Shown here in pieces: positions 1-64,000 of a stretch of DNA of 64,000 nt. Origin of the DNA: an uncultured Chloroflexia bacterium (GTDB lineage: Bacteria > Chloroflexota > Anaerolineae > JAAYZQ01); the NCBI GenBank assembly GCA_963700285.1, contig CAVOXA010000009.1:294631-358630 (forward strand), read 5' to 3'. Position 1 is the first letter of the stretch. Each line of letters starts with the position of its first letter. Both the position numbers and the translations under genes were made by a program. The notes beneath the pieces are model-generated. The model was given only the letters and a program-made list of their open reading frames with translations, was not told the origin of the DNA and ran no database searches.

Positions 1-339
1 CCCTCGGAGCATCAAGATCTTTTCCGATACTTTGCTGGCGGCCAGTTCCTCAACAGTGGATGTCACAGCCAGGGGGGCCTTGGCCTGGCATCCCAGGGAG
101 TAGGGGCTGACACAAGCCTCAAAAGGCTCGCCGTCAGCTTCGAGATGGACCTTTCCATGGCTCCAGTCGATGCAGTCGAACGCCCGGTACTCTGTGCCAA
201 ACCCGAAGGAGGCCACGGTCCGGGCGAAAAACTCTGTTGAGGCCCGGTTACCCGGACTGCCTACAGACCTGCTGGGGACCTCCACACACAATCTGCGCAG
301 GTAATCATCTGCCTTCTCTGCCAGGGTGATGGATGACAT
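1..339 (-). CDS. M28-family peptidase with PA domain, N-terminal part (runs off the window edge)
   Basis: Hand translation MSSITLAEKADDYLRRLCVEVPSRSVGSPGNRAS...; the RxxGSxG motif is typical of M28 N-termini. GGAGG RBS upstream. Confidence 0.6.
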   Translation of the reverse strand, partial: MSSITLAEKADDYLRRLCVEVPSRSVGSPGNRASTEFFARTVASFGFGTEYRAFDCIDWSHGKVHLEADGEPFEACVSPYSLGCQAKAPLAVTSTVEELAASKVSEKILMLRG

Positions 340-350
340 GGTTCTCCTCC

Positions 351-710
351 TCAGGATGGCCGGGCGTAGCCTGGCTCGTAAAGCACAATCTCCAGGTCCC
401 CTGGGGCCTTGAAAGAAGAAGTAAATCCCCACTCAGTTTCGGCGATGGGTCCGGTGAACTCGACCCCCCTGGCCGACAACTCAGCCACCGTACTTTCGAT
501 GTTGTCACAATAGAACGAAACGTGCTGTATGCCAAAGCCGCGGCCCTTTTCCAGGTCAACCGGGTGACATCCAACTTTGGCCCCTGGGAGATCAAAGATC
601 AGCCACCCACCGCCGATATCGAAGGACTGGAGTCCTAGCTTGTCGCGCAGAAAGGCGCAGAGTTTCTCCGCCTCGGAGGAATAGAACATGGCATGGATAC
701 CTCTTATCAT
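351..710 (-). CDS. VOC/glyoxalase family protein
   Basis: MIRGIHAMFY...FLRDKLGL...HVSFYCDNIESTVAELSARGVEF...WG...F.APG is a VOC pattern. Start moved to the internal Met. Confidence 0.8.
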   Translation of the reverse strand: MIRGIHAMFYSSEAEKLCAFLRDKLGLQSFDIGGGWLIFDLPGAKVGCHPVDLEKGRGFGIQHVSFYCDNIESTVAELSARGVEFTGPIAETEWGFTSSFKAPGDLEIVLYEPGYARPS

Positions 711-751
711 CGCCTTCTCCCTGAAGATAGAGCTTCTATTCTGGGTCACCG

Positions 752-1723
752 CTACACGGCCCCGCAGCGCGCCTCCAAGGGCCCAGGTGACAAGAGCCCG
801 GCCAACACGCTTAGCACGACGAGTACGGCCCACAGCGCCGCCGCCAATGCCACGTATATGACAAGCAGCAGGATACTATAGCCCTGCACCGACATGAGCA
901 CCCCGACCAGAATCTCCGCCAGGAATAGAATGCCCAGCGCCGTCGCGGCGCGGCGGACTGCGCCGTTCTTGGGCTGCAGGCGCCAGGCCTGTACGATCAC
1001 CGCGATGAGCAGTATGCCCGCTGCAGTAGCGAGTAGGAGACGCGCCGCCCGGAGCCAGCCGTGCACATCGTCAGGTACCGCTTGTCCGCCATACAGGGGC
1101 CAGCCCAAACACCTGACAAGCGAACCGTTCTTTGCGACGAGGACCCCACTCACCAGAACAACGAATACAGCGACGAGCGTCCACGAGGCCAACTTGGCAA
1201 AAGCGCTGTGGAACAGCAGCCTGTCGGGCAGGGTGGGATCCGCGTGCCGGGCAAAGGCCACCACGGTCGCCGTCGGCACAAGGGCCAGCACTATCAGCGC
1301 CGAGCCAAGGTCAACGGCCGCCAGCCCGGGCGATAGTCCCTGCAGGACTACGAGGGCGCCAAAGATGGTCACTGCGACGAAAAAAGCGATAGCCAGTGCC
1401 AGCGGGCGGCTCACCCACCGGATCGAGCGGTACTGCCACAGGCCCACGGCCGCTGCGGCGACGATGAGCAGCGACGTCAAGGCAGCCACGACACGGTGCG
1501 AGTACTCGATGATGGAATCCATCCGCATGGGTGGAACCAGCTGGCCGTAACACCCTGGCCAGTCGGGACATCCCACGCTTCCCCCGGTGACACAGACGAT
1601 GCCGCCGGCGGTGATCAGGAGATAGGTCATAACGGCTGTCATGAAAAGCAGGTAGCAGTACCATCTTGCGACAGGCATCCTGCCCTCTGATCCCCGGTCC
1701 CCGCTTGGGTTTTTGCTACTCAC
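752..1723 (-). CDS. COX15/CtaA (heme A synthase) family membrane protein, divergent
   Basis: GCPDWPGCYG and IEYSHR motifs, about 8 TM helices; the other His ligands appear substituted. Confidence 0.7.
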   Translation of the reverse strand: MSSKNPSGDRGSEGRMPVARWYCYLLFMTAVMTYLLITAGGIVCVTGGSVGCPDWPGCYGQLVPPMRMDSIIEYSHRVVAALTSLLIVAAAAVGLWQYRSIRWVSRPLALAIAFFVAVTIFGALVVLQGLSPGLAAVDLGSALIVLALVPTATVVAFARHADPTLPDRLLFHSAFAKLASWTLVAVFVVLVSGVLVAKNGSLVRCLGWPLYGGQAVPDDVHGWLRAARLLLATAAGILLIAVIVQAWRLQPKNGAVRRAATALGILFLAEILVGVLMSVQGYSILLLVIYVALAAALWAVLVVLSVLAGLLSPGPLEARCGAV

Positions 1724-1761
1724 TCGTCAAAGGACTCGCAGAGCCGTGACAAAAGGTTCGC

Positions 1762-2505
1762 CTACGCCTCGCAAGGCGGCTCATCGGCGATGGATTTGAT
1801 CAAATCGGCTGCTGCTTCGATCTGGTCTGCCGTCCCGTCGATGCCAATCCAGGCCGCGCCTTCCGCACCATAGATCCCTCCGGAAGCGATCAATCGCGCC
1901 TCAGCTCCCGTTATCAGCTTGATGGCATCTACCTCTGTGAAAATCTGACCTGATACAGGGTACAGTCGCGGGCCCTCTGCCCCAGGCGCATTGCACCAAT
2001 CGGCCAGACACTTTACGTCATCCAGCACACGTTTCTCCAACCCCACGGGCACCAGCAGCCGTACCCTCCGGCCGATCATGGCTGACATGGCTGCATGGAT
2101 CGTGCCCGCCTTGGGGTGGCCGATCTGTACCGCAGCCCAGCCGTGCTGGTCGAAGGCGTTTGCCCCCTTTAGAACAACGTCGCCAGCCTTGAGGTCGTCC
2201 TCGACGTCGAAAATAGTCTTACCCTTCTGCCACTGGCCGTCGCGTATCACCACATCACCAGGGAAATCGGCTTTGGGTGCCTTGGCGCCCGGTGCGGTCG
2301 TCATACCCCGGCGAAAACCTACCCGGGAGAACCCTTCAGCCTGTCCCAGTGATTTGAGGATCTCTTCAGCCACGTAGCCGTTCGTCGTGCCGGCAATGAT
2401 GACCAGGGTTCCTGTGTCAAGAGCAGCCTGCAGGTCGGGGTGATGGACCATTGCTTTGCCGATCAGCCGCTTGCCCATGGAAGTAGTCAAACAAAACTGT
2501 TTCAT
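1762..2505 (-). CDS. conserved hypothetical protein
   Basis: 247-aa ORF with AAAGGGGA RBS and globular alpha/beta-like sequence (GTTNGYVAEE, KGANA, PVGLEK). Confidence 0.6.
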   Translation of the reverse strand: MKQFCLTTSMGKRLIGKAMVHHPDLQAALDTGTLVIIAGTTNGYVAEEILKSLGQAEGFSRVGFRRGMTTAPGAKAPKADFPGDVVIRDGQWQKGKTIFDVEDDLKAGDVVLKGANAFDQHGWAAVQIGHPKAGTIHAAMSAMIGRRVRLLVPVGLEKRVLDDVKCLADWCNAPGAEGPRLYPVSGQIFTEVDAIKLITGAEARLIASGGIYGAEGAAWIGIDGTADQIEAAADLIKSIADEPPCEA

Positions 2506-2614
2506 TTCGTTCCCCTTTCTTGTACTGGTTCAGTTGACGCCAATGTATTCTTCTTACGACCCAGCTGTCGGTGTCATACCCGCGCTCATCGGCCGCAGAT
2601 CGGTTCACACTATA

Positions 2615-3553
2615 TCATGAACTCTGGCTCAGGGCCAGTTGATTCTGTTCCAGAACCTGGATGATGCGCAGTACCGTCAGGTTCACAGGTGTAGGAATGC
2701 CGTATGTCTCTCCCAATTCGACGACCTTGCCACCAAAGATCTCCACCTCTGTCTTGCGCCCAGCCTCCACGTCCTGTAACATGGACGTTTTTCCCTGTGG
2801 AGACAGGGTGTCAAGAACGGTGTTCCAGTCTTCGATGTCCTTGGCTACCAAGTTGACCCCGGCGACCCGGGCCAACTGGATCACCTCCCGCATCAAGGCT
2901 TCCATCAATGCCCGGGCCTGTGGCGATGATTGGAACACGCCATACGGGGCCCGCATCACCGCCGATGCCTGGTTTGCGCCGACGTTGACCATGAACTTCC
3001 ACCACAGCATGCGCAGCATGTCATGGGGCGTTTCATGGGGGATTCTGGCGCGCCTGAAGGCATCCTGTACGGCTTCTACCCGTGGACTGACCTGGGTGTT
3101 GGTCGCCTCCCCGAAATAGTGCATGCCGGGCTTGGTATAGGTGATCTGGTTCCCCTCGCGCACAGCATCAATGCCCACCGAGATGGCATACAGCACCTTG
3201 TCCATCCCATAGGCAGCCCCAATGATCTCCTCGCTATCGAGTCCGTTCATCACCGAAATGATGGCGGTCTCATCCCCGACGAGGTTCTTCAGATCAGAAA
3301 CTGCCTCCAGGAGGTGGTGATGTTTCAGTGCCACGATGATGAGATCGGCGGGCGCTGTGGCCTGGTCAGGATGGACAACCGGAATGGCGTAGGCTTTGCC
3401 GTTGACAACCAAACCATCACGCTTCAGCCGTTCCTGACGGCGCCCCCGAGCGATCACGGCCGTCGAGAATCCGGGGGTGTCGTGAAATCTGGCGGCAAAA
3501 AAGGCGCCCATCGCCCCCGCGCCCAAGATGGCTACCCTCTTGATTTGCTTCAT
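2615..3553 (-). CDS. panE: ketopantoate reductase (2-dehydropantoate 2-reductase) family
   Basis: GAGAMG Rossmann motif, MNGL, WWKFMVN, SMLQD...RKTEVE. Confidence 0.85.
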   Translation of the reverse strand: MKQIKRVAILGAGAMGAFFAARFHDTPGFSTAVIARGRRQERLKRDGLVVNGKAYAIPVVHPDQATAPADLIIVALKHHHLLEAVSDLKNLVGDETAIISVMNGLDSEEIIGAAYGMDKVLYAISVGIDAVREGNQITYTKPGMHYFGEATNTQVSPRVEAVQDAFRRARIPHETPHDMLRMLWWKFMVNVGANQASAVMRAPYGVFQSSPQARALMEALMREVIQLARVAGVNLVAKDIEDWNTVLDTLSPQGKTSMLQDVEAGRKTEVEIFGGKVVELGETYGIPTPVNLTVLRIIQVLEQNQLALSQSS

Positions 3554-3603
3554 AGACTATTCTACCCACTCCTCACATTCCAGAACCCCATGTATAGTGC
3601 GAT

Positions 3604-3993
3604 TCAAGCCAGTGTTTCCCCACCCCTTTCCCGCTCCGGCCGCCGGAACCGCCCCCGAAACTCCTCGGCAGGATACCGGTGCTCGTTCGTCTCCAGTTTC
3701 TCCAGCACCGCCCCGCTCACCTCCATGTCCAGCGCATTGCTCAGGCTCAGGCAATAGATCACAATATCAGCCAGCTCATCGGCCACTGCCGCCTGCTCGC
3801 CTGGCTCCTGGACGGCATCCCGTGCCTCCTCAGTCGTCAGCCATTGGAAATGCTCCATCAACTCCGCCGCTTCAATGGCGATGGACATGCTCAAGTTCTT
3901 TGGAGAATGAAAAGGCTGCCACTCACGGGCGTCGACAAAAGCCGCGACTGCTTCCCGGAGTGACCCGACGGTAGTGAGGGCGTCCAATTGCAT
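3604..3993 (-). CDS. MazG-like nucleotide pyrophosphohydrolase (dCTP pyrophosphatase-like)
   Basis: REWQPFHSPKNL...EAAELMEHFQW...DELADIVIY...N..RYP. Confidence 0.9.
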   Translation of the reverse strand: MQLDALTTVGSLREAVAAFVDAREWQPFHSPKNLSMSIAIEAAELMEHFQWLTTEEARDAVQEPGEQAAVADELADIVIYCLSLSNALDMEVSGAVLEKLETNEHRYPAEEFRGRFRRPERERGGETLA

Positions 3994-4081
3994 GCTTTTA
4001 CTCCTGCGCGTGGTGTAGCTGGTATTGTACTAGAGGGCAGCGCAGGTGTCAAAGGTGGGCGTGGAATGGAGCCAATGGACG

Positions 4082-5272
4082 CTAGCGACTGCCGTCTGGC
4101 AGGGAATCCCAGTCGTCCCACAACGCCAGTTGGTGCGGGGGACGCTTGCCAGCCAGCAGAACATAGGGCGCGGCCCGCTCTGCCACGGCGCCGGCCTTGC
4201 CCAGATCGTCCAGTTCCCGCAGGGTTCCCTGCCGACGCCATTCCAGGAGCCGCCCCACCGACGTGGGGCCCAGTCCCGGTACGCGCAGCAGTTCCCTCTG
4301 GGAGGCGCGGTTCACCTCAATGGGGAACAGCTCGGGATGGTTGCAGGCGTACAGCATCTTGGGATCGGCCTTGCGCGGCAGGTTGCCCTCCTGATCAAAG
4401 ACCAGGTCCTCATAGCGAAAGCCATAGAATCGCAAAAGCCAGTCGGCCTGGTACAGGCGGTGTTCCCGCCAGGCGGGCGTGGGTTCGCGGCCGTCCAGGG
4501 CCGTACCCGGAATGGGGTTGAAGCGGCTGTAGTAAGCCCGTCGCAGGTCCAGATCCCTGTACAAGTGATCCATGGTGAACAGGATCTCGCGGTCCGCCTC
4601 TCCGGCGGCCCCGACCACGAACTGGGTAGTCTGGCCCGATGGTGCCAGACGGCCGCCGCTGGCGTCCATCAGCTTCTTGATAATCCCCATCGGCCGGGTC
4701 AGTTCCTCAAAGAACGCCTTTCGGGGTGCGATGGCCTCCAGCCGCTCGGGATTCGGTGCCTCCAGATTGATCGATACCCGCTGGGCCAGTTGTAGCGCTC
4801 GCTCGATGTGGCTTTCGGAGGCGCCGGGCAGGATCTTGAGGTGAACATAACCCGAGAACTGGTAGCGGTTACGCAGCAGTTCCACACAGTCGATCATGCG
4901 ACCCATCGTGTCGTCGGCGCTGGCGCACACCCCCGAGCTGAGAAACATGCCATCTACCAGGTTGGCCCGCTCCAATCGATCAAAAGCCCGCGCCAGCTCG
5001 TCCGGCGTGAACTGGGTACGCGGTACGTCACGGCTAGCGCGCAGGCCGCAGTAGTAGCAGTTCTTGTTGCAGACGTTGGTCATCAGGACCTTGAGCACGC
5101 GCAGCCGCTTCCCGCCCTGCATCTTTGTCGGATAGATCCAGCGATTCAGGTCGCGATCTGGCAGCATCGACCTTTTCGATGCTTCGAGTTTGCCCGCCGG
5201 GGCGCCACTGGCCGTACATAGATCATACTGCGCCGCTTCACCCAAGGTTTCGATCTTTTGCATCAAGCCCAT
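4082..5272 (-). CDS. putative DNA modification/repair radical SAM protein (TIGR03916-like) with C-terminal HhH
   Basis: CNKNCYYC; FLSSGV; YVHLKILPGA; GQTTQFVVGA; REHRLYQADWLLRFYGF; LLRVPGLG. Confidence 0.9.
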   Translation of the reverse strand: MGLMQKIETLGEAAQYDLCTASGAPAGKLEASKRSMLPDRDLNRWIYPTKMQGGKRLRVLKVLMTNVCNKNCYYCGLRASRDVPRTQFTPDELARAFDRLERANLVDGMFLSSGVCASADDTMGRMIDCVELLRNRYQFSGYVHLKILPGASESHIERALQLAQRVSINLEAPNPERLEAIAPRKAFFEELTRPMGIIKKLMDASGGRLAPSGQTTQFVVGAAGEADREILFTMDHLYRDLDLRRAYYSRFNPIPGTALDGREPTPAWREHRLYQADWLLRFYGFRYEDLVFDQEGNLPRKADPKMLYACNHPELFPIEVNRASQRELLRVPGLGPTSVGRLLEWRRQGTLRELDDLGKAGAVAERAAPYVLLAGKRPPHQLALWDDWDSLPDGSR

Positions 5273-5292
5273 TCATCCATCTCCTCACGTCT

Positions 5293-5321
5293 ATTATATG
5301 CACAAATGTTCTAATCGTCAA
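5293..5321 (-). promoter_or_regulatory. sigma70 promoter with a LexA-like box in the spacer
   Basis: Minus strand TTGACG-N17-TATAAT. The spacer contains GAAC-ATTT-GTGC, one mismatch from GAAC-N4-GTTC. Confidence 0.75.
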
Positions 5322-5378
5322 GTCTGAACCATGGGTTGTTGTCCACAAGTTCATGATACTGTTGTTAGCCGATTTCCT

Positions 5379-5455
5379 TCACCACCAGGGCACCAAGCCC
5401 GCCAAGCTGACAAGGTTTTCAGTCTTCCTTTGTACTCTTTGCGCCTTTGCGGTGA
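5379..5455. repeat. imperfect inverted-repeat intergenic element (REP-like)
   Basis: TCACCACCAGGGCACCAAG ... CTTTGCGCCTTTGCGGTGA form imperfect inverted arms. Confidence 0.45.
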
Positions 5456-5484
5456 GACGTAGGCAATCACCAGTCCAGACCAGG

Positions 5485-5513
5485 TTGACAAATGCAGGTC
5501 GGAGGTGTAGAAT
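5485..5513 (+). promoter_or_regulatory. sigma70 promoter
   Basis: TTGACA-N17-TAGAAT upstream of the ATG at 5537. Confidence 0.75.
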
Positions 5514-5536
5514 TGCCCGACAGGAGATGGAGACGA

Positions 5537-6385
5537 ATGTTCTATCGTGAACGAGCCAGCGTCGTAGCCACGCTGGTTGTGCTGGGTCTTATCTTGGACG
5601 TATTCCTACAGCTCCCGAGCTGGATGCGGGACCTGACCGTATTGGGCTCTCCGCTGACCGTCAGTATCTCCCAAACGGTGTTAATGTCCGCACTTCTGGT
5701 TGGCATCGTCTGCAGTGGAACCGATGTCATTGTGCGCTCCCATCCTAGGGCGCGCCAGATAGAGGCCCGCTTCAGCTTTGTCACCTGGACCTTGCCGGCG
5801 CTAACTGTGTTGTTGGCTGTGGTCTTGCTGCCCCAGGCGCCAACGCTGCTCTACCGGATGGCCGGCATGATGGTGACCGGCCTCATCTTGATCTTGGTCA
5901 TCAGCGCCGAGTACTATACCGTGGACACCACCGACCGGCGCTATCTGGCAGCCAGGCTGAGCCTGAATGCCTGGGCCTACCTGTTGGCATTGGTGGCGTT
6001 CATCCTGATCTATTCGGCCAAGGCCCGCAGCCTTGTCTCGGCCACGCAGGTTACGTTGATCAGCACACTGCTGGCACTAGAGCTCTTGCGCAGTGCGCGG
6101 CGAAGCTTTGGCCGTACGTCGCTCTATGCCATAATCGCCGGACTGATCACGGGCGAGATCATCTGGGCCATGAATTACTGGCGCATTCAGGGCATCACCG
6201 GCGGCCTGATCCTGCTGCTGGGTTTCTACGTGGCAACGGGCCTGGCCAACCAGCAACTCCAGGAACGGCTGACGCGTCGCGTGCTCATCGAGTATGCTGT
6301 CGTGGCCCTCATCGGCCTGGTGATCCTGCTCCAGTTTCAAGTCGTGCAAGGCGGTGGCTACGGTTTGACATTTCCGCCAAATTGA
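5537..6385 (+). CDS. uncharacterised multi-pass membrane protein
   Basis: Many hydrophobic helices; GGAG RBS and a promoter upstream. Confidence 0.7.
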   Translation: MFYRERASVVATLVVLGLILDVFLQLPSWMRDLTVLGSPLTVSISQTVLMSALLVGIVCSGTDVIVRSHPRARQIEARFSFVTWTLPALTVLLAVVLLPQAPTLLYRMAGMMVTGLILILVISAEYYTVDTTDRRYLAARLSLNAWAYLLALVAFILIYSAKARSLVSATQVTLISTLLALELLRSARRSFGRTSLYAIIAGLITGEIIWAMNYWRIQGITGGLILLLGFYVATGLANQQLQERLTRRVLIEYAVVALIGLVILLQFQVVQGGGYGLTFPPN

Positions 6386-6416
6386 TCTAGAATCTTGGAC
6401 GGTGACCGATGGTCAC
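6365..6416 (+). promoter_or_regulatory. sigma70 promoter with a palindromic operator near +1
   Basis: TTGACA(6365)-N17-TAGAAT(6388); GTGACC-GAT-GGTCAC at 6402-6416. Confidence 0.7.
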
Positions 6417-6450
6417 TGCCGAATACCATCTTATGAAGGGAGGCCGTTGG

Positions 6451-6537
6451 ATGTTCTACGACTCGATTGCACAGCATACCGTTCCTGCTGTCGGCGATGC
6501 TGGTCGCCGCTGTCGTAGTGCGCCCAAATGCCCTTAG
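6451..6537 (+). CDS. putative leader peptide or small protein (28 aa)
   Basis: GAAGGGAGG RBS, then MFYDSIAQHTVPAVGDAGRRCRSAPKCP*, ending just before a terminator. Confidence 0.4.
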   Translation: MFYDSIAQHTVPAVGDAGRRCRSAPKCP

Positions 6538-6552
6538 TTATTGTTTACTACG

Positions 6553-6588
6553 GGCCGTGGGGGCACTGCAACCCCCACGGCCTTTTTT
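6553..6588 (+). terminator. intrinsic terminator
   Basis: GGCCGTGGGGG-8nt-CCCCCACGGCC followed by T6. Confidence 0.85.
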
Positions 6589-6610
6589 ATTTCCCTGGAC
6601 GTACGCTGTC

Positions 6611-6643
6611 CAAGAGCCGTGGGAACCAACCCCACGGCTCTTG
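6611..6643 (+). other. second hairpin sharing its core with the terminator
   Basis: CAAGAGCCGTGGG-7nt-CCCACGGCTCTTG, a 13-bp perfect stem. Confidence 0.75.
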
Positions 6644-6854
6644 CTTTCTGTGGCCCCAGTACCCTGCTTGTGTGGGCACCGCCACCGGACCGGGTATGGG
6701 TTCTTTCTGCCCTTCGAAGGGCCAGGGCTGCATGGGAGGAGCAGTGAACCCGGATCCGCGTTGGAGGATTGGCCAGATGGCCAATGGTCAAATACTCCAC
6801 CTGGCCGTTGCGCTACCGGAAGCCAGGGTCTATACTAGATGGATCGTCGCCAAA

Positions 6855-6930
6855 GTTCGTAGTGGGTGCTTCAGCGCCCTGATGTGCGCAAGAATGCCAG
6901 GAAAAAGGCACTGAGGTGTCTACTGCGAAC
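6855..6930. repeat. REPIN-like inverted pair of the GTTCGTAGTAGGCGCTTCAGCGCC element
   Basis: Degenerate forward copy at 6855-6878 and inverted copy at 6907-6930; same element as in the 30043 array. Confidence 0.7.
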
Positions 6931-6985
6931 GGGTTCTGGCGTGGAGGGGAAAGCACACCGATGTGTGGAGAAGGGAGAAAGGACG

Positions 6986-8353
6986 ATGGAAGAGGTCGGC
7001 CGCTACCTGAAGCGGCTGGGGCAGTTTAGCCCGAATGCACGTTTCTATTTGCTGAGCGAGCTCATCATCGGCTTGAGCTTCTCCATCTATATGCTCATCT
7101 TTAACTTGCACGTCGACAGCCTGGGGTATCCGCGGAGCTTTCTGGGGCAGTTGCAGGCGCTGCCCAACTTGATCGCGCTCTTTGCCGCGGTCCCGGCCGG
7201 CGTCATGGTCGACTATATCGGCCGCAAACGGGCTCTGCTGCTGGCCAATTTTGGGCGGGCGCTGGCCACGGTCGGCATCGTGCTGGCGCCGGATCCCAAC
7301 TGGCTGCGTCTCTCGATGGTCACCTTTGGCGTTTCGATGTCGCTGTGGGCTGTCACGGCTTCGCCCTTCATGATGGAGAACTCGCGGGAGGAAGAGCGTA
7401 CTTCGCTCTTTAGCGCCCATTTTGGCCTGACGACGTTGGTTGGCTTCTTTGGCACCCTGGTGGGTGGCTACCTGCCTACCTTCTTTGGCCTGCGGCTGGG
7501 CGTTGACGTCGAGAGTTCGGTGGCCTACGGGGCGACGCTGGCCGTTACTGCCGCGCTGTGGGCCCTGTCCCTGGTCCCGCTGTTGATGATCAAGGAACAG
7601 CCCCGGCCCGAGTCCGACCGCGTCCGTTCCGTGTGGCCCTGGCGCAATCTGAGCAACCGGCGGATGGCGCTGCATATCTTTGTACCAAACATTGCGATCT
7701 CTATGGGAGCCGCGATCTTGATCCCGTACATGAACCTCTTTTTCAAGGAGACCTTTCCCATCACCGACCGGGTGCTGGGCACATTGTTTGCCGTCTCGTC
7801 GGTGGTCACGGGGGTCGCAACGCTGGCGGCGCCGATGCTGGCCGATCGCTGGGGGCGCATCCGGGCCTTGGTCATCACCCAGATGCTGTCGATCCCGTTT
7901 CTGCTGACCATCGGTTTTGTGCCGGTTCTCTCAGTGGCAGCCTTTGCCTTCTGGATGCGGGCCGCGCTGATGATGATGGGTGGGCCGCTGTACGACTCCT
8001 TTGCCATGGAGCAGGTGACGGCCCGGGAGCGAGCCACCATCAGCGGTCTCATGGGCATGAGCTGGAGCCTGGGCTGGACCATAGGGCCCTTCTTGAGCGG
8101 CTACATGCAGGAGAATCCCAACATCGGCTTCAAGCCGATCTTTGTCATCACCAGTGGGCTCTATCTCCTGGCCGCCATCCTGGCGCGTACCTTCTTTCAG
8201 CGGTTGGACGACGAACAGCGCCGGGCGGCGGCGCTCAAAAAGATGGGCGTCATCGACTTGACGGCGGCGAAGGCGAGGCAGACGACGACCGGCTATGATA
8301 GCGCTCGACAGCCAACTGGGCGCCAGCGGAAGGCAGGAGATGGCGATGGATGA
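6986..8353 (+). CDS. MFS transporter
   Basis: About 12 TM helices; GVMVDYIGRKR and LADRWGR motif A; AAAGGA RBS before MEEVGRY. Confidence 0.9.
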   Translation: MEEVGRYLKRLGQFSPNARFYLLSELIIGLSFSIYMLIFNLHVDSLGYPRSFLGQLQALPNLIALFAAVPAGVMVDYIGRKRALLLANFGRALATVGIVLAPDPNWLRLSMVTFGVSMSLWAVTASPFMMENSREEERTSLFSAHFGLTTLVGFFGTLVGGYLPTFFGLRLGVDVESSVAYGATLAVTAALWALSLVPLLMIKEQPRPESDRVRSVWPWRNLSNRRMALHIFVPNIAISMGAAILIPYMNLFFKETFPITDRVLGTLFAVSSVVTGVATLAAPMLADRWGRIRALVITQMLSIPFLLTIGFVPVLSVAAFAFWMRAALMMMGGPLYDSFAMEQVTARERATISGLMGMSWSLGWTIGPFLSGYMQENPNIGFKPIFVITSGLYLLAAILARTFFQRLDDEQRRAAALKKMGVIDLTAAKARQTTTGYDSARQPTGRQRKAGDGDG

Positions 8354-8984
8354 GCGACAGAACAAGTGGATCTGGTCGGAGCCGGGCGGCTATGACCGCT
8401 GGACAGCCGCCGAGGCATGCATCTACTACGAGCGTTACAACGACCTGCTCGACCTGGTTGTGGTTCGATGCCAGGTCAGGGCTGATGACCTGGTGCTGGA
8501 CATTGGCACCGGAACCGGTGAGCTGGCCCGGCGTTTCGCCCTGAACCGGGGCTGCCGGGTCATCGGGCTGGATCCCACAGCGGGAATGGTCGACGAGGCG
8601 CGCCGCAAAGCGTGTGAGGGGAACTGGGGGGACGTGCGCTTTCGCGTTGTCGATGAGCCCTTCCTGCAGATCCCCTATCGTGATGGAACCTTTGACGCCG
8701 TAGGCAGCACGCAGGCCTTCCATCACCTGCCCGAGTACCACAAGCCGGCGGCCGTGCGGGAGATGGCCCGCGTGCTGCACAAGGGCGGGCGGCTGGCCAT
8801 CGGCGATGTGATCTTTCATGGCCGGGCGGACTTGAAGGCGGCACTGGCCCGCTGGCCCGAGGAATTGGAGGAGGAGTACTTTGCCTATCTGGAGACGCTG
8901 CAGCCGATGTTTCGCGAGGCGGGTCTGAGCATCCACGCCGAACAGTTGAGCCGCGCCAACTGGGTGGTGTGGGGCAGAAAGTAA
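8340..8984 (+). CDS. class I SAM-dependent methyltransferase
   Basis: VLDIGTGTG, GLDP, FDAV, AFHHL, RVLHKGGRL. Confidence 0.9.
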   Translation: MAMDERQNKWIWSEPGGYDRWTAAEACIYYERYNDLLDLVVVRCQVRADDLVLDIGTGTGELARRFALNRGCRVIGLDPTAGMVDEARRKACEGNWGDVRFRVVDEPFLQIPYRDGTFDAVGSTQAFHHLPEYHKPAAVREMARVLHKGGRLAIGDVIFHGRADLKAALARWPEELEEEYFAYLETLQPMFREAGLSIHAEQLSRANWVVWGRK

Positions 8985-9079
8985 GCCGGAGACCTGATGG
9001 GACTGTGAGCGGGAATGAAAGCTGAACTTGATGGGTATTCCCACCGAGATGCATCGCGTGCTTTTGAGGAGAAGCGTAC

Positions 9080-10057
9080 ATGACTGAGGAGATCATCATT
9101 CGCAACTATCACCCGGGGGATTTGGAACCCCTGGTGGACCTGATCAACGAATCGGACGCCGTGGACAAGCAGGAGAGGGGCGTGACCCTGGCCGAGATGG
9201 AGCACCGGCTGGGCTTCCCGAACCGGCACCCGGAGACCGATTGTTTCCTGGCCTGGGATGGCGACCGCCTGGTTGGCTGGTCCGATATGTTCCTGCGCCC
9301 GGGTGATGGGCGCGTCGACCACTCTATCTACAACTGGGGCGTGGTCCATCCCGGCTGGCGGCGTCGCGGCCTGGGCCGGCGGCTTCTGGAACGCGCCTAC
9401 CACCGGGCCACGGACTATCTGCCCCAACTCGGGGCGGGCCGCGTGAACTTTTTCGCCTACACCGGCGATGGCGAGCATGGCCGGCGGGCCCTGTTCGAAG
9501 CGTTCGGCCTGGAACCGGTGCGCTACTGGCTGGACCTGGAACGTTCCCTGGACGGCGACCTGCCGCCGGTAGAGCTGCCTGCGGGTGTCCGGCTGCGGGC
9601 CTTTGACCCCCAGCGCGACGTCGAGGAAGTCTGGCGGGTCGACAGCCTGGCTTTCCGTGACCACTGGAACCACGCCGAAGCCAGCCTGGAGGAGTTTCAA
9701 CACTGGGTCGCCGGGCCCAATCTCCGGCCAGAGCTTTGGTTCCTGGCCGAGGAAGAGGAGACCGGCCGGATCGTGGGCCTGGGCCTCAACGAAATCAGCC
9801 CCGATCATATCGGCCGGACCGGCCGCCAGGAGGGCCTCATCGACACCCTGGGTGTGCTTCGTTCTCACCGCGGCCGTGGTCTCGGTACGGCGCTTCTGGT
9901 GCAGTGCCTCCACGGCCTAAAGCAGGCTGGCATGGACATGGCTTTCCTGGACGCCGATGCGGAGAATCCAACCGGCGCGGTACGCCTCTACGAGCGGGTG
10001 GGCTTCCAGGTCCGCAGAACGCGGATATTCTACCGCAAGGCCATGCGCGAGGAGTGA
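9080..10057 (+). CDS. tandem-domain GNAT acetyltransferase (MshD-like architecture)
   Basis: VHPGWRRRGLG and RSHRGRGLGTAL motif A; ENPTGAVRLYERVGF. Confidence 0.85.
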   Translation: MTEEIIIRNYHPGDLEPLVDLINESDAVDKQERGVTLAEMEHRLGFPNRHPETDCFLAWDGDRLVGWSDMFLRPGDGRVDHSIYNWGVVHPGWRRRGLGRRLLERAYHRATDYLPQLGAGRVNFFAYTGDGEHGRRALFEAFGLEPVRYWLDLERSLDGDLPPVELPAGVRLRAFDPQRDVEEVWRVDSLAFRDHWNHAEASLEEFQHWVAGPNLRPELWFLAEEEETGRIVGLGLNEISPDHIGRTGRQEGLIDTLGVLRSHRGRGLGTALLVQCLHGLKQAGMDMAFLDADAENPTGAVRLYERVGFQVRRTRIFYRKAMREE

Positions 10058-10112
10058 GCGGGGCGATGACGATGGCAAAGAGCAAATGGGAACGCCGGCG
10101 CGCTGATGGCCC

Positions 10113-10240
10113 GGCCCGAAACCGTAGGAGGCCCACGAAAGCCATGCGCAGGACCCGGGAAGAGGCAGGACCGTTCGTAGTGCGCGCTTCAGCGCGCTTT
10201 CCTGGCCCATACAAGGCCCAAACCGTAGGAGGCCCATGAA
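10113..10240. repeat. direct repeats flanking a REP-like copy
   Basis: AAACCGTAGGAGGCCCAYGAAA occurs twice, with GTTCGTAGTGCGCGCTTCAGCGCG (10173-10196) between them. Confidence 0.65.
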
Positions 10241-10252
10241 AGGAGGAGTTTT

Positions 10253-10786
10253 ATGATTGAGATCAAAGAAATGAAACCTTCAGCGATAGATCGAGTCGCC
10301 GAGATCGACCGCTCTGAGCAGGTGACGCTGGGCTACTTTTTCCGGGACGGACGGCTCGAATCGGAGGGCGTGGACTGGCCAGTGCCCCGCTGGTACGCCG
10401 AGGGCGAGTCGGAGCACAGCGTACAGGCCAAGGTGAAGGCCTGGAAGCCTCTTTTGGAGCAGGGCGGGACGATGTTCGGAGCTTTTGATGGGGAGCTGTT
10501 GGTGGGGCTGGCCATCTACCGCCCGGAACTGGCGGGGTCCACGGCCCAGTTGGCGGTCCTGCACGTGAGCCATGGCTATCGCCGCAGGGGGATTGCTACC
10601 CGGCTCACGTCGGAGGCCATCCGCCAGGCCAGGCAGGACGGGGCGACAGAACTGTACATCTCGGCCACGCCTTCCCGGTCGGCGGTGGGCTTTTACCGGA
10701 GCCAGGGCTTCCGGCTTGTCGACAAGCCTCATCCAGAGCTATACGCACTGGAGCCCGAGGACATTCACATGATCATGAACTTGTGA
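10253..10786 (+). CDS. GNAT acetyltransferase
   Basis: LHVSHGYRRRGIA; YISATPSRSAVGFYRSQGF; AAGGAGGAG RBS. Confidence 0.9.
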   Translation: MIEIKEMKPSAIDRVAEIDRSEQVTLGYFFRDGRLESEGVDWPVPRWYAEGESEHSVQAKVKAWKPLLEQGGTMFGAFDGELLVGLAIYRPELAGSTAQLAVLHVSHGYRRRGIATRLTSEAIRQARQDGATELYISATPSRSAVGFYRSQGFRLVDKPHPELYALEPEDIHMIMNL

Positions 10787-10834
10787 GGTGGATTCCCGCT
10801 AGAAGCATGTGGGAATGACAGGAGAGAACCAACG

Positions 10835-11893
10835 GTGACGCAAGACGATGCAACGATGGAAAAGTACGAAGCGTATGAAGAGCTCTTCGATCCACTCTGG
10901 GTGGGCTCAAAAGCAGGGCGACGACGCAAGCCCAGGATCAGGCAGATGCTCAATAGATCCCGGGAAGAGATCCTCGCCGAACTGACCGATGACCTGGACG
11001 ACGTGGATCTGGGCTTCCAGACGACCTACCGGCCCTCGCGCTACGAGGCGGGCTGGTTGCTGAACTCGCTGTATACTTTTTACAACGAGGGGCTTATCAC
11101 AGACGTGCTGGCCCTGGTCAAGGGGGGCAAGGAGGCCAGCGTCTACTGCTGCCAGGCCCACCCGGCCACGGGCCTGGACCTGCTGGCGGCCAAGGTGTAC
11201 CGGCCGCGCATGTTTCGCAACCTGCGCAACGACAAGATGTACCGCCAGGGACGCGAGATCCTGTTGGCGGGCGGCGGGCCGGCAGGCCGGGATTCGGGCT
11301 ATATCGAGCGCGCCATCCGGCACAAGACGGATTTTGGCCTGCAAGCGGCGCATACGTCGTGGCTGATGTACGAGTTCACGGCCATGGAACGGCTGCACGA
11401 GGCCGGCGGCGCGGTGCCGCGGCCCGTGGCCTCCAGCGAAAACGCCATCCTGATGAGCTATCACGGCGATGAGGTCATGGCCGCGCCTACGCTGAACACC
11501 ATTCAGCTGGAGCCTGGGGAGGCTGAAGCGCTTTTCCGTGAAGTACTGCGCAACGTGGACCTGATGCTGCAACACGACCTGATCCACGGCGATCTCTCGG
11601 CCTACAACATCCTGTACTGGAGGCCCGAGGATTCGGCGGCGGCGATCACGCTCATCGACTTTCCGCAGGTCGTGAACCTGCACACCAACGACAACGCCGG
11701 TACCATCCTGCAGCGCGACATCCAGCGTACCTGCGAGTACTTTCAACAGCAGGGGGTGGTCTGCGATCCAGCGGCCATCCTGGAGGGGTTCTGGGAACGC
11801 TACGTGGCACGGGTCGACCCCATGGATGAAGAGGCCGATCAGTCCCGGCTTCTGGCCGAGCTTGAACGGGCGCTCGGGCCAATGCCCGCCTGA
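10835..11893 (+). CDS. RIO1-family atypical kinase/ATPase
   Basis: KGGKEASVY, AAKVYR, IHGDLSAYNIL, IDFPQ. Confidence 0.9.
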   Translation: MTQDDATMEKYEAYEELFDPLWVGSKAGRRRKPRIRQMLNRSREEILAELTDDLDDVDLGFQTTYRPSRYEAGWLLNSLYTFYNEGLITDVLALVKGGKEASVYCCQAHPATGLDLLAAKVYRPRMFRNLRNDKMYRQGREILLAGGGPAGRDSGYIERAIRHKTDFGLQAAHTSWLMYEFTAMERLHEAGGAVPRPVASSENAILMSYHGDEVMAAPTLNTIQLEPGEAEALFREVLRNVDLMLQHDLIHGDLSAYNILYWRPEDSAAAITLIDFPQVVNLHTNDNAGTILQRDIQRTCEYFQQQGVVCDPAAILEGFWERYVARVDPMDEEADQSRLLAELERALGPMPA

Positions 11894-11900
11894 GATTACC

Positions 11901-11998
11901 AGACCTGACAGGTTTCTGACCTTCGTGGCGGGACCTCTGCCACCCGAGTTTGGAACAAGCGTGTGCTGCTTCCGAAATGGCGCAAACCTGTCAGGTCT
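11901..11998. repeat. inverted repeat element AGACCTGACAGGTTT...AAACCTGTCAGGTCT
   Basis: Perfect 15-bp arms at 11901-11915 and 11984-11998; compact copy at 18896-18928. Confidence 0.85.
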
Positions 11999-12031
11999 TG
12001 GCTCCACAGAAGTCAAGTAGGAGAAGGTACG

Positions 12032-13111
12032 ATGCTAACACTGGAAAGAACCAAAAAACAGACGGGACCGCCACCGGTCCCGAAAACAGGATGGCCAGCC
12101 CATCTGGTCATCCCCATACCCGACGCACCGGCCATCCCAGGCCTCACCTTCCGCGGCTTCCGCGGCCATGTCGACTACCCGGCCATGGTTGCCGTGCTGG
12201 AAAGTTCCAAAGAGGCTGACGGCCTGGAACGGGTGGACACGGTCGACGACGTGGCCCGTACCTACCGCTACCTGATCAACAGCGACCCCTACCAGGACAT
12301 GCTCTTTGTGGCGCTGAGGGGGCGGGTGATTGGCTACGGCCGGGTGTGGTGGGAGCGGGAAGTGGCTGGTCAACGGCTGTACGCACACTTTGCCCACCTG
12401 CTTCCCGCCTGGCGAGGGCGGGGCATCCGCCGCAGCATGCTGCGCCACAACGAGCGCCGCCTGCGAGAGATCGCATCTTCTCAGTCTCCGCGCCGCGGCG
12501 CGGAGATTGAGAAGTGTTGTTTCGACGTCTGGGCTGCCGAGACTGAGGCCCACTGGTGCTCGCTGCTGGCCAGTGAGGGCTATGCCGCCGCGCGCCATCA
12601 CCTGGACATGGTCCGTCCCCATCTGGAGGAGGTCCCCGATCTGCCGCTGCCTGACGGCCTGGAGGTCCGGCCGGTGCGACCCGACCAGCTCCTCCAGGTC
12701 CGGGACGCCGCGCAAGATGCCTTCTATGACCACTGGGGCCAGACGGCGTCGCAGGCCGAGCGGTTCGTGGAGTGGCAGGGGGCGCCGACCTTCAGGCCCG
12801 ACCTGTGGCAGGTGGCCTGGGACGGGGACCAGGTGGCCGGCGTGGTCCTGAACTACGTCGACCGCGCCGAGAACCGGGCGTACCACCGCCAGCGGGGCTA
12901 TACCGAAAACATCTGCGTGCGCCGCCCCTGGCGCCGCCGCGGCCTGGCCCGGGCGTTGCTCGCCCGCAGCCTGCGGCTCCTGAGCGAGCTGGGCCTGCAA
13001 GAGGCGGCCCTGGGCGTCGACGCCGAGAACCCCAACAGCGCCGGGACGCTCTACGAGAGCCTGGGTTTCCGGACGGTCAAGCGCCACACGACCTACCGCA
13101 AGCCGCTGTAG
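12032..13111 (+). CDS. tandem-domain GNAT acetyltransferase (paralog of 9080..10057)
   Basis: PAWRGRGIRR; RPWRRRGLARAL; VDAENPNSAGTLYESLGF. Confidence 0.85.
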   Translation: MLTLERTKKQTGPPPVPKTGWPAHLVIPIPDAPAIPGLTFRGFRGHVDYPAMVAVLESSKEADGLERVDTVDDVARTYRYLINSDPYQDMLFVALRGRVIGYGRVWWEREVAGQRLYAHFAHLLPAWRGRGIRRSMLRHNERRLREIASSQSPRRGAEIEKCCFDVWAAETEAHWCSLLASEGYAAARHHLDMVRPHLEEVPDLPLPDGLEVRPVRPDQLLQVRDAAQDAFYDHWGQTASQAERFVEWQGAPTFRPDLWQVAWDGDQVAGVVLNYVDRAENRAYHRQRGYTENICVRRPWRRRGLARALLARSLRLLSELGLQEAALGVDAENPNSAGTLYESLGFRTVKRHTTYRKPL

Positions 13112-13318
13112 GCTGAAACCTAGACCCTAAGCCTACATTTCACACCTTTCCAACCGCATAGAGAGTAAAGTTCGTCTTACCACAAGGTATGATGGCAATG
13201 AAAGGGGGTAGCAGCTCAGGGCTGCCACCGTGAGGTGGTCAGTGGTGGACCAGTTGAGGGTGCAGTTTGGCGTTCTTTGCCTTTCTGGACGCAGCTCCCC
13301 CTCCCCAGTGGCCCAGGC

Positions 13319-14701
13319 TCAAGCAGCGCTTTGCTGTTTGTGGGGCGGTGGCAGAGCCCATGCCTGATCATGCCCTGCAGAAGGCTGTAGAGCTGTCCAG
13401 TGCGGGAACCGGAGTTCCACCAGGACCTGGGCCAAAACCTGCGAGAGCTCTGTCAGCTCCTCATCCAAAGGGACCAGTCGCAGACAACGGCTGTGGTCCC
13501 AACAGACGGTTTCCACGACATCCAAGGTTTGGAGTTTGACGATGATGCGCCGGGTGGTCATCTGCAATCCACCCTGGCGTGCCTGCCGTTCCAGCAGACT
13601 GTAGGTCAACAAGGCCAGCATGTTGATGAGCAACATGGCCTCGATGCGTTCGTCTTTGTGCAAGTAGATGGGTGACACGCGCAAGTGGCCCTTGGAGACT
13701 TGGATCTGCTTCTCGACCCCATCCTTCTGGTGATAGAGTGCCAGCATCTTCTGCGGGGTCAGTGAGTAGTCGTTGGTGACCAGCAAGTAGCGGCCATCAC
13801 GCTCCATTATTTGGTGGAGGGCAGCGCTATCGACCCACCAACGGAGCCCAACCTGTTTCTGCTCATCGATGTCTGTCGCTTCAGAAGCCGTTGCAGCCTT
13901 TGCATGTTCTCTTCGACTGTAGCCAGGTCGGTCGTCCGTCCCGACCACAGGTCATAGTGCGCGGGGATGTTGTCGTCAGCGGTCACGTTCAGCCCCATCT
14001 TGAACTTGCGTTTATTCATCGGTATGTTGTTGGCGAAGCCAGAGTCTACGTGCTGACTGCGAGCGTAGGTACCGTGGACCACGAAAGCCGTCAGGTCATA
14101 GAAGACAAGAGACAGGTCGATCTTTGCCTGGACCAGGGCACGATCAACCACCTCTTGCCAGATCTCTTGACAGTGAGGACAGATAGCAACCAGTGTCCGG
14201 GCCAGCCGGTCATCGTTGAACTTGGTCGCTGGGATGCCCAGCGTGTAGACCAGCACCGTCCGGGCCAGCCAATCGGCGACCTGATACAGGGGCAGCGGTA
14301 TCGTCAACCGGTTAAGGACCAAGACCAGGGCTACCACACCATGGTCGACCTTGGCCCTCGTGGGACAGTAGCGGTTGATGATGTCCCGCACCTGCAACGT
14401 GTCCAGCAAGGCGTACAGCACTGGCAATGCACCCAGATGCCGCCGTAACTGACTTCGAGTCACGAGATCCACTAGCCAGAGTCAGGGCCCCGGCCAGAGC
14501 CAGCCGGGCTAAATGGGCTATCCACTTGGCGCGGCGATGGGCGCGACGCAGAGCACAGTACCGCCGCCAAGCCCACTTGCGCCATCGATGCTTCGAATGC
14601 CAGGGGAAGGCTGACCCATTGCCCTGCTCATGAGCGACCACACCTGCAAGAGTTGGCATCTGAGAGGCTGACAAGTCACTCGCATCCGTTGCCTTGGGCA
14701 A
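13319..14701 (-). pseudogene. IS1634-like DDE transposase remnant (frameshifted, internally deleted)
   Basis: Pieces in three frames: NDDRLARTL, FYDLTAF (first catalytic D), then DGRYLLVTN...YHQKDGVEKQ...SPIYLHKDERIEA. The central region is missing. Confidence 0.75.
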
Positions 14702-14742
14702 CGTCCAGTAGGCCAGGCAAGCAATGGCCCATATCAGCCAGA

Positions 14743-16042
14743 CTCAGTAGATCCAAATTATTAGGGCCGAGGCGCGGCTGGTGCGATGATTTCATGAACG
14801 CAACCATAGTGTTGCTCCAATGCACGGGTAACAAACTTGGAAAACCGATTCAATTGGAATCGCTTGGTGTCTAACAAGCGGCAGCCACGGCGCGGAAGCT
14901 GGGTGTAATGCCAACGCAAGTGCAGCCACACGTTCAGCAGAAAGAAGCTCAGTCCGATGAGCACGAATCGATAGGCAGCGTTCTTGGATGTGGTCCAGCC
15001 CCGTACTTGGTTGGCGCATCTATAACCGGTTTCAATGCCGAACCGTTTGCGGTACAGTCGACGCGCTTGGCGGGGCGACAGGTCCAGATTGATCGAGATG
15101 AAGATCAGCCAATCGGCACGGCGCTTCATCCGCCCTGTACGCTGGGCCGTGGTGAACACCCGGCAGACTACCATCTGAGCGGTGAAGGGTTTCTTGTTCT
15201 GGCTCTGGAAGGTGTGCGTTGTGCTATAGCTCTTGTTCCCACGACACAAGGCGCGTGTACCGCCCGTCCGCCCACGGATGGGGCAGGCAATCAGAGCTGG
15301 TATCTGACGCTCGGTCAGATATTCCATGCCCGCAATGCTGGCGAACCCTTTGTCCAAAAGCAATCGTTTCACACGGATTTCTATCTTTTCAAGCTGACGC
15401 AGCAAGATATCCAGCACCGTGACTATGTCATCATCCGGCAAGAAGAAACGAAGAGCCAAGGTTACGCGCAGTCCTCGCAGGATGACGTAGGCCGTAGCGA
15501 CACGGTAGAACCGCGTCGTGCCATTCTTGGCTTTGCCCCGAACCCAAAGGCCTTCTTCTTGCGAGGTTTTACCGTAGTACGATCGGTCATGCAGGTCAAT
15601 GGCAATATCGCGAGACTGACGCCAGACGCGCAGTGGGCTTTGGGCTGCCAGGGCAGCATTCAAGCTGCGCTCCAGATCAGGCAAGCCTTCCACGGTCAGT
15701 TGCTCATTCAAGTACTGGCGAATGGTCTCCGGGTGTGGGGTACCAATCAGGTCAGCGCAAACCGACTCGATGGTATTCCCCGTGGCACCAACGGCCAACA
15801 GCACATTCAACAGATCCTCCGTGGAGCACTTGAAGCCTTTTGCCTCCAGGGCCAAATGCTTCTGAAGGCCAACACGCGCCTGTTCAAGTACTTGCTGATC
15901 AGTCAATTTCAGTGTATCATCCTTCATGGGCTTGCCCTCCTTGGATTGTCGGTGTGGTGCTTACAATCTTACAAGGTTTGGGCAAGCCTGACAATTTCCA
16001 CACAGGCTAGCACGCTATCGATACAGAATTGGATCTACTGAG
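14743..16042 (-). mobile_element. ISH3-family-like insertion sequence, about 1.3 kb
   Basis: Terminal inverted repeats CTCAGTAGATCCAA / TTGGATCTACTGAG enclose an intact transposase. Confidence 0.85.
14761..15927 (-). CDS. ISH3-like DDE transposase
   Basis: IAIDLHDRSYYG, LLLDKGF, YRKRFGIETGYR (DDE triad with YREK-like motif). Confidence 0.85.
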   Translation of the reverse strand: MKDDTLKLTDQQVLEQARVGLQKHLALEAKGFKCSTEDLLNVLLAVGATGNTIESVCADLIGTPHPETIRQYLNEQLTVEGLPDLERSLNAALAAQSPLRVWRQSRDIAIDLHDRSYYGKTSQEEGLWVRGKAKNGTTRFYRVATAYVILRGLRVTLALRFFLPDDDIVTVLDILLRQLEKIEIRVKRLLLDKGFASIAGMEYLTERQIPALIACPIRGRTGGTRALCRGNKSYSTTHTFQSQNKKPFTAQMVVCRVFTTAQRTGRMKRRADWLIFISINLDLSPRQARRLYRKRFGIETGYRCANQVRGWTTSKNAAYRFVLIGLSFFLLNVWLHLRWHYTQLPRRGCRLLDTKRFQLNRFSKFVTRALEQHYGCVHEIIAPAAPRP

Positions 16043-17967
16043 TCTGGCTATTTGCGATAGTTTTGTACTGTCGAGGATCAGTCTCCTTAACGACTCTGCC
16101 TCAATGATCGTCAACCACGTGTGAGGTATGATGTATCCTAGCAGTCCTTTTTCTCGCAAGAGGCGTAATCCCATCTCGACAAAGAAGCCATAGGAGTCAA
16201 ACTTGCCGACCATAGAGTGATAGGCAGAGCGCAAGTACTTCTTGTCTGCCGCAGCAAAGAGCGCTCCATAGGGCGGATTGCCGATGACCGCATCAAATCC
16301 CCCAGCCGCCATCGCTTCCGGGAACTCGGCCTCCCAATCGAACGGATTGATCCGCCGCACCTCCTCCTCGTCCGGCACAAGCTGCCCCTCGAAATAGTCC
16401 CAGCCCGATCAGGCGAGTTCCCGCACTTGATGTTGTCGCCCAGGTCGGGCAGCGCCCGCTCGCGCCAGAAGCTGAGCTGCTGGCCCAGCGTCTCCTCCGT
16501 CTCGCCCTCCAGCACCTTCAGCAGCAGGCTCAGCTTGGTCACCTCCACCGCCTGCCGGTCGATGTCCACCCCGTAGATGTGGTCCAGCAGGATGCGCTTC
16601 TTCTCCGCCGTCGTCAGCCGCCAGTCGCCCGCCCGGCCCCTGGTAGACCGGCCGGCTCCTTGCCCGGCGCGTGCTTCTCCGGGTCGTTGCTCCTCGTACC
16701 AGCGCCGGTAGTGGTCCAGCAGGAACTGGTAGGCGCCCAGCAGGAACGAGCCCGACCCGCAGGCCGGGTCCAGCACCCGCAGCGGCGGCTTGCCCCGCGT
16801 CCCCCGCAACTGCCGCGGCGATTTGCCCTCCACCAGCTTGCCCACGGTCTGCTGGACGATATAGTCCACGATGTAGGCCGGCGTGTAGTAGACGCCGCCC
16901 GCCTTTTTGACCTCCGGCTTCTCCTCGACCACGGCCCGGTGGGCGGGCGTCAGGCGGATCACCTTGCCCAGGAACTGCTCGTAGACCTGGCCCAGGACCT
17001 CGGCCGGCAGCACCGAGAACTCGTAGGGGCACTCGGGGTAGTACAGGCCGGCCAGGATCGGCTTGAGCACCCTGTCGTCGATGGTCAGGGTCCGGGTCAG
17101 GGTGTCGGCCTGAAAGTCAAAGAGGCCCGAGTTGTACTTTTCGTCGGCCTGGCGGTACAGGTCGCCGCCATCCGGGCGTAGATCTGCGGCCCGTTGGTCA
17201 GGGCCAGCAGCCGCCCGTACTCCTCGATGCCCCGGTCCTCGGCCATCCGCAGAAAGATGATGCGGTCGATGGTGCGCTGCACGGCAAAGTTCAGCTCGTG
17301 CGACCGTCAGCGCCGGGTTGCGCAGGGCCAGGTTGCGGGCCAGGGCGTCGCGCCAGCCCTCGATCTCTTTCAGGAACTCGGCGTCGACCTCGCTGGTGCC
17401 GCGCTTGCCGCTTGGTGTCCTCGCACGTAGCGGTCGAAGGAGCCCTGCAGCACCGACTCGCGGGCGAAGACGCCGTACACCTCGTCGAAGCGGGCCAGGT
17501 ACTGGTCGAAGGTCAGGTACAGGATGCGGGCCACGCCCGGCCTTGTCGGCCGGCCTGGGCCGGATGCGGCAGTCGTAGACGGCAAACTCCTCAAAGTCGG
17601 TCAGGATGCTCAGGGGCAGCTTGGCGCTCCAGGCGTAGCGGCGGAGTTGGTAGGCCGGGCCGATGTCGCCGTGGACCGAGACGGAGGGCTTCTTGGCCTC
17701 GACAAAGAACTTGCGGGTGCCGCCGACGCGGAAGCAATAGTCGGGCGCGCGGCGCGCACCGCCGACCGTGATGGCGTCCTCGTGGACGACGTCCTTGTAC
17801 TGCTCGGCGTAGCCCTTGACGTTGCGCACGTCCCAGCCCAGGGCCTCGAAGAAGGGGTCGATGAACTCGACGCGGACCTGGGCTTCTTTGTAGTCGGGGC
17901 GGGTGTAGACGTCGCGGTTGCGTTGGAATCGGTTGACCAGGTCAGCCACTGCTGGGGGTACGGTCAT
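16043..17967 (-). pseudogene. Type IIG/IIL restriction-modification fusion (HsdR_N nuclease plus N6-adenine MTase), frameshifted and truncated by the IS
   Basis: PDYCFR...VEAKK nuclease, GGVYYTP, VLDPACGSGSFL, IYGVDID, FDAVIGNPPY. The frame switches repeatedly and runs into the IS terminal repeat. Confidence 0.85.
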
Positions 17968-18193
17968 CTCTCATTCCCTACCATTTGTCCCTAGAATCGT
18001 GCACAGAAAAACCCGCCGGGTTCAGACGGCCCCATCGGGGGCTGGCGGCAGGCGGGTGGAACTGGCGTTTGAGAGGTGGGGGCCGTTGCCGCCCCGGCAT
18101 GAATTGTCTCAGAAAATGCGTTTGCCGCGCGCAGAAATTATACCATAAACAGGACGCTTTGGAAAGCCGGACGACCGTCCCGTGCATCCTGCA

Positions 18194-18278
18194 CCTGGAA
18201 GAGCCGGTGCTGGGCACTGAGATCGACAGAAGTCTGCCCAGCACCGCCCGTTTACGGCGGTGCCGGAATCGCACCCAC
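18194..18278. repeat. dispersed approx. 85-bp MITE/REP-like element, copy 1
   Basis: Near-identical to 24218-24304; partial copies at about 21372-21444 and 24181. Confidence 0.8.
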
Positions 18279-18895
18279 AAGGGGAGATTGCTTCGGTTCC
18301 CTCGCAATGACGGGGCTTGGCGGCGATGGCCCTGCAAATCGAATCGAGAGCGATTTTGATTCAGAACCAGCATTGGGGACGTGTTCTGAAGGGAACAGAG
18401 GGCAGAGATGATGGAAGTCGAGGGCTGGGAGATGCGTCACCGGAGGCGGGTCGTCATTGAGAAGATCAAGCAGGGGGACGATAGGGCTGCTGCAAGGCCG
18501 GAGACGAACCTCCCGCAGGCTTGTCCGCGGCCGAGATACCGGCAGAACCGGGCCGGATTCACCCGTGTGCGGGTACCTGAAGAGGCCGAACCTGCGGGAG
18601 GTTGCCCTGGCAACAGCCCTGGGGGGACGGGGCGATGGGCGGCGGGTTGACCGGGCGGAAGGCCGGAATTCTGCGGACTTGGCCACAACCTTCTGCCATG
18701 GGCAAGCTCGCTTTGCTTGCGCCGCCACTGTGTGCTACACTAGCGGCAGGGATGGCCGGGCACGCTCCGTCGCGTGCCGCTTTTTGTGCGAGGTAGAGGG
18801 TGAGCCGCTCGCCAGGCAAGGGGGGTGTACAGCGCGATGGGCGCCGCCGGGTCCAGCATGCAGGCTGGGGGCGGCGAGATTGTCGTTTGTGGCTG

Positions 18896-18928
18896 AGACC
18901 TGACAGGTTTCGAAAACCTGTCAGGTCT
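18896..18928. repeat. palindrome AGACCTGACAGGTTT-CGA-AAACCTGTCAGGTCT
   Basis: Perfect 15-bp stem, same family as 11901. Confidence 0.85.
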
Positions 18929-18952
18929 TTGTATTTGCGGAGGAGGGGGGCA

Positions 18953-21398
18953 ATGAAGAACAAAGGCACTGGCGACCATTTTGCTGGTGATTGGCGGTCC
19001 TGGCCGGCCTGGCGGCCGGCGGGAGCTACGCCCAGGAGGCCGGGCCGGGGACAGCTCCGCTCAGCACAGGTACTTCGGCTCCGCTCAGCACAGGTTTCAC
19101 CTACCAGGGGAAACTCAAGAGCGATGGCACCCCCTACAGCGGCGTCTGCGACCTGAGGTTCGGCCTGTGGGATGCGCCCGGTGGCGGCGCGCAGATCGGC
19201 GCGGCGCAGACCACGACCAACGTGGGCCTGGAGGAGGGAACCTTTACCGTGCAGCTCGACTTTGGGGCGGGCGCCTTCCCGGGCGCCGCCCGCTGGCTGG
19301 CCATCGAGGTGCGTTGCCCGGCGGGCAAGGGCGGCTACACGGCGCTGAGCCCGCGGCAGCCGCTGACGGCGGCGCCCTATGCGTTGTGGGCGGGGGGCGC
19401 GGCGTGGGCGGGGCTGACGGGGATGCCGGCCGGCTTTGCCGACGGGGCGGACAATGACACGACCTACAGCGCCGGGACGGGGCTGGCCCTGAGCGGTACG
19501 GCATTCGGCCTGGCCGCGGCCTACCGGCTGCCGTAGGGCTGCGCCAACGGGCAGATCGCCGAGTGGAACGGTTCCGCCTGGGCCTGTGGCAACGACGATG
19601 GGGGCGGCGGGGGCAGCGATTGGACGCTGGCGGGCAACGCCGGGACGAACCCCGGCGCCCAGTTCCTGGGCACGACCGACAACAAGGCGCTGGAGCTGAA
19701 GGTCAACGGCGCCCGGGCGCTGCGACTGGAACCGGGGTCCAGCCCCAATCTGATGGGCGGCTACAGCGGCAATGCCGTGACGAGCGGTGCAGCCGGCGCA
19801 ACCATCGGCGGCGGGGGAGGCGGCGGCAATGCCAACCGGGTGACGGACGGCTGGGGGACGGTGGCCGGTGGGGCCAACAACCGCGCCGGGGACGACAGCG
19901 GCACCGTGGAGAGTGCGCGCTTTGCGACCGTCGGCGGTGGGATAGGCAACTATGCCGGCAAGGAGTCGGCGACGGTCGCCGGGGGGTCTGCCAACCAGGT
20001 GATCGGCGCGTACGGCACGGTGGGCGGCGGGGAGCAGAACCACGCCAACGGCGAGCGCTCCACCGTGGCGGGGGGATCGAGCAACGAGGCCATCGGGCCC
20101 TATGCCACCGCCGGCGGCGGGCAGGACAACACGGCCAACGGCAGGTCGGCCACGGTGGGTGGGGGCTGGAGCAACACCGCCGGCGCCCAATACGCCACGG
20201 TGGGCGGGGGCTATGACAACGCCGCCAGCAACGAGTACACCACGGTGGGTGGCGGCAGCACGAACACCGCCAGCCACCTGGATGCCACCGTGGCCGGGGG
20301 AGGCCACAACACCGCCAGCGGCCCCCGGGCCGCCGTGGGCGGGGGGAGAGCAACACCGCCAGCGAACAGGGTGCTGTCGTGGGCGGCGGCCGGTGGAACA
20401 GCGCTGCGGCAGCCTTCGCGACCATCGGTGGCGGCGGTCCCACGGACCCTGCCAGCCCGCAGACGACCAACAACCGCGTGACCGACGAGTACGGCACGGT
20501 GGGAGGCGGCGGAGGCAACCGGGCCGGAGCCGACGATGGGAATCCACACAACCAGGACTATGCGACGGTGGGCGGGGGCTACAGCAATTTCGCCTGGGGC
20601 GAAGGTGCCACCGTGGGCGGGGGCTGGGATAACGACGCCAGCGCCACCTATGCAGTGGTGGCCGGGGGCCACGACAACAGCGCCAACGGGATGAATGCCA
20701 CCGTGGGCGGGGGCGAACAAAACTATGCCATCGGCGACATCTCCACCGTCGGCGGGGGGCTCAACAACTGGGCCAAGGGCCATGGCGCCATGGTGCCAGG
20801 CGGCACCGGCAACCGGGCCTTGGGGAACTATAGCTTCGCCGCCGGCTATCAAGCCGTGGCGACCAACGGCGGCTGCTTCGTGTGGGGCGACTATACCGGT
20901 GGCGAAATCTCCTGCAACAACAACAATCGCTGGCTAGCACGCGCCAGCGGCGGCGTCTATTTCTACACCAACTCCGCCCTCAGCAGCGGCGTGTACGTCA
21001 GCGCCGGGGGCAACTCCTGGAACGGCATCAGCGACCGGGCCGTCAAGGAGAACTTGACCCCGGCCGACGGCCAGGCCCTGCTGGAGACGCTGGCCTCGCT
21101 GCCCGTGCAGGAGTACAACCTCAAGAGCCAGAGCCCCGCCATCCGCCACATCGGCCTGGTGGCCCAGGATTTTGCGGCTTTTGGCTACGGCGAGAGCGAG
21201 ACGGCGATCAATATGCAGGATGCCGATGGCGTGGCGCTGGCCGCGATCCAGGGGCTGTACCAATTGTCGCAAGAGCAGGCGACGCAGCTTGGGGCGCTCC
21301 GGGCGGAGAACGACGGGCTGCGGGCAGAGCTCGCCGACCTGGCGGCGCGGCTGGCTGCTCTGGAGGCATCGCCTGGAAGCGCCGGTGCTGGGCAGTGA
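18953..21398 (+). pseudogene. secreted Gly-rich repeat protein with C-terminal peptidase S74 intramolecular chaperone (tail-fibre/adhesin-like), interrupted
   Basis: Signal peptide, FTYQGKL domain, many xTVGGGxxNxA repeats, SDRAVKEN...HIGLVAQD, coiled-coil tail. Frameshifts near 18965, 18992 and 20345; TAG at 19534. Confidence 0.8.
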
Positions 21399-21640
21399 AA
21401 TCGATGGAGATCGTACCGGCCTGGAACAGCCGGTGCTGGGCGGTGTAGCGACGAAGCAGTCTCTACTGAGCAGTTGGGGATCGCTTCCCTTCGGCGGCCT
21501 CAGGGCAAACTGCCGGCCTGTGGCCTCCTCGCGATGACGAGATCTGGTGTCATCTCACTCTGAGTGGCGGCACCCGCCATGGAAAAACTCGCAATGACAG
21601 GATTTGGATGCGATGGCCCTGCTACGGCTGGGGAATCGGG

Positions 21641-21669
21641 TTGACCTTCTCTCTCACCTGCGATACAAT
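21641..21669 (+). promoter_or_regulatory. sigma70 promoter
   Basis: TTGACC-N17-TACAAT. Confidence 0.55.
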
Positions 21670-21929
21670 AGGGTCGCCAGCATGGCGGAGGCTGCAATCG
21701 ACTTCCCGGACGCTTGTCAAGCGCTGGAGTCTGACCCAGTTCGCCGGATCCACGGGCTCCCATCCCTTCGCCGGGGCACGGCTTCCGGGAAATTGGGCAG
21801 GCCGTGCATCCCGCACCGCGGGGCCGATTTGCCCGGTACCATGATGGAAGGGTAGAGCAGAAGGGATAGCACCGGCAAGGGGTTCGCGGCTCCGCACGAG
21901 CAACCACCCATCTCGAAAGGAGCAAGGCC

Positions 21930-22314
21930 ATGGCCAATAAAACGCAGCCGGTCGACGAGTACCTGGCAGGCCTGCCAGAGGACAAGCGAGCGGCGCTTGA
22001 AGAGCTGCGAAAGACGATCCGCGATGTGGTACCCGGGGCCGAGGAGCGCATCAGCTACGGCCTGCCCGCCTTCCGGTTTGAAGGCAGAATGCTGGTGGGC
22101 TATGGCGCGACGGCCAAACATTGCGCCCTCTATCCTCATGAGTTCCACTACGGTCGAGGCCTTCCAGGCCGATCTGAAAGGCTATTCCACCGGCAAGGGC
22201 ACGATCCGCTTTCAGGCGGACGCCCCCCTGCCGGCGGATCTCGTTCGGAAGCTGGTCGAGGCGCGGATTGCGGAGAATCAGGTGCAACGAACTCTACAAG
22301 TGCGTTGCACCTGA
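21930..22314 (+). pseudogene. DUF1801/YdhG-family protein, frameshifted near 22135
   Basis: VDEYLAGLPEDKRAALEELR...EERISYGLPAF continues in another frame as MSST...KGTIRF...PLPADLVRKLVEAR. Confidence 0.8.
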
Positions 22315-22341
22315 ATAATGAGCCCAGATAGGAGAAGCACC

Positions 22342-22839
22342 ATGAACGAGAAGATGGAGATCATCGCGAAGCTGAGAGACGTGTTCGACCGCTGGCAGCA
22401 GCTCCTGGCCGGCATAAGTGAGGAGCAGATCACGGCCCCTCTCGCTCCCTCCACCTGGTCTACCCAAGACGTGATCGCCCACCTGTGGGCCTGGCAGCAG
22501 CTTTCCATTGCCCGCCTGGAGGCCGCCCTGCTCAACCGGGAACCCGAATTTTCGCTGTGGCCCGGGGAGATGGAACCAGAGGCGGAGGAGGAGGTGGACC
22601 GGATCAATGCCTGGGTCTATGAGGCCAACTGCGCGCGGCCCTGGCCGAGCGTGTACCGAGACTGGCAGGAAGGGTTTCTCCGGTTCCTGGAACTGGCCGA
22701 GACCGTTCCGGAAGAGGACCTGATGGACCCGGAGCGATACCCCTGGCTGGGCGGGTACCCCCTCCACGCCGTGCTCGTGGGCTCTTGTGAGCATCATCTT
22801 GAGGATCATCTGGAGCCGTTGCTGGCCGCCGGTCGCTAG
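22342..22839 (+). CDS. DinB/ClbS/DfsB-family four-helix bundle protein
   Basis: WSTQDVIAHLWAW ... EHHLEDH. Confidence 0.8.
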   Translation: MNEKMEIIAKLRDVFDRWQQLLAGISEEQITAPLAPSTWSTQDVIAHLWAWQQLSIARLEAALLNREPEFSLWPGEMEPEAEEEVDRINAWVYEANCARPWPSVYRDWQEGFLRFLELAETVPEEDLMDPERYPWLGGYPLHAVLVGSCEHHLEDHLEPLLAAGR

Positions 22840-23076
22840 TGACCCTTCACGAAACAGACATTGGCTTTTCCCTGCTCAAGGTAGGTCCGTGACCTGGCGA
22901 TTTCTGCTCCTTTCAGCGTGAAGAATCGGGTCACGGACCCGATGAGAGCGACTATGGTGCCCACATCTGTGGTGTGAAGCGGCACGCCGTCTAACCCCAG
23001 ACTGGACACCTGCCCAGAAGTAGGGTATCATACGCGCTGTATCCAGCCTATACACTCCATCGCAGGAGGCAAAACC

Positions 23077-24150
23077 ATGGATGAGACTGCAGAACTGCTA
23101 AAAGCCATCACCGAGGCCGACGGCGTGCCCGGCTACGAGAGCGACATCCGGGCCATCATGCGCGAGTACCTGGAGGACGTCGCCGTCATCCAGCAGGACA
23201 AGATGGGCAGCTTTATCGGATCGCACGCCGGCGCCGGCGAAGACGCGCCTCGGGTGATGCTGGCCGGCCACATGGATGAGATCGGCTTTATGGTCCGCCA
23301 CATCAGCAAGGAGGGCTTTGTCAAGTTCCTGCCGCTGGGCGGCTGGTGGGACCAGGTCCTGCTGGGCCACCGGGTGCGCATCAAGACTTCCAAGGGCGAC
23401 GTCCTGGGCGTGCTGGGGGCCAAGCCGCCGCACCTGCTGAGCGGGGATGAGGCGAAAAAGCTGGTCGAGAAAACGGACATGTACATCGACGTCGGCGCCC
23501 GGTCGGAGGAAGAGGTCCGCGAGTTTGGTGTGCGACCCGGCGACCCGATCATTCCCGTCAGTGATTTTGTGGTCATGGCCAACCCCAGCTTTTATCTGTG
23601 CAAGGCATTTGACAACCGCCTGGGCTGCGCGCTGGCCATGCAGGCGCTGCGGCAGGCGGCGGCGGACGGCCATCCCAACACGGTCTATGCCGTGGGCACC
23701 GTCCAGGAGGAGGTGGGGCTGCGCGGGGCCAGGACATCGGCTTTCGCCATCGACCCCGACGTCGGCATCGTGCTGGAGGTGGACATTGCCGGCGACGTAC
23801 CGGGCATCAAACCAGAAGAGTCGGCGGTCAAGATGGGCGGCGGGCCGACGATGCTGGTCTATGACAGGAGCATGATCCCCAACCTGAAGCTGCGCGACCT
23901 GGTCATCGCCACCGCCGAGGAACTCGAGATCCCGCTCCAGTTCTCGGCCATGTCCGGCGGGGCGACGGACGGCGGCCCCATGCACCTGCACAACGCGGGC
24001 GTGCCGACGGTGGTCATTGGCGTGCCGACGCGGCACATCCACAGCCACAATGCCATGATCTGCCGCGAGGACTATGACCAGGCACTGACGCTGGTGTCCG
24101 CGTTGGTGCAAAAGCTGGATGCGGAGACGGTGGCGGGGCTGACGAGGTAA
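23077..24150 (+). CDS. M42-family metallopeptidase (TET-like aminopeptidase)
   Basis: GVPGYE, GHMDEIG, KAFDNR, QEEVGLRGA, GGATDG, RHIHS. Confidence 0.95.
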   Translation: MDETAELLKAITEADGVPGYESDIRAIMREYLEDVAVIQQDKMGSFIGSHAGAGEDAPRVMLAGHMDEIGFMVRHISKEGFVKFLPLGGWWDQVLLGHRVRIKTSKGDVLGVLGAKPPHLLSGDEAKKLVEKTDMYIDVGARSEEEVREFGVRPGDPIIPVSDFVVMANPSFYLCKAFDNRLGCALAMQALRQAAADGHPNTVYAVGTVQEEVGLRGARTSAFAIDPDVGIVLEVDIAGDVPGIKPEESAVKMGGGPTMLVYDRSMIPNLKLRDLVIATAEELEIPLQFSAMSGGATDGGPMHLHNAGVPTVVIGVPTRHIHSHNAMICREDYDQALTLVSALVQKLDAETVAGLTR

Positions 24151-24217
24151 ATGTATCGCACCGGCATGGAAGAGCACCGGCCTGGAAGAGCCGGTGCTAG
24201 GCGCTGGCTGGAACGTA

Positions 24218-24304
24218 CCTGGAAGAGCCGGTGTGCTAGGGACTGAAATCAACGGAAGTCTGCCCGGCACCGCCCGTTTACGGCGGTGCCGGAATCGCAC
24301 CCAC
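24218..24304. repeat. dispersed approx. 85-bp element, copy 2
   Basis: Matches 18194-18278. Confidence 0.8.
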
Positions 24305-24383
24305 TTGGCGAGAATGCCAGCAAGGGTGCGGGCCGGAGGTCCGAGGGAAAACCCTTAGGGCCTGGATCCACTCACGTTGATAT

Positions 24384-24412
24384 TTGCCATATAGGACCAC
24401 TTTTGCTATAAT
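24384..24412 (+). promoter_or_regulatory. atp operon promoter
   Basis: TTGCCA-N17-TATAAT with extended -10 TG. Confidence 0.75.
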
Positions 24413-24490
24413 TCCGCGGGCACCCAGCAAGCCGACATTCAGTCCGACGGCGTACAGTCGGAGGTCAGCAAAGCCCGCACAAGGAGCCGG

Positions 24491-24841
24491 ATGCAGGTGA
24501 AAAAACGGCAAGCATTGGGTCTGGCCATGAACATGAGCTGGACCATGCTGTTCTCACTCCTGATTCCCCTGCTGGCCGGCGTCTGGCTTGACAAGAAACT
24601 GGGAACCGCCCCGCTTTTTATCCTGATCGGGGCTATCCTGGGCATATCAGCGGCCACAATCGGGGTCGCGCGCATGACCATCCGTACCTTTGGCAAGACG
24701 ACCGCGGCCTACGACGCTGTAAAGGAAGCAGCGCTGCTGGAGGATAGCCCAACCATCTCTGGTCCAGAGGCCGGGTGGGAGCAGCAAGCAGAAACCAACG
24801 AGCTTGTCCAGAGCGAAGGCGAAGGAAAGGACTCGCCCTGA
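24491..24841 (+). CDS. AtpZ/AtpI-family protein
   Basis: GVWLDKKLGTAPLFILIG motif; first gene of the atp operon. Confidence 0.8.
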   Translation: MQVKKRQALGLAMNMSWTMLFSLLIPLLAGVWLDKKLGTAPLFILIGAILGISAATIGVARMTIRTFGKTTAAYDAVKEAALLEDSPTISGPEAGWEQQAETNELVQSEGEGKDSP

Positions 24842-24889
24842 GTTTATCCCGAGTCCTCGAGGAACCTAGCCGAAGGAGGCAATAGCGTA

Positions 24890-26366
<1,477 letters not shown>

Positions 26367-26478
26367 CAGCATTTCTGATCTTTGGGCCTGAGACATGTGA
26401 GGCCAGAGTCTATCCTGAACGACAGCGATGGACCTAGCGAAGGGTCTCTGAGGGACCAAAATCGAAGGAGGTTGACGC

Positions 26479-26973
26479 TTGGAAGCACTAGGCATCAATC
26501 TGGGCATGTTGGTTTCCCAGGTTTTTAACTTCACGCTGCTGGCGGTGCTCCTCTATTTCGTGGCCTACAAGCCCATCCTGCGCATGCTGGACGAGCGATC
26601 GGCTCGCATCAAGAAGGGGCTGGATGATGCGGAAGCCGCTTCCAGGCGAGCCGCGGAGATAGAGCAAGAGTTCGAGCAGCAAATGGCACAAGCGCGCAAA
26701 GAGGGGCAAGAGATCATTGCCCAGGCTACGCAGATGAGCGAGAAGGCCCGCCAGGACATCCTGGAAAAGGCCCGCCAAGAGTCTCAGGAGCAGATCGAAA
26801 AGGCGAAAGAAGAGATCGCGCGCGAGCGGGATCTGGCCATGGCCGACCTGCGCCAGCAGGTTGCAGAGCTTTCACTGACCATCTCGGAAAAGGTGATCGG
26901 CGAGGCGCTGGACGAACAGACCCAGCGCAAGCTCATCGCTGGCTTTTTAGAGCAGACTGAGGGACTCAAGTGA
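26479..26973 (+). CDS. atpF: ATP synthase Fo subunit b
   Basis: N-terminal TM, KPILRMLDER, coiled coil; TTG start after GGAGG. Confidence 0.95.
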   Translation: MEALGINLGMLVSQVFNFTLLAVLLYFVAYKPILRMLDERSARIKKGLDDAEAASRRAAEIEQEFEQQMAQARKEGQEIIAQATQMSEKARQDILEKARQESQEQIEKAKEEIARERDLAMADLRQQVAELSLTISEKVIGEALDEQTQRKLIAGFLEQTEGLK

Positions 26974-27491
26974 GTGTACAAGCCCGACCACAGGAATATG
27001 CTGCAGCGATCTATGACCTGGCGCTGGAGACCTGGTCCGGCCAGTTGACCGCCCTTCAGGGCGCGCTCAAGCGGGACGGCGCCCTGCGCGCCAGCCTGGC
27101 CGATGCCAATGTCCCGACGCGGGATAAACTGGACGGGCTGGACCAGTCCCTACCCAGCCGGTTGAGTGGGGATGTGCGCAAGTTCGTAGGCACTCTGCTC
27201 GAGGCAGGGCAGCTCGATCAACTGGATGCCATCCTGGTCGAGTTTGGCCGGTTGGCACACCGCCAGCCCGAGCGCCGCATCGCCCGGGTGACCAGTGCCG
27301 TTCCGCTGACCAGAGACGAGGAAGAAGCCATGCGGGCCAAGCTGGCAGAGCGATTTGGCGCCGGCCTGGAATTCCAGTTCGACGTGGATCCGGCGCTGAT
27401 TGGCGGTGTGTATCTGCGCGTGGGCGACCAGGTGATCGACGGCACCGTCGCCGGGAAACTTGAAGCCCTGCGAACCAGCCTGGCAGCGTGA
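26970..27491 (+). CDS. atpH: ATP synthase F1 delta
   Basis: VTSAVPL; VDPALIGG...VGDQVIDGT. Confidence 0.92.
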   Translation: MSVQARPQEYAAAIYDLALETWSGQLTALQGALKRDGALRASLADANVPTRDKLDGLDQSLPSRLSGDVRKFVGTLLEAGQLDQLDAILVEFGRLAHRQPERRIARVTSAVPLTRDEEEAMRAKLAERFGAGLEFQFDVDPALIGGVYLRVGDQVIDGTVAGKLEALRTSLAA

Positions 27492-27507
27492 CAGAACAGG
27501 TAGAACC

Positions 27508-27606
27508 TGATGCGTGGCCGTGATGCGTGAATTGTGATCCCTGTGCTCAGACAGGTACTTGGGACCTGATCCGGCGCGCTGCCCGAATCACGAATCACGT
27601 TTCACG
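27508..27606. repeat. short heptamer repeats in inverted arrangement
   Basis: CGTGATG/CGTGAAT units facing TCACGAA-TCACGTT-TCACG. Confidence 0.55.
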
Positions 27607-27618
27607 CTCAGCTCTTAG

Positions 27619-29154
<1,536 letters not shown>

Positions 29155-29156
29155 CC

Positions 29157-30029
29157 ATGAAGATATCTAGAAGCCATCTGGCCCCGCGAGCGAGGAGGTT
29201 GCAGGTGTACCAACAGGGGGTTGGCGAGCGAAGGTTTGTCGCGATCGCCCTGGCCTTGACGGTGCTGTTGGCGGGGATCCTGACCGCCTGCGCCCCAACT
29301 TCGGAGCCAACCGAGGCGCCTCCGACCCAGACGCCATGGATCGTCATCGTGACCGCCACACAGGCGGCAGGGAGTGTGGCGCAGGTACAGCCGACCCAGA
29401 CGCCGTGGATCATAGTCGCGACGCCGACGCTGGCCACGCACGCAACCGCCAAGCCGGCAGCAACCGCCAAGTCGACGGCAACTGCCAAGTCGACGGCTAG
29501 CGCTACGGCGGCTAGCAGCGGCACGACTGCCGAGCCACCGCCAACAACAACGGCGCCGTCACCTACCGCGCGGCTGTCACCGACAGCGCCGCAGTCACCG
29601 ACAGCGCCGCCGACCGCCACGGATACGCCTTCGCCGGAGGACATCAAGTACCCAGCACCGGTGCCGCTGGATCCTCCTTCAGAGGGACGCGTCTCATGGA
29701 GGAGCCGGGTGCTGCTGGCGTGGACTCCGGTGGACGGGCTGGCGGAGGACGAATACTACCGTGTGGAATTCGATCGGCCACCCACGACAGAGGGCATGGA
29801 GCCCTACGGGGATTACGTCTTTGTAAAGGACAACGAATACCTGTGGGAAAAGGCAGCGCTGGCGCCTTTCCATCCGCCCGAGGTACAGGGTGATGCGGTA
29901 GTCTATTGGTGGGTTCGGGTCGTGCGCAAGACTGGCGAAGATGAGAATGGCAAGCCTTTGGGTATCGACATCAGCCAGCCCAGCGAAAAGTGGTCGCTGA
30001 TTCTCGAACCCAAGCCTGATGGTCAGTAA
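29157..30029 (+). CDS. putative lipoprotein with Pro/Thr-rich linker and C-terminal beta-rich domain
   Basis: Hydrophobic stretch plus LTAC lipobox; duplicated PTQTPWIxx; YWWVRVVR. Confidence 0.7.
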   Translation: MKISRSHLAPRARRLQVYQQGVGERRFVAIALALTVLLAGILTACAPTSEPTEAPPTQTPWIVIVTATQAAGSVAQVQPTQTPWIIVATPTLATHATAKPAATAKSTATAKSTASATAASSGTTAEPPPTTTAPSPTARLSPTAPQSPTAPPTATDTPSPEDIKYPAPVPLDPPSEGRVSWRSRVLLAWTPVDGLAEDEYYRVEFDRPPTTEGMEPYGDYVFVKDNEYLWEKAALAPFHPPEVQGDAVVYWWVRVVRKTGEDENGKPLGIDISQPSEKWSLILEPKPDGQ

Positions 30030-30042
30030 CGTTGTAGCATGG

Positions 30043-30468
30043 GCTTGACCAAAGCAACGAACCGTTCGTAGTAGGCGCTTCAGCGCCGCAGCAAGAGCTT
30101 GACCAAAGCAACGAACCGTTAGTAGTAGGCGCTTCAGCGCCGCAGCAAGAGCTTGACCAAAGCAACGAACCGTTCATAGTAGGCGCTTCAGCGCCGCAGC
30201 AAGAGCTTGACCAAAGCAACGAACCGTTCGTAGTAGGCGCTTCAGCGCCGCAGCAAGAGCTTGACCAAAGCAACGAATCGTTCGTAGTAGGCGCTTCAGC
30301 GCCGCAGCAAGAGCTTGACCAAAGCAACGAATCGTTCGTAGTAGGCGCTTCAGCGCCGCAGCAAGAGCTTGACCAAAGCAACGAATCGTTCGTAGTAGGC
30401 GCTTCAGCGCCGCAGCAAGAGCTTGACCAAAGCAACGAATCGTTCGTAGTAGGCGCTTCAGCGCCGCA
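30043..30468 (+). repeat. tandem array, about 8 x 54 bp, each unit containing a REP-like element
   Basis: GCTTGACCAAAGCAACGAAYCGTTCGTAGTAGGCGCTTCAGCGCCGCAGCAAGA at 30043, 30097 ... 30421. Confidence 0.95.
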
Positions 30469-30497
30469 ACGGAGGTTTGAGCGGATACCGCGAGCCT

Positions 30498-30618
30498 GTT
30501 ATTCTGACCGGAGCACAGCGGAGTGAGACATGCCCAGAGCACGTCCTGAGTCGGCGAAGGAGCACAAAAGGAATCTCGGTGGCCGCAGAAGAGATCCTTC
30601 GCTAGCACTCAGGATGAC
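30498..30618. repeat. GTCATCCTGAG-type palindromic element
   Basis: GTTATTCTGA ... AGATCCTTCGCTAGCACTCAGGATGAC with inverted ends. Confidence 0.6.
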
Positions 30619-30640
30619 TTGTTTACCCAAGGAGTAGCCG

Positions 30641-31543
30641 TTGCCCAGCACGAGAGAGATCCGGCGACGCATCCGCAGCGTCAAGAACATATCCCAGGTA
30701 ACGCGGGCCATGCAGATGGTGGCCGCATCCAAGATGCGGCGCGCCCAAGAGCAGGTGCTGGCCACGCGATCATACAGCGAAAAAGCCTGGCATGTGTTGA
30801 GCAATCTGGCCGCACAGCGGGGTGTGGATGAGACAACCCATCCCCTGCTGGACGTTCGAGATGAGATCAAGACCGTGGCCATGGTGCTTATCACCTCTGA
30901 CAAGGGGTTGTGCGGCAGCTACAATCACGGCATGATCCAGATGGCGCTGCGCTTCATCCAGGAGGTGCCGTATCCGGTAGAGCTGATCACGGTCGGTACG
31001 CGCGGCCGCGACACCATGTGGCGCCTGAGGCAGACGATCGTCGCAGAGTATTCCGATCTGCCACCTACACCCAGGCTGCTGGACGTGACACCCATCGCTC
31101 GCACCGCCATGGAAGGGTTCATCGACGGCCAGTTTGATGCCGTTTACCTGGCCCACACCGATTTCATCAATACCCTGGTCCAGCGTCCGGCTATTTGGCA
31201 GCTGCTGCCCATCCGGCCCCTGGACCTGGGGGTGACGCCGATTTCAGAGCACCGGGGAGGAGAAGCAAAAGAGGCCACGGTGGAGTACATTTACGAACCC
31301 AATCCGCGGGCCATCCTGGACACGGTGCTGCCACGCTTTACGGAACTGCAGATCTATCAGGCCATTTTGGAAGCCTTTGCCAGTGAGCACAGTGCGCGGA
31401 TGGTGGCCATGCGCAACGCGACGGAAAATGCCAACGATCTGCTGGCGGACCTGACGCTGACCTTCAACCGCGCCCGCCAGGAAGCAATCACCAAGGAGAT
31501 GCTGGATATCGTTGGCGGCGCGGAGGCTCTGTCCAAGTCATAG
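30641..31543 (+). CDS. atpG: ATP synthase F1 gamma
   Basis: TRAMQMVAASK, SDKGLCG, SEHSARMVAM, RQEAITKE. Confidence 0.98.
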   Translation: MPSTREIRRRIRSVKNISQVTRAMQMVAASKMRRAQEQVLATRSYSEKAWHVLSNLAAQRGVDETTHPLLDVRDEIKTVAMVLITSDKGLCGSYNHGMIQMALRFIQEVPYPVELITVGTRGRDTMWRLRQTIVAEYSDLPPTPRLLDVTPIARTAMEGFIDGQFDAVYLAHTDFINTLVQRPAIWQLLPIRPLDLGVTPISEHRGGEAKEATVEYIYEPNPRAILDTVLPRFTELQIYQAILEAFASEHSARMVAMRNATENANDLLADLTLTFNRARQEAITKEMLDIVGGAEALSKS

Positions 31544-31597
31544 GCGCAATGGAAGAGAGAACGACAAGGGCAGCCAAGGCTTGGGGAAGAAAGCTAG

Positions 31598-33055
<1,458 letters not shown>

Positions 33056-33514
33056 ATGGCGCAGATACGTTGCGAAGTTGTGACCGCCGAACGTACTGTC
33101 CTTGACGACGACGTGGACATGGTCGTGGCCCCAGGCATTGACGGGCAATTGGGCATCCTACCCCACCACGCTCCTTTGATGACGGCCCTGACCTATGGAG
33201 AACTGATCATCCACCGGGCAGGGAAGGAAGAAGAATTCGTCGCGATCGGCGGTGGGTTTATGGAGGTCGGGCCGGACCACGTTACTATCCTGGCGGACTC
33301 GGCTGAAAGAGCGGAAGAGATTGACGAGGAGCGGGCTGAGGCCGCGCGCCTGCGTGCCGAGGCTGTCATGGCCCAGAAGCAGCGCGAAGATGTGGATCTG
33401 GCCCGCGCCGAAGCTATGCTGCGCAGGTCGATGATCCGGCTGAAGGTGGCCAGGCGGAAGCGACGCTATGGTGGCAGGGGTTCAGGTCCTGGCCAGCCAC
33501 CGGGATCAAACTAG
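33056..33514 (+). CDS. atpC: ATP synthase F1 epsilon
   Basis: [25 protein letters not shown]. Confidence 0.97.
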
Positions 33515-33555
33515 TCAATGATGATAATCTATCGGGATCGGATGGACAACAACAA

Positions 33556-34560
33556 ATGCTGAGCAAGCATATCGGTGTAGACCTGGGGACCGTCAATGTC
33601 CTGGTCTGGGTAAAGGGCAAGGGGATCATCCTCCAAGAGCCCTCTGTCGTGGCCATTGCCCTCAACGACAACAAGATCGTGGCGGTGGGCAGCGACGCCC
33701 GCGATATGCTGGGCCGGACGCCGGATACCATCGAAGTCGCACGCCCATTGCGCGATGGCGTCATCGCTGACTATGTGGTCACGGAAGCCATGCTGCGCTA
33801 CTTTATCCAGAAAGTGGCGGGACGGGTTCGGATGTTCAAGCCGTTGATCGCCATCAGCGTGCCGGTAGGCGTCACGAGCGTCGAAAGCCGGGCGGTCCAT
33901 GACGCTGCCATCCAGGCAGGCGGGCGCGAAGCCTACCTGATCCCTGAACCCCTGGCGGCTGCGCTGGGTGCGGGCATGCCCGTAAACACGCCTACAGGCA
34001 ACTTGGTACTGGACGTCGGTGGTGGTACCAGCGAGGCCGCCGTCATCTCGATGAATGGTATCGTCCAGTTCGCCTCGGCCCGGGTAGGGGGCAACCGGAT
34101 TGACGATACAATTATCAGTTATGTAAAGAGGAAGTACAACCTGATGATCGGCGAGAAGACGGCAGAAGAGGTCAAGATCAAGATCGGCAGCGCCCTTCCG
34201 CTAGAAGAAGAGCTGAGCATGGAGCTTAGAGGCCGGGATCAGGTCACTGGACTGCCCAAGACTATCCGCATCACCTCTGGCGAAGTAACCGAGGCCATCG
34301 CCGAATCCCTGGCAACCATCGTGGGTGTGGTCAAGTCGGTGCTGGAAAAGACTCCGCCAGAGTTGGCATCCGACGTGATCGACCGGGGAATCGTCATGAC
34401 CGGTGGCGGGTCCTTGCTGCGAGGCTTTGATCGGATGCTGACAAAAGAGACGGGCGTCCCCTGCTACGTGGCCGACAATCCCATGGCCTGCGTGGCGCTG
34501 GGAGCAGGAAAAGCGCTGGAGGATTACGAGGTCATCAAGCGGAGTCTGCCCACATACTAG
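33556..34560 (+). CDS. mreB: MreB/Mbl rod-shape actin-like protein
   Basis: [35 protein letters not shown]. Confidence 0.95.
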
Positions 34561-34670
34561 ACAGAAGAGGCGAGGGAACCAAAAGACGTATGGCGCCCAA
34601 GCAGGGCCATGCGTCTTTTCTTGTACCTGAGGCCTGCGGGTACCCATGCATCGATCCTGCCGGCCCTCTG

Positions 34671-35297
34671 CTATAGATAGTACGTCATGTGCTGCAAGTG
34701 GATTACGGGGTCGAAATACTGTACCCTTATACCGGCTGGCACTGTCACAGTGATCGGCGCATAGTTCAGAATGGCCTTGATGCCGGCCTCTACCAGATCG
34801 TCGACGACAGCCTGGGCTACACCGGTCGGGACGGCGACGATGGCAGTTCTGATCCCCAGCTCCTGGACCTTTTCCGGGAGTTCGGCCACGTCACAGATAT
34901 CCAAGTGGCCCAGACGGCGACCGATCTTTTGGGGGTTGTTGTCAAACACGCAAGATATGGTAAATCCACGGCCCTCAAAACCGCCATAATGGACAATTGC
35001 ATGGCCCAGATCGCCAGCACCGACGAGGGCCATCTCCCACTCGCGATCCACTTTCAGGATCTTTCTTAGCTGGTCGCGCAGGTGAGCAACATCGTAGCCC
35101 ATGCCCTGCTTGCCAAACTCGCCAAAGTGAGAAAGATCCTTGCGAATCTGAGCTGAGCTGATTCCCAACCGTCGCGCCAACTGCTTGGAAGCCGTGATCT
35201 GTTGCCCCTCATCCAGCAGGTGGTTCAAGGCCCGCAAATAGATGGGCAAGCGCCCCACGACAATGTCAGGTACTGGCTTGGCTTCTGACATCCCCAT
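34671..35297 (-). CDS. rex: redox-sensing repressor Rex
   Basis: [32 protein letters not shown]. Confidence 0.97.
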
Positions 35298-35321
35298 CTC
35301 CTTGTTCGAAATTGGCCGGTT

Positions 35322-35383
35322 TTGTGAAGGCTCTCACAACGAATCCCGTACCGCATGATACCACATTTCTTTACTTAATGCAA
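35322..35383 (-). promoter_or_regulatory. rex promoter and Rex operator
   Basis: TTGTGAAGGCTCTCACAA (35322-35339) versus consensus TTGTGAA-N4-TTCACAA; minus-strand TTGCAT-N17-TATCAT. Confidence 0.8.
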
Positions 35384-35563
35384 AAAATCCAGTCCAGGGC
35401 TTTGGCATCAAAAGTCTGGGTTTTGAAGAACACTGAGTTGGCTGATTGGGCAACCAGAGACGGCGAACTTGCAGGATTCTCAGATCAGGCATACCATGGG
35501 CAAAGCTCGAAAGCTTGACCCACAGCGAGCGAGTGGGGAATCCCCAGGGAGGCAACAGGACAC

Positions 35564-36274
35564 ATGAAACTGGAAGGCAGATTGAGGACGTTGGCTGAGA
35601 CAATGGGTGTGGACTTTTATGGTGTGGCTGACCTGGCCTTGGCCCACGATGCGATTCTAAAGCAGGGTGGGCCGGCTATCGCGGAATACCCGCGCGCCAT
35701 CTCTATGGGGATTGGGCTATTGCACCCCATCGTGGACCAGTTGCCACAGCACAAAGATCGGGCTGTGGCCATGCTCTATAGGCACCATGCCTACGACCTG
35801 GTGAACCAGCGCCTGGACCACGTTGCTTCGCCGCTGGCCAGCTTGATCCAGCGCGCGGGCTATAGGGCGCTGCCGGTGCCGGCCTCGCAGTCGGTGGACA
35901 GCGAACGACTATGCGCCGCTTTTTCCCACAAAATGGCGGCCCATCTGGCGGGCTTGGGCTGGATCGGCAGGAGCTGCATGCTGATCACACCGCAGGTGGG
36001 ACCGCGGGTGCGCTGGGCCACGGTACTCACCGACGCACCCGTGGAGCCGACTGGCGGGCCCATGGAGCAGCGCTGCGGCACGTGCCGGGAGTGCGTGGAT
36101 ATCTGCCCAGCCCAGGCGTATACCGGTGAACCCTACCGCATGGGGGAGCCACGGGAGGTACGCTTTGCGGCCCACAAGTGCAGTCAGTACTTTGACAAAA
36201 TGGAGGAGATCAAGGGGGTGTCGGTCTGCGGGCTCTGCCTGTACGTCTGTCCCAACGGCAGACAGAAAATCTAG
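35564..36274 (+). CDS. QueG/reductive-dehalogenase-like Fe-S protein
   Basis: SHKMAAHLAGLGWIG...GPRVR; CGTCRECVDICP; CGLCLYVCP. Confidence 0.8.
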   Translation: MKLEGRLRTLAETMGVDFYGVADLALAHDAILKQGGPAIAEYPRAISMGIGLLHPIVDQLPQHKDRAVAMLYRHHAYDLVNQRLDHVASPLASLIQRAGYRALPVPASQSVDSERLCAAFSHKMAAHLAGLGWIGRSCMLITPQVGPRVRWATVLTDAPVEPTGGPMEQRCGTCRECVDICPAQAYTGEPYRMGEPREVRFAAHKCSQYFDKMEEIKGVSVCGLCLYVCPNGRQKI

Positions 36275-38865
36275 TCGTTCTTGACTCTTTTCTGCAGCTC
36301 GTACAACTTGCTGATGGCGTCTAGTGGCGTCATGGCGCTCACATCCAGATCCTCGAGTTCTCTGAGAAGCGGGTTTCCTGTAGCAAACAGAGGCAACTGG
36401 CGTACCGTAATCGTTGGTCGTGCTGAACCGGGCACGCGAGCCACCTGTTCCAGTTCCTCCAAGATCTCCTGCGCGCGGTGGATGACCGGTTTCGGCAAGC
36501 CAGCCAATTGAGCCACGTGGATACCATAGCTCCGGTCGGCGCCGCCTGGTACGACGCGACGCAAAAAGACCGCCCTTCCCTTCTCCTCGGCCACGGCCAC
36601 GTTATAGTTGCGGATGTGAGGCAACAATTCAGACAGTTGTGTCAATTCGTGATAGTGGGTGGCAAAAAGTGTCCTGCAGTGCAGACGGGGGTGGTTGTGG
36701 ATGTGCTCGACCACAGCCCAAGCAATGGAGATGCCATCATAGGTGCTGGTGCCCCGCCCTACTTCGTCCAGGACCAACAGACTGCGACTGGTGGCGTGGT
36801 TTAGCAGGTTGGCGGTTTCGACCATCTCGACCATGAAGGTGGACTGTCCAGCGCTGATCTCGTCCCGGGCACCGATCCGGGTAAAAATGCGATCCACCAA
36901 TCCAATGCGCGCTTCATCCGCCGGCACGAAGGAACCAATCTGGGCCATCAGGACAATCAAGGCAACTTGGCGCAGGAAGGTGGATTTGCCGGCCATGTTG
37001 GGACCGGTGATGATGAGGATCGCCTCTTCCGGGGAGAAATGGACATCGTTGGGCACAAAGGGCTCTTCCCGCTGAATGGCCTCCACTACGGGATGCCGGC
37101 CAGCGACAATGTGCAGATCCTCGCTCTCCAGGAGCTGCGGCCGGACATAGCGGTTCATTAGTGCCACCTCGGCAAGGGCCGCGTACAGATCCAGGGCAGC
37201 CAAGGCTTGAGCTACCGCTCGCATCCGGCCCCCAGCCGCAGCAACTTGTTCCAACACCTGGCTGTAGATCCGCACCTCTAGATCCACAATGCGATCCTGG
37301 GCGTTGAGGATCAGTGCTTCATACTCTTTCAGTTCGGGTGTGATGTAACGCTCAGCATTGACCAAAGTCTGCTTGCGAATGTATTCCTCGGGGACACGAC
37401 CGGTATTGGCCTTGGTCACCTCCAAATAGTAGCCAAAGACCTTGTTGTAGCCGACCTTCAGGTTCTTGATGCCGGTCCGTGCCCGTTCCGTCTTTTCCAG
37501 ATCAGCAACCCAGACCTTGGCATCCCGCGACGCGGCAAGGATGTTATCTAATTCGGCAGAAAAGCCTGGCCGGATGACGCCTCCTACATTCAGCGTGGTC
37601 GGGGGATCGTCGACGATCGCCTGGCTGATGAGCGGAACAACATCCTGGCAGCGGTCGAGGTCCACCAAGGACCTCAGGAATGAATCCTCGGAATCCATCT
37701 GGGCCACCGAGTCCTGGAGCCCGGGCAATGTCTCCAGGCTATGGCAGATGCCCAACAGGTCACGGGGCCGGGCAATGCCCTGTACCGCACGACCCGCCAG
37801 ACGCTCCAGGTCAGAGACATCTTTGAGCATGGCACGCACCCGGGTACGTGCCGGCGTGTCGTGGTAGAAAGCCTCAACCGTGTCCAGGCGCTGGCTCAAG
37901 CGGTCCAGGTCCAGGAGAGGCTGGCTGAGCCAACGACGCAGCAACCGCCCGCCCATGCTGGTCACAGTAGCATCGAGCACGCCCAGCAGCGAGCCCTGTA
38001 CCGCACCCTGGCGCAGCGTTTCGGTCAGCTCTAGGTTCCGCCGGGTCGCCACATCCAGCGTCATGAACCGTTCTGTCGAATAGGCATGCAGAGTGGACAA
38101 CTGACCCAACTTTGACCGCTGCGTCTCGGCCAGGTAGTGGAGTAGTCCGCCGGCTGCCCGTACCGCCAAGGGCAGCCCTGCCATCCCAAAACCGTCCAGG
38201 CTCCCCACCTCAAAATGGTCCAGCAGGGCCTGGCGAGCGGTTTCAAGCTCGAATGGCCAGCGCTCATACTCGGTGATCACCAGGTCGGCCAGTGGCGAAC
38301 CGTAGCTTTGCCCTTCTCTCACAAACTCCTGATTGGTGGTAACAATTTCTGCCGGCTGCAGCCGGACGATTTCTTCGGCGGCCAAGTGGACAATGTCGCT
38401 CCCGACAAACTGCGTCGCTGCGAACTCGCCCGTCGTGATATCGGTATAGGCCAGTCCGGCCCGGTTTCCGTCCACGACCAAAGCGGACAGATAATTGTCA
38501 CGCCGGTCGTCGAGAAGGGCCGGATCCACTACCGTGCCCGGGGTGACGACGCGTACAACTTCCCGATCCACCAACCCCCTGGCCGGGACCTCGCCGATCT
38601 GCTCCACCATGGCCACCTTGTGTCCAGCCTGGATCAGCTTGGCGATGTAGCCGTCGACCGAGTGGTAGGGTACTCCCGCCAGCGGTACGCGCTGGTCCTT
38701 GCCCACCGGGCGCGAGGTCAGGACAATGTCGCACACCTGGGCGACGAGCTTGGCGTCGTCATCAAAGGTCTCGTAGAAATCGCCCAATCGGAAGAAGACA
38801 ATGGTATCGGGGTATTGTTTCTTGATGCGCAGATACTGCCGGCGCATAGGTGTGGTCATGGTCAC
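36271..38865 (-). CDS. mutS: DNA mismatch repair protein MutS
   Basis: FRLGDFYE, TGPNMAGKST, STFMVEM, DEVGRGTST, FATHYHEL. Confidence 0.99.
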   Translation of the reverse strand: MTMTTPMRRQYLRIKKQYPDTIVFFRLGDFYETFDDDAKLVAQVCDIVLTSRPVGKDQRVPLAGVPYHSVDGYIAKLIQAGHKVAMVEQIGEVPARGLVDREVVRVVTPGTVVDPALLDDRRDNYLSALVVDGNRAGLAYTDITTGEFAATQFVGSDIVHLAAEEIVRLQPAEIVTTNQEFVREGQSYGSPLADLVITEYERWPFELETARQALLDHFEVGSLDGFGMAGLPLAVRAAGGLLHYLAETQRSKLGQLSTLHAYSTERFMTLDVATRRNLELTETLRQGAVQGSLLGVLDATVTSMGGRLLRRWLSQPLLDLDRLSQRLDTVEAFYHDTPARTRVRAMLKDVSDLERLAGRAVQGIARPRDLLGICHSLETLPGLQDSVAQMDSEDSFLRSLVDLDRCQDVVPLISQAIVDDPPTTLNVGGVIRPGFSAELDNILAASRDAKVWVADLEKTERARTGIKNLKVGYNKVFGYYLEVTKANTGRVPEEYIRKQTLVNAERYITPELKEYEALILNAQDRIVDLEVRIYSQVLEQVAAAGGRMRAVAQALAALDLYAALAEVALMNRYVRPQLLESEDLHIVAGRHPVVEAIQREEPFVPNDVHFSPEEAILIITGPNMAGKSTFLRQVALIVLMAQIGSFVPADEARIGLVDRIFTRIGARDEISAGQSTFMVEMVETANLLNHATSRSLLVLDEVGRGTSTYDGISIAWAVVEHIHNHPRLHCRTLFATHYHELTQLSELLPHIRNYNVAVAEEKGRAVFLRRVVPGGADRSYGIHVAQLAGLPKPVIHRAQEILEELEQVARVPGSARPTITVRQLPLFATGNPLLRELEDLDVSAMTPLDAISKLYELQKRVKND

Positions 38866-39015
38866 AGCTCCTTAGCATGATGGCAGCGACGGTGATCCAT
38901 TGTACCATTACTACCCCCAGGCTGCAACCAGTTGTCACGCTGGTTCAGCAGATCTCATAGTGGCGCAAAAACGACCCTGGTTTTGCTTTCTGGTTTCAGA
39001 CATGCTATACTAAGC

Positions 39016-39079
39016 GGCAGGATTACCGCGGCAGGATTGCCGCGGCAGGACTGCCGTGGCAGGACTGCCATGGCAAGAT
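39016..39079 (+). repeat. 14-bp tandem repeat (about 4.5 copies) in the kinase 5' leader
   Basis: GGCAGGAYTRCCRY at 39016, 39030, 39044, 39058 and 39072, just after TGCTATACT. Confidence 0.85.
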
Positions 39080-39109
39080 CTTGGCCGCAGAAGATGGAGG
39101 AACGATCCC

Positions 39110-40715
39110 TTGCCCGATCGCGCTCGAAGCGCCGAATTGGCCGCGCTGACCTATATTGCCGCCCAGGTGAACTGCACGCAGGATCTGGACGAGATCCTGA
39201 GCGGTGCGCTGGAGACCACCCTGGGCGTGGTCGGCGTGGACGCCGGCGAGATCTTTCTCTTTGATGGCGAGACCGGCGAGTTGGCCCTACATGCCCAGCA
39301 GGGCCTGTCGGAGGCATTCGTCGCCGATGAGGCCATCCTCGGTCCCGGCGAGTGTCTATGCGGCCTATCCGTCGACTCGCAGGAACTGGTTGTGGCCGTC
39401 GATATTGCAGCCCATCCAGCCCGCAGCCGTCCAGCTTGCCTGCGAGAGGGTTTCCGCTCTCTCCTCTGCCTTCCGCTCCTGGCCCGCGGCGAGGTATTGG
39501 GGCTGCTGAACGTGCAGAGCCGTACTACGCGCCAGTTCACGACCGAAGACAAAGAGCTACTGACTGCCATTGGCAATCAGATCGGGATCGCCATCGCAAA
39601 TGCCCAACTGATCGAAGATGCCGAGCAGCGCCGGGCCACTCTGAACAGGGTGATGAACAGTCTGCTGGATGGATTGATCCTGGTCGACCGGCGGGGCAGG
39701 ATCACGTATGCCAATCCCCGTGCTGAAGAGATGCTTGGCCTGTCCGTGGGTACACTGGGAGGCCGGACCCTCGAGGCGGTGGAACAGCGGATCACCGACC
39801 AAGTCGCAGGCTGGGAACAGGTCCGTAGATTGCTCGAGAATGCGGCAGAACATCCTCCGAATACTCCTGCCGTGGAGTTGGTGCTGGCCGCGCCCCAATC
39901 ACATACTCTGCAGGCGCGCCCTTTCCCCATCTATGATTCTGGCGGGGCAAACCTGGGTCCGGGCATTTTGCTACGCGATATCACCCGAGAGAGAGAGCTG
40001 GACGAAATGAAGTCACAACTGCTCTCCACGGTGAGCCATGAACTACGCACCCCGCTGGCCAGCATCAAAGGCTTTGCCACCACCCTCCTGCGCGAGGACG
40101 TACAGTGGGACGAGAAGAGTCGACGCGAGTTTCTGTCAATCATTGACGAGGAAAGCGACCGCCTGTCTGAGCTGATCGGCAATCTGCTCGATATGTCACG
40201 TATTGAGGCTGGAACTCTTCGCGTGGAACCAGAGCCCACCGATTTGAGGCCTATCGTCGAGGAAACCGTGGCCGCGTTCCAGGTCATGACGCACGATCAC
40301 CAATTGCAGGCGGTCACGCCGCCGTGTGCTGCCACTGGTGATGGCTGATCCGCGCCGTATCCGGCAGGTACTGCGAAACCTGGTGGACAATGCGGTCAAG
40401 TACTCACCGAAGGGGGGGGGCATCGGCATTGCCATACGTGTGTCAGAGGAGAACCTGGAAATCTGTGTTACGGACCAGGGCCTGGGCATCGAACCCGACC
40501 ACATGGAGCACATCTTTGACCGATTCTATCAGGTGGATAGCGCCTCAACGAGAAAGGTGGGCGGAAGTGGTCTGGGCTTGTCTATTTGCAGGGCCATCGT
40601 AGAGGCCCATCGTGGGCGTATCTGGGCCAGAAGCCAGCCTGGCATTGGCAGTATCTTCTGTTTCACGCTACCCCATGGAGGAGCACGACCGTGCCTAGAA
40701 GGGCAACCATCCTAG
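39110..40715 (+). CDS. GAF-PAS sensor histidine kinase, frameshifted near 40325
   Basis: SHELRTPL H-box in the first ORF; NLVDNAVKYS, DQGLGI and GSGLGLSI in the second frame. Confidence 0.85.
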
Positions 40716-41401
40716 CCGTAGATGATGAGCCTCACGTCCTTAGACTGATCAAAGCCAACCTGGAATCGTCGAACTACCGGGTGCTGACCGCCACCGACGG
40801 CGAAGAAGCTGTCCGTAGCGTCGAGAACGAGCTGCCCGACCTGGTGATACTGGACATCATGCTGCCAAAGATGGACGGTTATGCTGTCTGCGGCCGTATC
40901 CGCGAGTTTTCCAGCGTGCCTATCATCATGCTCACTGCTCGCAGCGCCCAGGTAGACTTGGTCCACGGCTTTGAAGTAGGCGCTGACGACTATCTGACCA
41001 AACCGTTTGATGTCACCGAGCTGCTGATGCGGGTTCAGGCCGTACTCCGCCGCAGCAAGTGGCCCGAGGAGGTCATCACCCGGCACGGGTTCAAGGCAGG
41101 CCCCATCGAGATCGACTTTGCCCAGCACCGCGTCACAGTGGACGGCCAGGCGGTGAAGCTGACCCCTACCGAATATCGCCTGCTGGTCTACTTGACTTCC
41201 AATCCCAACCGCGTGATCATCCACCGGGAACTGCTGCGCGCCGTATGGGGACCGGAATATGGCGACGAAACCGAGTATCTACGGGTCTATATGCGCTATC
41301 TGCGCCAAAAACTCGAGCCCGATCCATCCACGCCCCGGTATCTCCTGACACAGCCAGGCGCCGGGTATATGTTCTACCAGCCCATTGAGGACCCGATCTG
41401 A
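40691..41401 (+). CDS. OmpR/KdpE-family response regulator
   Basis: VDDE, ILDIMLP, GADDYLTKPF, LTPTEY, LRVYMRYLRQKLE. Confidence 0.95.
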   Translation: MPRRATILAVDDEPHVLRLIKANLESSNYRVLTATDGEEAVRSVENELPDLVILDIMLPKMDGYAVCGRIREFSSVPIIMLTARSAQVDLVHGFEVGADDYLTKPFDVTELLMRVQAVLRRSKWPEEVITRHGFKAGPIEIDFAQHRVTVDGQAVKLTPTEYRLLVYLTSNPNRVIIHRELLRAVWGPEYGDETEYLRVYMRYLRQKLEPDPSTPRYLLTQPGAGYMFYQPIEDPI

Positions 41402-41575
41402 CAGCTTCTGACAGGGGCTGGCACATGGAACCCAGGTGTTTGACTTGTATGCACAGATATGATACGATTGGTCCAGTTTCGATCTGACCCAGACATTGCC
41501 AATTGTGGAACGCCATATCAGGCAGTCCATCCATGGCAGGCTCACCAAGAGTGTGCGCTTGAATGCACAGCAATC

Positions 41576-41639
41576 GATTCTAACAGGATTCTAACGGCCA
41601 TTCACCAGCCTCTTACGCGCCTCTAACAACAACTACGAT
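41576..41639 (+). promoter_or_regulatory. helically phased direct repeats (OmpR-type box) before a -10 element
   Basis: TCTWAC at 41579, 41590, 41611 and 41622; TACGAT at 41634. Confidence 0.6.
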
Positions 41640-41650
41640 AAGATGGGGGT

Positions 41651-42034
41651 ATGGATGAGCAGCGTGTATTGGCAGTGGAGTGCAACTGGCGCATTCGCAA
41701 GTTGATCCGGGCCAACCTTGAGGCCATGGGACTCACAGTACATGAGGCGGTCAGCGGGCAGCATGCACTGCAGATGATCGGCCAGTCCCAGCCCGATCTG
41801 ATCCTCGTCGATCTGGATGCACCGGGCATGGATCCAATTGCCCTGTTGAGCGCTATTCAGGTGCTCCTCGCTGGCAGACCGGCGCCTGTCGTCGTGATGT
41901 GCGCCGAACCGCCTGACTTCCGGATGCTTCAACAGGGACCACCGGTGGCGGGTTTCTTGCAGAAACCCTTTTCCGCACCGCTCTTGATGGAGCAGGTACA
42001 ACAGGCATTGGGCAACGAACCAGTAGTTGAATGA
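41651..42034 (+). CDS. stand-alone receiver-domain protein
   Basis: PDLILVDLD and FLQKPF; atypical acidic pocket (VECN). Confidence 0.8.
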   Translation: MDEQRVLAVECNWRIRKLIRANLEAMGLTVHEAVSGQHALQMIGQSQPDLILVDLDAPGMDPIALLSAIQVLLAGRPAPVVVMCAEPPDFRMLQQGPPVAGFLQKPFSAPLLMEQVQQALGNEPVVE

Positions 42035-42094
42035 CCGGCTCTTGGAACAGTCGCAGAAGACATACCAGTTTATTCCAATGAGGGAGAGTGACCA

Positions 42095-42598
42095 ATGAAG
42101 GCAATGACGAACGAGAATCTGAAGGCAGCCTTGGCCGGTGAGAGCCAGGCCCACATCAAGTACCTGGCCTTTTCAGCGAAGGCGGAAAAGGAAGGCAAAC
42201 CCAATATCGCCCGGCTCTTTGAGGCCATCGCCTATGCTGAGCAGGTCCATGCCACCAACCACTTGAAGGAACTGGGTGGGATTGGCGACACCGTGGCCAA
42301 CCTGCAGTCAGCCATCGATGGTGAGACCTTTGAGGTCGAAGAAATGTACGCGGCCTATCTGCCCGTGGCCGAGTTGCAGGAAGAGAAGGGCGCCAAGCGG
42401 AGCATGACCTACGCAATTGAGGCGGAAAAGATCCATGCGAACATGTACGGTGCTGCCAAGGTAGCCGCCGAGGCAGGCAAAGACATTGACATCCCAGAGG
42501 TCTATATCTGTCCCGTGTGCGGGTTTACCCACATTGGTGAGCCGTCCGAAAAGTGCCCAGTTTGCGGCGCCAAGAAAGATCGGTTCAAAGCCTTCTAG
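42095..42598 (+). CDS. rubrerythrin family protein
   Basis: GESQA, EQVH, GETFE, EKIH; C-terminal CPVCG...CPVCG rubredoxin domain. Confidence 0.95.
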   Translation: MKAMTNENLKAALAGESQAHIKYLAFSAKAEKEGKPNIARLFEAIAYAEQVHATNHLKELGGIGDTVANLQSAIDGETFEVEEMYAAYLPVAELQEEKGAKRSMTYAIEAEKIHANMYGAAKVAAEAGKDIDIPEVYICPVCGFTHIGEPSEKCPVCGAKKDRFKAF

Positions 42599-42754
42599 GA
42601 ACACGAAGGCGGTTGTGCCCAGGCAGTAAAGTAGATCGATGGTCTGGGGCAGTGACGAATGATAAAGGAGGAGTGGCTTTATGGATTCTCCTTTGCCATT
42701 CATTCATGTGTTCACTATCTTACCAGCCCAACGCGAGGTTCTAGGCAAAAATCC

Positions 42755-43873
42755 ATGCAGGTAATCTTTCCCTTCACAGCCCTCGTCGGCCAGGAATCAA
42801 TGAAAACGGCGCTGATCCTCAATGCGATCAGCCCCAAGATCGGCGGCGTACTGATCCGGGGAGAACGCGGTACCGCCAAGTCTACCGCTGCCCGCGCTTT
42901 GGCGGCCTTGCTGCCAGAGATCGACGTCGTCGCTGACTGCCCCTTCAACTGCGATCCCCATCGACCCGAGCGGCTCTGCGACAATTGTCGCGAGCGGGTC
43001 GCCAGTGGCGAGAGCCTGGCGTTCAGCAAGCGCCGGACGCGTTTCGTGGATCTGCCCGTGAGCGCTACCGAGGACCGTGTGGTCGGTACGCTGGACATTG
43101 AGGCGGCCATCAAAACCGGCAAAAAGAAATTTGAGCCAGGCGTCCTGGCTGCAGCGAATCGGAGCCTGCTGTACGTGGACGAAGTAAATCTGCTGGACGA
43201 CCACGTCGTGGACCTCCTCCTCGATTCGGCAGCCATGGGCCGCAATATGATCGAGCGAGAGGGGATCTCTTTTAGCCATCCGTCGCGCTTTATCCTGGTG
43301 GGCACGATGAACCCTGAAGAGGGAGAGTTGCGCCCCCAACTCTTGGACCGCTTTGCTTTGTGCGTTGAAATCAAGGGAATCGGCGCCCATCAGTCCCGTG
43401 TGGAAATCCTGGAACGCACCGTCCAGTTTGAGAGCGATCCAGAGGGCTTTCGCGCCGAGTGGGAGCCCTACGAGGAACAACTGTCCCAGGACATCGCCCG
43501 CGCCAGGGTGGTGCTGCCCACGGTGACCTACGAGTCCCAAGACCTCTATACCATCGCCGAGCTGACCACCAGTTTTGAGGTGGACGGTCACCGGGCTGAC
43601 ATTGTCATTCTCAAAGCTGCCCTGGCCCACGCTGCCTACCGGCTGGCCCGCAATGGCAGGCAGCCCGAGGAAGCAGCCGTCACGATGCTGGACATCCTGG
43701 CCGCGGCCGAACTGGCCCTGGCCCATCGCCTCAAGCGCCAGCCCTTCCAGGATACCGAGAACCGGCTGGATGAGCTTTCGAACCGGCTGGAGGAAGCTCG
43801 CCGGGAGCAACAGGAATCCAGAGCACCCGGTAGCTCCATGACCGAGCCTTCTGCCGGAAAAAAAAAGACGTAA
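42755..43873 (+). CDS. Mg/Co chelatase AAA+ subunit (ChlI-like; N-half of a frameshifted chlD)
   Basis: [36 protein letters not shown]. Confidence 0.92.
43858..43867 (+). other. slippery site A9G (A_AAA_AAG) for -1 frameshift or transcriptional slippage
   Basis: GGA AAA AAA AAG ACG TAA; the -1 frame is open continuously into the VWA ORF. Confidence 0.8.
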
Positions 43874-44880
43874 CTGGTGACCAGCCCCCCCAGCCTAGCG
43901 AGGTAGATACAGATGGCGCGGGCGCGCCCTTGAAAGGCCACGTCGCCGATCCTTTGGGCACGGGCGATGGCCAGAGCGCAGAGATGGTGCCGCCCATCGG
44001 CGACGTATTCCGAACCAGGCGCGTGGAATCGCCCATGGATAGACTGACCCGCCGAGGCGCTGGCAAACGGTCCACCACGCGTACCAGCCGTAAGCGTGGT
44101 CGCTATACCCAGGCCCGGCCCGCCAACGGCGACCTCACGGACATTGCCCTGGATGCCACAATCCGGCAAGCGGCCCTCCAGCAGGTCGAACGAAGAGCTG
44201 AGCAGAAGACAGATTCGATCCCTCTTCTGGCTCCATGCCAGCCAGAGCCACGGCCCAGCGAGCGCCTGACCATTCTACCCGAAGATGTGCAGAAAAAAGT
44301 TCGTGTCCGCCGGGCATCCAACCTGATCCTTTTTGTTGTCGATGCCAGTTGGAGCATGGCCGGCGCTCAACGGATGGAAGCCACCAAGGGGGCGATCATG
44401 TCCCTGCTGGTAGATGCCTATCAGAAGCGGGATATGGTCGGGCTGATCGTTTTTCAGAAGGAGGAGGCCCGGCTGGTACTGCCCTTCACGTCCAGCGTGG
44501 AACTGGCCCAAAGGGCACTCCATCACCTGCCGGTCGGCGGCAAGACTCCCTTGTCAGCCGGACTGATGCTGGCCTACCGGGCTTTTCGCCGGGAACTACG
44601 CCTCCACCGCGAAGCCATGCCGCTGATGATCCTACTGACCGATGGCGCAGGCAATGTATCGCTAACCGAGACGCCCCCCCAGGAAGAAGCACACAAGATT
44701 GCCGACCTGATCCACAAAGATGGCATCCACTCGGTGGTCATCAACATGGAACATGAGGCCTACGACCGGGGGCTGGCCAACCACTTGGCGCAGGCCTTGG
44801 AAGGGCCATGCTATTGCCTGGCTGAACTGAGGGCGGCTGAACTGTACCGTACCGTACGGGAAGAGTTGGACGCGCAATAG
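43867..44880 (+). CDS. chelatase D-subunit C-half (acidic/Pro linker plus VWA domain) in the -1 frame
   Basis: [18 protein letters not shown] (MIDAS), GGKTPL, LLTDG. Confidence 0.88.
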
Positions 44881-45000
44881 CGAATGGGAGTGCCGGCGAA
44901 CAGCAAACAGGCGGTGGGCCCAGCGGCTTGCCAAATGCCAGAAGATGTGCTAAACTCACAGCCGCATTGAACCCTTTCTAGATTGGAGTGATCCTCAACG

Positions 45001-46500
45001 TTGAGTGAAAACGGCCCACTGAAAATCCTGCTGCTAGCTGCTGAAGTAGTGCCCTTTGCCAAGACCGGCGGATTGGCCGATGTGGCCGGCGCCCTACCCA
45101 AGGCCATCCGGTCTCTGGGCCATGACATTCGGGTAGCCATGCCCCACTATGGCCGCATCGAGACGGGCAGGTTCCAGCTCCAAGAGGCAGTTGCACCCTT
45201 TGAAGTAGCCATGAAACACACCGCCAAGCAGGCCAGTATCTTGCAGGCCAGCCTCGACCCTGACATCCCGGTCTATATGGTAGAGAATGCCGAGTACTTT
45301 GACCGGGAAGGCCTGTACATGTATCCTGACGACGCCGAGCGCTTTATCTTTTTCTGCCGGGCCACGCTGGAGGCGCTCAGGCAGCTAGACTGGCAGCCCG
45401 ACGTAATACACTGCCACGACTGGCACACAGCCATTGTGCCCAATTGGCTGGGTACGATCTATAGAAACGATCCCTTCTTTGCCGATACGGCGACGGTGTA
45501 TACCATCCACAATCTGGCCTATCAGGGGATTTTTGGCTACCGCGTATTAGAGATCGCCGGGGTTGAGGAATGGGGCTTCCTGTATCATCCAGAGATGGCC
45601 GACCTCAACGAGGTGGTGGACATGATGTGGCGAGGCATCTATGCCGCCGACCTGGTGAGCACCGTCAGCGAGACCTATGCCCGGGAGATCTTGACGCCCG
45701 AGTATGGTGAACAACTGGACCCGTTGTTGCGCGATCGCAGAGACCGTTTGTTTGGAATCCTCAATGGTATCGACTATGGCACCAGCGATCCGTCGACGGA
45801 CCCCCATATTGAGACCCAATATGATGTTGCCACCTTGGACCGGAGAGTAGAGAACAAACTCGCCCTGCAGCGAGAAGCCGGGCTGCCTGAGGAACCCGAG
45901 GTACCGCTCATTGGCATCATCTCGCGCTTGACCGACTCGAAAGGCATTGACATCCTGGGCGAGGCCATCGACCATATCCTCGACCTGGGGGTCCAATTCG
46001 TGCTCATGGGCACCGGAGAGCAGCACTACCACAACCTATTTAGCCGCATGGTTGAGGCGTATCCGCAGCAGGCAGCCACCTTTCTGACCTTTAATACACC
46101 ACTGGCCAGCCGCATCTATGCCGGCAGCGACATGTACCTCATGCCCAGCCGCGTCGAGCCTTGCGGCACGAGCCAGATGATCGCTATGCATTACGGCAGT
46201 GTGCCCATCGTGCGGGCAGCCGGAGGCCTGGCAGATACTGTACGGGAGGCCGACCCTGTCACCGGACAGGGCAACGGGTTCGTCTTTGAGGCTTACGACC
46301 GCTGGATGCTCTTTGCGGCCATTGTGCGCGCCGCTGAAACCTTCAAACATCCGACTGTCTGGCGCCAGCTCCAATTGCAGGGCATGCGTACCGATTTCTC
46401 TTGGGAACGGTCCGCGCACAAGTACATCGAACTGTACCGCCGGGCCATGGCCAGCCGTATTCCGCGGCCCGACTTGGAAACCTACCAGGCACAATCATGA
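45001..46500 (+). CDS. glgA: glycogen synthase
   Basis: KTGGLADV, HCHDWHT, TIHNLAYQG, PSRVEPCG, GGLADTV. Confidence 0.97.
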   Translation: MSENGPLKILLLAAEVVPFAKTGGLADVAGALPKAIRSLGHDIRVAMPHYGRIETGRFQLQEAVAPFEVAMKHTAKQASILQASLDPDIPVYMVENAEYFDREGLYMYPDDAERFIFFCRATLEALRQLDWQPDVIHCHDWHTAIVPNWLGTIYRNDPFFADTATVYTIHNLAYQGIFGYRVLEIAGVEEWGFLYHPEMADLNEVVDMMWRGIYAADLVSTVSETYAREILTPEYGEQLDPLLRDRRDRLFGILNGIDYGTSDPSTDPHIETQYDVATLDRRVENKLALQREAGLPEEPEVPLIGIISRLTDSKGIDILGEAIDHILDLGVQFVLMGTGEQHYHNLFSRMVEAYPQQAATFLTFNTPLASRIYAGSDMYLMPSRVEPCGTSQMIAMHYGSVPIVRAAGGLADTVREADPVTGQGNGFVFEAYDRWMLFAAIVRAAETFKHPTVWRQLQLQGMRTDFSWERSAHKYIELYRRAMASRIPRPDLETYQAQS

Positions 46501-46544
46501 CCCAGTTGTAGGTCAAGGTGGGTTGGCGTCAACGGAGGAGGAGA

Positions 46545-47360
46545 ATGGACATTACAGCTATTGGTACAGCGCGGGGCATTTTTGAGATATTCATCCCAGG
46601 TTTGTTCCTCATCTTGAACACCGTGGCTGTAATCTATGCCTTGCTCGGCCGCAACATAGCAGACGACTTTTTTGGAGGGTCAGCTGAGAACTGGGTGATC
46701 TTGGCCGTCTTGTTCTTCCTCAGCTACTTGGCAGGTACGATCATACGTTTGTTCAAAACTGATATAGTTGACACGTGTGCTCGTTGGTGGCTTCGCAACT
46801 GCCCTTGGAGGAGAAGGGCCGCAAAGTCTGGGGATTGTGTCGATGAAGAGTTTCCCTATATCAAGTGGCTTGGAGCTACTCATACTTTTCCTCTGGGAAA
46901 GAGCGCACCAGAAATTCAGGCACTGAATGAGTTCTATGGAAAGCTCTGGGAGCCCCAGGCAGAAGGGATGGACAATCGAGTACAGAAGCTAGCATTCTTC
47001 AATTTTTGCAAGAGCATGATCAATTCCAGATGTGAAAGGTCTGCCAACGAAATCTATACAGCTGAAGCTCTAAGCCGCTTTCTTACGGGCATGTTCTATT
47101 CCTTGATCTTCAGCCTCATGGTGATACTTGCAGGAATATATGCGTCGTTCATCATTGAACTGATCCAGCCTTTGAACGGTTTGATTCAGAGACTATCTCG
47201 TGACGCATTGCCCCTCATATTGACCTTTGGGGCCTTGTTCTTGCTCTATTTGGCGCTAGTCATGGTGATCCTTACGCACTACCGGTTCATCCGCATCAGG
47301 GAAGTCAGCATTGTCTTCAATGCTACGTTCCGATTCCAAGACCTGTTTGAGCCGCACTAG
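46545..47360 (+). CDS. hypothetical membrane protein (about 4 TM), AT-richer than its flanks
   Basis: GGAGGAG RBS; two pairs of TM helices around a soluble domain. Confidence 0.65.
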   Translation: MDITAIGTARGIFEIFIPGLFLILNTVAVIYALLGRNIADDFFGGSAENWVILAVLFFLSYLAGTIIRLFKTDIVDTCARWWLRNCPWRRRAAKSGDCVDEEFPYIKWLGATHTFPLGKSAPEIQALNEFYGKLWEPQAEGMDNRVQKLAFFNFCKSMINSRCERSANEIYTAEALSRFLTGMFYSLIFSLMVILAGIYASFIIELIQPLNGLIQRLSRDALPLILTFGALFLLYLALVMVILTHYRFIRIREVSIVFNATFRFQDLFEPH

Positions 47361-47416
47361 CCCAAGTCACAGAAGGAACAGTCTAGCTAGCGACCTAGCC
47401 GAAAGATACACGTTCC

Positions 47417-48562
47417 ATGAGCCCCGTCCTGAGTATCGTTTCCTTGCCTAATCAGATAGCCAGCTTGTCGGCCGAGGACCGGGCGCGACTCGAGCGCATC
47501 TTTCATGTGAGTGACACCTTGGGCCACACCGCACCGCCAGAAGCGATGCAGCCCTGGATCGATAAGCAGTTCGGGTCTGTCGATGCTGTCCGCCGGCAGC
47601 GGATCATAAAAGTCACCAACCTGGTCACGCTGGAGGGGGCCCTATTCAATGAGTTGCGGTCCAGGAGGCCCATCGAAGCCCCGTCGGGCAGCGAAGAGCT
47701 GGAAGAGATCATCCAGAACAGTAGGGGCGGCTCGTTCTGCCATCCGGAAGAAGGTACACCGGCCGACACCTTTGGCCGCATCAGGGGGCAACATGCCCTC
47801 ACAGCCTCAAACGTGGCCAAGTATGATGGCTGGCACGGCGTCATCGTCTTTGACGAACATCACCCGCTGCGCTTCACACCCGAGCAGGTGGCGGATTACA
47901 TCGATACAGCCCAGCAGTGGGCCCAGAGGGCACACGCGGCTGACCCAGAAGCTTGCTACCCTTTCTTTCTATGGAACTGCCTGTGGAAAGCCGGCGCATC
48001 CATCCTCCACGGCCATGCCCAGATGATCCTGGGCCAGGGCATGCACTATGCCAAGGTCGAGGCTTGGCGGCAGGCGGCCCAACGCTACCAGTTGTCTCAT
48101 GCTACGAGCTATTTTGACGATCTAGTCGCTGTGCACCGGTCCCTAGATCTGGCCATCGAGCACGGCACGGCTACCATTCTTCCCTCACTGACACCCCTGA
48201 AGGAGAAGGAGACACTCATTGTCTCCGATTACCTGGACGATGGACTCAAGTCGGCCATCGCCGTGGTACTTAGCACAATGATAGGACGGCTGGGTGTGCA
48301 GAGCTTTAACGTGGCGCTGTACCAGCCCCCGCTCGCGGCCACGCCGGAAAGCTGGGACGGATTTCCCTGTGTCGCGCGCATCGTGGATCGGGGCAGCCTG
48401 CAAAGCAAGACGGCAGACGTCGCGGCCATGGAACTGTTTGGCCAGAGCATCGTGACGACAGATCCCTTTCGCCTCGTCGACGCACTGCGTGTGACTGCGA
48501 CACGCCATCCCCAAACGGGTATCCAGGGAGGATCAAGTGAAGGTAGCCATTCGCCGCATTGA
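47417..48562 (+). CDS. GalT-like HIT-superfamily nucleotidyltransferase
   Basis: WNCLWKAGASILHGHAQ matches the GalT-type GAS..HxHxQ motif. Confidence 0.75.
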   Translation: MSPVLSIVSLPNQIASLSAEDRARLERIFHVSDTLGHTAPPEAMQPWIDKQFGSVDAVRRQRIIKVTNLVTLEGALFNELRSRRPIEAPSGSEELEEIIQNSRGGSFCHPEEGTPADTFGRIRGQHALTASNVAKYDGWHGVIVFDEHHPLRFTPEQVADYIDTAQQWAQRAHAADPEACYPFFLWNCLWKAGASILHGHAQMILGQGMHYAKVEAWRQAAQRYQLSHATSYFDDLVAVHRSLDLAIEHGTATILPSLTPLKEKETLIVSDYLDDGLKSAIAVVLSTMIGRLGVQSFNVALYQPPLAATPESWDGFPCVARIVDRGSLQSKTADVAAMELFGQSIVTTDPFRLVDALRVTATRHPQTGIQGGSSEGSHSPH

Positions 48563-48974
48563 CCTGGCCTCGCTAGGCAAGTTTGGATGCCTGTTGGGCG
48601 CGGTAGCGGCACTCTTGCCCAGCTTTCTGTGTGGACTGCTCGGCCTTGGACTGGCAAGTATGGCACGCCGCTGGCTGGAGGGCTGGGAAGAGATCACTAT
48701 CTCTGTTTTGGGCACGGAGATTGCTAGCCTCGACCTGGTAGCCATCCTGGGCCTGGAGCAGGTGATGGAGGTCCTTCAGGTCCTGGGCACGGCATCGGCG
48801 CCAGTCTTGCTCTTGGCTGTCCTGGGCCTGGCTTTGGTCAGCGGCGCGGTTTTGGCTATCATCATCGCCCTGGTTGGCCTGGTCTACAATCTGTTGGCCG
48901 CAGCCACCGGGGGGCTTGTCGTTGAGATGAAGGCTTCTGACCAGAAGCCGGACCAGACGACGGGCGACGAGTAG
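48537..48974 (+). CDS. small membrane protein (DUF3566-like)
   Basis: IRRIDLASLGK N-terminus; YNLLAAATGGL C-terminus. Confidence 0.6.
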   Translation: MKVAIRRIDLASLGKFGCLLGAVAALLPSFLCGLLGLGLASMARRWLEGWEEITISVLGTEIASLDLVAILGLEQVMEVLQVLGTASAPVLLLAVLGLALVSGAVLAIIIALVGLVYNLLAAATGGLVVEMKASDQKPDQTTGDE

Positions 48975-49063
48975 GGTAGCGCGGCCGGACGAGCTGCCCA
49001 GGGCATTGAAACCGGGCGACATCGTTCTTCCGCCTATTGCTCATTCAGCGATTTCCAGTCCAG

Positions 49064-49092
49064 TTGACAAATGAGCTCGATAGATGTAGAAT
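49064..49092 (+). promoter_or_regulatory. sigma70 promoter
   Basis: TTGACA-N17-TAGAAT. Confidence 0.75.
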
Positions 49093-49163
49093 AGGGCATT
49101 GCTTTTTGGTTTTTTGGGGATCATGCGTGGCCTCATGCATGGTACCTACCGACGGAGAGAGAT

Positions 49164-49898
49164 GTGGGACGCATATCAAAGCTGACACGCCAGTCATTGA
49201 CGCCTCGTCAGAGCGCCTTCTTGGACAAGCTCCTGGAGCTTTACCGGGAACACAGAAGCCCCGTTCACTACTCAGACGTGGCCGCGCGCCTGGGCGTCAA
49301 CCGGTTCTCAGCCTACGACATGCTGAAGGTTCTGGAGAAAAAGGGGTTTGCGACATCCAGCTACGCACTGGCTGCCGGGCATTCAGGGCCAGGCCGCTCG
49401 ATGGTGGTCTTTGCGCCCACCCACGAAGCAGCCGCTTTCGGCAACTTTGGACCGGACTACGACCGTCTGGACGAAGAATGGCGGAATGCTCGGGCCTGGG
49501 TCTTGAAGAAGCTCCAGGAGGCAAGAGAGGCCAGCTACCGGGAGGCGCTCAACGACCTCGTGACACACTTGCCCGAGGCCAAAGCCCCCTTGACATTCTG
49601 CACCCAGATGGTCGGTGCCCTATTGCTGAACATGGAACGGGCCAGGTCGCGAAGTAGCGAGATCAACCCCTTTCGCGCCCTGGCTGCCTTCGGAGCCAGT
49701 GACAAAGGCGGCCTGGAAATGCTGGCCGGACTCAGCGTAGGCGCGACTTTGTCAGCCGACGATGAGTCAAGCGCCTCCATTACCCAGCGCCTGTTGGATC
49801 AAGCATACCACTATCAAACCAGCTTGTCGAGGCTGAGCGAGGAAGCCCGCTCAGCCCTGGCTCAGTTTCTAGAAGAAGCGCTGGAAGCATTGGATTAG
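49164..49898 (+). CDS. winged-HTH transcriptional regulator
   Basis: LTPRQ...VHYSDVAARLGVNRFSAYDMLKVLEKKG. Confidence 0.75.
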   Translation: MGRISKLTRQSLTPRQSAFLDKLLELYREHRSPVHYSDVAARLGVNRFSAYDMLKVLEKKGFATSSYALAAGHSGPGRSMVVFAPTHEAAAFGNFGPDYDRLDEEWRNARAWVLKKLQEAREASYREALNDLVTHLPEAKAPLTFCTQMVGALLLNMERARSRSSEINPFRALAAFGASDKGGLEMLAGLSVGATLSADDESSASITQRLLDQAYHYQTSLSRLSEEARSALAQFLEEALEALD

Positions 49899-49930
49899 GC
49901 AACTTTGAACCCCAAGGAGAAGCGAGGACT

Positions 49931-50770
49931 ATGATCAAAATTGTGACCGACTCGACCGCCTATTTGCCCGAGGCCACCGTCCGCCAGCACGACATCCGTG
50001 TCGTGCCCCTGTACGTGCACTTTGGAAACGAAGCTTTTCGGGAGGGCGTTGATCTTTCCGACGAGGAATTCTATGCCCGCCTGAAAGCATCGCCGGAACT
50101 ACCTACCACCTCCCAACCATCCGCGGGCGAATTCCACGAGGTATTCAAAGAGTTGGCCGACGCCGGACACGAGATCCTGACCGTGACGATTTCGAGCAAG
50201 CTCAGCGGCACTTGGAACTCGGCGATGGCCGCCAAAGAGATGCTGCCCGACGCTGATATCAGCGTCATCGACTCTCTGTCTACATCGGTTGGACTGGAAC
50301 TGATGGTCAGAGCGGCGATCGAAGCGGTTGCTGCAGGCGACAGCCTGCAAGAGATCACGGGGCAGATTGAGGAAATCAGGGAAAAGATGTGGTTGCTCTT
50401 TGTTGTGGATACGCTAGAGTATCTGGCCAAGGGTGGGCGTATTGGCAATGCCCGAGCATTACTGGGCACTGTGCTAAAAGTCAAACCGATCTTGAGCCTG
50501 CAGGCTGGCGCCATCGAACCCATGGAGCAGGTACGGTCCAAGCGCAAGGCGGTAGCGCGCATGATCGAGCTGGTCGAGGACCATCTGGCAGAGAGTTGCT
50601 CCGAAGCTAAGGTTGGCGTCATGAACGCTCTGGTGGAGGGCGAAGCGGAGGAATTGGGCCAAGAACTGGCGACCCGCTGGACATGCGCTACGCCCACCGT
50701 GAGCAGCCTCGGCCCTGTCATTGGAACACACACCGGTCCTGGCGTGATCGGTGTAGCGGCCTACGCATAA
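49931..50770 (+). CDS. DegV/FakB fatty-acid-binding protein
   Basis: IVTDST, TTSQPS, SSKLSGT, LAKGGRIG, HTGPG. Confidence 0.95.
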   Translation: MIKIVTDSTAYLPEATVRQHDIRVVPLYVHFGNEAFREGVDLSDEEFYARLKASPELPTTSQPSAGEFHEVFKELADAGHEILTVTISSKLSGTWNSAMAAKEMLPDADISVIDSLSTSVGLELMVRAAIEAVAAGDSLQEITGQIEEIREKMWLLFVVDTLEYLAKGGRIGNARALLGTVLKVKPILSLQAGAIEPMEQVRSKRKAVARMIELVEDHLAESCSEAKVGVMNALVEGEAEELGQELATRWTCATPTVSSLGPVIGTHTGPGVIGVAAYA

Positions 50771-50778
50771 GGCGGTAG

Positions 50779-51825
50779 TCAAACCTTCGGGAGCGCGGCC
50801 TGAGGTCGGGAACGCACACTTGAGACCAGCAAGAGCTCTCTCTCCTCGTCCGACAGAAAGGCAGCCGTCAGCGTGTTGCGCTGGGCCTGGTGTATTTGTT
50901 CCGGTGTGAGACCCGCGGCGGGCGCAGCAATCTCGTATTCGTGGCGCAAGTCTATGGCACTGATGCCCGGGTCATCTGTATTCAGGGTCACCAGCAAACC
51001 GTTGTCCATGAAACGCCGGATCGGGTGGCTGGCATAGTCTGGTACCGTGCTCGTTTGCACGTTGCTCGTCAGACTTGATTCGACTCCAATCGCATGCTCG
51101 GCCATGTATTCCAGCAGAGCAGGATCTTGGATGGCCGAAACGGCATGGCCAACACGCATGGCCCCCAGTTCACGGAGGGCCTGCCAGATGCTTTCTGGAC
51201 CGGCGGACTCGCCAGCATGGACCGTGATCCGCCAGTCCACATCCCGCGCTCGTGCAAAGTGATCCACGAAAAGGTCCCCCGGCCAGTTCGCCTCGTCACC
51301 AGCCAGGTCCAGGGCAACCAGCCCGTCGCGATACTGGAGCAGGGCATCTAATTCCTGCCAGGCGCACGATGGCCCGTAAGTGCGGCTGATAATGCCGATC
51401 ATGTTTACTTTGATGCCAAAGTCGCGCGCCCCTGCTTGCGCGCCATCAAGAACCGCTTCCACCACGCCGGAGGGATCCAAGTCGTGGGTCTCAGCCATGA
51501 ACCAGGGGCTGAACCGTAGTTCAATGTAGTCAATGCCCTCGCCGCGCGCATCCTCCACGCTTTCGTAGGCCACTCGCCGGCAGGCATTCAGGTCCACCAG
51601 CACTGCGGTCATCCATTTGAACTTGGCGATGAAAGCCATGACGCCCGGCATCGCCGTTTCTGCAGGCCCATCCGCCAATACCTGTACGTGGGGCCGCAGT
51701 CCTTCCACGTCCCGGGCAGGCAGGGGAATATTGTGCCTGTGCCCCAAGTCCAGGATGGTCTCCAGGCGCACACTGCCATCCAGATGGCGATGCAGGTCGA
51801 TCAGAGGCAGGCTTGGATCCACCAT
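50779..51825 (-). CDS. add: adenosine deaminase
   Basis: DLHRHLDG, ELRFSP, DLAGDE, HAGE, NTDDP. Confidence 0.95.
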   Translation of the reverse strand: MVDPSLPLIDLHRHLDGSVRLETILDLGHRHNIPLPARDVEGLRPHVQVLADGPAETAMPGVMAFIAKFKWMTAVLVDLNACRRVAYESVEDARGEGIDYIELRFSPWFMAETHDLDPSGVVEAVLDGAQAGARDFGIKVNMIGIISRTYGPSCAWQELDALLQYRDGLVALDLAGDEANWPGDLFVDHFARARDVDWRITVHAGESAGPESIWQALRELGAMRVGHAVSAIQDPALLEYMAEHAIGVESSLTSNVQTSTVPDYASHPIRRFMDNGLLVTLNTDDPGISAIDLRHEYEIAAPAAGLTPEQIHQAQRNTLTAAFLSDEERELLLVSSVRSRPQAALPKV

Positions 51826-52141
51826 TGCCCTTGGCATTCCTTTCATTCTCCACGGTCTTTTGATTGCTCGTACCAGCAGCTTGTGGATTATACCATCAAG
51901 CCTTTGGAGCGCCAAGCCGGCTGCTTGTCAGCCACGGATCTGATCTCCGTGATTCGGTCTGAGCAACTCGCTTGCTGGTGGCCAGCTTTTCGAGTATAAT
52001 GCGGGCAGCCTGTTCTGGAGATCCCCAGCGCGCTGTTCGCAACAAGGCTGCAGGCTCGGGGTGAATCGCCAGAAAGGCCATAGCACGCGCAATGCTGATC
52101 CGGCTTCTTGTCGACCGGGACAGAAAGGAACCTCGATCAAT

Positions 52142-53177
52142 ATGGCACAACAGGCAAATCTGCTGCTCATGGGCGTGGGCAACGTGGGCCGCCGTTTTCT
52201 GGAACTGCTCATCCAAAAAAGAGACAAGCTGGAGCACCAGCTCGGATTGACCCTCGTCGTCACAGGCGCAGCCGACACCTCGGGCATTGCCCAATGTCCG
52301 AGTGGACTTGACCCTCAGGTGATCGTGGATCTCAAGGCCCAGGGTCTGGGGGTGGCCGACTATGCGCCTTGGGGCCAAGCCGGGATTCCCGGACTGGAGA
52401 TGGTGCGGACTGCGGAGGCGAATCTGCTCCTGGATGCTTCTCCAGCCAGCATGGAGACCGGCCAGCCGGGCTTGAGCTGTGTAGAGACCGCATTGTTCCG
52501 GGGGATGCACGTCGTCACGGCCAACAAGACGCCCTTGGTGCTGGCCTTTCCCCACCTGCTGGCCCTGGCCAGGGATCATGGCGTGCAGCTCCGCTACGAT
52601 GCCACGGTGGCGGGCGGCCTGCCGGCTGTGAACCTGGGCCAGCGCGACTTGGCTGTCGCAGATATCTACCGGCTGGAGGGTATTCTGAACCTTACGACCA
52701 ACTACATCCTGACGCGTATGGCCGACGACAGGCTGAGCTATGATGAGGCTCTGGCTGATGCGCAGGCAGCCGGCCACGCCGAAGCCGATCCCAGCCTGGA
52801 TGTCGAAGGTTGGGACGCCGCCAACAAGCTGGTTATCCTTTCTCACAGCGTGCTGGGCTATCCGGCCATGCTGGACCAAGTAACCGTGGAGGGCATCACG
52901 CACGTTACGGCGGAGATGCTGGCGCAGGCTGCTGCCGAAGGGAAAAGGGTCAAGCTGACTGGCCACCGCCGAGCAGGACGGTGACGTCTACCGCTTCAGC
53001 GTCCAGCCCACCTGGCTGGATACCAACCATCCGATGGCCCAGCTTCAGGCCAAGCAGATGGGCATTGTCTACTATACGGACATCAGCGGCGTCATTGCAG
53101 CGGCCATCATCGAGGAAACACCAGTACCCACCGCATCAGCCATGCTGCGTGACGTGATAGAGATCTACCGGGACTAG
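52142..53177 (+). CDS. hom: homoserine dehydrogenase, frameshifted near 52958
   Basis: GVGNVG, VVTANK, ATVAGGLP, AEADPSLDVEGWDAANK. The C-terminus (LATAEQ...TASAMLRD*) is in another frame. Confidence 0.8.
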
Positions 53178-53234
53178 AATGGCATTGGGTGCGAAACCCG
53201 CGATCCGAGGAACCGCTGCACACCAGCAAGCAAC

Positions 53235-54107
53235 ATGGGAGCATTGACCATGAGCCTACTGCTCGAAACAGTTGACTCGGTTGAGCCAGGGACAGTTGCC
53301 ATCCTGGGCGTCCCATCCGACGAGAATTCGTCCTTCATGCGCGGGCCCGCCCTGGCGCCGCGTCGCATACGCGAGGTGCTGCATGCAGGCTCCTCAAACT
53401 ATTGTGCCGAGAACGGGGTAGACCTGGGCTCGGAAGCCCGATTGAAAGATCTGGGTGATCTGGCGCTCGAAAGCGGCACGATGGCCATGGAGCAGATCGA
53501 GTCCGCGATTTCGGATTTGGTCGAGCGGGGAGCCTACGCCCTGTCGCTGGGCGGCGACCACGCCGTCACCTATCCCATCGTGAGAGCCTATGCCAGACGT
53601 TACCCGGGGCTGAACATCCTGCACCTCGATGCCCACGCCGACCTGTACGACGAGTATGAGGGCAACCGCCATTCCAACGCCTGCCCCTTTGCCCGGATCA
53701 TGGAGGAAAAGCTTGCGGCCCGGCTGGTCCAGGTGGGCATCCGGACCATGAATCCACACCAGCGGATCCAGGCCGAACGCTTTGGGGTCGAGGTCATCGA
53801 CATGCAGCGCTGGCGGTCTGGATTCCAGGCAGCGTTCCAGGAGCCAATTTACCTATCACTGGACATGGATGCCCTTGACCCGGCCTTTGCCCCAGGAGTA
53901 TCACACCACGAACCGGGCGGGCTGTCTACTCGGGAGGTAATCGGACTCATTCAGAGCCTGCAAGTCCCTATCGTAGGCGCAGACATCGTCGAGTTCAACC
54001 CCAGTCGCGACCCGGTGGGCATCACAGCCATGGCCGCTGCCAAGCTGCTCAAAGAGATCGCCGCCCATATGCTTGAGAGCAACGAGCCTCGCAGTGGTCG
54101 AAACTGA
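53235..54107 (+). CDS. speB: agmatinase / arginase-family ureohydrolase
   Basis: GGDH, DAHAD, SLDMDALDP, EPGG, VEFNP. Confidence 0.85.
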   Translation: MGALTMSLLLETVDSVEPGTVAILGVPSDENSSFMRGPALAPRRIREVLHAGSSNYCAENGVDLGSEARLKDLGDLALESGTMAMEQIESAISDLVERGAYALSLGGDHAVTYPIVRAYARRYPGLNILHLDAHADLYDEYEGNRHSNACPFARIMEEKLAARLVQVGIRTMNPHQRIQAERFGVEVIDMQRWRSGFQAAFQEPIYLSLDMDALDPAFAPGVSHHEPGGLSTREVIGLIQSLQVPIVGADIVEFNPSRDPVGITAMAAAKLLKEIAAHMLESNEPRSGRN

Positions 54108-54152
54108 GAGACGTACAAAAGATGATCATACTGTAACCAAGGAGCGCGAACC

Positions 54153-55226
54153 ATGACTGAAGATGTGTACCGAAGGCTAGCCGAGACGCTGGACGCCATT
54201 CCCAATGGCTTTCCGGCAACTGAAAGTGGTGTGGAGTTGCGGCTTCTGGCCAAGATCTTTAGCCCGGAGGAAGCGGCCTTGGCCTCCATGATGCATCTCA
54301 AGAAAGAGCCAGCCGACGAGATTGCAGCCCGCGCCGGCGAGGATCCAAAGGTTGTCCGTCGAACCTTAAAGGCGATGGTGCGCAAAGGCCAGATTCTGGT
54401 CGGGCGCAGGGACCGGCAACTGACCTTTGGGTTGATGCCCTTTGCCGTGGGCATCTATGAGGAGCAATTGCCCCGCCTCGACAAGGAGATGGCCGAGCTC
54501 TTTGAAGAGTACTTTATGGAGGCGCAGGGTTTCATCGCCAAGTATTCCCCGCCCATCCACCGCGTCGTGCCTGTGGAGGAAGCCATCCCGGCAAATATCG
54601 AGATCTATCCCTACGAACGGGCGACAGAGCTGTTGGAAAGAGCCAAGTCGTGGGGTGTGCGGGATTGCATCTGCCGCGTCCAGCAAAAGCTGGTCGGCAA
54701 GGGCTGCGACCGTCCGGTAGAGAACTGCTTGGTCTTTGCGCCAGTTGAGGGGATCTTTGCCGGCAACGAGACCACGCGGGCCATCACCAAGGAGGAAGCT
54801 TTGAGAATCCTCGGTGAGGCCGAGGATGCGGGGTTGGTCCATTCGCCGGGCAACTATCAGGATGGGAACCACTATATCTGTAACTGCTGTACCTGTTGTT
54901 GCGGCGTGCTACGGAGCATCTCTGAGTTTAGCGTTCCAAGCGCTGTGGCCAGTTCAGATTTCATGGCCGTCGTGGACGCCGAACTGTGTGCTGCTTGCGG
55001 TGACTGCCTGGAGCGCTGCCAGTTCGGGGCGATGGACCTGCCCGGGAACACGTGCCTGGTGGACGTTGGGCGCTGCGTGGGCTGCGGGCTATGCGTCCCG
55101 GTCTGCCCCACCGATGCGCTGAGGCTGGCACGCCGGCCCGAAGGCGAGATCCCACCGCCGCCGGCTGATTTCCGGGATTGGATGGGGCAGCGGGCTGAGG
55201 CGCGGGGGCTGACTGAAGTGCCCTAG
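54153..55226 (+). CDS. multi-cluster Fe-S protein (wHTH, Cys-rich core and 2x[4Fe-4S] ferredoxin)
   Basis: CICR...C...C; ICNCCTCCCG; CAACGDCLERC; CVGCGLCVPVCP. Confidence 0.85.
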   Translation: MTEDVYRRLAETLDAIPNGFPATESGVELRLLAKIFSPEEAALASMMHLKKEPADEIAARAGEDPKVVRRTLKAMVRKGQILVGRRDRQLTFGLMPFAVGIYEEQLPRLDKEMAELFEEYFMEAQGFIAKYSPPIHRVVPVEEAIPANIEIYPYERATELLERAKSWGVRDCICRVQQKLVGKGCDRPVENCLVFAPVEGIFAGNETTRAITKEEALRILGEAEDAGLVHSPGNYQDGNHYICNCCTCCCGVLRSISEFSVPSAVASSDFMAVVDAELCAACGDCLERCQFGAMDLPGNTCLVDVGRCVGCGLCVPVCPTDALRLARRPEGEIPPPPADFRDWMGQRAEARGLTEVP

Positions 55227-55367
55227 CCAAGGAGCTTTCCTCATCACCTTCATACCCTGGATATTCACTGCTTCTGGAACCGGCACAAACCAAAGGGCCC
55301 CAACCCATAAGATAGGCTGGGGCCCTCTGTGTGCGCCTGTTCTGCTCGCGTTCCTGCGATGGCTCAT

Positions 55368-57482
55368 TCAAGGAGCAGGTACCCCCTTGCTTTCCATCAT
55401 GGCCTCGCTCTGGGCACGGCCGAGCCCAACCTGCCAGCCGACGTTCTCCTCCATTGTCTCCAGGGGGTAAAGCTGGCTCATCGCGTCCCACCAGGTCAAG
55501 CCATCGGTCCGTTCATAGTGCCAGTACTCGGTGCCGTTGCTATCAACGTGCCAGTGATAGTCATCCTCAATGGCATAGGCCGCGATCCGCTCCCAGCCAT
55601 GGCGCTTGCCGCTGGCTGTGATATCCGCAAAGTACCCGGACGGGATGGGCAGCCGCTTGCCGCCAGCTTCATAGGCATCAGGTTCCGAGTCGGGAACGAT
55701 GTGCCACCAGTATAACCACGGATTCTCCTTGAGCGGCTCCCCCTGGGTACCGTCCTGCCTGGCCGAACGCAGGTACATGCGCCAGTAAACGTTCTCGCCC
55801 AAATCCTCGCGGGATCGCAGCATCTGATCTACGCCATCAACCTTGTATTCCAGGGGCAAGTCCAGCGCGCGGCCTGCTTTGTGCCAGCTAAGATAGCCAT
55901 AGTCCCAGGCATACATCTCTTTGTTCCGCAACTGGCTGATGGAACGCCACGCGCCCAAGGTCATGTGCAGCAGGTCCCAGCCGCTGCTCTCGAGGATATC
56001 CTCTTGCCAGGCCAGCAGCGAGGGCGAAACCAGTTCACTGACGCGGACAGGCTCCTGGGAAAAGCTGGCCATGATGCTGGGCACCTGTACCACCTGGGCC
56101 AGCTCACCCGGCACCAAGGTAGGTTCCGCCGGCAGTGGGGGAGGTTCTGGGGGCAGATGCGCAGCCAGCCCCTCCAGCGGGAATCCCTGCAGCGGCGCGG
56201 GTACTGGCCGACGATCATCCGCGTCTGACCCGGTCAGGCGCTCGGGACCATCTGCGGCCATCCAATAGAGGTGATAGTCGCCGGGGCGATAGGGGTCGTA
56301 GGTCTCAAAGGGCGCGCCTGGATCGTAAGCCGCCCAGAGCAGCCGCCCGCTGGCATCCCAGGCCGGATCAAGATCGGGCCAGGGGTTATCGGTGAGGCGC
56401 TTTGTCGCGCCATCCGCCAAGAACACCTCATAGATCTCGGCATTACGATTGCCAGTCTCAGCATCCACATCGCGCCAGGAGACAAAAGCCAGCACGTCCC
56501 TGTCTGCGGTTGAACCAGGCATCCAGGCCGGATCCTCATCGTCGGCGGGGTGCTGGGTCAGATTGGTGGCTTCGCCGCCTTCCGCCGGGACGAGATAGAT
56601 CTCTTTGTTTCCATCCCGCCAACTGGTGAAGGCGATGGATTGTCCATCTGGGCTCCAGGCCGGGCCATAGTCACCATCCGGATGCTCTGTCAGGCGGTGC
56701 GGTACGCCTCCCGTGCCTGCCACTGTGTAGATCTCTAGATTTCCATCCCGATAGCTCTCAAACACAACTTTAGCACCGTCAGGACTCCAAGACGGCGCAC
56801 CATCATAGGCCAGGTCATCGGTCAGACGGGTGATAGAGCCATCCGATAGAGCAAGGACATAGATCTCCCAGTTTCCGTCGCGGTGGGATTCGAAAGCGAC
56901 GGCGCCTCCATCGGGACGCCAGGCAGGGGCACGGTCGTCAGCGGCGTTGCGGGTCAGGTTCAAGAGTCCTCCACGCTCTGCGTCAAGCAGATAGATCTCG
57001 CTGTTGCCGTCACGGTAGGACTCGAAGGCGATCAGGTTCCCAACAGGTACGGGGGCCAGGGTCGGCGTAGTTGTTGGCGTCGGCGTGGCAGAGGGTCTAG
57101 GTGTGGGCGTGTCGGTGGGTCTGGGTGTGGGCGTGTCGGTGGGCATAAGGGCTGAGGTAAGCGTTGCGGTTGGTTTTGGAGTATGGGTTGGCTTTGCAGG
57201 CTCCGTTATTGTTGGTTCTGAAAGCACTGTAGGCCGGGTATCCCTGCCCGGCTTCACGGTTTCTGTAGCCAGAGTTTCTTGAGCGACGTCGGACGGCGGT
57301 ATCAAGGCGGAACCGCAGCCAGCCAGGGCCAAGGAGAGCGCAAGCATCAGGAAAAGCGGCTGTGCCCATATGGAGACAGAAATAGACTCCCTCCTGTCAT
57401 GCCCGTGCCTTGCCTTCAGTACCTGTCGTTTACTCAAGATCCATATCCTTGACGTACTCGGGTTGAGCGTAGTCCCATCCAA
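55368..57482 (-). CDS. lipoprotein with PD40/TolB-like repeats and C-terminal M15-like metallopeptidase domain (start uncertain)
   Basis: LAGC lipobox, PT linker, PxWSPDG/RDGNxEIY repeats, SWHKAGRALD...EYWH. Confidence 0.8.
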   Translation of the reverse strand: MDGTTLNPSTSRIWILSKRQVLKARHGHDRRESISVSIWAQPLFLMLALSLALAGCGSALIPPSDVAQETLATETVKPGRDTRPTVLSEPTITEPAKPTHTPKPTATLTSALMPTDTPTPRPTDTPTPRPSATPTPTTTPTLAPVPVGNLIAFESYRDGNSEIYLLDAERGGLLNLTRNAADDRAPAWRPDGGAVAFESHRDGNWEIYVLALSDGSITRLTDDLAYDGAPSWSPDGAKVVFESYRDGNLEIYTVAGTGGVPHRLTEHPDGDYGPAWSPDGQSIAFTSWRDGNKEIYLVPAEGGEATNLTQHPADDEDPAWMPGSTADRDVLAFVSWRDVDAETGNRNAEIYEVFLADGATKRLTDNPWPDLDPAWDASGRLLWAAYDPGAPFETYDPYRPGDYHLYWMAADGPERLTGSDADDRRPVPAPLQGFPLEGLAAHLPPEPPPLPAEPTLVPGELAQVVQVPSIMASFSQEPVRVSELVSPSLLAWQEDILESSGWDLLHMTLGAWRSISQLRNKEMYAWDYGYLSWHKAGRALDLPLEYKVDGVDQMLRSREDLGENVYWRMYLRSARQDGTQGEPLKENPWLYWWHIVPDSEPDAYEAGGKRLPIPSGYFADITASGKRHGWERIAAYAIEDDYHWHVDSNGTEYWHYERTDGLTWWDAMSQLYPLETMEENVGWQVGLGRAQSEAMMESKGVPAP

Positions 57483-57626
57483 GCTCGTAGCAGCCCTGTT
57501 CCACCCAGAAACGAAAGCTGGAAGGGGGCCAGCCTTCAGGCTTCTCTATAAGGCCCTGATAGAATCCCGCCCTACGTGGAATGGGTCTGGTCTCCGAGCT
57601 GAGAAAGGGAGCGCAGCCCAGGTTTC

Positions 57627-58466
57627 CTAGTAAACTCCACCAGGGAAGGTATCCACCCCGGCATGCTTTCCCACGCGTTTGTACATTTTGATCCCATGCC
57701 ATGGCTCTCCCAAGATGCCATCGTGGATGGCCCAGCTTCGCCCCCGTATCGTACGCCAGGCGTCGGGCTGGCGGAAGGGCGTCGATCCGTCGAGCGCCTC
57801 GCACAGCAGCGCGCCCGGCTGGAAGCCCCGGTGGATCCATTCCATCTTGCGCTTGCCCTGTACATAGCTGCACCCCAACCGCTCAAAGAGGATGGCGGTA
57901 TGGTAGGTCAAGGGCTCCATCAGATAGTAGTCGTGGCCCAACCGGCTCACAAACTGCTCAAACATGGGAATCAGGGTGCGGCTTAGACGCAGACCCTGCC
58001 GCACCTGACCCGGAGCCAGCCCTGCTTCCATCGCCCGTACTTCCGCAGGCAGGTTGCGCCGGAAGGTACCAAATTTGGTACGCTGTCCCCGCCAATCACG
58101 ATCCGTCTCAAAACGTTCGGCCTTGGGGTCATTCACCATGAAAAGGGCTACTTCGATCTGATTCAGGGGTGTGTCGTTGAGTTCCAGGTAGAGCAAGGGG
58201 TCAGGAAAACCAACCTCGGGCCGGATATCTACTTCCACCATGTGGCTACCTTCTGGGCAGGTGAAGGTGACCAGCCGGTTTCCCTGGGCATCGCACAGCG
58301 TGTCGAGATCGATACCATACGTCACCAGGAGCGAAGAGAGTAGCAGGTGGCGGTAGATGGCCTCCTTTTCTGGAACTGGCAGGCCGTTCACCTGATGCAG
58401 CGAATAGAGGCGTATTCCACCTGCGACAAACGGCTCCAAGTTGACCTGGGCCGATTCCTCCGTCAC
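57627..58466 (-). CDS. conserved hypothetical protein, possibly GNAT-like, coupled to smpB
   Basis: 4-bp overlap with the smpB stop; QVRQGLRL...AILFERLG resemble GNAT motifs A and B. Confidence 0.6.
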   Translation of the reverse strand: MTEESAQVNLEPFVAGGIRLYSLHQVNGLPVPEKEAIYRHLLLSSLLVTYGIDLDTLCDAQGNRLVTFTCPEGSHMVEVDIRPEVGFPDPLLYLELNDTPLNQIEVALFMVNDPKAERFETDRDWRGQRTKFGTFRRNLPAEVRAMEAGLAPGQVRQGLRLSRTLIPMFEQFVSRLGHDYYLMEPLTYHTAILFERLGCSYVQGKRKMEWIHRGFQPGALLCEALDGSTPFRQPDAWRTIRGRSWAIHDGILGEPWHGIKMYKRVGKHAGVDTFPGGVY

Positions 58467-58918
58467 CGATAGCGTTCCTTGACGGCCCGATCCACCTGGC
58501 GCTGCGCGTCGCGATTGGCAATCGTCTGGCGCTTGTCGTACTGCCTTTTACCCCGGACCAGCGCAATCTCTATCTTGGCCCGACCATCCTTCAGGTACAA
58601 CCTGGAAGGCACCACGGTGTAGCCCTTCTCCTGAACCCTGCCCCGCAGGCGATCGATCTCGCGCCGGTGCAGGAGCAGCTTGCGCCTGCGCCTGGGTTCG
58701 TGGTTCTGCTGGCTGGCCTGGTCGTAGGTAGCGATGTGGACATCAACCAACCACGCCTCACCCCCTTCGAACGACACGTAGCCCTCCTGCAGGCTCACGC
58801 GCCCGGCCCGGATCGACTTGATCTCGGTACCTTGCAGCACCAACCCTGCCTCGAAGGTATCATGAAAATGGTACTCGTGACGCGCTTTGCGGTTGGTGGC
58901 AATAACCTTGATACTCAT
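58463..58918 (-). CDS. smpB: SsrA-binding protein
   Basis: NRKARHEY, EAGLVLQGTEIKSIR, RKLLLHRREI, GKRQYDKR. Confidence 0.98.
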   Translation of the reverse strand: MSIKVIATNRKARHEYHFHDTFEAGLVLQGTEIKSIRAGRVSLQEGYVSFEGGEAWLVDVHIATYDQASQQNHEPRRRRKLLLHRREIDRLRGRVQEKGYTVVPSRLYLKDGRAKIEIALVRGKRQYDKRQTIANRDAQRQVDRAVKERYR

Positions 58919-58964
58919 AGTTCTTCTCACCAAAGTCAGGGAAGAAATCCCGACCTACGTAGAC

Positions 58965-60248
58965 TTAATCTCCTGTCAGGAGATACTCTACCGCCCGGTC
59001 CAACTGCGGATCCAATTCGGCCTCAAAGTCCTCCTCGGTTATTTCAACCTCAATATCCGGCTCTAGTCCCTCGCCGTGGATGGCGCGGTCATTGGGCGTG
59101 AACCAGCGGGCTACCGTCACGCGCATTTCAGCGCCATTACTCAGTTCGTGAGGCCACTGCACCGAGCCCTTACCAAAGGTCTTCTCACCAATGAGCACTG
59201 CTCGCTTGTGATCCTGTAGGGCCCCAGCCACGATCTCTGATGCACTGGCAGAGCCGCCATCCACAAGCACGACCATGGGGATGTCGGGAGCAGCCGGCCG
59301 GTTCGGCGCCTCGTAAGTCTGCTCTGTGCCATCTTTGAAACGCTCAATCAGCACCAGCGCGTCCTTGCTCAGGAACAAGCCCGAAGTCTCCACCGCCTCA
59401 TTCAGCCAGCCTCCGGGATTCCCCCGCAGATCGAGGATCAGGCCCTTGGGGTCCTGCTCAAGCAGATCCTCAATCGCTGCCTCCAACTTGGCAGTGGCGT
59501 CAGAGCTAAAGTCGAAAAGGCTTACATAGGCGATGCCATCTTCCCGCATCTCTGATTCCACCACCGGGATGTCGATCTGAGCACGGATGATCTCTACCTC
59601 AAACTCCTCTTGACCTTCCCGCACGATGGTCAGCACGACCGGCGTGCCGGCCTCCCCCCGGATGAGGGCGATGGCTTCATAGACACTCATATTCTCTATG
59701 ACTATGTCATCTACCTGGAGCACAATATCGCCCCGGCGCACGCCAGCCTTTTCTGCAGGATGATCCCTGAAGGTATTCACGATCATCAGCCGGCCGTCGC
59801 GCATCGTCACATAGGCGCCTATTCCTTGAAAGGAGCCCGTATCATCCTCACGGTTGATTTCCGCGATTTCGGGACTGATGAACGCTGTAAATGGGTCCCC
59901 CAGAGTATTGACGGCGCCACGGATGGCACCATAGGTCATCTCATCATCATTAGGGATGGCGCCATAGTAGTCGCGCTCTATCAGACGCCACGCCTCCCAA
60001 AACAACTGGAAAGCCTCATCCTCCTCAGCACCGGGAGCACTCTCGCTGCTGTCCACAGGCGACGCTTCTGAGGACGTGAAGGGCTCGTCCCCAGGCATCG
60101 TATCCACTTCCAGCACCAACGTCTCCTCGGGTTCTGCAGCGAGCATGACCGTGTGGGTAAGGAATCCCGCGGCAAAACCCAGGGCACCCACAACAAGGGC
60201 GACCAACGCGACCAATACAATGATGTTGCAACTCGTGGACTTGGACAT
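58965..60248 (-). CDS. S41 C-terminal processing protease (PDZ)
   Basis: GIGA, LDLRGNPGG, SASASEIVAGALQD, TFGKGSVQ. Confidence 0.95.
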   Translation of the reverse strand: MSKSTSCNIIVLVALVALVVGALGFAAGFLTHTVMLAAEPEETLVLEVDTMPGDEPFTSSEASPVDSSESAPGAEEDEAFQLFWEAWRLIERDYYGAIPNDDEMTYGAIRGAVNTLGDPFTAFISPEIAEINREDDTGSFQGIGAYVTMRDGRLMIVNTFRDHPAEKAGVRRGDIVLQVDDIVIENMSVYEAIALIRGEAGTPVVLTIVREGQEEFEVEIIRAQIDIPVVESEMREDGIAYVSLFDFSSDATAKLEAAIEDLLEQDPKGLILDLRGNPGGWLNEAVETSGLFLSKDALVLIERFKDGTEQTYEAPNRPAAPDIPMVVLVDGGSASASEIVAGALQDHKRAVLIGEKTFGKGSVQWPHELSNGAEMRVTVARWFTPNDRAIHGEGLEPDIEVEITEEDFEAELDPQLDRAVEYLLTGD

Positions 60249-60380
60249 ACTGTCTCTCCGTCTCGTCTATGCTGCAGACCGACTCACCGGCCGGTCCTGG
60301 GGACCAGCTCTACCCCCGGGCACGAGGGCTCGCGCGAGACATGCAGCTTTCCATCTAGCATCCATTCTGGACAAAATCTG

Positions 60381-61577
60381 TTACTGCCCGGTCGTCAAGT
60401 GCTCGATAGCGCGCTCAAGCTGTGGATCATGTCCCTGACTTCTGTCGTCATCGGTGATGGGCACATCCAGATCGGGCATGAGTCCTTCGCCGTCGATCTG
60501 CCGGCGATTGGGGGTGATCCACTTGGCATAGGTGATATGCACGGACGAGCCATCGCTCAGATCGTGCACCGATTGCACCGATCCCTTCCCATAGGTCTTC
60601 TGCCCAATCAGAACAGCGCGACCGCGGTCCTGCAAGGCACCAGCCACAATCTCGGATGCGCTGGCCGAGCCACCATCTACGAGGAGGACCATGGGTGCAC
60701 TTGCGAATTTTGCGCCCATCTTGACCTGAAATGGCTCGTCATCTGCTGCCTTCTCGACCTGATAAGCGACCACACCGTCACGCAGGAATTCGCTGGTCAC
60801 GTCGATGGCCGCGTCCAACAGACCGCCGCCATTGCCCCGCAGATCGAGAACCAGATGGGTCATGCCCTGGTCCTGCAATTCCTCAAGGGCATCCTCAAGC
60901 TCGGTATCGGTCCGCCCGCTAAAGATGCCAATACGCACATAGCCAACACCCTCGGCTTCTTCGAGCATACGCCATTCAACGGAGGGTGTGGGAATCTCCT
61001 GACGGGTAACCTCGACCTCAACCGGCTCAGCCTCTCCCTCACGTCGCAATGTCAGGCGGACAGCCGAACCGATCTCACCTCGGACCAAGATCACCACCTC
61101 GTCTACGGTCATCTCGGCTGTAATCTCGGTGTCGTCCACCTTGATCACGGCATCGCCCTCCTGTACGCCTGCCTGGTCGGCAGGAAGATCAGGCATGGGA
61201 TCCAGGATGATGCTACCGTCTTCGGCCTTGGAGACGTACGCACCGATACCTCCAAACCGGCCGCTCAGGTCTTCTTTCTCCCGCTGGCGGGGCTGAGGCT
61301 CAAGAAAGGTAGTATGCGGATCCTCAAGGGTAGTCAGTGCTCCCCGGATAGCTCCCCAGGCAACACGCTGCATGTTGGGTAGGTCGCCAAAGAAACGACC
61401 CTCGACCAGGTGCCATGCCTCCCAGAAAACACCAAACTCCGATGCCTCCTCAGCATCGGCCGTCTTGTCGTGCAGCAAAAGCCACGCTGTTCCAACACCC
61501 AGGCCATAGGCGCCAATGACCATGCCTGTGATTATCAGGGCCAAAAGAAAGATCTTGATTGTCCGACCGGTAAGCAT
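60381..61577 (-). CDS. S41 C-terminal processing protease (PDZ), tandem paralog
   Basis: GGIGA, LDLRGNGGG, SASASEIVAGALQD, TYGKGSVQ. Confidence 0.95.
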   Translation of the reverse strand: MLTGRTIKIFLLALIITGMVIGAYGLGVGTAWLLLHDKTADAEEASEFGVFWEAWHLVEGRFFGDLPNMQRVAWGAIRGALTTLEDPHTTFLEPQPRQREKEDLSGRFGGIGAYVSKAEDGSIILDPMPDLPADQAGVQEGDAVIKVDDTEITAEMTVDEVVILVRGEIGSAVRLTLRREGEAEPVEVEVTRQEIPTPSVEWRMLEEAEGVGYVRIGIFSGRTDTELEDALEELQDQGMTHLVLDLRGNGGGLLDAAIDVTSEFLRDGVVAYQVEKAADDEPFQVKMGAKFASAPMVLLVDGGSASASEIVAGALQDRGRAVLIGQKTYGKGSVQSVHDLSDGSSVHITYAKWITPNRRQIDGEGLMPDLDVPITDDDRSQGHDPQLERAIEHLTTGQ

Positions 61578-61845
61578 CTGGTTATCTGTGCCTTCAACAA
61601 AAATACCGGGGGCTGGGCCCCCTCTTGAGCGATCATTGTATCACATTCGGAACAAAAGACAGTGGTAGTGACTACAATACGCCAGCGACTCCGGCCATGA
61701 ACTGGCGAATTATACCCCAGAAACTAGGCCAAAGCAAGCACACGCGGGAGAGATGGCAGGTGGGGGTACTGGGGATGTGGCGTCAGCATGGGCAATGGGC
61801 CCACCGGTCCAAGGGCGCAGGCCATGATCCATGTCACCGGCCAAG

Positions 61846-62370
61846 TCAAGTGTTGGGTCCTCCTTCGATCTTCCAACACAGGCCCTCGTCCGTTTCGTAG
61901 TAGATCTTCATGCCAGCCTTGATCAGCACGCGGTTGGAGGCGATATTGTCCTTCAGTGTATCGGCCAAGACCAACCGGCAGGCGGGATCTTGGAAAGCCC
62001 AGGCAATAAGGGCCTTCACCGCCTCAGTCGTGTAGCCCCGGTTGCGGTAGGCGAGATCGATGCCATAGCCGATCTCCACCTCACCGCATTCGTCTGGTTC
62101 ACCCTTGAAGCCAGCGAGGCCTGCACCGTAGCGCTCGGCAGCGATCACTACCAACCAGAACGTGTACCAGGGATGCGACTCTGTTCCTGATTCGGACATT
62201 GTTTTGGTCTTGAATCCAGTAGCCCGCCGAGCCGGGGCGTCCACGAGACGAGGAGAGATGGAGACCCCCAGTTCCCGCCCTAACCGCCCAGGGTCCTCGA
62301 GACACAGGTCCAGTTGAGCCAGCGTCAGGGCCACCAACCGCAAGCGTTTTGTCTGTATCTCGGCCTTCAT
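61846..62370 (-). CDS. RimJ/RimL-type GNAT acetyltransferase
   Basis: IQTKRLRL, EIGYGI...YRNRGYTTEA, NIASNRVL. Confidence 0.9.
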   Translation of the reverse strand: MKAEIQTKRLRLVALTLAQLDLCLEDPGRLGRELGVSISPRLVDAPARRATGFKTKTMSESGTESHPWYTFWLVVIAAERYGAGLAGFKGEPDECGEVEIGYGIDLAYRNRGYTTEAVKALIAWAFQDPACRLVLADTLKDNIASNRVLIKAGMKIYYETDEGLCWKIEGGPNT

Positions 62371-62577
62371 GATTGTCCTACTCTGGTCAAGGGCGATCCG
62401 TCTCCCATGCAGACTAACTCCAGGTGCGTTGCACTCGGCCGCCAGTCCTGTTTCGCGTACAGCCGCTGGCCGCCAGGGGCAAAGACGTAGCCACCTCCAG
62501 GAAAGTCCTCACAGACCCCGAATACACTTTGATTGCTTTTGCCAGGCTGAGCCTTTTCGCCATCCCCCGCCAGCAGC

Positions 62578-64000
62578 CTAACCTGCTGGGGCGATGGGAA
62601 GCTCAATGAAGGAGGCATGGCTGGCACCACGAAGCACACGAATCCCGGGCGGCGGGTTAAGGGCCGGCGTCTCAAAGTTGTCCGCGTCAGCGCAGGTGAT
62701 GGTCAGCCGGATGCGATTGCCTTTTCGAAACAGCTTGGAGGTCGGCAAGAGGTCAAATACAAGCTCCACCGACTCTCCAGCAGGGATCAGGGTCACATCT
62801 TCCTCGTAGCTGCGGTGGTAGGGCAGCCCCATGTTGTCAAAGGATGGCTCGTTGAGCCGCCGGTGCGATGCCCTCAGATTGCCTTCGGTGATGTACCATG
62901 CCCTGCCATCAGGCGGGACCTCTTCGAGGTAAGCGAAAACGTCCAGGTCAGGGACATCCGCGGCGATCCAGAGGTGCACGACGGGGTGACCCGTGACCAC
63001 GATGTCACCGTCGAGGGGAGGCGTCGTATAGGTCAGCCCTTTGTCGTCGTTGGCACGCAGTGCGGGATACCCGCCGTCCTTCAGGACCGCAGACCATCTG
63101 GCGTGGGCGCCACTGGTCGTTGAATAGTCGACGGTATAGGCATCAAAAGTCTCTGGTTCACCGGGTGGCTGGAGGTACAGGCCCCCGTCGTTTGCAGAAG
63201 CCACGCTGCCGGTTCTTCCCTCAGCCAGATAGAAGCGCCGGACCTGCTGGTCGGGCAGCGGCCACTGCTCAGACGTTCGCCAGACGCTGCTATCCTTCGA
63301 ACCCATGACATAGTAGTGGATGGGCGGCTCATCCATGATGCCGTTGTCGATGCCCTTGAGCCAGTAGTCGAACCAGCGATGCACCTCAGCAGCAAAGTCG
63401 AGGTCCCGTTGAAACTTGCCCATCTTGTTGTGGAAGAGCGGGCGGATGTGGAGACGATGCGGCACGGTCAGATTTCTGTGCCATAGCAATCCATCGCGGG
63501 AGAAAAGATCGAACCAGCCTACCGAGTTGTAGACAGCGACCCCCGAGCGGTTGATCTGGTCCAGGAGATTGTACAGGCCCTGATCTTCCCAGAGCTTACC
63601 GCCTCTGGGGTGCGGACTGGCGCTGTCGCGATAGGGAACCTGTTTGAAGCTCCTGGCGGTCACGTTGCTCAGCGTCCGCTCACCGCGTTCCTCAAGGATT
63701 TCTGCGAGCTGCGCGCCACCGGCATCGCTGTCTACAGGTACGATCATCTTTTCCAGGATGCCCGTGGACCCAGAAAGCACACTGGCAAAACCGGTACAGT
63801 ACACCCCACCCGGATAGATGACACTGCTGTACATGTCAAAGCTACTGGCGCAGGGCAGAATGGCCTTCAGGTGGGGATTGCAGGTACTGGCCGCGGCGTA
63901 TTGAGCCATGGCCACCATGGAGGAGCCGATCATGCCGATGTTGCCGTCACACCAGGGTTGGGCCGCGATCCAATTCAGGATTGCGTCCGCCTCACCGGCG
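62578..64000 (-). CDS. CocE/NonD-family hydrolase (S15-like), 5' part outside the window
   Basis: QPWCDGNIGMIGSSM nucleophile elbow, GWFD, RWFDYWLKG, and a PepX_C-like C-terminal domain. Confidence 0.9.
   Translation of the reverse strand, partial: AGEADAILNWIAAQPWCDGNIGMIGSSMVAMAQYAAASTCNPHLKAILPCASSFDMYSSVIYPGGVYCTGFASVLSGSTGILEKMIVPVDSDAGGAQLAEILEERGERTLSNVTARSFKQVPYRDSASPHPRGGKLWEDQGLYNLLDQINRSGVAVYNSVGWFDLFSRDGLLWHRNLTVPHRLHIRPLFHNKMGKFQRDLDFAAEVHRWFDYWLKGIDNGIMDEPPIHYYVMGSKDSSVWRTSEQWPLPDQQVRRFYLAEGRTGSVASANDGGLYLQPPGEPETFDAYTVDYSTTSGAHARWSAVLKDGGYPALRANDDKGLTYTTPPLDGDIVVTGHPVVHLWIAADVPDLDVFAYLEEVPPDGRAWYITEGNLRASHRRLNEPSFDNMGLPYHRSYEEDVTLIPAGESVELVFDLLPTSKLFRKGNRIRLTITCADADNFETPALNPPPGIRVLRGASHASFIELPIAPAG

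Follow-up and report, generated by a model that had tools for sequence, protein, structure and literature searches.

Magnesium chelatase (ChlIDH) and the cobalt chelatase CobN-ChlID both couple an AAA+ motor to a C-terminal integrin-I/VWA domain with a MIDAS, and ChlD uses its VWA domain to bind ChlH in a manner that depends on Mg, as set out in the available portion of PMC6604950. In the fs-chlD family, a ChlI-like N-terminal half is followed by a VWA half whose reading frame is shifted by -1 at an A-rich site, so that a single gene with one frameshift gives two products, the longer falling in the range of 500-800 aa. Kuznetsov et al. (2022; PMC9227772, accessible text) describe fs-chlD genes of both -1 and +1 type, name Brevefilum and four other Anaerolineaceae, and define a stage without a large subunit, 'stage 1' (Brevefilum fermentans and Spirochaeta thermophila), whose function they state to be unknown. 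In the accessible part of Antonov et al. (2013; PMC3711429), chelatase cassettes with 11, 9 and 7 A's gave values of 63, 40 and 10% at the protein level, and a mixed frameshift direction serves as the criterion for slippage. The corresponding sections of PMC5009743 class the chelatase site with A_AAA_AAR frameshifting and tie slippage in Thermus thermophilus dnaX to tRNA-Lys(CUU), runs of nine and stops in both non-zero frames. A search of the open-access literature found no assignment of transcriptional slippage to chlD; Antonov 2020 may cover part of this ground.

The gene studied here, at 42755..44880 on the plus strand of the window (the whole 64-kb stretch of DNA analysed), is a member of the fs-chlD family. 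Both the family and its occurrence in Anaerolineae without a large subunit were published between 2013 and 2022, in agreement with the remark in the preliminary description that frameshifted chlD genes making both subunits were already known. Like other members, the gene has a ChlI-like N-terminal half and a VWA C-terminal half in the -1 frame at an A-rich site, with two products. The frame-0 ORF (42755..43873, 372 aa) ends GGA AAA AAA AAG ACG TAA, in which the run of nine A's (A9) occupies 43858..43866 and the stop codon TAA (43871..43873) follows one codon past the run. The -1 frame contains no stop from 43834, across A9, up to the stop codon at 44878-44880, and its 337 codons downstream of the run (43867..44880), of which the first 25 residues were given in the preliminary description, encode an acidic/Pro linker, an Arg-rich segment and a VWA domain. 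The ORF end and the open -1 frame leading into the VWA domain, as first described, were thus confirmed from the sequence. Addition of one A to the run would give a joined product of 708 aa, within the published fs-chlD size range and with the same order of ChlI-like and VWA parts separated by one frameshift.

The N-terminal half matches ChlI-like Pfam families (PF01078, AAA_5 and AAA_lid_2), and the solved structure nearest to the 372 aa ATPase, which would be the short product of A9 mRNA, is ChlI (6l8d, E 1e-101); the C-terminal half matches VWA (PF13519/PF00092), with a domain extent of about 44326-44772. Since the two halves cover positions 1-341 and 380-640 of TIGR02442 (model length 641), the frame break falls in the linker. 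The catalytic motifs, the MIDAS and a Cys4 motif are close to invariant across the scored orthologs. GERGTAKST (42860..42886) is kept in 148/149 of these and LYVDEVN and LLDRF in 147/149 each, the latter two lying intact 3' of the first in this gene; we take the three to be the Walker A, Walker B and Arg-finger motifs, respectively. The DxSxS motif of the MIDAS reads DASWS (44341..44355), within a VDASWSM stretch found in 148/149 orthologs. The Cys4 motif, C62-x3-C66-x8-C75-x2-C78 (42938..42988), is present in 144/149 orthologs, and the aligned segment of cyanobacterial ChlI lacks cysteines. Judged from its sequence pattern, the motif is a candidate Zn or Fe site at which metal binding is possible. 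Relative to ChlIDH and CobN-ChlID, the locus therefore differs in its extra Cys4 motif, and also in that both products bear the same intact Walker A, Walker B and Arg finger. This is the sole I/D-type gene in the whole genome, with no separate chlI. In many relatives there is also a further, distant ChlI-like ATPase of about 40% identity (for example G012:C114:9067-10020), which is lacking here.

As a break at a homopolymer could arise in assembly, one reading is that the true gene is continuous with A10. At least one private 1-nt indel does lie nearby: a 1-nt insertion near 40327 separates the HATPase_c domain of a GAF-PAS-HisKA kinase (39056-40715) from the rest of the protein, and one RNA contig, otherwise identical to the locus, reads A10 at the junction. 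The frameshift in the kinase (at about 40327) is private to the present assembly; because the kinase is intact in the genome from the same genus (L037), the insertion probably reflects either the assembly or a strain difference. The A9 run and its frame break, in contrast, recur with identical run and offset in that same-genus genome, in an independent DNA contig (X4, 1187 nt, 54 substitutions and 0 gaps), in a second RNA contig, in 18 scored loci of the family and in 11 metagenome contigs. A pattern scan of metagenomes returned 40 matches, 28 of them unrelated; the 12 true orthologs all have A9, and in each of the 11 that include a VWA part the offset is -1. Comparison with the same-genus genome also revealed purifying selection on both sides of the break, with synonymous to non-synonymous codon counts of 56:20 in the ATPase half and 61:16 in the VWA half. 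We accordingly give the assembly-error reading next to no credence and hold with high confidence that the conserved frame break is a real recoding signal, which bears out the original contention that it differs from neighbouring indels in falling at the ATPase/VWA boundary. A9 is the only A/T run of seven or more in the window. Since about 5 runs of nine would be expected across the 7.05-Mb genome and 6 occur, the run alone is unremarkable, and it is its placement and conservation that carry significance. Another of the six runs (G000:C15:42481) lies between two overlapping ORFs of 105 and 249 aa, which we presume to be IS-like, making this probably a transposase recoding site.

The gene was found in 220/261 genomes of the class Anaerolineae. 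From the strongest 150 of the 220 matches, all split genes and 42 of 53 in-frame ones were scored, so that the proportions of split and in-frame genes are shaped by the sampling and are not unbiased. One contig without the D part (L061) and duplicate genomes (L031-L041) were left out, and a locus with an extra upstream break (L018) was excluded from the third-frame, hairpin and tree tests, its run being checked separately. The resulting 149 loci, in 42 families, comprise 103 split -1 genes, 4 split +1 genes, one of which has an additional break, and 42 in-frame genes. A run of at least seven A's is present at the junction in 139/149 of the scored Anaerolineae orthologs and in 19/19 of the gene's own family (f1; 17 A9 and 2 A10), so the A-run that had been flagged for a conservation check is indeed conserved. 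Among the 103 split -1 genes the run is A7 in 16, A8 in 5, A9 in 74 and A10 in 8. A9 in these genes occurs in all three codon phases (43/19/12), and families with runs of nine or more number 12, 14 and 3 per phase. Run length is conserved and codon phase is not.

The frame offset is equally variable. With runs of nine or more, offsets of -1, 0 and +1 are seen in 82, 24 and 3 genes; the offset varies inside 8/32 families while the run persists, and at least 17 changes are required on the tree. In family f52 (L063, L080, L085, L148 and L154) all three offsets occur: +1 with A10, -1 with A9 and in frame with A9. By the criterion in the accessible text of PMC3711429, under which an offset that is not conserved indicates slippage, the finding of -1, 0 and +1 genes all with runs of nine or more points to slippage, with the reservation that the three +1 genes (A10, A10 and A12) could be homopolymer errors. 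The 24 in-frame genes with A9-10 make up 24/42 of the in-frame orthologs. The other state, in-frame without a slip run, is represented by 10 orthologs (L130-L133, L136-L140 and L152, from families f43, f12, f45 and f23), and a second chlI was absent from 5/5 of their genomes tested. The loss of the run in ten orthologs, with no chlI in these five genomes, suggests that some lineages can do without the short form. A long form alone without a large subunit is a state absent from the stages laid out in the available text of PMC9227772.

The preliminary description proposed that one gene yields the I and D subunits by a programmed -1 ribosomal frameshift on A_AAA_AAG. The conserved change of frame at the ATPase/VWA boundary upholds the first part of this proposal; the ribosomal mechanism is likely wrong for this gene. 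Two heptamers are in frame in tandem at the run, A_AAA_AAA then A_AAA_AAG, and the latter with a stop directly after it recalls E. coli dnaX. In frameshifting of the E. coli dnaX type, AAG is weakly read by a sole tRNA-Lys that has no CUU anticodon. The present gene differs from that case: tRNA-Lys(CUU) is present in the genome (ARAGORN, 49 tRNAs), the heptamer is not conserved, there was no upstream Shine-Dalgarno stimulator at A9 (-2.2 kcal/mol), and no 3' RNA structure was found beyond that of shuffled sequences in three windows (fold z +0.7 to +1.6), nor any above shuffles 5' of the run. Among the 49 tRNAs, tRNA-Sec was found and tRNA-Lys(UUU) was not, the latter being probably unassembled or interrupted. 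In-frame A_AAA_AAG occurs in just 48/82 of the split genes with runs of nine or more, and A8 is almost absent in the A_AAA_AAA phase (1/60), though the heptamer alone would permit it.

In favour of the ribosome as the chief source of the long product, through A_AAA_AAA then A_AAA_AAG, stand the two in-frame heptamers, an RNA contig that reads A9, a class of the same gene with A_AAA_AAA and a 3' hairpin (18/21), and the ribosomal treatment of fs-chlD in the accessible portions of PMC9227772, PMC3711429 and PMC5009743. The direction of the break is a further point against slippage, since 103/107 split genes show the -1 offset that ribosomal shifting would be expected to give. Moreover, every run of at least nine holds A_AAA_AAA in all phases, so ribosomal shifting is possible throughout. 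Against it, this mechanism leaves unexplained an excess of stops in the third frame, the in-frame and +1 orthologs that have the run, and an A10 RNA contig. The absence of a hairpin or Shine-Dalgarno sequence at this copy and the presence of tRNA-Lys(CUU) weigh in the same direction. We therefore consider programmed -1 ribosomal frameshifting unlikely as the main route, and think it probable that RNA polymerase slippage on A9 yields a short ATPase and a long ATPase-VWA protein. In this respect the gene departs from the fs-chlD genes of PMC3711429 and PMC9227772, for which the available text describes a ribosomal shift, usually with a downstream structure; here there is none, and signatures of slippage are present instead. 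In-frame A9 genes, a double stop and a division between A9 and A7-plus-hairpin genes were not found in the accessible text of those papers.

The stops of the third frame bear on this choice. A stop within six codons in the third frame is present in 64/82 split genes with runs of nine or more, compared with 27.3/82 expected by synonymous shuffling and 9.3/82 expected from the gene body, and it is the majority state in 18/24 families of such genes. Ribosomes shifting by -1 out of frame 0 never enter the third frame, whereas it is read from transcripts that have gained two A's or lost one, and these stops therefore count for slippage. In the in-frame orthologs with A9-10 (n = 24), the two off-frames are closed in 19 and 16, versus 9.9 and 8.2 expected. 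The A7-8 class has an excess of third-frame stops as well, though a smaller one (9/21 versus 4.8 expected), which counts against slippage. In the gene at 42755..44880 both non-product frames are closed near the run, by TAA at 43871 and by TGA at 43878 (43878..43880), the third-frame stop here having a 14% chance under shuffling. The same-genus genome retains the TGA of the third frame, with its frame-0 stop shifted 11 codons downstream.

Metatranscriptome data gave a hint in the same direction. The site is bridged in 2/5 RNA runs (X2 and X17), and is unbridged in RNA runs X15, X18 and X20 and in DNA runs X1 and X3. The X2 contig (record 14, 185 nt, 0 substitutions, depth 3.1) carries one extra A, giving A10 and a restored frame, and the X17 contig (record 3, 151 nt, depth 2.4) reads A9. 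A mixture of A10 and A9 among RNA contigs is what slippage predicts. These are assembled contigs of low depth; the libraries were made by RT-PCR and have no matched DNA. The A10 contig is therefore only a hint and could stem from RT or PCR slippage or from a strain allele.

Under the polymerase slippage that we favour, RNA polymerase would stutter on A9 and give an mRNA pool of several run lengths. Transcripts with A9 would encode the 372 aa ChlI-like ATPase and those with A10 the 708 aa ATPase-linker-VWA protein, while A8 or A11 transcripts would meet the TGA at 43878 and encode another short product, 374-375 aa in length. Ribosomes shifting to -1 at this run may contribute as well. The closest parallel is dnaX of Thermus thermophilus, which likewise has a run of nine, stops in both non-product frames and a tRNA reading AAG, and which by itself supplies two AAA+ subunits, one short and one long, its homologues in other species relying on the ribosome. 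The two differ in that unslipped mRNA gives the long form in T. thermophilus and the short form here, the arrangement of T. thermophilus being shared by the 24 in-frame orthologs. They are also different genes, with slippage demonstrated in dnaX and inferred in ours.

Another way to obtain two proteins, with no recoding of a single gene, would be for the halves to be separately initiated or translationally coupled, or for the run to vary in phase at the DNA level. A TTG at 43930 and an ATG at 43984 could begin a VWA protein of about 300 aa. No Shine-Dalgarno sequence was found at 6/6 candidate D-frame starts between 43867 and 44050 (best -3.3 kcal/mol), and this test is weak because the genuine I start itself scores just -2.4; the earlier observation that the VWA start has no clear ribosome-binding site therefore holds as an observation and carries little weight as an argument. 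No start is conserved, however: in the 40 of 103 split loci where the linker motif could be located, 24/40 have any start before that motif and 1/40 has a Shine-Dalgarno sequence. The D frame is moreover open back to the run in 106/106 split loci that have one. As to phase variation, poly-A tracts do slip during replication, as noted in the accessible part of PMC3711429, and L024 is an A10 in-frame member of a genus that is otherwise split. Phase variation predicts mixed run lengths in DNA, whereas 12/12 metagenome junctions and 17/19 family loci are A9. We regard this group of explanations as very improbable beside polymerase slippage.

The orthologs with shorter runs tell a different story from those with A9. 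The split A9+ class comprises 82 loci in 24 families, including the gene at 42755..44880, and the split A7-8 class comprises 21 loci in 5 families, in 17/21 of which the run begins as A_AAA_AAA. Hairpins with z<-2 were detected in 13/82 split A9+ genes (control 5) versus 18/21 split A7-8 genes (control 1). From these sequence features, the A7-8-plus-hairpin class looks like a case of ribosomal frameshifting. An A7-8 run with a strong 3' hairpin is seen in L052-L060, L075, L083 and L092 (f42), in L120, L122 and L124 (f4), and in f15 and f40; these hairpins start a few bases past the run and often enclose the frame-0 stop, a classic ribosomal signal. For the contrast between A9 and A7 the tree offers 2 independent pairs with good support, or 5 when all branches are counted, and with so few pairs a tree-based test of A9 against the hairpin and against the third-frame stop gave no significance. 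The tree of the ATPase part largely tracks families, which fits vertical descent. On balance we lean towards a broader reading, in which a near-universal and vertically inherited AAA+/VWA gene of the Anaerolineae has repeatedly swapped recoding machines, using mostly slippage and in a few cases a ribosomal A_AAA_AAA plus hairpin, and encodes an orphan motor with a client other than a chelatase large subunit. The slippage type would then be marked by exactly nine A's in any phase or offset, without a hairpin and with the off-frames closed.

We also sought a large subunit with which the products might act. CobN/ChlH (PF02514) was not found in the gene's own genome (89% complete), nor in 22 further family genomes (0/23), which extends beyond the window the earlier remark that no large subunit is encoded there. 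In the class, PF02514 is present in 18/261 genomes, versus 220/261 for this gene. CbiC and the reaction-centre families, one marker family per pathway, were likewise not found in the 89% complete genome. The locus thus matches fs-chlD stage 1, with no chlH or cobN, no chlorophyll or B12 pathway markers and no separate chlI, and differs from ChlIDH and CobN-ChlID, where a large subunit and pathway exist. On functional grounds alone, the products could still be the I and D subunits of a true Mg- or Co-chelatase with its large subunit encoded in sequence missing from the assembly, a reading that gains from the strong likeness to TIGR02442 and ChlI, the 89% completeness and the presence of a CbiX-family gene. 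The rarity of PF02514 in family and class and the missing CbiC and reaction-centre genes count against it, as does the genome G025, in which cobN adjoins a different I/D pair on C16 and the ortholog of this gene is on C17. The TIGR02030 score of 412 is under the curated cut-off of 467, and the TIGR02442 halves, scored apart, reach 490 and 256, the cut-off of 779 applying to the whole model. We judge a true chelatase improbable, and on this genomic evidence the name 'chelatase' used in the preliminary description is unsupported for this gene.

With no CobN/ChlH found, a chelatase large subunit is an unlikely client. The short and long forms would probably co-assemble into an AAA+ ring, and by analogy with the way ChlD grips ChlH, the MIDAS-VWA domain would grip a client protein in a Mg-dependent manner. 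The motor would more likely remodel or mature another conserved Anaerolineae protein. Across 150 loci and the window, no conserved neighbour hinting at the client emerged, with no real neighbour gene present in more than 6/42 families; the larger neighbourhood clusters were rejected because they consist of the gene under study or of shadow ORFs overlapping it. A rubrerythrin gene upstream (42095-42598) is shared by 19 loci of the gene's own family only, and a glycogen-synthase-like gene (glgA) downstream (45001-46500) by 12 loci in 2 families, which is not class-wide. Further downstream, ORFs at 46518-47360 (280 aa) and 47417-48562 (381 aa) have no Pfam match at E<=0.001. A scan for promoters and terminators, which we do not count as evidence, gave 2 promoter-like sites where 0.9 were expected, one of them at 42693-42721, and no terminator on the plus strand.

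What this analysis adds to the published family is evidence for polymerase slippage and for a split between two signals inside one class. If the slippage reading is true, fs-chlD, usually cited as ribosomal, would be largely a matter of transcriptional slippage in this class, and genes annotated as intact chlD (24/42 in-frame loci) would also make the short subunit. If the gene has indeed exchanged one recoding machine for the other, it would join dnaX as a second example of mechanisms that can replace each other, here visible within one class, and the natural pairs of A9 and A7-plus-hairpin genes are a ready test set. The presence of the gene in 220/261 genomes and of a large subunit in 18/261 points to a housekeeping client, a subject named as unstudied in the available text of PMC9227772.
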